Shown here: positions 1 to 64,000 of the stretch, in pieces
Layout: each line of letters starts with the position of its first letter
Position numbering within the stretch: position 1 is the stretch's first letter
Source: Phoronis australis
Taxonomy: Eukaryota; Animalia; Phoronida
Reading direction: 5' to 3'
NCBI GenBank assembly: GCA_002633005.1
Contig: NMRA01000012.1
Span: 2,062,550-2,126,549 of the forward strand
DNA: 64,000 nucleotides
Notes under the pieces: generated by a model
The model's input: only the letters and a program-made list of their open reading frames with translations
Databases searched by the model: none
Told to the model about the DNA's origin: nothing
Program-made: the position numbers and the translations under genes

Positions 1-2216
1 TAAGTTGAGTTAGTGTCACAGACGTACGTGATGGTCGTACTCGATGAATTTCTAGTATTAAATTGTTTGTTGTGACTAAGATATGAATTCAAAATGATTC
101 AAGTTTTTGCAGTATTTAAGATATATTGGTCTTTTGCTACAAATTCAATGTTTTTTTAGTTAAAATGTACCGATTGGCCTTTCGCACAAAATCATCACAG
201 GTAGGCCTATGCTAGGAATATACTCTAGGATTTTAACTTTTCATTACATTTGATTAAAGATATAAATCAACCACCTAAAATCTTCACCCTCTTCACTTCC
301 CTTTGAAGAGGGTAAACATAAATGGGAATGAGAGTGATAATCATTTTGAATTTGACAGCTAATTAGCTGTTAGTTATCAGTTTTTAAGCGTTAAATAGAA
401 CACTAATTCATAACTTTAAAGTAAATATGACAGTCAAAATATAAAATGTGAAATAATGTTTAAAGCATTACTAATCACTGTCATAAAAATGCACTTTAAT
501 TAATTGTTTTTTAAAGTAGAACTCGCCCTTAGAGCTTGTACAAAATTATTCTCTGTCGATGGTTCTGATGCATGCCCATGTAAGTGATAACTGTGATGTT
601 TTTAAAGTATTAATAACAGGACTTCAGTATCTTCTTAAAACCAAGTGCGAGGCACATGGTTTAGTTGACATCATCGACTTTTGGCATTCATATTTTGATT
701 CAAATCACCCGTGCTGTCTTCTAGTGTGAAAACAAGACATTTTAAATTAATTGCCTTTAGAATTATGATTTAGGAATATGTAGAGCTAACTTGTCAGATG
801 CTGGTTTCTATTTAGTGATTAAAATGATTTGGTTTTCATCCAGCTCCTTAACTCATGCTTACTTTTCAAATTTAAAGAGAGGCTTTAAATCGGGGCTTGG
901 AATTTTCCGCGGAAACGCGGATTTCCGCTTTTTTCAAATGTTGTGTCCGCGCATTTTATTACATTTCCGCGTAAAAAAATCAGATTTGATATAAAATTTC
1001 CTTGTTGAGCATCTATGGGTCTGCCCCGAGTGTGACGATGCTGGCTCTGCACCCAAGTAATACCCAAGTAATGATCCACGTTGTACTTTTTTTCGAGTTT
1101 CAGAGAATATTCCAGCATATATTTATTCTTCTCCTGGTTGCGTCTATTCTTGCTGTGGTCTCCAACAATTTCCTCTATCCTTTCTAAATGCAGGTTTAAT
1201 CTCCTCGAAGCTCAACAGGAAAAGAATTAATCTAATTCTTAAAAAAATTGAAGGATCTAAATTATGTAAGATGAGACAATGTAATCATTTGCTATGAAAT
1301 AACTTCATACAAGCCACCCAATGACCAAATACACTAAAAAACACAAAAAGAGTGCCTACAGTCCGTGAGGGTGTGACAAAAATGCTCAATAAAGTAGGTG
1401 ACAGATTCCTACCGCTTGAAAATTCCTGGTATCGGCTTTTTCAACACCCAACTCAGCATAGCAGATCAGAGCAGAAATAACATGTTGGTTCAAGCACAAT
1501 AGCAACTTGACATGTATTCCTTTAGGTCACTTGTTATTTATAATACTGTAGAACACCTCAGGAATTCTTTCGTATGAATATTTTTGCATTTTGAATTTCT
1601 CAAAAGCTAAGCATTTCTTTACAAATACGGGGTACCAACAAATAAACAATAGGTTCATTAAATTAGCATTTTGTTTTATTTACATTTTATAATGTGGGCC
1701 AACTGTCTGATTTTAATAAGTTCTTCACATAGTTTTAAAGCTGCCTTTGTAATATTTTATCATTTTAAAGTTCTTAGGTGTGAGAAACATTTTATGTTCT
1801 GTATGCTTAGAAAGTAAAAAAATGACCTAAGATTACTTTTATTTGCTGAAAAATTGTAATTTCATGGGTGTGACAGTCATACAAATTTGCTGTATGTCTG
1901 TCACGCAATTTCTGACTTAACAAATAATCCCTGGGATCTAAAATTTTGGTCGATAGTATTGAGTAACAGTCTGAAATTATTTTAATTTTTATTGAAAACT
2001 TTTAACGTAACTAAACTTTTTAACATTTTTGTGACGGACGTACGACACCACGATATCCAGGAGTTGACCTTTGACCCTGAGAGGTTGATGATGTGCCAAA
2101 GTTGAAATATTATTTTTTATAAAGTTTGTGATTGCACAAATTTGATAGTATAGTGAAATACCCATAAATTTTTATAATCCCCGATCTTTTTTCTTTCAGA
2201 AAATATACAGTTATTA

Positions 2217-2381
2217 CCGTACTCGTCCGCGTTACCACCCAGGGCGCTTAAATTGGGAATCTTAAAAAACGGGGTGGGCGGTAAGCCGAGCATGGGTGCT
2301 TAAAAATTTAAAAATGAAAAATTGAAATGGGGGGGGGGTGGGCAGTAAGCTGAGAATGGGCCGTAACCCGGACTAGTACGG
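2217..2381. mobile_element. Tc1/mariner-type MITE
   Basis: TA|CCGTACTCGTCCGCGTTAC ... GTAACCCGGACTAGTACGG|TA: TIRs with TA flanks. Confidence 0.8.
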
Positions 2382-2466
2382 TAGTTGACAAAGCCTGGAT
2401 TTTTTGATACATGAGTTAGAATGGAGGCCACTAAATCAGGTTTGAGATAATCTTAAAAGAATGTAA

Positions 2467-2736
2467 CAGTGTTCTCCACAACCTGTTTTGACTCGTCACT
2501 GCGTCAAGTTTGAATTTTGTTGTGACGAGTTTGGCTCACTTGTGTCGAGTTTACAAACCTGTGCAACGAGTTTAAATTATTGGTAGATAAGTCATTTCTT
2601 AAGCAAATTATGGCTTTTACCAGTTCAGTACATTTATTTATTTCAAGACTTAACATACAAACGCTACCCACAGTACAGACTTTGACTTCTGAACACATGT
2701 ACACGGAGTTTTAATTTCCTGTTGTGGAGAACACTG
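2467..2736. mobile_element. MITE with 16-bp TIRs
   Basis: CAGTGTTCTCCACAAC ... GTTGTGGAGAACACTG, flanked by ATGTAA / ATGTAT (imperfect 6-bp duplication). Confidence 0.75.
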
Positions 2737-3102
2737 ATGTATGTCTCAAAAAAGGTCTTGGGGAACATTGAACACAATAGCTGAGTGTACAGCCTAAAAT
2801 GCAGGAAGCATTAGGGACAGGTAATCTTGGTTCAGGTCCTTGAAATTCAAGTTCTGAACCAGTTAGACAGCGCTGCACATAAGCGAGTTAATGCTAGAAA
2901 ATAAGAGTGGAAAAAGTAAAATACAAGTAAAAAATTGACGTAACTGATACAATCAACAAACACACATTTGGGGTTTTTTGGTTGCCACTTTTTGCAAACC
3001 CAAATCCGGGAATACGAGTGGCAAATTTGTCATCACTCGTATTTTCGAGCAGACATTTTTGCCTGTGTAAAATGCAGCTTTACTATATATTTTTTCATTC
3101 AG

Positions 3103-6100
3103 GTTTGGTGAAGATTGCCGAGAGTCTAGGTCTGACATTGCTGGCCCCTCGCAAAAAGATCACTGTGTTAATGATAGGTAATCACTCAGCTGGGAAGAGC
3201 TCATTCATTAACTGGTAAGCACAATGTGTCACTTGTACTGTTTGATTAGTCACCTTCACATGCAGATTAGTGATGTCTATCTTGGTGAGCATTCTTGGTA
3301 TAGTTATCCAATCTAACCTAGCAACCTGGAATTGCTGCGAATCTTGGGGTTGTGAGACGTGCAGGTGTGTACTTGTCTGGGTAATTAGACTGTTGAAGAG
3401 CTAAAAATTGGGTGGATTGGGCGTTAAGCTGAGTATAAATGTTAAAAACAGATTTTTTGAAGGGATGGACTTAGGCCTTTATCCAACTAGCGACTTTGGT
3501 TAATGTCTTGGGAGTTGCATTCATGTTATTTCACTTGGCATGCATCTAATCAAATGAACATTACTCTGAATGTTATACCCAATGAGCTGTTTGTTAGTCT
3601 TTGGTAAGCGATCTGGATGCAAAAATTCTGTATAGTGGCCTTCACATACCTGTGTGCTTTTGAGTAACCTCAAGTCTTAATGGCATGCATTGATGTGACT
3701 GTATAACCAAGCCCTGCGCCATTTTTGAAAACCCTTGTTTTAATCATGTTTTTGGTTGGAACCTATTATTGTTTTGTACGGCAGGTCATTGCACGGAGGG
3801 ATTTCACTGATTGGTTCAGCAGGAAGATCCACCGTTACAAAATTGATTTAAATTCTAGTTTGAAGTTTGCAACTTTGGCTTGACCTACAGTGCAAGCCAA
3901 AAGTATTCAAACAAAATGACCCAAAATTCCCCCTTTATGGCAGCTGGACGGAAGTCAAATTCATCGTAAGAGTGGTCGTCCCATATGACAGAGAATGGAG
4001 GGAAATTAACAGGAAAGTTGTAAAGGTGGTCGAGTCATTCCGTGAATTTTGCCATTGTTACAGTTATTATCAGTCAATTTTGTTGTTAACTTTATTAGCA
4101 GCTGTGATGAAGAAAACGGTATTTTGTCTTATACTTTTTTCTTGTACTGTAATTAGCGCTGCATGGAACATAAAAAAGTGTGATAAACTGAGCATGTGGG
4201 TCAACCGGGATAATTATGACACTTTTCTCCCAACAAACTGTCATCAACTTGTCATGTTACTCCAAGGTATGTCGAAGAGCATGTACAAAGGACTGGTGTT
4301 GCAATTGAGACGCAGGGGTTTACCTTCGTCACCAGTGGGCGCAAACGGGAATCTCTCACGGTAAGTTATTAGTTTGCTAATATGTAGACCTTGTGGTTTT
4401 GTACGACATGGATCTGAAAATGGTACATTTTACCTAATTGACCAAGTTACTTGTCATTGAATAAAATATTATGTGATCTAAGATACAACTTTATTCTCCT
4501 GTATGAAATTATATTAAAAATGAAACACCAGTTTTTGAGCATGTACAACATCGGTCAGATGAGTATGGAGACTGGAAATTACACTCGTGGTTTCATTGTC
4601 TCTATACTCACCTGACAAGGAACAGTGCATTTTATGTCATATCTTATTTTGATGTTGCTCGTGAAAGAATTTTACATGAATGTGATGAAATTGCGTGATT
4701 TTAAACTAATTTTGGCAATATTTCAGGGCAATGCAACGCTGCATTTGTATCCTCATTTTGAACCTCTTCGTAGCATCGCAGGTAAGAGTGCTTGAATGTC
4801 TAGGTGCACAGTCTTACCGAGGTTATGTATTACCCAAAAATGTCCTCAGAAATGGCTGATCAGAATCAAATGAAACTTTCAGATACTTAGTTCACTGTTC
4901 TGCAAAACGAAGATGGGAATTGCCTTTAGAGTAAGCCACTTATCCAAGGTGCAGGATATGTGATTTTTATTAAAATATCAAAAGTTGCATTAAACTAAAC
5001 TGAAATGATAATTTATTACAGTGTTGCAACATTTTTGAGATTTTGTGTTGGGCATTTATGATAAAAATTTGTTTGTGTAATTGATGTTACTGTTTTGCCA
5101 TGAATGTACCTTTCATTTTTTTTTAATTACTACTTCGAAAGCATGGTCACATGACCCAATCAATGGCACACTAGTACAAAATCAAATTCGACAGGCTTTC
5201 TAGTTTCGGAAATTATATACTTTTACCAAGATAAATTCTACAGTTTAGAAGATATTTGGCAGAATGCACTGTCAATAAGGTCCTACGTAACCTTTAACAA
5301 ATATCCTTTACATTTTGATAGTAAGTATTTTGGTCTTCCTGCTAATCTTGGCCATTTTCTAGCTCTTCACTTGAAAGCAATGGTGTTTAATAATATTTAA
5401 AGTCGGTCTAATTAGTTCAGCTGTTTGTATTGGAGCCTTTGTTATTAGGTTGTCTGGTTGTTTGGAATGTAGTTGTGGACTGATGTTGCTGTTATCCAAT
5501 GATAGTCTTCAGGGTTTTGTTTGAAGACTGCTGTTTACACCGTTTACATGTTGATGCCGCTGTGATGTTATGTTGGGTCTGTTGATGTTGTTTCTAAGAA
5601 GGTCTAATTTAAGCTATATTTAGCATTTCTTAAGTGTTTGTTTTCACATAAAAGCTTTGCTTTGTTATGCCGAAGTTGTACTTTATTCAGGTTTTCCCTA
5701 GGAAGCAATTGTGATATTATACTAAAGTGTGTTTGGTACAGCCTTTCACAGGGAAGTCTTTGTGGTTTCATGTTGAGGTCACGTGTTCTTGCTGGGATGC
5801 CTGTGTTGATGGTTTGAGGAATTGGTGTTACAGGTTTTCATAGGGAATCATTTGTGATGAGAAGTCATGTTGGTGTGGTTCAGGTTTTCACAGGGAAGCC
5901 TTTTGATGTTACGACAAGTTAATGATGTTTTTGCTGTATAAAAGTTAGTAGTACACGGCTTTTCACGAGGAAGCTTTTGTTTCGATGTATTGAAGCTGCC
6001 TGGTGAAGAGCTGTCTAGTGCTAATACTACAGTCTGGTGTCAGTTGTGTAGTTTCGTACCATAGTATTTCCAGTTTGATCTAACTTTGTCCATCCACGCA

Positions 6101-9100
6101 TGTTTTGTTTCACTTATGAATGACTTGCTGCATCTTCTTTCCCATTTCCTTGTGGTAGACTGATGTGATGGTCTTCTCTGGCCTTTCTCGTGGACGCTAT
6201 CCCAGAATACAACAGGGAGCTGCCAAGTGAAGGGCTGACGTAGACTAGTTGTTCATCGGGTCCAGACTAGGTGAATTATTTCAAGAGCTATGGGAAAGCT
6301 AATGTATTTGTGGTTAAGGTGTCGATTTGTCAAATTTGTGTCCCTTTTCCTTTGTGTAGTGTTGAAATATCTCTGTATTTCAGTAGGTGTACACCAGCGA
6401 TTGTTAAATTTGGTTTTATCACCTTGTAGGCCATGAATTACATGGCCTTAATTAAATCTTACGCATCACTAATTAGGTCAAGGCAAAGTTGTGAATCTTG
6501 GAAGGCAAATAAATACAGTTAATGTTGGTGATTCTATCCGTTGAAGCAATCATTGAAGTCCATTCGTTCCACTGTGTAATCAAGAGTCATTACTCATAAG
6601 TTTGTGTAGGATGTTATTGACAAGTCTGCATAAGTAGCCAAGTATCTTCAAAACTATAGATTTTTACTCAGTAAAATAAAAATGTATGTTTTCTGAAGGT
6701 AGAAAGACAGTAGAATTAGACTTTTGACTTTTTACTAATCTGCCATTAATTGAGTCACGTGACCGTGTCTTTTTAGGAAGATTTAGCGAAAAGGAAAGGT
6801 ACATTGATAAAAACTAGGTGTCAATAACATGATCAAATTTTGTTAAATATAAATATTCAAGATAAAATCTCAGAAACACTGTCACCGTTTTCTAAATTCT
6901 AATTTTTTGCAACTCTTGTGTTTTTCATGAAAATTATACAAGTCTTGTGTTTTTTAGTCCTCATGCAAAAGTGGAATGTTTTAAAAACAATTCTTAATAG
7001 CGTTTTCGATAACAGCATACGAAACATAGTATCTGAAAAGTTTCAGATGGATACAAGCAAACCTTTCTGAGATGTGATATTTCGAAGTTGACCAAATTTG
7101 GAAATTTTTCTATGGTCAAAGGTAATCTTATAGAACCAGGAAAAAAGGTTCCATCCCATAACATGAACCAAACGGATGGTTTTCAGAAGTGGCGGTCCAT
7201 CTAGCTTTAAGTTTTCTTTATCTCTGAAATACCTTGTTCTATCCTGGATGAGGCTTTGTGTTAGCTTTTATTGCTGTGGTGAACTAGTTAGTAGCCACTG
7301 AGCTGATATCACTCCACACAGTAAACATATTTATCTTACTATACTGATCATTCAGACTGGTATGTGTACTGAGTGACTCGGTCATGGTCATGATCTCACT
7401 GTTTACATGTCTGATCCAGCTGATGGTAGTCCTGCTATCTAGTATGTCATGTTTTCTGTACATGATGAGGGCGTGAGATCTGGATCAAAGTTTACCCCAT
7501 CCGCAGCGACATCTATAGGTAGAAGTGGTATCACATGATGGTGATAGGCTTCCTTTACTTACCTGAAATATGTATCAGCGTTACTTTTTTCACTTGTTAT
7601 ACCGTGTTACTGTGATGTCATCCCTTCAGAGATCTGTGTCTTCTTTCAGTCGAGACTATCTTGCTTATTTGTATTGCTTAGACTTTATTAAGTCGGGGTT
7701 GTTGTTTTTTCATTCGCTACCTCTACTAAATGCTTAGGCCAGGTATCCGGTATTCCAGATTAGGAAGTTCCCCTGTGATCGCCTTGTTTGCGAAGTTTCA
7801 ATTATTAGTCATTATACTGTTTTGGCCAAAAACAGATGTGATCATTAATTTTTGTCAATAAGCACAGTTATTTAAAGTTGCTGAAAGTTCCATTTTCGCC
7901 CACCAACTTTCTTGCAGTAAGGTTGTCCCTGTTTTCTTCCTTTCCATGATTAATATTACCATACGTTGTTTTTCTTGTGCATTTAATAGACTACTGAGAG
8001 TCCTAAATCAAATAAATCCTCCCAGAATGTGCAGAGGTATATGTGTAGTGGAGCCCATAGCAGAAACTGCATAATCACTATAGATGAATGTAAACATAAT
8101 CTATTCACTCTGTAGGTGTTACCGATTACCTGACCACAGAAATCTCCACTTCAAAGCAGAAGAAGTTCAGCTTGGTCACATTTGTTGACACACCAGGCTT
8201 GGTGGATGGGGACATGAGCTATCCATTTGATGTCAACGAGGCCATCTGTTGGCTGGGTATTGCATTACATTCTTAACTTGTTAACCTGTTAAACTATGAC
8301 ATTCTACTGTTTCTTTTCTTTCAATGTATGGTGATAGTTTTTGTACTTCTAGAATTCTCACAAAGTAAACATGGTATTGTAGCTGCTTCAAAAAAGTTTT
8401 TGGGTCAAACACAGTTATTTTTCTTGTGATTACTGGTTTTATTTATTTTGTCTACACCGAATAGGTTCTTCAAAAGTATAAAGCATGAATTATGTACTTG
8501 GACAGGTGACTTGGCAGATTTGATCTTTGTCTTCTTCGATCCCATTGGTCAAGCATTGTGTAAGCGCACTTTGAACCTAGTGGAGAAGCTGAATGAGAAA
8601 CATGCTGATCGCATCAAGTTTTACTTGAGCAAAGCAGATGAGGCGGGGCATGAAAGTGATCGACAGGTAAGTTGCTGGTAATCAGCCAAGTGGGATCTAT
8701 TGGCTCTACTGCTCATGAAGTGATTGAGTGGGTAAAGGCGGGACATGGACATGATTGACGGATAGATGTTCATCAGCCAGTAGGGGACGGCTTGGGCTGA
8801 GAAGAGCTTGTGAGCATTCGGTGTAGAACACCAAAATTTGGTGTGGTTCTTAAAGGGTTATGGTTATGCAGGACCTTGTCGACCAGTCTTTACATTTAGC
8901 CAAATACCTACATAACTAAAGAATTTAAGTCAGCTAAAGTATATATATTTTCTGAAGGTACAAAATCTGTAGAATTTGTTTTTTTTACTTTATATCAATA
9001 TGCCTCTAATTAGGTCTTGTGACCTTGCCTTTTAAGAAAAAAATATCAAAAAAGTACATTCATAGCAAAACATCAGGATCAATAAAATGACCCAATTTTT

Positions 9101-12100
9101 TTTGATATTTTCAAGATAAAAATCTCAAAAAGCTGACAGTTAAGTTTTCTTAATTATCATTTAGTGTTCGTTTTATGCAACTTACAAACTTTAAAAAAAA
9201 TTCATAAAAATCGTGTAAGTCCTATGTTTTGATAGCCCCTCATACAAACGTGGAACATTTTAAAAATTCCAAACAGTGTTTCGGAGAAAAGTGTATAAAG
9301 CGTTGTTTGTGAATATTTCAAGTGAATTCAATCAGCCATTTTTCAAAAAATGATGTATCAAAGTTGACCACAATTGGACATTTTTCTATGGTCCTACATA
9401 ACCTTAGTGGAAAGGGACTGAATGTGTGAAGCTAGGCGTTGTGGCATCGTCGGATTAAAAGAGTCTTGTAACCTGGCACTGTTTCTCAACTGAATGTACA
9501 AAGGTGTAGCCATTGTTATGCAAATGTTACATTTTCCACACAATCCACATGTTTGGGTTAAAAGTTTAAGCCACATTGTTAAGATATTTTTGATTCTTCG
9601 CTAATATGGTGCCATGTGTTCAGTAGCTGTATAAGGGAGACTTTTGATACTCTACGAGTCCTCATTCACATGTTTCAGAGAGTCATGATGCAGATTGTTC
9701 AGGAACTGTGCAAGCGACCTGGCCTGAACCGCACTGGCTTCGACATGCCCACAATTTACATCCCCAACCCCTCTGGCAAGGTGGGTCGAGTCAACTTTAT
9801 TTAGCCTAGTGCAGAAGGCTTGGTCAGTTTGTAGAGTGCGTTTGACACAAGGTTGTCTGCAGACTGCTGTAACAGTCTTCAGGTGGCGTTTGCGTAATGG
9901 ACGCTCGGAGATGTCCTTGAAATGACCTTGACTTAGATAACGGAAAATAGTGAGAACCACGTTTTAGGTTTTATGGTAAATTTAATTGTTAAAAACTGGA
10001 TCAAAGCGAATGTAAGGTTTTGTAGGCGTGTTTAATAACGTGTTTTGATTAATTGCCAGTTTCTGTCATCATGAGTAATAGGGTCTATTTCTAGCCAAGC
10101 CGATGTGCCAATCAGATAGAGGACGTGTGTAAGGACATTGAGAAGACTATCAACCAAACTATTCAGAACACACTGAATACTCTGGAGAAGGATTGCGAGA
10201 AGATCGCCGAGTGCGTCGACGTCAAGTTGGCCAAGGACAGGTACGTGATCACTGAACTAGACGCAACTTATCACCAGTTGTATGCAGAAATACGCATCGC
10301 ATAATCTGAATGTGTAAAGCTGCTCTCTTTCTCTTTCTCTTTGTGATGAAACCAAAAAATGTGTGGATTAAAGATTAAATTGTGGTGTGTTCTGTATTGT
10401 TTGGGAATGTACCCCAGTACAATAGTGTACAATAGTGATCAGTGAACTAAGTAATCATTGACTAATCTCACGCAAGACCATGCTAAATCGCGTGAATGAA
10501 AAGCTAGTATTTTACTTCTAATCTCAGTGAGGAATGCAGTTTTCAGGAATTGATTCCTGGTATTGTCCCTAGATGTAGTGGATGTTTTCTAGATCACCTA
10601 GAAGCATCTTGTCATGGTTTGTTCGTGTTACAGTGCTGATGTTGCGCACAACTTTTCGGCCAGGACCAAAGGTGTGATGTTTGGTTGCATGGGGATCCTC
10701 TTACCTGCACTACTAGCTCTCAACTTCCTGGCTAGTAGTGTGTCCAAGGAGATCCTTTCTTCCACTCTTGGCCGAGACATGACAAGCAGTCTACTGCTCT
10801 ACCTGGTGTGTATTGCTCTGTTCACATGATCTACTTCCCCTGTTTGCATAACCCTGTACACTGAAAGGTATCAAGATTAACGCTTGAGAAGCATTTGCTT
10901 GTAACAGGAAACAGTAATAGTAATTCTAGCACTAAAAGTCAACTCTCTTGTTGAAATCAAAGAAGCTGGTTTTCTAAGCAAACTCGTTAGTGGTTTTCGC
11001 TGTTCAGATCCCAATGGTTGTGAATTATTCAGTCTATTGTATTGAGAAAAGGATTGTAGCATGAAATGCGCGCTAATGGTTCAGGGATGAAGAAATTTAA
11101 ATGATGATTTGTTCATGTTAAATTAGAAATTGTGAACTGGCTGAGAAAATTAAGTTCAAAACAGTGGATTAATTGTTGGAATAAAATTGGTTGAAAATGG
11201 GAATCGTGTTAGCGAATGTGTTCCAGTGTTGATCGACATTTATTGAAATTGCTTTGCATTACATCTCTTGAGCTAATTTTCCTTGATCTTCGTTTGCAGT
11301 CGGACGTCTTCTACAGTTGGATTCAAACTATAAATTAGGAAAATGTGAACTATTCACTCGACTGGTAATGCTGTTATTAATAACCATGTATTATATAATG
11401 ATTAATTTATGAATGTGTTGTCGCTGTTTGGCAGGGTCCTGTACGCGAGTTCTGGCGTAGTGTTCCAGTGGACTACCATCTACATGCTCTAGGAGCCTGC
11501 GTTGTACTGTCTGTGCTTCTTCTCCTTGTCGCCAAGTACAAGTCGAGGTCAGTGAAGACACTGTCACGCAAGCAAAAACGCATCTTGACAGAAGAACGGG
11601 AATACGTGCAAAATGTGGTCAAAGCTAAAAAGGTACTTTGATTTTGTATTAGATTTCTTCTTTGCATTTTTAAGTGAAAATGTGTAGAATTAATTGACAT
11701 TTTAAAAATTGAATGTCAAGTTAATGCATGCTGCAATGCTTGACAAAGATGACTTTTACGTTTAAGTTTGTGGGAAAATAAAATTTGAAAATGAAAATCT
11801 TATTCCAGAAAGTTCCTAGATTACCCATGGATGTGACACATCTGTGTGAAAACCGTGTTCTCGTCACGTTTCTGATTATCACTATTCTGTCAAATGTCAA
11901 CGTCAGTGCTTGGATGCAGTAATGTCAAAATCAATGTTACTTTGGTCAAGTAGAAAGTGGTGGTATTGTGTGTGGTTTACACCAGCCTTGTGTGCTGGAC
12001 ACTACTTACGTGAAGATAGTTGTAGAATGTGAAGTTGAAAGTTGCATTTCGATCATCAACTCAGTAAATACTCTAACTTAAAGATTTGCATTTCTTGGTT

Positions 12101-12268
12101 TTGTTTCTAACAGTTCTCCATATATATTGAATACTCCGGTACCTGTGTACAGCCATGGCTGTTCGTCTTGTCTTTTCATGATTTTAGTGATGTTCGTATG
12201 CTCGTCTGTTGCAGCAAACCTTGTATGCGGATTACCTGAAACAAAGTGTTGCAGAGCACGACCTGTGA
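3103..12268 (+). CDS. Uncharacterised dynamin/EHD-like P-loop GTPase with two C-terminal transmembrane segments (5' exon(s) not located)
   Basis: Phase-consistent AG/GT exons: 3103-3214, 4267-4360, 4727-4781, 8116-8256, 8506-8666, 9679-9780, 10095-10240, 10634-10805, 11435-11632, 12215-12268 (TGA). About 410 aa visible. Motifs: G1 GNHSAGKS, G2-like AIET, G3 DTPG, G4-like SKAD. Then a helical region and hydrophobic stretches GVMFGCMGILLPALLALNFL and ALGACVVLSVLLLLVA; ends QTLYADYLKQSVAEHDL*. Confidence 0.88.
4820..5293 (-). mobile_element. Non-autonomous ~0.5-kb TIR element (Kolobok-like MITE family), copy 1
   Basis: Ends GGTCCTACGTAACCT followed by TTAA; left end AGGTTATGTATTACC; homologous in reverse orientation to copies at 6.6, 8.9 and 18.1 kb. 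Confidence 0.7.
5500..5980. repeat. Degenerate ~55-65-bp tandem repeat
   Basis: Recurring CAGGTTTTCACAGGGAAGC-like units. Confidence 0.55.
6601..7130 (+). mobile_element. Kolobok-like MITE family, copy 2
   Basis: Colinear with 8862-9404 (e.g. TTTTCTGAAGGTA, TCAAGATAAAATCTCA, AAGTTGACCA..TTTTTCTATGGTC). Confidence 0.7.
8862..9404 (+). mobile_element. Kolobok-like MITE family, copy 3
   Basis: TIRs GGTTATGCAGGACC / GGTCCTACATAACC; internal homology to the other copies. Confidence 0.75.
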
Positions 12269-15149
12269 ACATCCAGTGGTTCCGTCCAATTCAACAGGCA
12301 GCTATCTGTGGTCGGTGCTTTCAGAGAGAGAGAGAGAGGATTATAGAATATTCAGCTTTTAAAAGAGGATTTATTTTTGTCACTAATTGAAACAACTTTA
12401 CCTCACTTAAACAGTGTTGGTAATTATCAGCTTCCAATACTGTTTGTCTCATTGAAGTTGCCTTAAATGGAGTTCACGTTCTTTTTGCTTGGTCACAACT
12501 ATTTAAAAGTTTTCTTAGGTTTTTGTTCAGTTTTATTTTCTGGTGACTTGGACCTAATATGGAACAGTCATTCCGAATTAATCACTGTCCACAGCATCTG
12601 TTCTTTCCACTTCCTTCAAAACAATGTAATTTGTAGACATTACAGTGTGTCTCACAAGATTTGCCCATAAATAAGTGCTTTATATTTTGAAATTGAGAAA
12701 ATAACAAAGCATTTAAACCGCGTTTTTCTTATAATTGTGTACAAATAGCGATTGGTTACCTATCAGGAGCCCAATTTCTCTCGAGTAAGCTAACTGCTGG
12801 ACTCATCTTTCATCTGGGCATTGAGCGAGGACTCTGCTCAAAAGCCTGTTAAAATCATGTGGAGCAGAGATGGTAGCTTTGAAGTTCCCACCATCTATGA
12901 GTGCCTTGCCCTGCATGACTACCAAGGGCTACTCAAACTTTGCCAAAGGTCAACCCTTGATGTCACATGTTCAAGAGTTGCCGCTCAGTGCCCCGATGTA
13001 GGATCAAAAGTAACTTCGAGAGCTAAGCTTCTCGAGGGAAATCTGGCTGTTGATGTGTAACTATGGCTATTTGTTACTCTAAGTGCCAGTAGTAGGAACA
13101 TTCAAGTTGGTGGTTAAGTCTTGGTTTTAAACATTGTTCACATGTGTATTGTTCATTTTGTAATTGATTTCCTTACATTGCATGTGTAATTTTTTCTTCT
13201 GTTCCATGCCAAACATACTGTGGTATGTATTCTGCAGTCTCATGGTCGTTGTAATGAGGATTTCTACTTGATGTGTAGTCATCACAGTGGGAAATTGCTA
13301 GTCAGTTTATGGATTATTTTTAGTGTCTACTGCAGATTGGTGAATCACTAGGAATTGGAAAGTAGGGCCAGTATTCAGTGCAGTCAGTTATAATTGTTCG
13401 TGTTTACTAATGTTCCAGATGCAAGGTTTTTGTTCATCTGCTAAAATTATGTTTATTCAGTAGTACAGTGCTTCCGGCTCCATCCAGGTACTTTGAGGTA
13501 GTGGTGGACTTCCCCTTTTGGTAGAATTGCTATACTTTCTTCAAAACAAGATTCGAAATTGTTAATATTAAAAGCCAATTTATTCTTTCAAAGCCCAATT
13601 GTACCACATTAGTTGTAAGATTTCATCATTTCTCAAATATTAAAGCCTCTAAGATCAAAGTTTGTGGACTTATTGTTTGCCCTGTGAATTATCCGCATCA
13701 CACTGCATTGTGCAAGTGTAGTATGTAAGTTGGTTTATAATTTACTTCATTTTTACAACCACGTAAACATTCATTTTACTCAGCTGTGTTAGGTGCTAGT
13801 CATCGGTTATGATCGTCATTTACTTTTAGTGCAGTGTCGCCATGAAAAACGTTATTGTAGATGTTTTCAAATGTAGCATGTTGAAAAGTCTAGATAGAGT
13901 AGAATTCATGCATTGCTTCTGCGCCTCATCAAATTATTGCTATTAGAAGTTGGATTTTTTTACTTTAATTTATTACTGCCCAGTGGTTTTAAATGAGCAA
14001 CAAGGCATCAAGGTTTGTGGTTTTCAGTTTAATCTTTGGGTTAACATTTTGGTATTTTCTAAACTGCAGCAGCATAGTTTCCTGACTTTCGCATTTGTTC
14101 AAATGAAAATGAATTTATCCAAAATTATATTTCTTTAATAAAGTTGGACTGTGACATCAAAGTATTCTCTTATTTTCAAATTCTAACAGCGTTTGTTAAA
14201 ACACGCAGGCAAGTGCATGAACTAAACCAACAATAACATAGAACTAAGTCGGAGTTGAGCACTAACCCAACTTGTGTTTGTCCAACTTGTGTGAGTTTTG
14301 CTGTTTCCCAGATACTGAATAAATTGGTAAGACTGGAAATGCTGATGCTAGCTCTTATCTAATTGGTGAATTCTTCAAAAAGAAATCGAAAATGATGCTA
14401 AAATCCATTACTGGTGATAAACAGCAAAACAAAATTGGGAGACCCACATCTATACAAAGTAAACCAAAACCCAGCGATTTGAGTTTCCACTCTTAAGCAT
14501 AGGTGTGCCAGATCATCAAGAACAAGTTATAAGTCCAGGTTATCTGTTATCAGTGTGAACATAACCTACCTCCCGCATGGGCAGTGCAACTCGGAGTACA
14601 CTGTAAATTTGCATATTTGATGCGTAGCCTACTGCGGCTTTGACTTCCAACTTGTTGTCGGCAGTCAGGGCCACTTTTTGACAAAATTTGATTTTGGCAA
14701 AAAATTCATGTGACACATGCTATTCCACATGGTGCAGCGTCAATTTGTTACTCTTTTTGGGAAGAGGTGTTGGAAGCAATTGACTCGACTGCACTTGCTA
14801 AACTGCACCAAATACATTTTTGTGGTATTATGCAAGTCTTAGTGTAAAGTTATTTTTAATCAAAAATTTCCTCCTTGTCACAGCTCCATCTTATTTTGAG
14901 CCTTTATTTAAGTAATTATATAATACTTTATTTTCATACTCTTCTAATTGTACACATCAGCTTTGTATTTTACTTTACATCATTTCTGATTGGGCCACTT
15001 GGAATTCGGCCGATTCACTGAAGTGGTTACACAGTTTTTCAAACCAGTTTAAATAATAATAATAACAATAACAGTGGGACATGCAAACAATTACTGACAC
15101 TGATCATTGTGCACCGTGAGAGTTTAAATCAAACTTAACACACCTTCAG

Positions 15150-15292
15150 CCATGTAATCATTACCATGTAATCATTACCATGTAATCATTACCATGTAAT
15201 CATTACCATGTAATCATTACCGTGTAATCATTACCATGTAATCATTACCGTGTAATCCTTACCATGTAATCATTACCATGTAATCCTTACCA
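15150..15292. repeat. 14-bp minisatellite (CCATGTAATCATTA) x about 10, in the GSTT 3' UTR
   Basis: Direct reading; lies about 10 bp downstream of the GSTT stop codon. Confidence 0.95.
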
Positions 15293-15301
15293 CTACAGAC
15301 T

Positions 15302-18300
15302 TCACAATTTAGACATCCCTTCAAACATTGGCTTCATCTTATAAACCAGAAAGTGGGCCTCGTCATAATATGGATTGAGTTGTTGCCGTACTCTCTCCAA
15401 GTACTGGTCAAGAATGGGGTGATTTTTGCGGAAATCGTAGCCAGCGGCAATTGGTTGCATAAGTTCACATGAGCCCAGAACGTCAGCTATAGACAGTTGG
15501 TCACTATTCAGAAATGGCGTATCCTTGAGGAAGACATTTTCAATCTTGTCCAAACTCTTCTCCAGAAGTTCTCTGTAAAACTCCAGTTTTTCCTCATCAA
15601 TTGGTGCATTATTCAGACGTGGTTTGATGACCTGAAATGAAACACCTGTATGTGTAATGCCACAATCCCACCTCCACAATGAGTTTTTCTCCAATTACAA
15701 TCAGTTACCTTGCAGACAACTGGAAAACCAGACGTATATACTCATCAATTTTGTAAATTCACCAGTACACCCTCACAATTCTCCATTTATTTCATGTAAA
15801 AATAATTACCATTTTCCAAAAGTAATACATGACAACACAATAAAAATAATACAACATGGCACAAAGACTGGTAGAGAAAGAGGAATAAACTATAAATAAA
15901 GGCACCTGACACTTGCACGGTTTTATGGCGCAGTTGCAGTTTCGCATGGGGAAACATGCCATTTCATGCTCTGGTTTTGCGCTATTTCACACATAATGTA
16001 AACATGGTTCACAACAGAAATGGGTCACAATGGTATGGTAGGACACGCCAAAGGTTACGTACTGTGCACGCCTCCATCAATCACAGCACGTGAACATTGA
16101 TACCATGATGGTATGTAAAGACACGCACAGTCGCCAGTCCTCATGTGTACGCCATGACTTATTCATGTATGATTCACGTTTGCTTCCTGATAATCAATAC
16201 GTGCCAAATTTTTTAACATTTTGAACTTCTCTTTACGACATGACACGTTCTCGCACATTTCAAATACAATTCACTCTCATTCCCGAGAAAATTTAATAAT
16301 TGCAAATTCAAATTGCATGCCACACATGCCATGAGTTTGTGCACGTGCCAGGGGGGTTCAAGTATGACAAATAAGGCCAACAAAGGTACAAGTAAAAAGA
16401 TTAAAAGTGAAATATTGATCATGACTTTGTTTGCATCTGCAATCAGATTGTTACCAATCTGTAACCTATTTATCCAAAATTTATCACTGCAAATGTATAG
16501 CGAGTGATTAACGTCACTGAATGCACTCCAGGCTAACCTTTGTTTGAAAGTATTGGGCCGAAGGTAGTCTTGTGTTGAACTGATGCCAACATATATACTC
16601 CTCAATCCTGGCTCTCTTCTGCACGTCCTGGGGATACCAGTGATCAGGTAGACGTAAGGTTGTGCTCAGGTATTTCATTATGGCAACACTGTGGATAGAG
16701 AACACACTGACTGTACACTGGACAGTGCAAACCGACTACCAAGACAGGCCTAGCTCACAATTGGTATCGATATTGATGTGGTTAGGATCTATATAGGAAT
16801 GATGAAGTGAGACTTTCGAGAACAATCTGGCCAAATGCACCACCAGTTGCACACAGCAATATTGATAAGACCTCGCCCATTTACAAACATCACCGTAAAC
16901 AACACAACGACCACTTAGGATATCTTCAGATTCGTTACAATCAGAAAAATCAGCAAAGAAAGTTCTTTAAAAAAATTGACCCAGAACTGGTATTTTTGCG
17001 ATACTGACATGACGAGTTCTGTGTAATAGTAGTCCTGCATTGAGACCTCAAGTCATAAAACACTTGGCCTTGGGTACATTGGTTCACAATAGATTATGTA
17101 TGAAAATTACAAAGAGATAATTTTTTTAATTCACATTTCAGATTTCACTCTCATGAGCCTCCGGGTTTGATATATGGAGTGATACTAGACACAGCACACT
17201 ATGACCAACACTATGGAAAAATACGCAGTGACTGGGCACACCAATGGTAAAAATTGCATAATGTAGGACAGTTACATCTGATGCATGACCAAATACAGGA
17301 CCTCTTTAAACAGAGCTCTTTTCAAGCTGAAACATTTCGATGATTTAGCGCCACTTAATCTATCAAATTTCCTAATCGTAAATAATATATCTATCATTTA
17401 ACTAATTGAACAAATACTGTATTTGTTTGAGAAACTGAAATTCTTGTTTGTCTCTGCACACTGATAATTATTTGCAAAGTAAACTATGTTAGCACTATGA
17501 CGTCAATAGCACTCAGTATTTGTATCGGATTAACCTGACCTTTTTATGTTACTATGATGGTTTATTATGGAAGCCGAGCCAAGATCAAAATTTAAGTAGA
17601 TTTTGTGGTCTTTTATTTAACAAGCAGGTTGTTGACATTCAACAATTACAGTACATGAAAGGAGTTTGATGTTAGCACATAGAATGCCCAGGAATAGCAC
17701 AAATTAATTACCATACTTCATCAACAGCAAATCAGAAGTGAACCTTATGAAATTGTATACCTTTCTGTCAGCAAAAATCCTCCATGGTCGATAGCTGGTA
17801 CCAATTGGAAGGGGTTAATTTTCTTATATTCTTCTGTCAAATGTTCTCCTGCAAAGAAATTTAATCAATATTTATTGATAAAAGAGATTTGTCACAGAGA
17901 CAAGTTGAACATATAATAACTGCTAGCCATGTTCAAAATCTATTCATTCTGGTTTTACACATTTGGCACCGCCAATTAGGCAATTACAAATGCACAGATC
18001 GTTAAACTGCAATAAATCAAGTTTGAAGTGATAATGAAATAGCCATTATAGTGCAGTGTGTATATCATGAGAAGTTAAAAATGCAAACATGCCACAGAAA
18101 AACCTTCAAGGTTATGTAGGACCTCATCGTCATGTCTGTGAATTCAGCCAAATATCTGCAAAACTAGAGATTTTAACTAATTAGTAAAAGTATATATTTT
18201 CTTTAAGTGGAAAGCCTGCAGTATTGGCTTTTGACTTTTTAACACTCTAACCATTGAAGCATATGACCATGTCTTTTTGAAATGTAAGTTGACAGCAAAA

Positions 18301-20189
18301 CATTGGAATCAACATGACCAAATTTCATTCACTATGAATGTTCGAGATGAAATCTCAAAAACACTGAACAGTTTTTTAAATTACCTATCATTTCTTTAAA
18401 CAAATTATCATTTTTTTTCCATAAAATCATAAAACACCTATGAATTATAACCCCTCAAAAGCAGAGCATTTTAAAAAATATTCCTATCAGCATGATAGAG
18501 ATCTATGTATAAAGTAGAGTATCTGTTATGCAATCGTTACCATTCACACAGACACTTAGAACAGTTACAATACAATACTTCATGGTTTTAGTCACTAGTC
18601 ACCAGTACAATCGCTTTACGATTCACCACAGTCAGGTTGACTAAATAAGCTGATATTTGCCATTTACCACAATAGCGTTCAACGATATCACTGGTGGATA
18701 TTTGTGACAACAAGGCTCGTCACTCAAATAATCATGTTTTCTATTCACCCGACAAAGTTTTCAATGATCGCATATTTATCACGGGTTACATGCCATGTTA
18801 GTTAAATGAGATTTTTACTATTCACAGGGCAAACTTTCAATGATTGCATTGGTTAATAACCGTAAATACTGAAAACATCACAAACTTGACTGACAAACGT
18901 GAATCAAGTTTTTGCTATTTACCTGACAAACATGTCGGCTCTCATCTACTAACATTATCGCGCAGCTGCATGAGGTTAGGGACACTAAAAAAATAATTTG
19001 TTTGACTGGGACTAAGATTTGGCTATAGGCCGGAAATGAAAAATTGTTCGTGCCAAAACCGTGGGGTTGGCTGCATGGTGATAAGAAAACAGTGACCAAT
19101 CGATGGCTTCAGGCTCAGCGTTGACTTGGCTACAGGCGGGAGGGAGAGGTGAGGGGTGTTGGCCATGGAATCGAGTTAAAGAGTCATTTTGCCGGTCGAG
19201 TTAAACAGTTATTTTGCCCTATCAGTGATATAATTGTTTGGATAGACATTTTGGTGACATGACGTCATATCTCCCAGTGCGAGCAGTGTAAAAATGGCCA
19301 GTCAGTGCAGATTTGGGCAACTGAACTGGTTACGGGAGTATTCGTTCGAGTTGAAAGGAAGTAACGACATCAATGGCCTCCTAAGATGTTTTTCTTCTAT
19401 GCACAAAAGGTACTTATAGCATCATGACATTGATGCCTTTCTAAATCACTTGCAAAGTGGCAATTGCCTCTGGTTGAATAGTATGGACGCTCGGCTATCA
19501 CACATGCAATGCGGGTTCAAGTCCTAGTGTCAGCAAAATTTTTTACATTGGCGCCCAATGACAATGTGGGGCAAAACCCACGACAAATCCTGATGTGTAA
19601 ATAGATGTTCAGAGTGGCAGATGGAGAGGGGACCGGCCTAGTAGTGGTGGATCCAGAGCTGGGATCTTGCTGAAATCTGCAGCCAGGAGGTGCGCCAGTT
19701 CCATGAAAGGGGGAGGAGTGCGGTCAGGCGTGACTTCAGGGTGTGACATACAAATGCATAAAGCCTCTCTAAATGATCGCTTGCCTGGTGCAGTAGTAGG
19801 CAACTCTTCGCTGAGCCGATAGACACTCAGCTCTCACCCATGCACCTTGGGTTCAAGTACAGAAACACAGTGAGGTACAATTCGCCGAAAAGCTTCTGGC
19901 GTATGAAGACCCTATGGAAGCATCACCGTCTCTACTGCAGTAGAGTAGAGACGGTGCACTGTCTAGCATAGCCCAAGCCCTAGGCTATGACAGGCCTATG
20001 CCATCATCATCATGGCATATTCATAGGCAGTTCAGTTTTGAATTCTGTAACTGTTGACAAGGTAAAAGGAAGCGTGTTACCTTTCCTCAGCGCAATTTTT
20101 TTGTCAATGAAAGAAATGTTGTTGATCTTTAAAAAGATAAAAACAGATCGAGAAGGTTGTGACATCAAATCATAATACACTTTCAACAT
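15302..20189 (-). CDS. GSTT1: Glutathione S-transferase theta class (GSTT1-like), 4 exons, 225 aa
   Basis: Exons 20081-20189, 17761-17848, 16538-16688, 15302-15631 join in frame. N-terminus MLKVYYDLMSQPSRSV (theta catalytic Ser motif), then INPFQLVPAIDHGGFLLTESVAI, DHWYPQDVQKRARIEEY, SIADVLGSCELMQP. Confidence 0.95.
18109..18530 (+). mobile_element. Kolobok-like MITE family, copy 4 (3'-truncated)
   Basis: Starts AGGTTATGTAGGACC and is colinear with copies 2 and 3. Confidence 0.7.
19435..19860 (+). mobile_element. Degenerate miniature LTR element (TRIM) with tRNA-like LTRs, in GSTT intron 1
   Basis: Partial 5' LTR ending TTTTACA (19547). PBS-like TGGCGCCCAA..TGTGGGGC (19549-19572). PPT GAAAGGGGGAGGAG (19705-19718) followed by TG. 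Second repeat copy to about 19860. Both repeats carry GGGTTCAAGT (B-box-like). Confidence 0.65.
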
Positions 20190-20367
20190 GATGCTGCACC
20201 GGCGTCGACGTCGTCACAGTTTTCAGGGATCTTTTGCTATTTCTTAAAGGGATCAAAGTTCAAGGTCGATAAATATGGGTCAAGCACTTGCGGACCAATG
20301 ATGTAAAAGATGACTGATCGACAACCAATCACTTGCTCGATTGTAAGTCAGGGAAATTTAAAACAAC
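20190..20367. promoter_or_regulatory. Bidirectional promoter between GSTT and MYO19
   Basis: Divergent ATGs at 20189 (-) and 20368 (+). Two CCAAT motifs (about 20296 and 20325), CpG enrichment, and YY1-like CAACATGGCG at the MYO19 start. Confidence 0.7.
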
Positions 20368-23300
20368 ATGGCGAACGTCTTGAAGTTGTCGCAAGCTTTA
20401 CCTTTGGAGAAAAATACGTATAGGCATAAGGTATTTTAATGAAGTGAGACAGTCAAAGTGTCCATGTTGCGTCAGTAATGTTTGTATAAACAATAGCTGG
20501 ATTATTTAGGAATACAGTAGCCCTAATAGTCTGATTTGGTTGATTGTGTACATATGTTCCGTTGTTTACTCTACAAATTTAGGGCTATTTAGGCAATGAC
20601 CATCGCCTCTGCTGGCTCTACCAACAGAGGCGATGGTCATTGCGTACATTCAAGTCAAATGTCAATTTAGTAGACACATAGACAGTGACCACAGTGACTA
20701 GCTAACCCCGGTATAGACAGCGACCACTGTCTCAAGCTGGCCAGTAGAGACGGTGTAGCTCTAAGCCAAGGGCTTCATACACTGGAAATTTTTCTGCAAA
20801 TTATGCCTCACAGCGACTAAACATCAACTCAAAGTCATGTTGTTATAAATAACTTTTGCGCATGGAGCCATAGAGGACACCTTAGGGCTTAGGCCGATGT
20901 CTTTAATTCCTTCCAACTCTAATAAATTCTCCCGTTATCAAACTTTTTCATCAAGCAGTTGATCCTTCGTTCAGTTGCCAAAATCGGAAGCTGGCCATTT
21001 CTAACACTGCGCGCAGCAGGTGGTATGACGTCATTCCCCTGGCAGAACTTCTCGAAGAAAAATTTTGATAATGGGAGTATTTGTTTGAGTTGGAAGGAAT
21101 TAAAGACATTGATGGCCTCAAGGTGTCCCTCTTGCGCAAAAGGTACTTAGTCACAAAGTGACTTTGATTTCCTAATCAGTGTCAGGCATAATTTGATGAA
21201 AAGCTTCCAGCGTATGAAGCTCCTATAGCAGCTACGCCGTCCCTACTGATCCAGCTAAATGCAGTGGTAGTGGTCACTGTCTTGCCCCGGTAGAGACGGT
21301 GAAGCTCCTATGGGAGTTGTTAGATGTTTTCAGCATGACAACCACTTTGTTTTGTTAGGGTGAGCAAACCACTACTATGGTCGAAATGCAGCAAGAGCAT
21401 TCATTTGCCATAATTCATAGTTTTCACAAGCTCACAGCAAACCGTGGAAAATGAGCCATCAAAATGTTTGAGCTTCCCATTACAAAAAATGGGGACTTTA
21501 ATGAATATTTTTGAAAAATTAAAAAGTAATATGAGTACTCACATTTTTCACTCACCTTAAGTTCTTGTGACTTCAAATTTTCTGCTGCTGAATGACCATT
21601 ACTGAACCAATTTTAATGGTATACATCAAACTATGTGCAAAAATACTGCTTTCAATCCTCAATGTACACGTTTTAGTTTTTTGTTTTACTTTACTGTCTT
21701 ACCACTTTCTCACCTGAAAAATCGTGAAAGTGTACAAGCAATGTCATAATCACTAATTCACTTGTCATAAAATTCCAGTTTATTTCACCTTTTCCATTTA
21801 GGAACTCTTCCAAAAAGGTAAACTTAGTAATTTTCCAAGTACCATGATGACCTTGTTAGGGTTCAAGCTAAACTCAAACCTGACTAGTTTGTTTAAGTCT
21901 TATAGTACAATTTATTTATGTTTAATCAAAGGTACACACCGTTTTATGGTATGCTCTATAATTATGATTGCAAAAACAATAAATATATCTTACTTGGAAA
22001 AATAATTCACATACCCACACAGGATTTCAAATAAATGACACAATGAAAATACTCCTTTTGAATTTTTTTAATTTTTTTTTAATTTCATTTTTTGCAATTG
22101 TATCAAAATTTGTTTGTTGTTCATAAGAAACATTTTACAAGACCGTAGTACTTCTTAAAGTGTCCAGTCATTTCCAATGTGATAAGTTGTTCTCTTTCAA
22201 AACAGCCCTTGTCCAACTTAGCTTCATGGGCAAAAATGTCTTGTCACAAACAAGTCAATGATGAAGTTTTCAACTATTGATCTTCTTCCTGCAAAATAGT
22301 TTGTGGTTTGGTGGGACACCAACCTTGTTTAACTCCAAACTGGTGTTTCAGTGCTGTAGTTTCATGTTTTTCATTTTTTTAAAACATCAGAAGCGAAATA
22401 AATGCCATTACTTTAATAATGTGATGTGCCACAAGAATGTCCCCATTTAAAATGTTTGGACCCGTTTCATTCTTTTCTATGTGCGTCTTAATATGGAGTA
22501 GCAGTGACACCTGTTGCCAAAATATAAACCACACATCTGCATTTTTCTTGTGTTGGAAACTGCAGCTTTGATGACTCGTACAGAATATCAAGCTAGTTAA
22601 GGTGATATGATAAACTTTATAACAGCAATTTGACTTGAGATCACCGAAAAACAGTGCACTCATTGTTCAACCAATATCTGTAATACCTGTTTGGTAAGCT
22701 ATTTGGTTGTTTTCGTAAATTTAGACATAAAAGTCTTGATCCACACAGTTTTTTAGTAAAAAAGCTCACTTCAAGGGAGCAGTTTTTGTAACTTAGATGT
22801 AAAAGCCTTGTTCTACGCATTTTTTGTAGGGGTTTACTGGCTAATGGTTGTGGGGATGGGGGTAAATAATGCATCATTGGAATCATGGACACCCTGGAAT
22901 ATTGGGAACCCCATTTTGGACACCCTATTTTTGAAATCCTGGATAGAGCCCTGTGTGATGTCTATGCCGTGTTGTTAACATATTTTTAAAGGACCCTCCA
23001 TCTTGTTTCAGCATAACAGTGAACAATGGTTTCCCAAATATACTGTTGGCATTTTGTGTGGCCTGAAATTAAGGAGTGCTGTTTGCTAAAAGAAGACTTG
23101 CTTTGAGGCTCTAAAATTGAAATAACTCGAGAACCGTCCAATTTGATGTCTAAAGCTATCATTTGAAACTATTTTCAAGTGTTCCTGGTGAATACTGCTT
23201 TGCACACCCTAGCAAAATGTAGATGACCATTAACAGTTGTCCAGTGCTGTGAATAGTTCAGCTGGTACTGTTGCAGTTTTGTTTGAATTCTCTTGACTAT

Positions 23301-26300
23301 GTTTTGCTATCTATTCTCGATCTGTTTTTTGTCTCTGGTAAGGAGTTTGTGACGCACATATTTTTTATTCAATCATCAATGATATTTCACTCGCTAAATA
23401 TATTTATGGACCCATCGATCTACACCTCCCTTTTCTTCAATTCGGATTTCAGACTAGTCCACTAATTCCTATGCACAGGGTCACATGACGCTTATTCCCA
23501 GACTCCCAGCCTTCTTATTGGTCTATGTCTTATGAATTTGATTAGCTCCTGGCTCTCACAAGCTGATGATTATCACATGTCTATAGGAAACTAACATGTT
23601 TCAGTTCAATTTCCTTTTGTCAACTACACAGACATACATATCCAAATACTCTTGTTCAATTTTACCTACTCACTTTCTCTCCTCATTTTTGGCACCTTCT
23701 TGTGCCTGTGTTGCACTTTTTGTTGCCCATCTTACCAGAGATCATTATTTTTTGCATTTTATTTATTTTATTTTCACCCCTATCTTTGTGGGTGTAATCT
23801 GTCATAGTAAATGACCATGATTTTGCCAACCTCGGTCCTTTTCATCTGTGATAACGAGTTTATGGCGCATATATTTTTCATCGCATGTTGTAGAATCTTT
23901 CTGTAAAACGCGCTATCCATGTGGAGCAACATTGTGAATTTGTGGTCTCTTTGTTCCAGGCTTTTGGCGCCAAATATCGGTTCCATTACCCTCTGAGAAA
24001 TGATTTAAAATCGTGAAATTTGCTTCAAAATTATCTTCCAGTGATCAAAAAAATGCCCTCAAGTTTTGAATCACTTTTAACTCACGCAAACCCTTGAATT
24101 GGTGGCAATTGGCGGGGGGGGGGGGGNGTTTCCCTTGCCTTATTCTCATCTGAAAAGGCACAGACTCCTTTCCCTTCAAGTGAACTAACAGTTTGTTGCT
24201 GCCCAAGACCAAGCTTGACGATTAAAATGATCGTGCCAGCATGGCAAGTCAATGTTTTTAGCCTTGTCTCAAGCAGCAATGAAGTAACAAACCCTTCGAA
24301 GTTTCAAGTGCAGAAGTCACAACGAATTTGAGTTGGAAACTAGTCGAGAACAATTTTGTATGATATAGGTGGTCTAAACAAATGGAGATTTTTTCACACA
24401 AGCCAGGTTTCATCATCCCTTCTCAGCTTTATTAGTCAAAACGCATACCAAAATGTTTAATTAATACATCAACAACTGATTAACCTCAATTACACACTGT
24501 GGGCAACCGTATAAATGTGTGGGTGGCCGTTTTCTATAAATTTTTTGAACTGTGAGTTCTATTTACTCTGTTAAAACGCAGTGTCTGATCATTTTGTGTC
24601 TGCTAGGTGTGTCTTGATATCTGTGAAACGTAATGATGAATGCCCAAATTGCCCATATCCTCACTCACAATCCATTCAATTCCTGCTTGAATTTTGTTGT
24701 CCAAAATTTTTGAGACTGTCCCAAACCAGACAATTTTTACCATTCCGCCGTTCAGCGCAGATGGAACGTTGAGCATGTAACATAACCTGAAGAAAATGTG
24801 CTGCCCAATTACCTTGACAGTTACCATACCAGTCATGTGTACTGTTATTATTATACTCAAGTCATGTACAAAATGTTCAAACCTGTCCTCCGGTAGTTGT
24901 CTCCATTACACAATATTGCAGCACATTTTCCACTGCTGTCTATTCTGCTCTGTTGTGTCAGATAAGATTTCTTCAATCTCAACAGCATAATTCCTTGAAG
25001 GGTTGCTAATGTAACTTTTAACCCCCAACTGATCACGGCATTTTCTGCCTTTGTCGCCACCTGTCTGGTGGATACGCTGCACTTCAGTCTGTTCAAGTTC
25101 CGGGCGGTCTATCGTACTTATCTTTCGTCCATGGAAAAGGCTTTGGGTTGAAAAGTTCCTCCTTCCAGTCTCCTCGTTCCATGCTTGTCCTACTTTTGGT
25201 TTTGATTCTTTCTCCAGTTTTTCGCTTGTTGACAGCTCCGTTTCGCTTGCCTTACTGAGGTTTCTAGCGAAATTTGTGAGACTGTCGTTGCGATTCAGCG
25301 GCGACGTTGAGTTCTCTAGGTCAATTAAGCCATCTGTATATTCGAAGTTTGGTGCAACCACTTGTGAAATACTTTTGGATTTTTTGCACTCCATAGTATT
25401 CAGTTCCTGATACTGTGAGCTTTTATGGAATGTTACAGATTTCCACTGTCACTTTGTATACACTCAGTATCTTGTGGGAGAAGCTTATGGGATTCCCATC
25501 TAAACTCTGCTGTGGTCTGCTTAAAGATGATTGCCTGTTGCTGACAAAATCTTCTGATTAATGAGTGATAGTTTCCAAACTGCCCTTGTTGTCATGGGAA
25601 CGTTCATGTAAAATGGTTTCTCTTGTTTCAAAGGTTCATAATTGCTTGCTATAAATAAATGGATACTTGCGTAAAACAGGACTAACGATATCTGACTTCT
25701 CTACTGACTATCCTCGGCTTTCATAGGGACAATCCTCATGGGAAGTGCTTCTTTGTGTAAATGATACATACAACAAATAGATGAAAGCATATTTTGCTTT
25801 GATCCATTTATTTTAGTATGATTTTAATTTTGATTTCTTCAGATTTGTTTGCATAGTATTAAGAGCTGCTCTATTGAAGTCCACCTTCTGGTTCTGTATA
25901 AATTTTGCTTACCAGTACGGTAATTTTCTACTTCTTTCACACAAAAACAATTGTCAAAACTGTCGTTTCCATTTTTCAAATAAGCAAATTACTTTGCTAA
26001 AAATAACAGTAGCTTTACTAAATCTGCAAGCCATGCTAGCAATAGACAAAATTTTTCTTAATCTTTGTTTTTGTGGAAAAATTTAACAGAACAGAATTTC
26101 ACTTGTTAGCCATGTTGTGTGCTGAATAAGTATCGTTTTATAAAAGTGGTGTGTACACTTTTTAAGATTAGATCAGTGACATCTGTCAGTGAACTTTTTA
26201 AATCTGAACATGAGACAAGTTGATATCAACTTTATGGCAGCTGTCTAAATAAAAATGTCAGTGTGGTTACATGTTCATATAATCTTTAACTACCTGCTTC

Positions 26301-29300
26301 GTGTTTGCTGATAGAGAGCAAAAAATAACATGATAATCTCTTCAGTTTTGCTGGTACAGCATTGTTAAAACTGTGATTTTCTATTTTTCTAACATTGTTT
26401 ACTTTTTTCTCAACTTCTGTTTTGCTTAATAAGTTTGAAACAAATAGTCCAAATGTCCGCCATCTTGAGTGCTAAATTGAAGACTGTTCACTGCATTGCC
26501 TGACATGGGTTTGGATTCTCTTAAAGGCCTTTCCCACTTCTTCTAAAGCTTCGGCGTTGCCGAGAACACTTAACTTCAGTCTTGAATCGAAGTTAATAGC
26601 ACAAGTTAACTCCGAAGTAAAGAAGTGGATTAACAGCGAAGCATCGATACAATGAGAACACTTTAACTTCGATGCCATATTGGAGTTATTGGCAGGGGTC
26701 ACTGCCTGTGTTTGCCAACAGTGGGCAATGACTGGTTAAGTTTTATTAATATTTTGTTCTAATAACTATTATTTTGGGGTATCAGCATTCTGTTTCAGTT
26801 TGTCCAAGTATTTGTACTAAAAAAATCACTGAACGTGTAGTGTACGCAAAACACCTTTGCTTGGATCAGCTGTTAGCCTGCTCAAGAGTCAAAATTTTTT
26901 GATGCATCATTTTCTAGTACTTTGTCATCGTCCCAACGTGGCAACTATTGGCTGCCTTGTGAAGTTGACGTTCTAGTTTCTATTTGGGAAGAGGGAGAGG
27001 TCCTTGCCATCATAAACAGCAAAGCCATATGATCGAATGTCATATTAGTGCCGCCTGCCTTGCGATAACATCGCTGAACTATAACTCGGAAGCTTATTCT
27101 CTGCGGTTGACCACTAACATTGAAGCTTCGATAGTAGCAGAGAAACTGGTAACTGTATGGGAAAGGACCTTTGGGCTACATATCCCATAGAGCAGAAGTA
27201 ACAATACCTGCAGTTATACAAACACACCTGCAGAGCAAAGGTAAGACATTGGGTGCGCAAACTGTCGGTGGAGGCGTGGAAAAAGCTGTCCGTCTGAGAC
27301 ACAAACCAAACAAATATTTCAAAGTCCTACTGAACCAAAAGGTTCAAAGAAACTGTTATGTTTAGATGGCTCTCTATCATGCAGCTAATTCATGTTATTA
27401 CTGGACACTGCAACTTAGCTCGGCACCGTTACATCACAGGCCACACGGCATGTTCATTGTGTCCCAACTGTGGCTTGGAGACCTAGTGCTCAACATCTGG
27501 TAGAGATTTGCCCTGCCTACCATAGATGGTAATCTACCCCTTGATGGACACATAAGCTGCCTGGTTGACCTTGTTAGGTTTAATCTGATTCAAACTGGCA
27601 GATTCGAAGGTTTCACCCATGAGGAAACCGATGATGTCGGGTCCCCGTGAGTCATAATCAGGTGATTAGTGTAATGGCCTGGCTTGCGACCTAAACACGT
27701 TTGATGTACCGCAAAAGGCATCAGGTCACATGTACTCTTTTCTTACAAACAGACACAGACACAGTAATCATGGTTTATTACAAGTCGATCAAATGAGAGT
27801 ATTTATGATTGACATATGTCCTGAATAATAGTTAAATGATACGTGCGTGGCAAGCTCGTTATCAGAGATGAAAAGGAGACCGAGGTTGGCGATATAAGGT
27901 AATTTATTATGACTAATACAATTACAATGTAATGAATACAGATAAGTAACATAAAACTGGTAATCTCTGGTAAGATGGGCAGTAAAAAAACGACACAAGA
28001 GATTTGTAAGACAGTTTGTGTATCATCGCAGGCATCCAGAAAATACAGTAAATTAAGTCTGGATGCAGATGGTATCCTACTTTTCAAAATTCTTAAGTTA
28101 TTTGATATAGTTGCTCTTGTTCATGCACTCAGTCCTTGAGATTACTTAATTTTGATTTGCTTAATACACAAGTCTCGTAGTCAGGTTGGATTAGCTTTGT
28201 GCAAATTTTACTGATCTCTAACAGCATTGAAGCCTGTTTACGGATGGTGGTAAGTCAGGCCTAATTCCCACACTGTTCATTAATGAGGCTCGTTAAGGCA
28301 GTCATTGAGTCTGAATATGAAAAATGATCAACATTTTCCCTAATTATAACAGATGCAGCATTGCATTTGGAATAACATGCCTACGTCACATTTTCTGTTA
28401 TGATCGCACTTCCAATCTTTGATAAAACAGGCCTCTGATTTCGCTTGTTGTTTATTTGTTATCCAGGTGGAGAGTAATGACTCTGAAGCTATGTCCATTG
28501 GCTGTGGCCCTGAGGATGTAGGAGACTTGTCACTTCTGAACCCTGTCAACTCCACCACAGGTATGGCAACTGTACACTTGAATTCATCGTCAAGTGTAGC
28601 AACCAGTATGACAACGAATACGATTTTTGTAATTTTTGCATCACTGCAGAATACAGCTACTGTAAAACAAAACGTGGAGAGACACTCTTTCCTTTATTTT
28701 CACCAGTGCAGAACACATATAAAGAATGCCATCAGTTGTGAGGTATCACTAACGTAGGAACATGTCGTTAATTACAATCCTGTATGTATTTGGGTTTCAT
28801 AAAAGTGAACTTCAGCGGGGTTCGAATGTGGCAGCCCTTTTGTTGAAATACCAGGCCAGAAATTTGGCAGTTATTTTGAAAATTCCATGTTCAGTTCTGG
28901 CTATTATGAAAACATTAGATTACGAGTTGAAAGAGCATCGTTTGGGAATAAGTTTAGACTACGGTAGATTGGTTTGTGGTCAAATTCCTTTTAGAAGTTG
29001 TCTCTGAAGTATTTTTTGTATTTCAAAACAGATAGAAAGTTGCTTTGGCAATTATTTGTGTGCAAAATTGAAGAGAGATTGCCATAAATGAGGTGATTCA
29101 TGGCTTCAAATAAGAGAGCTGTATGAATTATTGCTTATAAGGGCAAGAATATAAATCTTAGTCTCAGATTGCCCTTTAGTTTGTGCTCAATTCAAACCCT
29201 GTTTAAACACTTACAGTACTGCGCTGCCTCAAGACGCGCTATGATCAGGACTTGTTTTACACCAGAGCTGGCCTGACGTTGGTGGCCATGAACCCATTCA

Positions 29301-32300
29301 AACCAGTGCCGTCTCTGTATAACAACAGCGCCGTGGTCCAGTACAGCCAATCAAATGTACAGGTGAGTGTCATGGGGCCCTTTCAAGACAGTATACTTTA
29401 CTGTAGCAAGTAATATCGGATTTTGGTGTAGTGTTAATTTTTCCACTCGTGCATCCTGTGTATGTGAACACTTTCTTTATTTATCTACAATATTTGAAAT
29501 ACGAAATATATGCTTTAAAAAATGTTTGCTCAGCTATTTTGCATATACCCGGTAAGCGCATGTGGCAAAGTTTCTCTTGGATGCATAGGTATTTTCCGTT
29601 GATTTTGTAAGTGTCTTACAGACGATTTTTTTGTATTTTATGCATTCTTATTTTTTTCCAGTGAAATACAGTTTAACTGAAGTTTAAATCAGCTACAAAT
29701 AACAAATATTTTGACCTTCACGCATTGTTTCGCGCTTAGGAGCATCGGACTAAATTTATATGTTAGCACAACTTCACAGACAGGCATTGCTTTAAATGGA
29801 AATACCCGCAGTAGACAAATTGAAGTCATTTGTTTAGAACCTTTGTTAGTCCCTTCAAACACAGACTTAGAGTAGTGATGTCTCGTTACTCAGTAATGAG
29901 CAGATTATGTCTACTAATCATGGGAAATATTATGAACAAGTGAATGAGACATGTTGTCCAGCCGCTCACGTGAGACAGAGCGAATTTAAATGGGTGCAAG
30001 TATGCAACTTCTGTAACGTTTAGTACGGATGTAAACCTTGATGTTTGAGATGAGACTGAGAGGTAGAGCTTATGTGTCAGTCAGTGCTCTGATGGGACCA
30101 AGTAACTCAATACTTACCAGAGTTGTGTTATTGTTTAATCTTGTATCTGAAGCTCAGTGGCATGTCAACCATTGATGATGTTTGATTCTCACCAGCCTCC
30201 ATGATTTCTTCCAGGCATTGCCACCTCACATTTATACTGTGGCTGAACAGGCTTACACACGACTAAAGCAGAACAGTTGGCAACCAAACCAGAGCATTGT
30301 GGTCAGTGGGGAGAGTGGAGCTGGCAAAGTATGTGTGCAACAGAATGCAATCGCCACCATGTTTATCACAATAAACACTTCTCTATAGTATTTGCCTTAC
30401 TGTTCTACTGTGGGGTCCAGTGAACCCAAAAACCAAAATGTTTGGGGTACGTTTCAATTTCTCTGGGTACATGTAGAGAGTCTAGAAATCATTACACTAG
30501 CATTCAGTATTGATGGAAAATTGATCAAGAAATGAAACATTTGATTTTGTTTTTATTTGTTACATGCAATTGATCAAAATTGGGTCCAAGTTTACTTGGC
30601 AAGCTCAGCATGCATCTTCTGTTGCTCAGTTGCATCAAACGATGCAAAAACACTGCCTTGGGAAAAGTCTGCTGCTTTAACATGAAGCTGCCTCCTTCTC
30701 TTTCTCCTGTCGGTGAACACCAGTGAAATATCTTGCCAACTATATTACAGCCTCAGTTTTGAGACTATTTGTCGTGCTGTTTCTTTGACAGTTATAAACT
30801 TTGTCTATTAAAGGTACATTTTGCCACTTTTTAGTTGCCAGCGTTGAATTATTAATCAAAGCGTATTACCACATTCATACGATCTTAAATTCTTACTGAA
30901 TGAGCCGGAGACACAGGCAATGCGTACATGCGCCATTTTCGAATTTGCAATTTTAAGTCTGAAGTATTTTCTTGAGATGCCTATGGTTTCAGTATTCTTG
31001 TTGGTGACTAAAATGAAGTCCTGTCATTTATGAGACCATTTTTATAAGCTTTAGTGGCTTAATTCATTTTTCATTTTTGGCTTCTTAATGCCGAAAAAAT
31101 GCATTTTTAACTGTGATGTTTATCTGGCGTTCCAGACAGTGACTGCTAAACATTTGATGAGGTATCTGACAGCTGTATCAAACACCAGTGAAGAAGCTGT
31201 TGTGGCTAGTTCACGCATCGAACAACGTATTCTTGACTCTAACCCTATACTGGAGGCATTTGGTGAGTGGTTCACTTGCTTTTTGTGGGGAAACGTAGCA
31301 AGCAGAGAGTACTCAAAACACTGAAGAATGGTTGAGCACCTGTGGTTAAAAAGCAGTATTTTGTAATTTATTGACTTGATGATAAGCAAGTCCCTGACTT
31401 GGTGTAGTTTATTCACATTTTTATCCTAGGTAAAACTGCTATAACAACACCTTCTATCAAAAATAGGTCCATTAAGTTACTTGTCACATCAGGATAGTTT
31501 AAGTGGCCAAGGCAGTGTGGCTCTCCAATTCCAAGCAATGATTGATGGTAAGCAATGGCAATTGAAATTTAATGATAAGAATGCAGTGCCTCTGCATATA
31601 TACCAGTGAAGAAAATTGATGTTTTTAACACCCAGAGAATGGATCTCTGGTGCTGGTCTGTGACAAAACTTGCATGCCTGAAATTCTGTGACATTTAATG
31701 ACATTTTGAGGCTTCTGTGAATTCGATAATGTAAGTAGGCTTTTAGTGTTTTGTTGGGTTTATGTTTATTATATGCTACATCAATTGGTCATTCCTTTTT
31801 CACAAACAGTGAAGTTATGGGATTCTGAGAAATATTGTGTCTCGCATATGTGACAAAAGCAAAGTTTGTGTGACTTATACATGCAAAAAGCACCAAAAGA
31901 GCTGTGACAATTGAGACTTCCCTGTGACATTTTGAAAATTTTGAGATGTGACAAATTGTGACTTGTCAATGAATATGAACCAATTCTCTGACCATCATAA
32001 CATGGTGTATAGTGGCTGTTGGTAGCTGTAGACCCGGCTTTATCTGCCAAAGCAACTATAAGCTTTGATTCAGAGTACCTCTTAATCTTAATAAAATTGG
32101 TCTGAAATTGTGATTTTTGGTCTCGGAAAGAATTTAAATATTTCATTATTGCTCAAGACTAAGCTGAATTAGTTAGCTTGACCCAGGTTAGAGTGTCTGT
32201 GTTCTTGTGACTAAGGTGTTTGTAATACATATGCTTGATATGGTTTTTCAGGTAATGCAAAAACACTAAGGAATCACAACAGTTCACGGTTTGGCAAGTA

Positions 32301-35300
32301 CATCCAACTTCAGTTTCAACGGTGAGTCTACATTTAGTGGCATTTTCCTGCAATAAGTTATATTCTTTCACAGAGACAACTACAGTAAACATCCTTTGAA
32401 GTGAAGCACCATTAGAAATTTGTGACTTACGTAGACTGGAGATTTGGTACTGGGTCTCCCAGTTGCTAATTAAAAGTAAAAATATATGATTGTAGTGCAT
32501 GAAGTGGACAAATAGAGCGGTGTGAATTTGGCCGCATTCTTGGTTACAGTAATTCAGAATGATAAACCCTTGTCTTCAAATGCCCATTTTACTTAAGTGT
32601 GGCAAAACTTGAAGCCACATTGTAGGCTTGTTGCTGATTGTACATTAATAGTCTCAACCGCTCAACCGGTTAGTGATGAAATTCTGTGGTGCATTCAGTA
32701 AATGTAAGACAGTCTCCCCAAGACATTGTGTTGAAAAAATTTTTTTGATGGAATGGAAACCACAATTGTAATTCAACACTCAGCATTGCTAACCAATCAC
32801 TTCTGTGGCTGCCATTTTGTTAGTTTACGCTAGTATGGTTAAAACCTTATTCCGATACACCCGTCTTTCACTCACTTGTTTATGCATGGTCTTGCATAAT
32901 CTCGCCTTTCTCCCAAAAATATACTCTACAAATGCAACGATGTTATCTGACAAATCACTTTCCACGGCTAGGGCCTTGTTTATGGTTAGGCAGGAGAGCC
33001 AAGCACTCGTGAGAGACCTGTATTTGATACATTAGTGACAAAACTTGGAATCACACGGTTGGCCATTGCTGAAATGAGATATATGTTGCTCGGCAAGTTT
33101 CATCCAAGATTTCAAAAAATAGGGCGTTCAAAATGGGTTTCCCAAATTGTCAGAGCGTCTATGACCAATAACGCGTGACAGTGTTTTATGATCTCAAGTC
33201 AAATTTTTGCTATAGTGTGGTATGTGCTGTGAAAACATGGTCCTGCACTAAATTTTTTTGTAAGAAGATCTAGTTTGAGTCTAATACTGGAATAATTTTT
33301 TTGTATCTTGCATTATTTCGAAACCAATTTTTTTATTCTGGACCGGCCAATAAGCTCCCAGAACTGCTGTTAACTTAAGGTACTCTACTTGGGTTGTCCA
33401 AATGCTGAACAGGGTTCCTAAATAGGGTGCCCAAATTTTAGTCAGGGTGTCCCTCAAATACGTTTTAACAAAGGTAACCCCTAAGCTCTGCTTTCCATGA
33501 AGACACTGGATACACTCAATCTTTATTCGCTCCCATTTATGCACTGTACAAAGGGAGGTGAAAGACGGGAAATTAGTCTGTGTTGTGCACTAGTCAAAAC
33601 TTGGTCTTAGTCCATTCATATTGTTTGTCGAACAGTAATGGTCAAGTGTTGGGTGGACATATCAAGACGTACCTGCTGGAGAAAACCAGGGTGGTCCACC
33701 AGTCAGAGGGCGAATGTAATTTCCACATCTTCTACCAGGTAACTGTGTCAACAGTCTTCATCCGTTGCTGTGCCCTGTGTTGTATATGATTTTCAAAACA
33801 ATAACATTTTAGTGAGCAAAGGTAAAATTCACCGATTAGGAAGCAGATTGGTTGACAAGTCAAGTTTTTCACCCTCACTCTAAGTCTCTTGGGAAAGCAA
33901 TGAAAATCTTTTTTGTGACCAAACTACGTTTCAGACAAAATGAAGTAATTCTCACTTTGTTGACTGAAGTTGTCTTAGTATCTTGTTGATTACACTGCAT
34001 TTATTTACTGTCACCTTCTAAAACAAGATTTAGAAATGGTGACTCTTCACAAAGGTGCGTTAGCTGAGAATTTGCTATACAGGTAACTGGCGTATCTAGG
34101 ATTGGGTAGGGGGTTGGCGACCATAATTTTCAAAGTCAAAATGTACCTGTTGGGGTAACCCTGAAAATAGCATGCTGGTAACTTTTGTTTGTTTGTTTGT
34201 TTGTTTGTTTGTTTGTTTGTTTGTTTGTTTGTTTGTTTGTTTGTTTGTCTGAATATGGAGTTGCTCAAGTATGTTGCAGTTTACATTGATGAGTTTCCAC
34301 AAGTTTGCCCTCAATGACCCCTAAATTCGAGCTAGGAAGTAGGTATTTTGAGTTTAGGTTTGAACTGAGTATTGGGATCGTATAGTGCGAACTATGAATA
34401 GGCATTCATTTACGTTAATGGTGATTTACTCGTGCACAAAATCATAACTTGAGTTTTTTCAGATATCAAAAATAATTTAGTGATAATAATAACAGCTCCT
34501 AGTTCAAGTTTAGAGATTATACCCTGGGGCTAGGTGTCAATACAGTATGTCCTTCCTGTCAGTTTCTAGCCAGCCTGGATGGGCATCACCAGATGAGCTA
34601 CAGGATGGCATCGATGTGCGGTCGAGATCTAGGTACGTACCACTGCTCATTAGTCACCACCACCAGTGTAACACCACCAACACCGCTACCACTTCAAACA
34701 CCATCAACACCAAAGCAAACACCACCACTATGCCTTTGATTCATCTGGCTCTCAAGTGTACAATAGTTGAATAGAACGTGCCCATAGTTTGAGAACCAGT
34801 TTGATCCCCATTATTCAGTGGAGAAAACGGATTCTCGTCATGGGGGCATGATATTTCTGACTATTACGCTCAAGTTAAAATCAAGTTTAGTGAAGTACGA
34901 TAACCATACTCATCCAGGGCGATTAAATTGAGAGCTCAAAAATCAAGACTGAAAGTCAATTTTTTATGAAGTTGGGGCCATTAAATTGAACGGTTGGTTC
35001 GAGTAAACACCAAGGAAGTTACATTTACTTTGGAGATTCACATGCAATTATCAAATGCAACATAGCAAATAATAAGAAATGATAATAATGCAGGTGGTCC
35101 GTTACACGTTGCATCAGACGTGCTCAGGACGCTCAGATGGGGCCATTGTAACAACCACCTGAAATAACTTTTTTGTTTTTGTTTTATTAACATTTGCGTA
35201 TAACACAAATTAAGACCGCGCTGACGAGCTAGAGACCTGACTCAATGGTCTAGCAGTGGGATTAGAACCTACGACTTTATGAACAAGAGGCAGACACTCA

Positions 35301-38300
35301 ACCCTCTAGGCCTCACCGCCTCCTCATGAAACAGTAGGATAGTACAGGTATTTCCTGCTCAAACTTTCATTGGTTTTGTCAACTAAACTTCGCTTGGTCG
35401 CTGAAGTCATCACACTGGCGCTTTCAAGGTCTCGATCCTATACATTTTCTGTGGGCTTTAAGGAGAGCATGGGCAATTAAAAACTTTAGGAAAATTTGTA
35501 AATTTACAAGATGGGAGTTATACTGATAACAGCTGTATCTGGCCGTAAGTTGCACCATTACGTTAATTCGTAGTGCTTGGAGCAATAGGAAATCCATCTC
35601 TTCTTTTTCCTCTTTTGCAGTATCAGACCTCAGCGCTTGGCACTCAACTCGGGATGCCATGACTGATATTGGTTTGGCGGACAGCCAACAGCGGGAGATA
35701 TTTCAGCTAATCACAGCTGTATTGTGCATTGGCAACTTGACGTTCTGTGGCGACGAGGAGTCTTCCTGTTATATAGACTGTGACAGAGCAGGCAAGTGTG
35801 CGGATGGTTTAATTATTAATGGTTGATGATGTTTGAGGTCTGTTTCGAACATTCTCTAAAGTTGGACACTGAAAGTCAAGCCAAAAATGAATTTTCTTGA
35901 TTCTGAAGATTGAGATGTGGGTAATGTTAGCGTTCATCGTATTTCTCAAACATCGGACAGTGCTTTTTGAATCACCAAAGTCTGAGATAAAATTTTTAAA
36001 ATTAATTTCCAACATAAAATTTGTTTTTCTTGTGATTCTTGAATTTGGGAAGGCCAGTATTGCCTATTTCATAAAAAATTCATTGTCCCACATTGGAGGA
36101 TTTTTACCATAGATGCCTTGTGTCAATACATGTTGGCAGTAGCTTCAGAAGGTGTGTCATATGCATCTATACATGTGTAATGGCTAAAGTTTCACGATAC
36201 ATGCCAAAGCAAAATTAACACTCTTCATGCACGCATTAAGTAAATGCACTTTTAGAAAGCTTTTACTCAACAGTTTCCCTTATAGATGTGGGTGGTGTTT
36301 TTTGTTTTTATCAACTCTAAATACGTTTCCAGTAATCACTTATTTTTAGTTAAATGCATGCCACCATCTACTGTAATGGATAGCTTCACCTTCACTCAAA
36401 TAATTAAACTTGCTCTTTTGTTTTGCTCACAATTTTCACATGCCACTTAAGTTCATGTGTCATCAACTGAATATGCGCACGGCTTCAAATGCAGGCCTAA
36501 ATATACGTATCCACGGTAACCTGCAATGCATTGACAAAACCTGTATTTTTCAGTTTTACTTCCCTAAAGGCTGTTTCTCATTTTTGCAAAAAAATATTGT
36601 ATTGTCTCATTGTTTGCAGTTGTTGCAAAGTGCTTGGAAATGGCATCAGATATTCTCGGCATTGACTCCTCCGATCTCGAGAAGGCCTTGACATTTCGTC
36701 AGATAAGGGCAAGTCACAGCCGACGACAGAGTGTATTCCACAAGCCGTGCAGCCAAGCTGAATCAGCCAATCGGAGGGACTGTCTAGCCAAGCTGCTCTA
36801 CTCTACTCTATTTGATTGGCTAGTCGACTTCATCAATGGCTGTATCATAGCTGAGAATGTGTATGGCTTTGTAGGTTAGTTATCTCACTCCATTACCAGC
36901 ATTATATACATTGCATAAACCGAACATAGTGCTTTATGACCGAATGCGAATTCCCAGTATGTTTGTCTCATGTTTAGATTGAAGGTATATGGAGCGCTGT
37001 TTTCTTTTTGACATCCAGTTTCAATGCGACTCTCGACTGTTTTAATTTAGTTTTGTGACGGTCTCAAAAATCAAGCCATAAAACAAGGTCACTTTTAATT
37101 GGAGTGCAGCCCGTTGGTGTAACAGTTATTTTTGTTATAATAAACCGTTTCATGCTTTTTTTATCTCACTTTAAATTTGGCATTTTTACACGGCAAATCA
37201 ATGCTCAATATAGCTTTGTATTATATTCTCTAGACTCCATTGCATTTTTTTAACTAATCATTCCGTTTTGACGGTCTTGTATAGTAACAAAGCTAGGCAG
37301 GTTTAGATCGATTCTATTGTCATATTCTGCTACTGATAGTCTGCCCAAATGTAATTAGTATGTCGAGCAGTGTGCATAGCAACAGGGGTAATAAGGAAAG
37401 GAGAAATTATGTTTGTTATAAGTGAAACGGCAGTTTGTGAACATTTTTCCCTTTTGAAAGTAAATAATCAAAAGCGTTCGGAAATCGAGGTCGCGTAATT
37501 TTCAATTATCTATTTTGCTTCTAACTGAGCAGGACAAACTCGTCAAAAAATAGGTAATTATGGATCGCTTCTTTTTTGATGCTGTGTTTTGTTGTTGGTT
37601 TGCTAGTTTCCAACTTAAGTTTGTACTTCACTAATATTTTTATTTCTGCATGTTTAAATTTCCCTACTTACCTGTTATAAAAGATTTGAAAACCTTCATG
37701 TGCTTTTGTAGTAATTGTGAAGTTTACTCATTCTCCAAGCTGGGAATCAAACCTGAAAGGACCATGTGTTAGCTTAAATGTTGAGCTCTTATGCGAGAGA
37801 GTCATTGTTACTTATGCAAAGAAGACATTCCCTCAGACTGCATTTTTGGGATACCTTATTCAAACTCAGGGTAAAGGTTTAAAAAATCTGAACATCTTTT
37901 ATATATGTGATCTTTAAAATGTAGTTCAGCAAACCAAACAAATGGAGCTTATCGTGTAAAAAATTCAGCTGAAGTGACCTTTGATTTTTGCTTATCTCTT
38001 GACTCAGGTCTGTTGGATATTTATGGGTTTGAGAGTTTCACCACCAACAGTTTGGAACAGATGTGTATTAACTACGCCAACGAGAGATTGCAGCAACATT
38101 TTGTGGCTCACTTCCTTCGAGGGCTACAGGTGAGGGGTATTGGTTATTGGTATATTTTTTTACTTGTAGTATTGATTTGTGGTATATACCATAAAGCTTC
38201 TTATAGTAGCCGGGGCGTCTATTTTTTTGGGCATGCTCCAGACCTGCCCTCTATTAGAGACCCAGTGTTTATTTACACATGGTATTGTACAATGGCAAAT

Positions 38301-41300
38301 GAAAAAAATTGCTGTTGCTAATCATCCACTCCATCTTGATATGGTGTTATATGAGGGTGGGCTTCTGTTAGAGAAGGAAGCGTCTGTTGGAGAACCAGGC
38401 TCTATTAGAAGCTTTACAGAGGTTGTTTGTCACTGCCATTTATTATTTGCTCTAGTTTGGGTCCTTTCCTAGGTCATCTTTCAAGCTCACATGTACAATA
38501 CAGCCAATGAAATCTTTTTGTCTCAAAATTTCTACATGCCCTCTTCAAAAGATCAAAAGTTTTGGACTCTATGATGAAAACAATTCTGTGTATTTTTCTC
38601 ATTTTCAGTTTGCCTTTTTTCCAGGAAGACTATGACAGAGAAGGTATTCCTTGGTCATATACGTCTTTTGTTGACAATCGACCGTGTCTAGAGCTGCTGG
38701 AGGGAACCCCTGGAATATTTGCGCTGCTGAATGAAGTAAAATTGCGTTCCTTGATTAATGTTTTTGATCTATATGTGTTTTGCTACACGTACAGACCTGC
38801 AGTTGTTTTAAGATGTCACACGTGTTGGATATGCCTGCATCATACAGTCAAATGTTAGAAATTTTTGGTCTGTAGCTTTTTTACAATTACTTCATTTTCA
38901 CCTGTAAATGTAGTCTTTGACTGACTTCTACTTGAGGCCAAAGCGTGATCGTTATGACAAAAGACCAGAGCCAAAACCCTCAAGTCCCCGCTTCACATTA
39001 ATATCACTGAACATTTCCATTAATTGGTAATGCTGTTAAAATAGATGGCGATCATTGATTTACTTAAACGTCTTGTCTAGGAGTGCCAGTTGAACCGGCC
39101 ATCCTCCGACGACAACTTGGTGCACCGAGTGACCTCCACACTCCAGTCTAACGCTTGCCTCCGCAAGTCAAAGCCTGCCCTCAGCCATATATCGTTTGTC
39201 ATTACCCATTATGCTGAGCTTGTGCAATACAGTATCGAAGGTGTGCTTGATAAGAACAAAGACAATGTGCCCACCGAACTTGTGGATTTGTTGACTTCCA
39301 GTACAAACCCATTTGTGGCCGGGCTGTTCTCAAACATCACACTGGAACAACCGGGGCGCAAGAAAAAGACCGTTTTATCAAAGTTTAAAGTGAGTTGTGA
39401 ATGCTTCGAAACAATTTGTTTAGATCAAAAGTTGTGAATTGGTGTTAGATCAATAAGGTTATTCAGAAAACTAAATTGTGTTTTTTTTCAGGAAACATTG
39501 ATGACCTCTGGTTGCAAATTGCCTGTTACCTCTAGTCTAAGTTGCACAATTAGGAAATTGTGTGAAAATGGCAATTTGAAACTATAGCAGCATATTTCCA
39601 AGGTAACAAGTTGCTTACAAAGAGAGCTGCGTTGTCTTCCAAATGTAATGGAATTTTGATAAGTGTAACCGATCCATTTGGCATGTCACTAGAATTTAAT
39701 GGGTAAATTAGAACACAAGGTAGACCGTCTGTTATATATTGTGGTGAGCCTGTGATGTAGACATTTTGCTTATCATGTCGACCTTTACCTGCTGGCACTG
39801 CTGCATTTCATTGGTCAGTGTGGGAAGACGGTATTTCACTGCAGCAAAAGTTGACCTACAGGTTAATGTATTTGCAGCTCCTGAGATTGCTTGTGTGTGT
39901 GTTGTATGGTAATGTGTTATACTGTTAGCAGTGATCTATTGGTATTTTGCAACAGTTGTCTTCTCATCAACAGCATGTCTCTCAGTTTAAAGGGACATTC
40001 TCGACAAGAAAAGTAATAAATGGGATGCATATTACTCTAACACACAGTAGCAGCCAAAGGCTCTACGGCTTAGCCAAATCTCATGCATTAAAGAGCAGAG
40101 TGTTTTAAATGTATAGTATAAGACACCGGTTTTGATTTCAGCAAATGTCTGGCAGACTACGACGAGAAATGGAAACCTGTAATCAAATAATGATAACACA
40201 ATGGATTTTGGAGTTTTATAGCTTTGGTCAAAGCTAATAACTTAAAGATATATATTGATAACGCCACAAAAAGATAATGTCCATTTAGTATGTCAAAAGC
40301 TCAGCTTGCATTTGGGTGTCTTCTGTTTTGTTTGAGTACTCGTCAAGGACACGCGATCGCATCTGGAACATATAGTTTTCTTTGGATTGTTTATCAAACT
40401 GCATGAAGGCACTATTCATACAGACGGTTGAATTGCAGTCATTTGCTGTGTAACCTCTGACCCTATTGTATTTAATGCAGAGCTGTATGGACCAGTTGAT
40501 GTCTACTCTGAGCAACACTACGGCACACTATGTACGATGTATCAAACCCAACACCAAGTCACAACCAGACCGGTTTGATGATGAATACGTCATGTCTCAG
40601 CTGAAAGCATGCGGCGTTACAGAAACTGTGGAAATTGGTCGACAAGCCTATCCAGCTAGGTATGTAGACGACTCATGGAGAAGATTGCCTGTGTGCTCTT
40701 TCACTTAGATTTATCTTGTACTGTGTGGATTATTTTTCCTCAGCTGGGTAGATTTTTTGTTTTCTAGTTTGGAAATATCTATAATTGTTTCTTGAATATG
40801 AACAGTTAGCTTCTCGGCTCAAATCATAAGTCTTCATAAAGTAAGAAAAATTATAAGACTGGCCTCAATACAATGCTGTATACTAACTATACAGCTTTGC
40901 GTCAATGTGGATAAAAAACTGACCAAATAAAATCTGACAAAAAACTTGTGTCATTGAAAACTACACTCTTCCTTGAGTAAAATTACCGGTGTTAAAAACA
41001 TTGGCGTGGAGCGATCTTACGCGTTGGCTTTTGGCACCATAAAATATAGCATCACTTATGGATAATTTTTTGTGCCAAGGCAAGCTGAGTGTCGGATGAC
41101 TCACAGATTTTGCATGCACCTCCATTGGTCGTTAGCTCTACCATCCGGGCCGTGGGAAATTTTGGGGTCTAACTGAACTCAACACACACCTAGCTGTATT
41201 TTGACGATAGTCTTCATACAGCTAGCTGGCTGACTAGAGTGACTGCAGCCTTCAAATACATTTAGAAAAGCAAGTGACGCAGAATAATTCCATTGTTGAT

Positions 41301-44300
41301 GTAAATGATGATTGCATTTTAACATTCAGTTAGACTGAATTGTCTAAACAGTCGTGGTTGTCATGGCGACATGCCTAAAATGTGAATATTATTATCTATA
41401 CAAGAAGGAACAACATTCTTATGCATGATGCATTTTGATTTCTACCATTTTAATTTTATTGATTTTGCCAGTGAAGTCTGTCTACCATATTTTGTACATT
41501 CAAGCAGTATACTGTGGTTGGCAACGACATGCAGAAAATTAATAATGGTTTGTAAAAATAATGGCACATGACCACCAAACTCAAAAACTGAGAAATCATG
41601 TCGCACGAAGTTAGAAAGTTTATTTGGATCTTGCTGTGCGAGTGGTCAAATTGTCACGTCTCAAGTGAAGTTTGGTGGTCGGAGGCTATCATATTTCTAC
41701 AGTGGCTGTCGCAATCTTTCAGGATAAAGTACTCGGATTTCCTCCATCGCTACGGTGTGTTGATACGTGCGAGTACACCGACAGAACACGATGAAGGTAG
41801 TAATAAAGAGAATGAGGGTGACCTGAGTTCTGATAACTTGTTGGATGTGGTCCTGAGGAAGAATGGGAGGTCATCAGGTCTGAAGAAGGGCACACCCAAG
41901 AAGAAACTTCGCAGGAGAGCTGGTGAGACGGTGGTGGGTGGGCTGTGGGATTTGTTACAGATCTTTTGTGATACTCAAAAATGGAGGATGGCGTAGAAAC
42001 CGCAAACTAGTCGAGCCATGTGAGACTCGCGTGACGCCTGCCCTTAGAGCAATGAGTTGACATGTTTCTTTGTAGTGCTGCAGGGCTTGACAAGCAAGTA
42101 AATGCTCAAAAATACGAGTGGAAAATTCACCTCACCCTTAGAACTCATACAGGCACTGAGCAGACGTTTTTTTTTATTGCTGCAGTTGCCAGTAGTTGAT
42201 CTCCGACTGTGGACCCGGCGATCGTTCTCCATGACCTGTTTTGTAAGATTGCACATGCTCTTAATCTTAATAATTGCAATTTAAACATTCAATTTGAGGG
42301 CAATAATTCCCTGGCAAGCCTGAAAATTGAGGTGCGGCCGATTAACTGCTGAGGCAGAGAGTCGCTCTGGTAATACATGACCTTTGAAACTGAAGTAAAC
42401 TGATTCTAAATTCAAAAGATTTCCCATATCCATAAGGCTTGTTGCCGACGCAGATGTTATATAGATGCTCCCTAACTAACTCAAAAAATTGAAAAACCTG
42501 TCCAAAATTTTCTTTCAAATTCGGAAAATACGAGTGCAAATATGCCATCATTTGTATTTTCGAGTGGAAATTTTCACCTGTGTAGAGTGCTGCCCTATTT
42601 TGTATATTTTAACATAAATCTCATATGTGCCTGTTTTCAGTAACTTTCAATGTCAAAGACAATAACGTTCAAATTAAAACACCTATTGTTGCAATAATGG
42701 CCTCACGTAGTGCCACATGCTTAGATCAAATCTACACGCATACTATTACTGGATACAGCTACGGTTCATGTCGAAATAAATGTTTATAAGCAGTAATACA
42801 GCACATGAGAAAAGACCCCTGTTAGTGAGAACACCTGTTCATTCACCGCTAGTTACTGTAGTTTTGTTTCACATCCCAGTGTTCACCTTTGCTCTATCCT
42901 GTGTGCAGGGTTTTCTAGTGCTGATCACTCACGTCGACTCTGTTCAGCCATTGTCACCTCAGTGTTTGGCAAGCAACCCAGAGATGACCCATCAGGGCAC
43001 AAAATGGGTCGCACAAAGATCTTCCTGAGAGACGGTCAGGTAATGAAGACTGTATTCACAGTAGTTACCTTTGAATGGTTTCTTGGTAACAATCATAAGA
43101 CGGGAGTTCTTTTTGTGGGAAAATCTCATGGAAAATTGTGAATTCTAGCGAACTTGTAGAAAATGAATATGCAATATGAGTGGCAACTATTAGAGTTTGT
43201 TCGAGTTTCTTGGTGAGAAGATGTAGCTCACTGTTTTAGAACCATGTTATTTGGTTATCTTGCTCACCGATGATACTTTAGGAAAAGTATTCAGACAAAA
43301 TGATCAGAAATTCCCCATCGTGACTTACGGGCAGAAGCCGAATTTATCATAAGAGTAGTCTTCTCTCATGACCAATGTAAGGGAAATAACTGGAAAATTA
43401 GCAAGCTGGCTCAGCCATTCTGTAATTAGAATTTTACTGGCATGGTAGCTATTGATAGTCACTTTTGGTCTTGACAGAATTAGCTGTTATGACGAGGAAA
43501 AGATATTTTTTGTCTTATTTTTGTCATGTACTGTATAAGCTGACAATGATTCTCATCATCAATTAAAATATTGGTGCTTTTATTTGATATCTTGGCCTGA
43601 AACTAATATCACATGAGTGAATGCTCTACACTTATTTCAGTTGGAGATGCTGGAGTCTGCTCGTGTTAAGGTGCTCAGTAAACAGGCGTTCACAATACAG
43701 TGTGCTTGGAGGAGGTATCGCAGTAGGGTGCGACAAGAACAAAAGATGGTGCTCGCTGCTCGGGTCTTACAAGCAGGTAATACGGCTTAACCAGGTGTGT
43801 GTAAGACTAGTTAATACCTTGTGTTTGGTGAGATTGTGCATTACAAACTGAGCAAGTGATCTGAATCTTGAGTAACTAGCGTTATTAGCATTTATTTAAT
43901 GAACGTACTCGTAGACAGTGATGAGTGTCACAATGCCTGCTATGGCAGTGGAAATGTGTTTGGATTTAATTTGTTTGTTTGTTTGATAACATACTTGTGC
44001 AACTGAATAGTTTCAGTGAAAATATACACATTAAAAAATAACTGGATATCTGGAATATTAACTAAAGTAAATAAGAACATGCATGCTACCAGGGATGCAT
44101 TGTGTGGATGCAGGACATTCGCAAGACACAGCAGGAAGAATTAATTATAGAATGGAAACCATGAATATAATGCCTATAACTAAACATTACAGACTTACCG
44201 ATCAATCACTTCAGTGGCAGCCATTTTGTTAGTTTGCGCTTGTAAGATCTCAAGCTTACCTACAAAACACTTGCCTTTCACTCGCACGTGTGTTCTCAAA

Positions 44301-45979
44301 ACAAACTTAATTCCAAGAAAATTGGATTAGCTAAAGATAAATCTTAAATTTCAGTCAATTTTAAGATAAAACTTTAATTTGTCTCAAGTCTGCTTCAAGA
44401 AAGAGATCTTGAGTTTTTGACTTAAAAGTCAAAAATGAACTTAAGTCAGTTTCTTGGAACGGGCCTCAGGCTAAAAGCTTTTCCAAAATAACTTATTTTG
44501 AACACTTATTCATTTGCTAGCTATTTTGGAAGTTCACATCTTACAAAGCAATGGATTGAAACTAGGTTTTAAGAGATATGAGTTAAATATCCATCATTGT
44601 TGTCTGACCTTCATTTACTTGACCATTTCCAGCCTTTAGAAAGTGGCTGAAGCATCGTAACAGGCAACAAGAAATGAAATCCGCGGCGCTTGTCATTGAG
44701 CGGGGCTACATGGCATACAGAGAGAGGATTGCACTGAGGAGACATGTGCTGGAGCTGTCCTTGCAGAATCGAAGGTGGAGTAGTGAGGAGGCGAGTCGCA
44801 GCATGTCACATGATCAGTCATGTGATCAGTGTCACGATCGTGTAGTGTCTGTCAACGCCTGTATAAATTTTGTGGGAGTGTCCGACTTGAACTGTGATAA
44901 ACAAGATGTGTCGTCTTCTTATCGGTATGTCACTGGGAGGAACACTTCAAGTTGTGCTGAAATAAATGGAGTGAAGGACAAGCAGTTAACGTGTGGCATA
45001 TTGTCTAGCAGGAGAGTAACACCAGCCACACTACCCAAACCCAACAGATGTCGCTCTGGTAATAAAGGTACAGTGTCTTCTGTGGACAGGGTCTTGCAAC
45101 AACTGAGGAATGGTGGTGCCTGCCTGACATACAAGCACTTGCATTTTCTGGAGGCGAGAGATGGCGTTTTGTCACGAAGACATGTCTTTGAGGTAAATTT
45201 TACATATTTGACGATGCAAACTTCTGTAATTCAGTCATAGTACTGATGTGAAGTGAGGATTCTGTTTTGATAATCTGTTCTATTCTGTTTGACTACCGTA
45301 CCTGAGAATGGTATTTGCCCAATATCAAAATGTCGTTCATGCACTTGTTCTGTAATTTTTGTTTTTCAACTTGCATATGAATCTCAAATTGTCCATCAAG
45401 TTTGAATTAAAATAGCTGGTTCTCAAAATGTGGCCAAGTTTTATCCGACTATTGCCGAAACCTTTTCCAAAATGCATTTTTTCCTCAACACAACCAGGTG
45501 TTTGTCAGTGAATATGTGTGCAGCTGATTTGTGTTTGCGCAAAATTAAGTTTTCCGTGCATCTGGATGACTTCATTAGTGTGCATGTTGCTAGTTTTATG
45601 AATGACTCAGGTGGTCCGTTGACTTGGTGGTCAGTGTAAAAGAGCGATTGTCTGATGGCCTTGGCAGTGAAAAAAATAAAAATCTTTTCGATTTACCTTC
45701 GCAGTGTGCCATGTAATTTTAGACGTTTTTGAGAACATTCTATTTACCCAATTGTGTAATTTTTTCTGTCCCTATTTGCTATACGTAAGGGCATTCAGAT
45801 CCGCAAATAACTAACCGATTGCATTATTTTTTTAGGGCAAAGTGAGATTCCACACCAAAGTGAACAACATTCTGACGTATGGTCACCTGGCTAATCGCAT
45901 AGACTACCAATGCAGTATAACCGATTGTCTGAGTGCTACGGATATTTACAGACTGCAGAAGGAGAGACCAGTCTATTAG
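20368..45979 (+). CDS. MYO19: Unconventional myosin XIX (mitochondria-associated myosin), 19 exons, about 1034 aa
   Basis: Exons 20368-20430, 28467-28560, 29217-29362, 30215-30328, 31136-31262, 32252-32321, 33636-33738, 34563-34632, 35621-35791, 36620-36874, 38008-38129, 38625-38735, 39081-39389, 40481-40659, 41723-41922, 42909-43039, 43641-43776, 44633-45192, 45836-45979. P-loop SGESGAGKT, switch [10 protein letters not shown], switch [17 protein letters not shown] (MYO19-like), [10 protein letters not shown] motifs, short tail without coiled coil. Exon 1 and exon 34563-34632 are the least certain. Confidence 0.9.
20713..21283. mobile_element. Foldback/MITE-like long inverted repeat in MYO19 intron 1
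   Basis: Arms about 20713-20960 and 21040-21283 are reverse complements (e.g. ATGTCTTTAATTCCTTCCAACTC vs GAGTTGGAAGGAATTAAAGACAT). A related partial copy lies at about 19255-19985, split by the TRIM. Confidence 0.8.
22730..22953 (+). repeat. Dispersed repeat (hAT-like MITE end), also at 62310-62513 and reversed at about 33100-33175
   Basis: Shared GGAATCATGGAC..GGAACCCCATTTTGGACACC.TATTTT.GAAATCCTGGATA. Confidence 0.75.
24600..25800 (-). pseudogene. Degraded ORF, possibly a retroelement ORF1-like remnant, in MYO19 intron 1
   Basis: A 162-aa ORF (24906-25394) continues past a stop into [30 protein letters not shown] and, with a frameshift, QGNW. An upstream segment reads [17 protein letters not shown]. 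Confidence 0.35.
34185..34246. repeat. (TTTG)n microsatellite
   Basis: Direct reading. Confidence 0.95.
35065..35321 (-). mobile_element. tRNA-derived SINE
   Basis: Minus strand reads GGCGGTGAGGCCTAGAGGGTT (A-box-like) ... GGTTCTAATCCCA (B-box-like), then a body and a (TTA)-rich tail. Confidence 0.6.
38189..38419. mobile_element. Tc1/mariner-type MITE (degenerate)
   Basis: CCATAAAGCTTCTTATAGTAGCC ... GGCTCTATTAGAAGCTTTACAG inverted termini; TA on the left. Confidence 0.6.
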
Positions 45980-48900
45980 TGATCTGCGGTCTGAAGTATT
46001 GCAACACAATGGCTACCTTTTCCTAACTACTACTCGCAAAAAGTTAATTTATTTCAAGGGAAAAGTGAATAGATGTGGTCTTGCTTCAAGGTGCTCTATT
46101 AAACAACAACCAAGAATTACATGTGTCAAGTGGCAAATCAGTTAATCTACTGAAACAGCATTTGAAAGTGGCCGGTCATGTGACGTGCATTGCAAGTGAA
46201 ACTATCTAAGCAGGTTAAGTAGTCAAGTTCGACCTCATTTGGTTCACTTAGAATGAACTAGAGTAATCTGAGCTTACATAATTGGCCAACCCAGTGAATG
46301 TTGTCAGGGTATATGTACTACCTACCGCTTCAGCACTATAAATATGACAAGGGTAATAGTCACATTTTGATAACCAGTTTTCTCCACTGAATAACATGTA
46401 TGGAACTGGTTCTCAAAATCTGGAACCCCTGTAAGCAACTATTGCCTTGCGAGCATGTTGCCAAGTGACTCTCATATTACAGGATCAATTAATCTATTAA
46501 CAGAGCTGTGTAGAATGCTGCAATGCTGTGAATGTTGTCAGTCTATTGCCAGGTAATGTTCTCTGACTATGGGTTAAATTATTGTGACCTCAGGACAGCC
46601 GCATTGTTTTTTGTACCCATTTCTCAGATGCTGTTGGTTATAGTGACACCAAGAACAGTGGCTAATGTCAAAGTTCACCAACTTAAAATTTGAAGATATG
46701 AAGCTGTCAGCAGAGGAACTACCAACAGAGGCAGACTGTGATCTCTTCTCATCCACAGTGCAAAGCCAGGAAACAAATGCTAACTGAATGCATTACAAAT
46801 TCTAAGTTTCTCCAAGTTTTTAAGTGTTTTTAAAGATAGTACGTTTTCAGTTTTTGGTCCCGATGGAAACACAGCTTCAGTCTTCGTGGTTGAAGCAATA
46901 GTTTTAGAGGTTTGCGTGACTGTTAAATGGAGATCATGTGTGCTGGTATTAATTAATGTTAAGTATTTGGCAGAAGCTACTTCAATTTCAAAGCCAATTG
47001 TTCATCGTGTACACAACTGACAGGTGTCCGCATTAGCCCCTATAGTACATCAGAAGCCTTAAGAGTTACTTTTCTCTCAATCATCAAAAGTCACTATCCC
47101 GTAATTTCCTCCCATATTCAAAAGTTAAGTCGAAAGACCTGCCAATGTCATGTGGCTGCAAAGCTGAAATCCTCTTGTGGTTTGCAAGACCTCGTACTGG
47201 TTTTCCTCATGCTTGGCTATACACCGTATGCAAGTTACATAACAGGTTGGGAGATTTTGTCCCACTTCCTCCGATTGGTTGGTGATCTATTCTTCCAACT
47301 CTGCCAAATGCTTCGGGCATCACAACTTTTTCGTATTTTTTATTAGTTTTAACATTGACTATTAAATTTGGAAGAGCTGGGTCAACTGCAGATGTATTAA
47401 TTGGCGTATGGGAGGCCACCTGTCGGGGAGCAACACCAGAGAATGCCAGCATAGGTGAGAATTTGTCAGCATATCGTGTAGCAAGGGAAAGTGAACGTTG
47501 ACATGATGCAACTGGACTGCTGTGTCGCGTGCAGATGTGGCAAGTCTTACTGTTAAAGGGAAAGTCAATTTTAAGTGTATGAAAGCTAGTTGAGACTCGT
47601 CATTTTCCAAGATGGTTCGTTTACCAAGGATTAGAACAAGTCTGGTCTGTGATTTATGTTATGTGTGGCCCATACATTCAGGGCATTTTGCTTTAAAATG
47701 TTGCAAAATTTCAATATGTTTTTCAGTGCATTCATACAATATGGCCTTCACAGGATTTATTTGTATCCTTACCACGTTTTATAGATTTGTAATATAAATG
47801 CATGGGTACCTTGTTCAATAGGTTTCATTATTTATAGTGTCTGTGCCATATTCTCTACAAGTCGCACATTAACTCTTCTTAATTATATATCTATGGTTAT
47901 ATGAGGACTTTCATGGAGTGTTCTGTACCTCTTTCACTCAAATAAATAGAGAAAAATTTTATTTGTCGATTTAAGTTCACATGCCCAACCATGTGCTATT
48001 CCAGTCAAAGACAATATTTAAAGTAGCATTTCACACTGCTTTAAATAGCTGGCTAAAATTGAATTGGGCCTTTCTGGTCTCATAAAATCGGTCTTAAAAT
48101 TTTCTATTTCCGTTACCAACAAGAACATCAAAACTATTTATAGAATCAAAAAAAAAACACTTCAGACTATAGTGTTCGCCAATCCTAAAATTACGAATTT
48201 GAAAATGGCAATGATTAAATAGGGCAACACTGTTAACAGGACTCTTGATCTCAACATTTTAAACACCGAGACCCTGTCTAGGGTAGAAATAACAAACAAA
48301 AACATAATTGAAATGTCATTTAATTTAAAATAAACATAGGAAGTTAAATACATTGATAAACATGTACTTAGGGATCATGTTTAAATACACTGCATCAAAA
48401 ATATTCCAGTTAGGCTGGCACGAAGTGATTAACAGATATCATTTCTTGCCATCTACATACCAAATTGGACTTAATGTACACAGCATCCAGTGTATAGGCA
48501 ATAATAGTTCACATGCATTTCGTCTTAGATGCCACAGTGTAATTTGTCACCGTTTCTTTACAAGAGACACACGGGGTAATTTTTTAAAGATTTAATGAAG
48601 GAGACTTGCTTTCAAGCAGTCAGTTTCAAAAGAATCTGGTACGTCAGTAGAAAAAAGAGTAGGCAACAAACTAATATTTACCAGCTGCTGCTTCATGAGG
48701 AAAGGTCACTTATAGATTACCAACAGAAAACAGTTCATCAACACAGTGTTTGTACCTTTCTACGAACAGAACCTTTACTTTATCAGTGCCACCTAGTGAA
48801 TTTCCAGTTCCTATTGCACAACAAAAGAGCATTAGGCTTACCCTGGCTGTCAATTCAAAGGCCACCGTATAGGTTGAGTTTCAACATGAAAGGCACAAAT

Positions 48901-49281
48901 GCTTTTGAAGAAATATTCCTGTGGTCAGTTTCACGGAGCTCAGTCTCAGTCTGAAGATCACTCATAGGTCAAGGTTCATCATGCTGAGTAACAAAGATAA
49001 AGCAGGCCTAAAACTGCTCAACTAACCCAGACGAAGAGAAACTACTTCATTTGGAAACGATATCAAAAATAGGTAAGAGACGCACCTCAGTTCAAGTTTA
49101 AACAAAAAAATTGTGAAACAAGACAACAACTAGTCTCAAATGAACTGTTCTCATAAATAAGGTATCGTAAAACAGGCGGACGAGGTCCTATACACCCTCC
49201 TCAGTATGTCTCACTGGCTGCTGACCTACTGCTGACGATCAGACAACAAGACCCATCTACAATTGTATCATCATCTCATGG

Positions 49282-52200
49282 TTAACTTGACCCTTTCTGT
49301 TTCTTTAGTTTTTTCATCTCCCTGTCGTATTCATTCCTTTTCTCAGTCAATCGTTTTACCTGAAACCAACATTCATTGAATATTAATGATACTAGCCTTT
49401 AGCCACAGTACCGTCAAGCACTTAAAAATAACGATGAAAACGTACAAATTCATGGTAAAAGACAGGATTTTGTTTTAACACTAAAACATCTTCAGGTGAT
49501 TACAGGTTGAACACAGAATGTTCAGAGATCAGTTAAACCACGCAAGATATATAAACAGGGGTTCTTATCAAATTCATATGAATTTCTACAAAAATCCTTA
49601 ATGATAAATTGCCAATAAGCTGATTGCTGAGGCGCCCTCCCTGTCATAACATACCTCCTGGGCTTTCCTCTTCTTTGAGTGCATAATCTTGTTGTAGAGT
49701 CGTTTCTTCTTTTTAGGAATCATCATCTCCGCCAGCCTTCTCTCCTCATCTTGTTGTTTCTTAAGTTTGCGCCCCACGTCCTCACGTTCCACAGTACCCT
49801 GCTCCACTGACATGCTGCTTGTGTTCAATGACTGAAATACAATAAATAATGGGACGTACAAACACGCACACATCTACACTGGTGTTCAGAGGTCCACAGA
49901 GGAAAATGCACAGGTTTGCTTGTTGTCAGTAGATCTGGGCACGTGAGTCCTACCCAGACACAATGTACCCATTAACAAGATACGTGACACAACCCTAATC
50001 CTACGCACACTCATTCACCCTTAATCCAACTAAGATATATCACTAAGACCAAAACTTGCTCAAGGATACAAGGCTCAGCCATAATCACAATAGTTACATC
50101 GTTCAAATGGAAAAAAAACGTTAGACTACACCGGGACCCAGACTGTAAGAGGCATGACTCCACCCTAACCGAAGTAAAAAAAATAAACAGCTTATCCCTA
50201 ATCAAATTCGAAAACAAAGGGCTCAATCCAACCCGAACCTGAAGACTCAAGACTTAGTCCTGTGCCAACTTGAAAACATAGGCCTCAATCCCACTTTACT
50301 TGAAGATACATGGCCCAATCCCACCCAAATTGAAGACAAATCATATTGAACAACCCTGTCCCAACATGAAGGCACATGAACCAACCCTAGCCCAACATGA
50401 AGACATGTCGACAAATCCCAATCAACTCTGAAGCATGTGGAACTATCCCAACCCAATTTGAAAATACAAAGTTCAATTACACATGACTCAACACCAACCC
50501 AACTCGAATACACATAGCTCTTCTATAAACTTATGTTAAAGCACATGGCTTTGTACCTTGCTTTCATCAGCTTTCCTCTTGTTACGCTTGACTGGTGTTT
50601 TCTCTTCAGCCTCACTGTCTTCTGAAAACACAACAAATGTATGTAAGATGTTAGGCAAACACTATGAACACACAGCATATGTCGGATGTTAGGCAAACAC
50701 TATGAACACACAGCATATGTCGGATGTTAGGCAAACACTATGAACACACAGCATATGTCAAATGTTAGGCAAACACTATGAACACACAGCATATGTCAAA
50801 TGTTAGGCAAACACTATGAACACACAGCATATGTCAAATGTTAGGCAAACACTATGAACACACAGCATATGTCAAATGTTAGGCAAACACTATGAACACA
50901 CAGCATATGTCAAATGTTAGGCAAACACTATGAACACACAGCATATGTCAAATGTTAGGCAAACACTATGAACACACAGCATATGTCAAATGTTAGGCAA
51001 ACACTATGAACACACAGCATATGTCAAATGTTAGGCAAACACTATGAACACACAGCACATGTCAAATGTTAGGCAAACACTATGAACAAACAGCACATGT
51101 CAAATGTTAGGCAAACACTCTGAACACACAGCATATGTCAGATGTTAGGCAAACACTATGAAAACAATCAGAGTACAACATAAGTTGCACCTTTTTACTA
51201 GGATTTTTGGTGATGTAGAATGAAGACGTTTTATGTGGATGTGATCAACGTCATTATTCTAGGTCCTTAACAGCAGTTCTGATCAAACATCAAGAATCTA
51301 GCGTACAACTCTTTTGTGTTGTAAAAGCACGAAAATGACTTCAATTTGACTCAATTTTGACTCAATTTCAAATTTCCAGTGGTCATATAAGGTACAGTTA
51401 CGATAACTATCAACCACTTTCAAATTTCATTAAATAACTTTTTAAATGTCCATTGTCAACCTCTAAAATTTTCTGAATCATCGATGACTGAAAAATCTTT
51501 ATTTAAGCCTTAAAACGTCACACAAACAGTAATAACAAACAGCAACAATGAACACTGTGACTTCGTGTTTTAACTGTATATTCTGACCGTAAACAAAAGG
51601 GGACAGTGAATTAGATTTTTAATCTATCACTGCACAAATTTGATAACAGCCCTCAAAGTCACCTTGCAAAACATTCATTTTTGATGGCCAATATCTACAT
51701 TAATCGAAGGATAATAAAAAACAGGGACACTGTTCCTTAAGTAAGTGTGCAAAATTTCGTGCAAATCCACTCACACACTAAGGTGAAATCATGCAAAACT
51801 GTAAAAGTCATCGAAAATTGAATGGCTGATAATAAAGATTCGCCAAAAGTAAATAAAGTCAAATGAAATTGCAGTTAAAATTTGCATATCTTCATAAAAT
51901 GCATTTAAATAAATGTAATGAGTAGCAATGAACTGATTTAATTTCATGGAATATGATAGACTGGGAGCAAACAGCAGTTCATCAATATGAGTATCTGTGG
52001 GGTAACAATCACATGGGACTACCTGCTGATAGGACTATTGTCACACTAGCGCCACCTGGTTTAATTTCATGGAATATGATAGATTGGGAGCATAAAGCAG
52101 TTCATCAGTATGAGTATCTGTGGGGTGACAATCACATGTGACTACTTGTTGATAGGACTATTGTCACACTAGCGCCACCTGGTACATCTTAAGTCATTCA

Positions 52201-55200
52201 TTTCTTTCATTCACAAACACATTTTGTAATGCTAAACTTTTTTGCACGAATATTTTGAACAGCATGATGATGAAGAGTAAAATGCCACTGCTTTAAATCT
52301 CCGCCAGACTGTCGTCCACAAAATATGTTAACGCCATCCACTGACACAACTTATTTAAATATCTCACCACCATAGCGGAAAATGGTAATTTCTTCAAACC
52401 ACTTCTAAATTCGTGCTACATCAAAATATTCTCACCTTCTTCATCATCATCGACATTTTCATCATCTTGTTCAGCCTCACTTTCGCCATCACTTTCATCA
52501 TCATCATCATCATCATCAACATCATCATCATCATCATCATCGCTTCCTTCACCAACTTCTTCCTCATCACTTTCCTCGTCATGGCTGACGTGTTCTTCAT
52601 CAGCGACATCTTGTGGAGATGAAAACAATTAGTCAGACATATGTGGTCAATTTTCAGAAGGGCTGGCAAGTCTATGATAACCCGCAGAATTCTTGATTTG
52701 TATAGGATATTTTTCATAGCAAAGGAAATTAAAAATCAAAATGAAACGACAAAACTTTTTTCACAATAACATTCATATTTGGATACAAAAATACACAAAA
52801 CGTATTGAGAGTGGCTTAGATGAAGTAATATCCCACGAGACATTCCGCGTAACTTCGGTTTCGGTCGATACGCGGAATAATGTCGAGTGGGATATTACTT
52901 CATGTACGCCAATCAAAGTACGCTTCGAATTCCTAAGTTTCTTTAATTTTTTGGCTGATTTTTTAAATACTTCACTCAGATTGTTCTCTAGTAAAAAAAA
53001 ACAGTTTTAAATGTAACGATTTATTACTTGAAAAGAGTTAACAAAGATGAAAACAACGGTAATTGTGCATTGGACTTGTAACATCTTCTGAAAATAGTTA
53101 AATAACAACATTTGATATTGTAGTTACCGAGGAATTGGCACCTGAGTTGCAGACGATATATTTAGCAATTGAAAATTGAGACAGAACTGTCCTATATTCA
53201 ACAGTCCTGTTCCAGATGTTACGACTGGGACTTGATTGCATGATGAGTGTTATTTACACTCCTGCAATTGCATTACTTTCAACTATTTCAGGAAAGTTTG
53301 ATGATCAAACCGGCTAATGACGTCGAGTCGACATTGACCTACCTTTTGAACTTTCCATGTCAGAGGTCACTGTTGAAGCAGTGCGGAAGATGAATACGGA
53401 AAACAATATTACATGGCCCTATTGCACTCGACTGATTCAATGCATATCGGATAAATGTCCCTATACTCAGGTGTTTTGCTAACTTCAATTAAGCATCATC
53501 AGTTATTATACAACCAATAAATGGTTCCACAGCAAATCACCTCAAAACAAAGTCCAAGGGTCCTATCCAGATCAAATTCACAAGGCTAAGTGGCCTTGTT
53601 TCTATTTGGTTGAGTTTTTGGACAGATAGACATTAAGCAAATGCATGTTTTTACTTAAACACACCACAGACAGTAGCTTTTCCACCTTCAAGAAGTTGGC
53701 GCCGTTCAGGGGGGACATAGTCCTCTTCACTCTCCTCCACGAAGGGCGACAGGTGAGGGGGTAATAATACACCCAAAAAGTAGTCTTCAACGGGGAGCAG
53801 CCGACGTTCATTGATACTGTCAAACACCCACTGGGGCTGCACATAGTGCCTGTGAATACAGTGTGGTATGTCAAGAGGTAATGATACGTCCAAGAATAGT
53901 TCACTAACACACGACACCACAATAACCTAGGTTAACTGACAGGCAGTCATCATTTTATTCAAAGCTAGAATTAGCTTGTCCTCTCGGTATCTGTTAATCT
54001 GTAATCTTAGCAGTGTTGAATAACACGGATCAATTCTTCACTTTCACGGAGTACGCTATTCAAAGGGTAGAAAACAACATGGCTGCCGCACTCAAGAACA
54101 TAAAGTGGGTCACGGCTCAGGTACATTCAGTTCCCCAACTTGCAAACAAAGCTCACTGACTACCACATGATACATCGAGCCATGTAACGTGTTCCAGACA
54201 AAAGCTTTTGATTAGGTGAACTGAGGTGCCTAAGCCATATTCTGTCCGGCACCATGTTTTGTGGTTGGTGAGCCACGTTCATTATGCATCTGAACATGAG
54301 TTTGTGAGTTCGTGAATAGAGTTCATCAAACCCATTTTTATAAGTGTTACCATGACAACTAGCTGTTTGAGAAGGTTTTATACCTAGACATGAACTGTTT
54401 GCTCATCTGTGGTCTGTCTGCGATGTGGTGGGTAATAGTTTCATCATCCTCTTCATAGGTACCACCAACAGCTAAAGTCTTGTCCCAGGAAACTTGACCT
54501 CCAAATGACCTAGAGCAAAAGAAATACCAACAGTACTTGTCATGAATGACAAGCTGTTGTCTTCGATGTCAGATAAATTTTTAAGAAGTGCTTCTGTTCA
54601 TGTCAAACATTTTTGATGAAGTATCTTTTTCGGTATGCCATAAAATTTTCGAACAATCTGAAAGATTTTTAATGAAATTTCCTGAGCTTTTTTCATCGTT
54701 TGCACCAGTCCACGACTGTCCACAACTATGGTACACAGAAGCCAAAGATATTAACACAAATAGCATTCGAGTCAAACTTGATTAGAATACAAAACTGGAA
54801 ACGAGTACTGTGAAAGGAGAACTGAGAAACATAATCCACTGCATTAATACACCGACGCAACCATCTGTTAATTTGCTCTCAAATGAACAGCATAATTTAC
54901 TTACTTTAGTCAATGCCAAGCGCAGATTTGCTCTCCCAAGAATAACACAATTCACTTAATAGGGTAATGCCATTCACTAATTTGATCCCTGGTGAATACA
55001 TACTTACTTAATTAGGAAGAATGACGTCATTTGCAAATTTTGATCTCCATTAAATAGCACAATTTACTTAAGTGCTCATCAATTTGCTTTCTCAAAAATA
55101 GTAACAATTTACGTAAGCAGAATAGTGCCCCCTCAAGGAATTATCAGTAAAAGCAAGGAGCAAGTATTTTTTTGCATTTCCTTTCCTTATAATTTTTCTG

Positions 55201-58200
55201 CTGTATTTATAAAAGATCATCTTTAACGTATTAATAGTATTCACTATATCCTGACCCATCCACTTTCCCCAAAATTTTCCAAATGATTTACTACTTTAGC
55301 TCGACAGACCATTGACTCTTGAGACTGCTGACCAATCACACGCAGTGTGTCTCAATTTTTGACATTTGACTGAGCAAGATAGTGTAAATAGAGAACGGTA
55401 CGTGTCGACAATGCCACACACAAAGGTGAACAACGTTTCCATTCAGCAATGCTATCTCTCCAAATAACATCACACCCATGCGAAATCTTACAAGATAACC
55501 TTAGCGTGTACCATGATCAATAGCATTACGACGTATCATATGAGACAATCGCATTTCGAAAATGAAGCCACAGAACAGACCTGATCATGAAGGTCAATGA
55601 TTCTCGAGACACTTCTCGGTTCAAGTAGAATTTCAGTCCTTGGAATAAACTCTTGAACTTCTTCAAGTTGTCTTCCTCCAGCTTCGCCTCCTCCACTGTG
55701 TCCGGGTCATCTGACTAAACAAGCAGAATAGTAGAATAAAAGGTACAATACGGCATGCTCCAGCTTAATTTCACAACTTGCGTAAACTGGTGATTGATTG
55801 CAGATCAAGTGAACTTATAAGTTATGGTAAGATTTGAAAAATTAAAACCTTAAAAGTTGTATTCTGCCACAACGATATCAATCAACCCCTTATTAGGAGA
55901 ATTCTGATGCCTGATCCTTATTCAGTCTCAATTTGAATTTCCAGTTGAGAATTTTTGACTCTGGACAACGAAACTACTATTCTTGAACGCCTTGGGATTT
56001 TCTATTTTAGTTCAGACGTCCACAAAATGTGCAAGACCAGTGCTTCAGTATTAAATTTATTACATGACCAGTGATACTTCTGTCTTATAACTGGCTAAAA
56101 ACTAGCACGATAACTTCAGATATACCATAATATTGACCAAGCGGGTCACGGACTATCACCTTTCATTCGTGCCGACAAGTGTCACTACTTGTGACCTGAC
56201 CGATCAGATGCTGAACAAACCCTGAATACGAAGCGAGCATACGATGCAAGAACATGAAAGCAGGTAAGAACAAGCAGATCAAATGAGAGTGTGGAAAGAA
56301 GCACCAGAGGTCATATAATAAAACAAATGTAGCATCAATCATATTGGCTAATATGGACCGCGGGCAACATTTCTCTACAGAAGAATCGGCTAATACAATA
56401 CAAGACAAAAGTAATCAGACAAAATTCTGTTTCCCCGTCATGTCGACTAATTCCGTTAACAGCAACAAGAGCAACGCAGAGCGTTGAAATGCGCCCACAA
56501 TTGCACCGCATACGGTATCCCTCTAGGGTTGTTTATTGGTACCATAAAGTGGCCAGTAGAGGGCATATATGTAGTATGTTGTACTTTGCAAAATGGAAAG
56601 GCATGGTCCTTGTCTCCTCAATAGGCTAGGGGCAAAATGTGAGTAATCTTCATAATACAAGCACATCCTATACACCAGTTGCTTAAAGCACCACAGAAAC
56701 ATAGAATTAAAAACAAATTTACCAACATACGAGATTAGCACAGCATTAGAATGCCAGAAACAAATTTCTACTTGGAACTTTTCCTTCACAGTCACGAAGT
56801 AACACANGATAGAGCAGCGGACGCCGGACGCCAGACGCCGGACGGACGCCGCCCGCCCGGACGCCGCCCGGACGGACTGACAGACGGACGGACGGACAGA
56901 GATGACGGCATAATGCGTCCACATATAAATATGTGGGCGCATACAAATGACTGGTAATAACTACTAGTGCATCAAAATTCCACAAACAGAATGGCCTAAC
57001 CATCTTACTGACTTTAACCCTTTATTCTCAGTCATGAAGGAACACAAGGTTGATGATGAATTCTGCTTCTGTCAAGCCGTCATGACGGCATTCCAGGTCA
57101 TTTTGTCTGAATACTTTTGGCTTGTACTGTATCTATATATGCAAATTCACTTGCATTCAATGCATGACTTAAAACGCTTACGATAGGAAAGTCGTCCACT
57201 TCAGGCTCATCTCCACTTTCCTGTAGTGTGTTTCGGAGACTCTGGGTCAATGCTGATAAACGCTGGAAAGAAAAAAGACAGCTCCGATTTACTATCACCC
57301 AATGCTGCCACACGTGTTTGAGAAAGGTCACATAAAAAACAAGACTTCTACTCAGCAAGCAGCATTTTTACTCCATAATAATCATGTTTATAAATAAGCA
57401 TGCTCACATTTCTCCCCTCCCTTACATATTATTGAAGCCAGTTTCCTACTATTTGTGCAGAGCTGCTGTACAAGACTGTTATTTAGTTCAGTATCCAGCT
57501 GCACAAGAAACAAATCTCCCTGCTTCATTGCACCGATCCTGTAACTTGTAGAGCATACTGTTAGTCTATTGGCAGTTTCTGATCTGTACAGAATGCCAGT
57601 ATACAGCTATACACAGGCAAATTTACACCATTACAATAAGACATGTCTTAAAGGCGAAGGCAACCTTTTTCCATGTCATTTTGAGCTAAAATAAGGTTGG
57701 TTGGTTATCCTAGACATATTTTTCACTTAATTACAGCTTTTCGTAATTTTATTAATTACTCGTCCGCTTTTCCGGAAGTGACGTTTTAGGAGGCAAGCGC
57801 TTCCCGCCACTTGGTTTTGCGTTGAGCTTACTGTGCGAATCTGTTCTATTCTACTTTTGTTTTGTGCTATTTTTCACCAATTGTCGCCACCACTTTCCAT
57901 CGGCGAGTATTCTGCGGCAAGATAGGTTAGTAGAGAACTCAACTGCGTTGGATTTAGGGATTGTTTAGTGTGTTGTAAGCTGAAAATGGCTGGAGTCGGT
58001 GACCCGTATCACAGTGACAGTAGTGTGAGTGACGGAGACCTTGTTCACAGCAGTGGTGACGAGGAATTTTTTCACGGACATTCAGTGGGTGGGTACATGT
58101 TTGAGCCCGAGTACAACGAGGCAGAGTACACACAGGCACAGGCAGCTGTTGAGAGAAACGAGGCGGCTACTGAAGACAGACGTGGTGACACATCTTGGTG

Positions 58201-61200
58201 CAAATGCACTGTGTGCGTTGTTATGCCTACCTCAATTGAATGCTTGTGCTGTTCCGAGTTCCACATCAATTATCTTTTTGGTCTCTTCCTCCATTAGAGT
58301 GTATGTGGTATACTTGGCGGACCGCCCTGGTGAGTCAGACAAGTTCTCCTTCTCCATGAATTCCGCCACCAACTCGAGATGTTGTGACATGTATGCGTCA
58401 TTGACAACTGGTATTAAATAGGAATTCTGAATGTTGTTGAATGTTGTTTTCGAAAAAAAACTTGACTTTTCCAAAGTCCATCATTGTCTTCACCGACTGA
58501 AACGTGTTTCCAGTGAAGAGCACACCACTGGACATGGTTAAGTGGACCTCCGGCATACCACGGACAGAGGAACAACTGTCCCACTTGCCAGAGTGTCCCG
58601 TGACACACTCCCACTGGATGGTGACCTGAGCACCCAAACTGCTTACATTGTGTCGTGTGACTCCCTCGCCACACACCTGGCACCTTCTAAATAGCTCCAA
58701 CACTTTAGACAAGTCCACAATAAACTTATCAAAGTTTGGCTCACCGATCTGTTCACTGGACGACGAACTGTCCTCTTCACTGGGTGTCGAACTGGGCCTG
58801 TAATCACTCCCACTACTCAATATCGCTGCAGGGCTGCTTAGAGGCTCTGGGCTGGAGAAAACAGCACAGGGCGAATCACTACTGGTTCCAGGAATTGCAC
58901 GCTCTGGGGTACGTTCGGAGGCACGGGTGACAGTAGATGAAGTGCCTCCACTGGCTCCAGTCACTGTACTGGCCACAGCTCGCGAGGCTTCTCGCTTCAA
59001 AAACGCACTTCTCGGGGGTGGCGACGGGGCACTGCCGGGAATCAACACAGACGGAATGGCATCCTTCTTCAAGCGTTGTTTCGCGGGGACCTTCATCAGT
59101 TCAGCGTACAAATCCCTTTCGTAATCGGACGGCAGAAAGTGCTTGCCACACACACGGTAATTCTCCACTGCTTTGTACGTTGCGTGGACGGGTAACGCTG
59201 CGTTCTTCACACGAACGAGCCAAGTACGGCGAAGTGTGTCATCCATCGGAAAGCGATGCAAAGTAACTCCCAAAGCGCGCGTGAGCCGATAATTACTACA
59301 TCCCGGTACGCAGCAACAGTGTGGCATGTTGACTGACTAGTAAATGAAAGCGAACGACGACGGAACTTAACACAACCGAGGTAGAACAATGACTGACTCG
59401 GCAGCTCTCACAGTCAGACTATGTGAAAAGAAATTGGCGGGAAGCGCTTGCCTCCTAAAACGTCACTTCCGGAAAAGCGGACGAATAATTAATAAAATTA
59501 CGAAAAGCTGTAATTAAGTGAAAAATATGTCTAGGATAACCAACCAACCTTATTTTAGCTCAAAATGACATGGAAAAAGGTTGCCTTCGCCTTTAATGTG
59601 TCCGAATGACATATCACAAACATCAAGTTTCACACCAAAGTTGGAAACCTATTACACACAGCAAAGCACAGAAATCCAGCACCACAATATGACACAAGTT
59701 AATGTGTCCACAAAGACTACCACAAAAATCTAGCTTCCCAGTAGGACACCTATTAACGTGTCTGTGCGACATACCTCCTCCAGTTTCTCATTGTCCAGAC
59801 ACTTGTCCTTGGTGTCCTCGTCATGCGAGTCCAGTGCTAGTCGTGGGGGATAATGCAAGTTCATTGAAGTATACAGCTTGTAATTAACAAAGCCCAGCAT
59901 GGTAGTGTAGAACTCCACAAAGGTGGCCATGATCTTATAATCCACATCACTCGGATGCTGTAAACAAGAGGAAAAAATAGTTGTTAGAGCTGAATCCAGG
60001 TTTACACAGCACCTGAAGAAGCGCGAGATGAATGCCTAACCACAACCATGACTCGGTTGCAAAGAAGCGATGGACCAGGTTTCAATACTGTAACACCTGG
60101 GTTGGGCTGCACAAACTTCGAAACTAATCCGCCGGATAAGTTTGATTGTATTATGACGTCAAGTTCATTGTTCAACAGTGGCAACGTGGTGTACAGAGCC
60201 AGGGCATTTGAGTTATAGGTGAAACAATGCATTTTAGGAACATTTAAACATGCAGCAACCTTAAATGTTAAGACATACTATTTCTTCAGGACATTTGGCC
60301 AATCATCTTTTTTCTTGTCTTCTTACAATCATATTATTCTAAGTATTGTGAAAGTTAATAAAATACAGATTAGTTACAACCACTCCAATAAAAAAAAATT
60401 AACAAAAGCTGTGAATTTTGTATTTGAATTAACACTTTTGTTCATCCCACAATGTAAACAGCTTTGAACCTAAAGCCATTGCCTATTCTTCGAATATAAA
60501 GCCATACTCGAATATAAGGCTATGGCATTTGTGCAGGGTTTTACGGTATGAGACTCCCCATCTCACAATGATGACTAATTCTTACAGCAGAGAATGCACA
60601 AGGTCAGGTGGGAGTTAATGAGTTAACGAAGACCACTTTAGAACATGTAAGACACAATTGCAGATACGTACAAGATTTCAAGAAAAAACACCAATTATTA
60701 TAAAACACATATTGGGGTCAATCTTCCAAATGCAGTCCAAAAATACTAGGCACGCTTATAACCCAGCCCCTTTTTATGAGCTTGGTACCTGAACGCAGAT
60801 TTGCCATGTGTGAATTTCAAATCAAGATAACGTTTGTTTTAAAGGCAACAAAACATAAGTTTTTAAACTAGTGACCATTTAGAGGGACCAGGACTTCATT
60901 AAGACATAAATGGCTCATTCAGCCATTTGGTTATGGATGGAAGTCTGCTTAGAGTACTGCAAAAATTGTAAGACTTGAAAATTTCTCTCATTAAAGACAA
61001 TAGGAGCATACTCGTGAGTTTCAATCAGGAGTTTGGATCATTTCTGTTGTATCTTAAATATCACACTACCTGCACACTATTCTTCAGACACACATTTACA
61101 GGTTCACAAGTAAAGATTGTGTGCATTCTAGTGTGGCCATGAGAGAACTCACCTCATATCCAAACTTATGTGGCACAATCCAGTTGATGGTCTGACCCAT

Positions 61201-63087
61201 GACCTCTACTTGGTAGTACACGCCTTTGATGGAGACAAACACCTACAGAGGGAGCCACTGAAGTAAGTGAAGTCAGCAGGGGAGACGACCATAACAGTAA
61301 CAGAAACAGCTCACGAGTCTCAAAAAAATAAGTGTGTGACATAGGCGGATTTAGGGGGGGCCCAGGGGGCCCGGCCCCCNTCGCAATACTCTCTTTGTCA
61401 AACCTTATCTTAAGATGGTTTCCAAAGCAATCCCGTCATTATTGCCAACACGAAAAATGGATTTGGTCTTTTGGGCATTTGAAGACTATTTCAAATACGA
61501 CAAATTTGTTAAGAATTGATGGCACAAAATACAAAACGTATAATAAGCATTACAAAAAGAAGTAGGCTACGCGCGCAAACGCTGTGGCCCATAAACAAGT
61601 AAGTCTTTTAGTATGAGAGTTGTAGTTAAATTGTGGTGGTATAGTGGTAACGTACGAGCGCTCAACCCTCTAGGTCGTGAGTTCGAGTCTTTGACACTTG
61701 CATTTTTTTCCTGTTTGATACGTTCTCCGTGTTTTTTTTGCCTTTTTTTCTTGGATAATACTTCAGGAATCAAGGCAAATGCTTGATTTTTAGAGGTAAA
61801 AACAGAAAAATTTTGTTTCCCGACCTCCACCCATTCGGTGCTATGCGCATCTACAATCGTGGTTCAGTTTGCACAAATGCTTCCAGCCGGACAAAATGTT
61901 GGGCCCCCCCTTGTGATATCCTAGATTCGCCACTGTGTGATCATGCCAAAGTTTTCTCGTTCAATGAAACGGACGACAAAAATTGGTAACAGCGGCAGGA
62001 GAATCAACCACAAATCAAGATTTAACTGCCCAGATTTTGTACAAAATAGATGTCAGCAGGCCTTCATGCAGCGTAAGTCCTGGGCATCCATTTGGATGCC
62101 CACGCAGCACTAATGTGGCTGCCCTAGAAAGGACACCCAATGTATCAATAGGAACCTTTCAAGTTTGGATACACACATTGTAATGATAACTAGGAAGCCT
62201 ATGAAGACTCACAGAGGTGGCTCTTTTTTCAAAGTAGGAAGAAACATACAATGTATATACAAAATATATACAATGTTGCTATGCTCACACTTGGTTGATA
62301 ACATTGTATAAGTCTTGGTCTCCACAGCTCACTACAGAAGGCTGTTTTGTAAACTTAGATGTAGAAACCTTGGTCTATGCATTTTTTGTAAAAAAATCTG
62401 CGTGTTTGGAGGGATTGCTAGGGGTGGGGGGTTACGCGTCGGAATCATGGACGTCCTGGAATATGGGGAACCCCATTTTGGACACCTTATTTTCGAAATC
62501 CTGGATAAAGGCCTAGCTAGATGTCAGCAGTAAAAGTGCCTAGGCAAAGAAATGTAAGAGGACATGGAGATGGCAAGCAAGCCAGCAGCAAATTAGAAGC
62601 TATTAAACTTCGTCAATTCTTTAGTCAAGATGAAATTTTTGCTTTTTTAAAGTAACGCCTAGAAATATCTTGATATATCAAATAATTATGAGCGCATCAG
62701 TGAGAAATAATTTATAGAAATTATCTCAGTAACTAGCAGTAACACGTGAATTCTCACAGACTGCACTTTTGCTCAAAAGAGATTTAACTAAACATTTTAG
62801 AAACTGTAATGTAAATCGTAAAACTGAATTTCTGACTTAAGTAAAGTCACTCCTCAAGAAACGGACATCAGAAAGCCAGGCCAGTTTAATATTCACGCTT
62901 AATGATTGAACTCAATTCTTTTGCTATAAGGTTGTATACAGCAGCTTTAAATAGAAGGGGTGTGACAAGCACAGTCATTAACCCTTCACAAATGCAAACT
63001 GATTTTAAAACAACTCGAGTCAGATCTTTGTTGTCACACCTACCTTACGCAACGATCTTGAGGAAATAACGAAATGCATGAACTCCA
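49282..63087 (-). CDS. PES1: Pescadillo homolog (ribosome biogenesis, BRCT domain); 5' exons lie beyond the window
   Basis: Exons 63044-63087, 61153-61242, 59775-59957, 57182-57262, 55581-55714, 54384-54509, ~53686(or 53665)-53849, 52436-52609, 50557-50621, 49655-49831, 49282-49359 (TAA). Motifs [53 protein letters not shown], acidic tract, [12 protein letters not shown]. Confidence 0.95.
49950..50515. repeat. Degenerate ~28-30-bp tandem repeat
   Basis: Recurring CAATCCCA..CAA.TTGAAGACACATG-like units. Confidence 0.6.
50648..51162. repeat. 38-bp minisatellite (ATGTTAGGCAAACACTATGAACACACAGCATATGTCAA) x about 13.5, in a PES1 intron
   Basis: TTAGGC recurs with period 38 from 50651 to 51145; near-identical units with no spacers. 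Confidence 0.95.
51937..52182. repeat. Tandem duplication of a 123-bp unit, each copy ending in a CTCF-like motif
   Basis: Two copies starting TTTAATTTCATGGAATATGATAGA and ending CACTAGCGCCACCTGGT. Confidence 0.85.
52820..52903. repeat. Long imperfect palindrome, probably the core of a non-autonomous element
   Basis: ATGAAGTAATATCCCAC / GTGGGATATTACTTCAT outer arms; TTCCGCGTA / TACGCGGAA inner arms. Confidence 0.8.
56464..56947 (+). mobile_element. Helentron/Helitron2-like non-autonomous element (HINE/pearl-like)
   Basis: AACAAGAG start, subterminal inverted repeat ATGCGCCCACA / TGTGGGCGCAT, (ACGG/ACAG)n microsatellite at about 56817-56900, terminal hairpin, A-rich end. Confidence 0.7.
57986..58297 (+). 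pseudogene. Truncated Kolobok accessory protein (KolX; P2X7 C-terminal ballast/nanor-like Cys-rich domain)
   Basis: Acidic N-terminus, YMFEPEY, then [27 protein letters not shown]. Homology stops near 58260, where it joins the antisense of the transposase. Confidence 0.8.
58257..59327 (-). pseudogene. Kolobok-type THAP-domain transposase, frameshifted and truncated
   Basis: THAP motifs [27 protein letters not shown]. Second Zn motif CQVCG..WECVTGH. Frameshift in the A-run at about 58453-58460, then [16 protein letters not shown], lacking the preceding GDGR residues. Ends at the deletion junction. Confidence 0.85.
61340..61935. mobile_element. MITE with GC-rich termini and 5-bp TSD, containing a tRNA-like segment
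   Basis: CATAGGCGGATTTAGGGGGGGCCC ... GGGCCCCCCC..CTAGATTCGCCACTG; TGTGA on both flanks (61335-61339, 61936-61940). A-box-like TGGTATAGTGG and B-box GTTCGAGTC at about 61637-61689. Confidence 0.7.
62310..62513 (+). repeat. Second copy of the 22730-22953 dispersed repeat
   Basis: Colinear match by eye over about 200 bp. Confidence 0.75.
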
Positions 63088-64000
63088 CTAAAAAATAAAG
63101 ACAAGCATATGAAGATTGCACTAAAAGTGCTACTTGCAAACTGGTCACTGTTGTTGAATCCAGTGAATGCAAAGTCAAAAAAATGTAATTGGTTCTGGTC
63201 TATGTTTTTATTGAAGCCGGAGGTGTGGCATTTTTTCAGGCGGATCCTTTTTTCAAAAAAAGAAAATCCACTTGAGGCGAGCAGAAACGATACAAGATTT
63301 TTTACAAATCGCTTAGCAAATGACGGTGCTTCAAACCCTGATAACATGCCTTTGTGCAACTGTTTAAGAAAAACGTGAGACCTTGGCTAAAGCAGACAGG
63401 CATTTTGAAGGTTTTTTTGTCACTGAGCAAAGGTCTCATAATGGGTACGAGTCACTTTCCAGGGGAGCCAGTTCTCCACTGATTAACATACATCACTCTA
63501 GTTCCCAAAATTGTGAACCCTCTAATAAACTATTGCCAGATGATGCTGCAAAGTGAAACAATCATTTGGATTTTTAAAATGATTTCATTTATACAAGGCT
63601 GTCATTTTACGTTCCAGCCCGCCAAAACTTAAATCCATCTATTGTAAACTGCGCATCATTGGTTGACACAAAAACAAATCAGACAGAAGGAATAAGAAGC
63701 TTTTGAAAGTGTAATGCATCTGCGAGTTGTGGATAGAACAACTCCAGTCACTGGAAGATTCCAACAAGTATGAAGACAAAGAACTCAGTTGCTATTATCA
63801 GCGTTCAAGAGAAGGCACTTTGATACATTATCAAGCAGCGTAGTTCGACAGTCAACCATTAACCGCTGATAACACAGTCTTCCTGTCATATGAGAACACA
63901 TGGCAAATTGTCTGTGTATTTCAGAACTTGATGATTAAACCTAATTTAGAGCATTAAATAAACATAATGCAAAATGAAGTCGCTGGGCATGAAAGTAGTA

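What the first reader, a model, noticed from the sequence alone, without database searches (positions are those of the whole stretch)
57648..59596. Two-gene Kolobok-type transposon: THAP transposase and P2X7-ballast/nanor-like protein facing each other, fused by deletion
Seen: TTAA duplication, 158-bp TIRs with one mismatch, a THAP + C2CH transposase ORF on minus, and a plus-strand ORF with YMFEPEY and WCxCxxCxxMPTxxECLCCxE. The two join near 58257-58260. Established: Kolobok elements target TTAA and encode a THAP/DDE transposase plus an accessory protein (KolX) related to the P2X7 C-terminal ballast domain and nanor. The biochemical role of that accessory protein is poorly understood. Inference: near-identical TIRs suggest a young insertion mobilised in trans, so an intact two-component autonomous family may exist in this genome.
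Basis: partly seen in the sequence, partly recalled or inferred. Interest (0 to 1): 0.8.

Follow-up and report, generated by a model that had tools for sequence, protein, structure and literature searches.

The report
Deleted Kolobok transposon from multicopy family
This is an internally deleted copy of a known kind of animal jumping gene (Kolobok), sitting in an intron of the pescadillo gene; copies with the same break are abundant, so it was likely spread by an intact relative, which makes it a correct but ordinary finding.

Summary
Observation confirmed. A 1,941-bp element (57652-59592) lies between two TTAA, with 158-bp terminal inverted repeats (one mismatch), in a pescadillo intron. It holds the 5' part of a THAP-type Kolobok transposase (minus strand) and the 5' half of a KolX/P2X7-ballast gene (plus strand), joined at 58256-58261. 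It cannot move itself: a frameshift, a 21-bp loss of the first catalytic Asp motif and the large deletion remove the catalytic core. Reads suggest roughly 150 copies share this junction in one sample, a commoner sister has another junction, and that sample probably lacks this insertion. No intact parent was seen and no genome was available, so the 'autonomous family' inference is open. In public contigs, 10 of 10 related families with enough flank carry a convergent KolX-like gene. The transposase+KolX design and the P2X7/nanor link are published (PMC9587614), and this scan noted three such elements in other genomes. One lead: a CRE-like motif lies in both ends of all 7 families examined, possibly mirror promoters. 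New member of a known kind; low interest.

The parts
57648..57651 (.). TTAA target-site duplication, left
57652..57809 (+). 158-bp terminal inverted repeat at the KolX end; starts AGGCGAAGG; holds CCGGAAGTGACGT at 57772-57784 (ETS-CRE-like, name recalled)
57986..58261 (+). 5' half of KolX (P2X7 ballast/nanor-like): acidic N-terminus, Y-x-F-E-P motif, WCxCxxC and CxCC clusters; runs on 11 junk codons to a stop at 58295-58297
   Evidence: Pfam PF20478; Atlas best cluster P2RX7_C 0.94; HMM of relatives E 1e-19
58256..58261 (.). deletion junction; GAGTTC reads E-F in KolX and E-L in the transposase (inferred 6-bp microhomology)
58256..58452 (-). out-of-frame transposase continuation (…LIPVV…[15 protein letters not shown]…IIDVEL), ending at residue 419 of 737 of relative P0174
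58337..58338 (-). site of a 21-bp loss that removes the G-D-G-R motif with the first catalytic Asp; a sister contig in run X5 has the 21 letters
58453..58460 (-). A8/T8 run with the frameshift
   Evidence: length variants
58398..59327 (-). 309-aa ORF: THAP domain (aa 5-94), low-complexity linker, CxxC...C...H cluster; no catalytic residues
59435..59592 (-). 158-bp terminal inverted repeat at the transposase end
59593..59596 (.). TTAA target-site duplication, right
57263..59774 (-). host GT-AG intron of pescadillo (PES1): 2,512 bp with the element, 567 bp without; upstream exon 59957-59775, next exon starts at 57262
   Evidence: Pfam Pescadillo_N E 3.5e-18; splice sites

Best explanation
The element is a non-autonomous, internally deleted derivative of a Kol0-type Kolobok cut-and-paste DNA transposon that was likely copied to many TTAA sites, including this pescadillo intron, by a transposase supplied in trans. 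Shown: TTAA flanks, intact ends, both gene stumps facing each other, loss of the catalytic core, and the same junction in other records. Inferred: a parent of about 4.5-5.5 kb with a complete THAP-DDE transposase and a convergent KolX lost about 2.5-3.5 kb by joining at a 6-bp microhomology; the 21-bp loss came later; the derivative then amplified to the order of 100 copies because the ends, which the transposase would recognise, stayed intact; this insertion is probably polymorphic. The KolX stump keeps two of the three cysteine clusters and lacks the third cluster and the GDP-contact region, so it is predicted not to fold as a ballast domain.
For: Ends and TSD fit the published Kolobok definition (PMC9587614). 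tblastn with 150 relatives shows co-linear transposase homology across the frameshift up to 58256 with a 7-residue gap against the closest relative P0001; 59 of 63 relatives with a DSPG-like motif have the Asp four residues before it, and the paper's DDE alignment starts at this motif for Kolobok_1_XT, _1_BF, _1_NV, _1_AP. A contig in run X5 spans the junction and has the 21 letters. One 100-bp contig in run X1 spans the junction with 0 differences at depth 5,743 against 38-39 for the unique flanks, about 150-fold. A 197-bp piece in run X6 (other study) spans both deletions with 0 differences, and an ENA record holds the identical 103-aa junction ORF (P0153). A second junction (58261 plus 13 letters to 58523) is in X1, X6, X7, X10 and as a loose end in X5, X8, X11 (also P0151, P0154). 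10 of 10 related clusters with at least 2.5 kb downstream have a convergent KolX-like ORF; 16 of 80 loci gave paired TTAA-bounded ends, 13 of them 4.4-5.6 kb long.
Against: No intact parent was observed: one search lists no loose end that continues the transposase past the junction (34 loose ends were not shown), and the metagenome scan for the terminal 28 bases found 0 matches. Contig depth is a rough measure; the tool warns that summed depths are no copy number. The empty site in X1 is inferred from contig geometry, not read letter by letter. Placement in Kol0 rests on motifs and gene content, not on a tree with Repbase sequences. The window's Pfam P2RX7_C score only just passes the cut-off, and phmmer of the stump against the PDB found nothing.
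Confidence: 0.93

Rival explanations
1. The derivative was amplified selectively because its 309-aa THAP-plus-zinc-finger product binds the ends and represses transposition, like the KP deletion derivative of the Drosophila P element (recalled, not from a call).
For: The ORF 59327-58398 is open with a full THAP domain; both known junction types keep this region; RNA reads cover it.
Against: RNA reads lie about equally on both strands (for example 383 and 415 at 58724-58837) in a library whose pescadillo exon reads lie on one strand, and no start site stands out; many reads carry small indels inside the ORF (table 4). Keeping the ends explains amplification without any protein function.
Confidence: 0.05
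2. The copy inserted intact and was deleted on the spot (a single decayed insertion), or the junction is an assembly artefact.
For: Three separate lesions are present.
Against: The same junction, with 0 differences, is in runs X1 and X6 and in ENA record P0153, at about 150 times flank depth in X1; X6 has no coverage of the unique flanks yet holds the junction.
Confidence: 0.02

Closest known systems
Kolobok superfamily, Kol0 (Kolobok0) lineage, type Kolobok-1_XT; also Kolobok-1_BF, Kolobok-1_NV (Kojima and Bao 2022, PMC9587614)
   Same: TTAA target, 5'-RR/YY-3' ends, transposase plus KolX, DSPG-x-SAKY-x-YT-x-M signature after the first catalytic Asp, KolX similar to the P2X7 ballast and nanor
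   Different: This copy lacks all three catalytic residues and the C-terminal half of KolX; a new family in an unnamed animal (closest protein found, P0001, is 48% identical over its first 262 residues)
Xenopus T2-MITE and XKol elements (Hikosaka and Konishi 2018, PMC6004289)
   Same: Non-autonomous, high-copy, TTAA-flanked Kolobok derivatives; an XKol end AGGAGAAGGAAAGGCT resembles AGGCGAAGGCAACCTT; THAP-type transposase
   Different: T2-MITEs are short and non-coding with an AGGRR end; this one is 1.9 kb, starts AGGCG and keeps stumps of both genes
P2X7 cytoplasmic ballast / ZCD / nanor proteins (Rump et al. 2020, PMC7016195; Pfam PF20478)
   Same: WCxCxxC and CC clusters
   Different: Third cluster (PSC...IR) and the residues that contact GDP in rat P2X7 fall in the deleted part
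KolobokP (PMC9587614)
   Same: Kolobok transposase with a second gene on the opposite strand; non-autonomous families of 1.7-3.3 kb exist
   Different: No long terminal direct repeats and no His-Me nuclease here

Membership tests
Kolobok (non-autonomous derivative) | TTAA target-site duplication | tested here: met
Kolobok (non-autonomous derivative) | Terminal inverted repeats with 5'-RR and YY-3' termini | tested here: met
   AG...CT, 158 bp, one mismatch
Kolobok (non-autonomous derivative) | Sequence derived from a Kolobok-type transposase (THAP domain; DSPG signature at the first Asp) | tested here: met
Kolobok (non-autonomous derivative) | Many copies with the same structure | tested here: met
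   read and contig depth and independent records; loci not mapped because no genome is held
Kol0 lineage | KolX accessory gene similar to P2X7 ballast | tested here: met
   5' half only; PF20478; profile A2 against the PDB returns only P2X7 chains, best E 0.029, weak
Kol0 lineage | Grouping with Kolobok-1_XT in a tree of the DDE core | not tested
   the core is deleted here and the reference sequences were only read in the paper's supplement
Autonomous Kolobok | Intact DDE triad, C/DxxH motif and H2CH finger in one frame | tested here: not met
   first Asp lost, remainder deleted, frameshift upstream; it is therefore not filed as autonomous
Autonomous Kolobok | An intact parent elsewhere in this genome | tested here: inconclusive
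   no genome; no listed loose end continues the genes, 34 not shown
KolobokP | Long terminal direct repeats and His-Me finger nuclease | tested here: not met
   no long direct repeat; second ORF matches P2RX7_C only
piggyBac | TTAA target with termini other than RR...YY and a piggyBac transposase | tested here: not met
   termini AG...CT; no piggyBac Pfam family among 20 relatives scanned
T2-MITE | AGGRR terminus, short, non-coding | tested here: not met
   AGGCG terminus, 1.9 kb with gene remnants

The most novel reading that the evidence does not exclude
Kol0 transposons build the same host-factor promoter module into both ends (a CRE-like site with a YY1-like or ETS-like site 120-210 bp inside each terminus), so one mirrored design drives the transposase from one end and KolX from the other; this family is still active, its hundreds of deleted copies scatter twin inward-facing promoters through introns, and its intact parent would be a live system in which to test what the ancestor of the P2X7 ballast domain does in transposition.
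Probability: 0.3. Interest if true: 0.5.

Novelty: new member of a known kind. Interest (0 to 1): 0.18.

Why it matters
As it stands it is an ordinary dead copy of a described transposon lineage and adds nothing to the published KolX-P2X7 link. Its value is as a marker: a homogeneous, probably polymorphic family implies a recently active Kol0 transposase in this animal. If an intact parent is found, excision assays with and without KolX would address the open question of what KolX does. The mirrored end motifs seen across relatives are a testable idea about how the two convergent genes are expressed.

Tried and rejected
No whole genome was held, so no genome-wide TIR search. Exact scan of metagenome contigs for the terminal 28 bases: 0 matches. 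Word-based protein search for longer KolX relatives: 0 of 89 candidates; the same for the transposase ORF timed out. Viral contigs: 0 of 95 candidate stretches confirmed. phmmer of the KolX stump against the PDB: nothing. AlphaFold2 of a complete KolX relative (L048, 13-row alignment): mean pLDDT 46.8, pTM 0.26, too poor for a fold search, which was not run. The look-up of sequencing runs listed no holder on record as RNA. No other copy of the element lies in the 64-kb window. E2F-like motif in the ends: 4 of 14 ends, shuffle maximum 4, not distinguishable from chance. His-Me nuclease, KolobokP, piggyBac, in-place decay and assembly artefact were considered and rejected (see membership and rivals). 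Figure S6 of PMC9587614 (KolX alignment) is a picture and could not be read. PMC12676858 (passages) did not bear on the end motifs.

Full report
1. Observation. The element runs from 57652 to 59592 (1,941 bp) between TTAA at 57648-57651 and 59593-59596. The arms match for 158 bp with one mismatch, and the termini are AG...CT. The inverted repeat scores 291 bits against at most 30 in 20 shuffles of the region. The minus ORF 59327-58398 (309 aa) has a THAP domain (E 8e-16) and the plus ORF 57986-58297 matches P2RX7_C at 24 bits, cut-off 23.5. The element lies in a GT-AG intron of pescadillo (Pescadillo_N E 3.5e-18; boundaries 59774-57263). The host is an animal with introns; I did not identify it.

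2. The transposase is dead. A search of 1.84 billion representatives with the 120 residues after the linker gave 382 hits, of which the best 150 were listed. Against them, homology continues in a second frame after the A8 run at 58453-58460 and stops at 58256. Full-length relatives are 733-737 aa (P0173, P0174) and the remnant ends at residue 419 of 737. Relatives read G-D-G-R-x-D-S-P-G; 59 of the 63 listed relatives with a DSPG-like motif have the upstream Asp, and the DDE alignment in the supplement of PMC9587614 begins at this motif for Kolobok_1_XT, _1_BF, _1_NV and _1_AP. The window lacks seven codons here. A contig of run X5 spans the same large junction and has 21 extra letters at 58337 that encode this motif, so the small loss likely followed the large one, unless that contig is chimeric. 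The other two catalytic residues fall in the large deletion.

3. The second ORF is KolX. Beyond Pfam, the Atlas's best cluster is P2RX7_C (0.94, 212 of 256 features; recognition below the tool's threshold, so weak on its own). A profile built from 10 segments of related loci, without the window, scores the stump at E 1e-19. A profile of the stump with 9 relatives finds only P2X7 chains in the PDB, best E 0.029; phmmer with the stump alone finds nothing. The stump has the first two of the three cysteine clusters described in PMC7016195 (passages). GAGTTC at 58256-58261 reads E-F in KolX, as sister copies do before they go on with D-E-A-K, and E-L in the transposase, as relatives do: an inferred microhomology.

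4. It is one of many copies. Seven coded runs were laid. In DNA run X1 the unique flanks have depth 38-39, while one contig across the junction (58238-58337, 0 differences) has depth 5,743, about 150-fold; this is a rough figure. Run X6, from another study and without flank coverage, has a 197-bp piece across both deletions with 0 differences; ENA record P0153 is the same 103-aa junction ORF. A commoner sister joins 58261, plus 13 letters, to 58523 (joint in X1, X6, X7, X10; loose end in X5, X8 and 145 reads of X11; proteins P0151, P0154). Summed depth over the shared parts of the element is about 1e5 in X1, which indicates a much larger family but is no count. In X1 the right-flank contig aligns from 59593 with 35 unaligned letters before it; if these are 57613-57647 they overlap the left-flank contig (ending 57642) by exactly 30, as adjacent 31-mer contigs do. 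That points to an empty site in this sample, but the letters were not shown. RNA reads (X10, X11) cover the element on both strands about equally and show no start site, so they do not show the element's own transcription. An intact parent is expected, not shown.

5. Full-length relatives. A scan of metagenome contigs gave 494 pattern matches, 305 confirmed, the best 80 kept. They fall into 38 clusters at 90% DNA identity. 10 of the 10 clusters with at least 2.5 kb downstream of the transposase have a convergent KolX-like ORF; over all 38, 12 are convergent, 2 divergent, 2 have only a fragment upstream, and 22 have no hit, all with under 2.5 kb downstream. The profile was seeded from 8 of those 10 clusters, so that count is partly by construction; independently, 9 of 9 such ORFs tested hit P2RX7_C at E 0.0011 or better, 4 of 9 above the curated cut-off. 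16 of 80 loci gave paired TTAA-bounded ends: 13 of 4.4-5.6 kb, two of 8.0 kb, one of 3.7 kb; 15 begin AGG(A/G)G. By analogy the window copy lost about 2.5-3.5 kb.

6. How it works. Shown: intact ends, TTAA flanks, no catalytic core, shared junction. Inferred from established knowledge of DDE cut-and-paste elements (PMC6004289, passages): a transposase made elsewhere binds the ends, excises the copy and inserts it at TTAA, which lets a deleted derivative outnumber its parent. The role of KolX is not addressed by this copy. A repressor role for the 309-aa product is possible by analogy with the P-element KP derivative (recalled) but has no support here.

7. What is known. PMC9587614 (parts 1-3 of 6 of the main text, passages, and parts 105-106 of supplement 3) defines Kolobok by TTAA and RR...YY ends, states that the Kol0 group encodes a transposase and KolX, that KolX resembles the P2X7 ballast, and that P2X7 and nanor likely arose from KolX. 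Its Figure S6 alignment could not be read. This scan's notes list three Kol0 elements in other genomes. The finding is a new non-autonomous member of a known kind.

8. Side lead. In six complete related families (one locus per cluster; duplicates and L048 left out) plus the window, a CRE-like TGACGT(C/T/A) lies within 260 bp of 14 of 14 ends (200 shuffles: mean 0.52, maximum 3; interior tiles 4 of 218) and a YY1-like CCGCCATNTT in 11 of 14 ends, none of them the window's (shuffle mean 0.01; tiles 1 of 218). The window has CCGGAAGTGACG in both arms and nowhere else in 64 kb. The motifs keep their position even where the two ends of an element are only about 70% alike (L004), and in L059 and L079 the KolX start follows the CRE-like site within about 40 bp. 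Limits: the patterns were chosen after looking, their names are recalled, the two ends of long-TIR families are not independent, and the sites could instead be transposase-binding sites. Two searches (Kolobok with YY1: 0 papers; Kolobok with terminal inverted repeats, promoter and CREB: 1 paper, not on this point) did not find it in print; most subscription papers and Repbase were not searched.

9. Verdict. Real, correctly identified, already explained in kind. Interest 0.18.

Noticed in passing
L004, L027, L034, L054, L059, L079 (first and last 260 bp of each element); window 57772-57784 and 59460-59472: CRE-like site in both ends of all 7 families examined, YY1-like site in 11 of 12 ends of relatives, ETS-CRE-like site in the window's arms; possible mirror promoters for the two convergent genes.
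   Followed up: partly
window 58261-58523: A commoner sister derivative skips this stretch and makes a 131-aa KolX fusion ORF (P0151, P0154).
   Followed up: partly
L048, L051, L052: Relatives in which an intronless KolX lies upstream of the transposase and points away from it (divergent), unlike the usual convergent layout.
   Followed up: no
L001-L006, L027, L034-L038, L059-L064: KolX is split by introns in many relatives (for example between W and C of the first cysteine cluster), while the window's 5' half is intronless.
   Followed up: no
window 56393-56425 and 57100-57132: 33-bp inverted arms (91%) around about 700 bp with a GGAC-rich stretch at 56818-56905; very high read depth at 56900-57130: another high-copy repeat in the next pescadillo intron.
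   Followed up: no
window 50621-51166, 20587-21268, 51933-52183: A tandem array with a unit near 38 bp, a roughly 570-bp palindromic element, and a 128-bp tandem duplicate.
   Followed up: no
P0026, P0027, P0050, P0173-P0176: Named fish proteins annotated as uncharacterised carry THAP plus this transposase region; P0026 and P0027 lack the DSPG motif and may be domesticated, and P0175 is a gene model that fuses it with a mannosidase.
   Followed up: no
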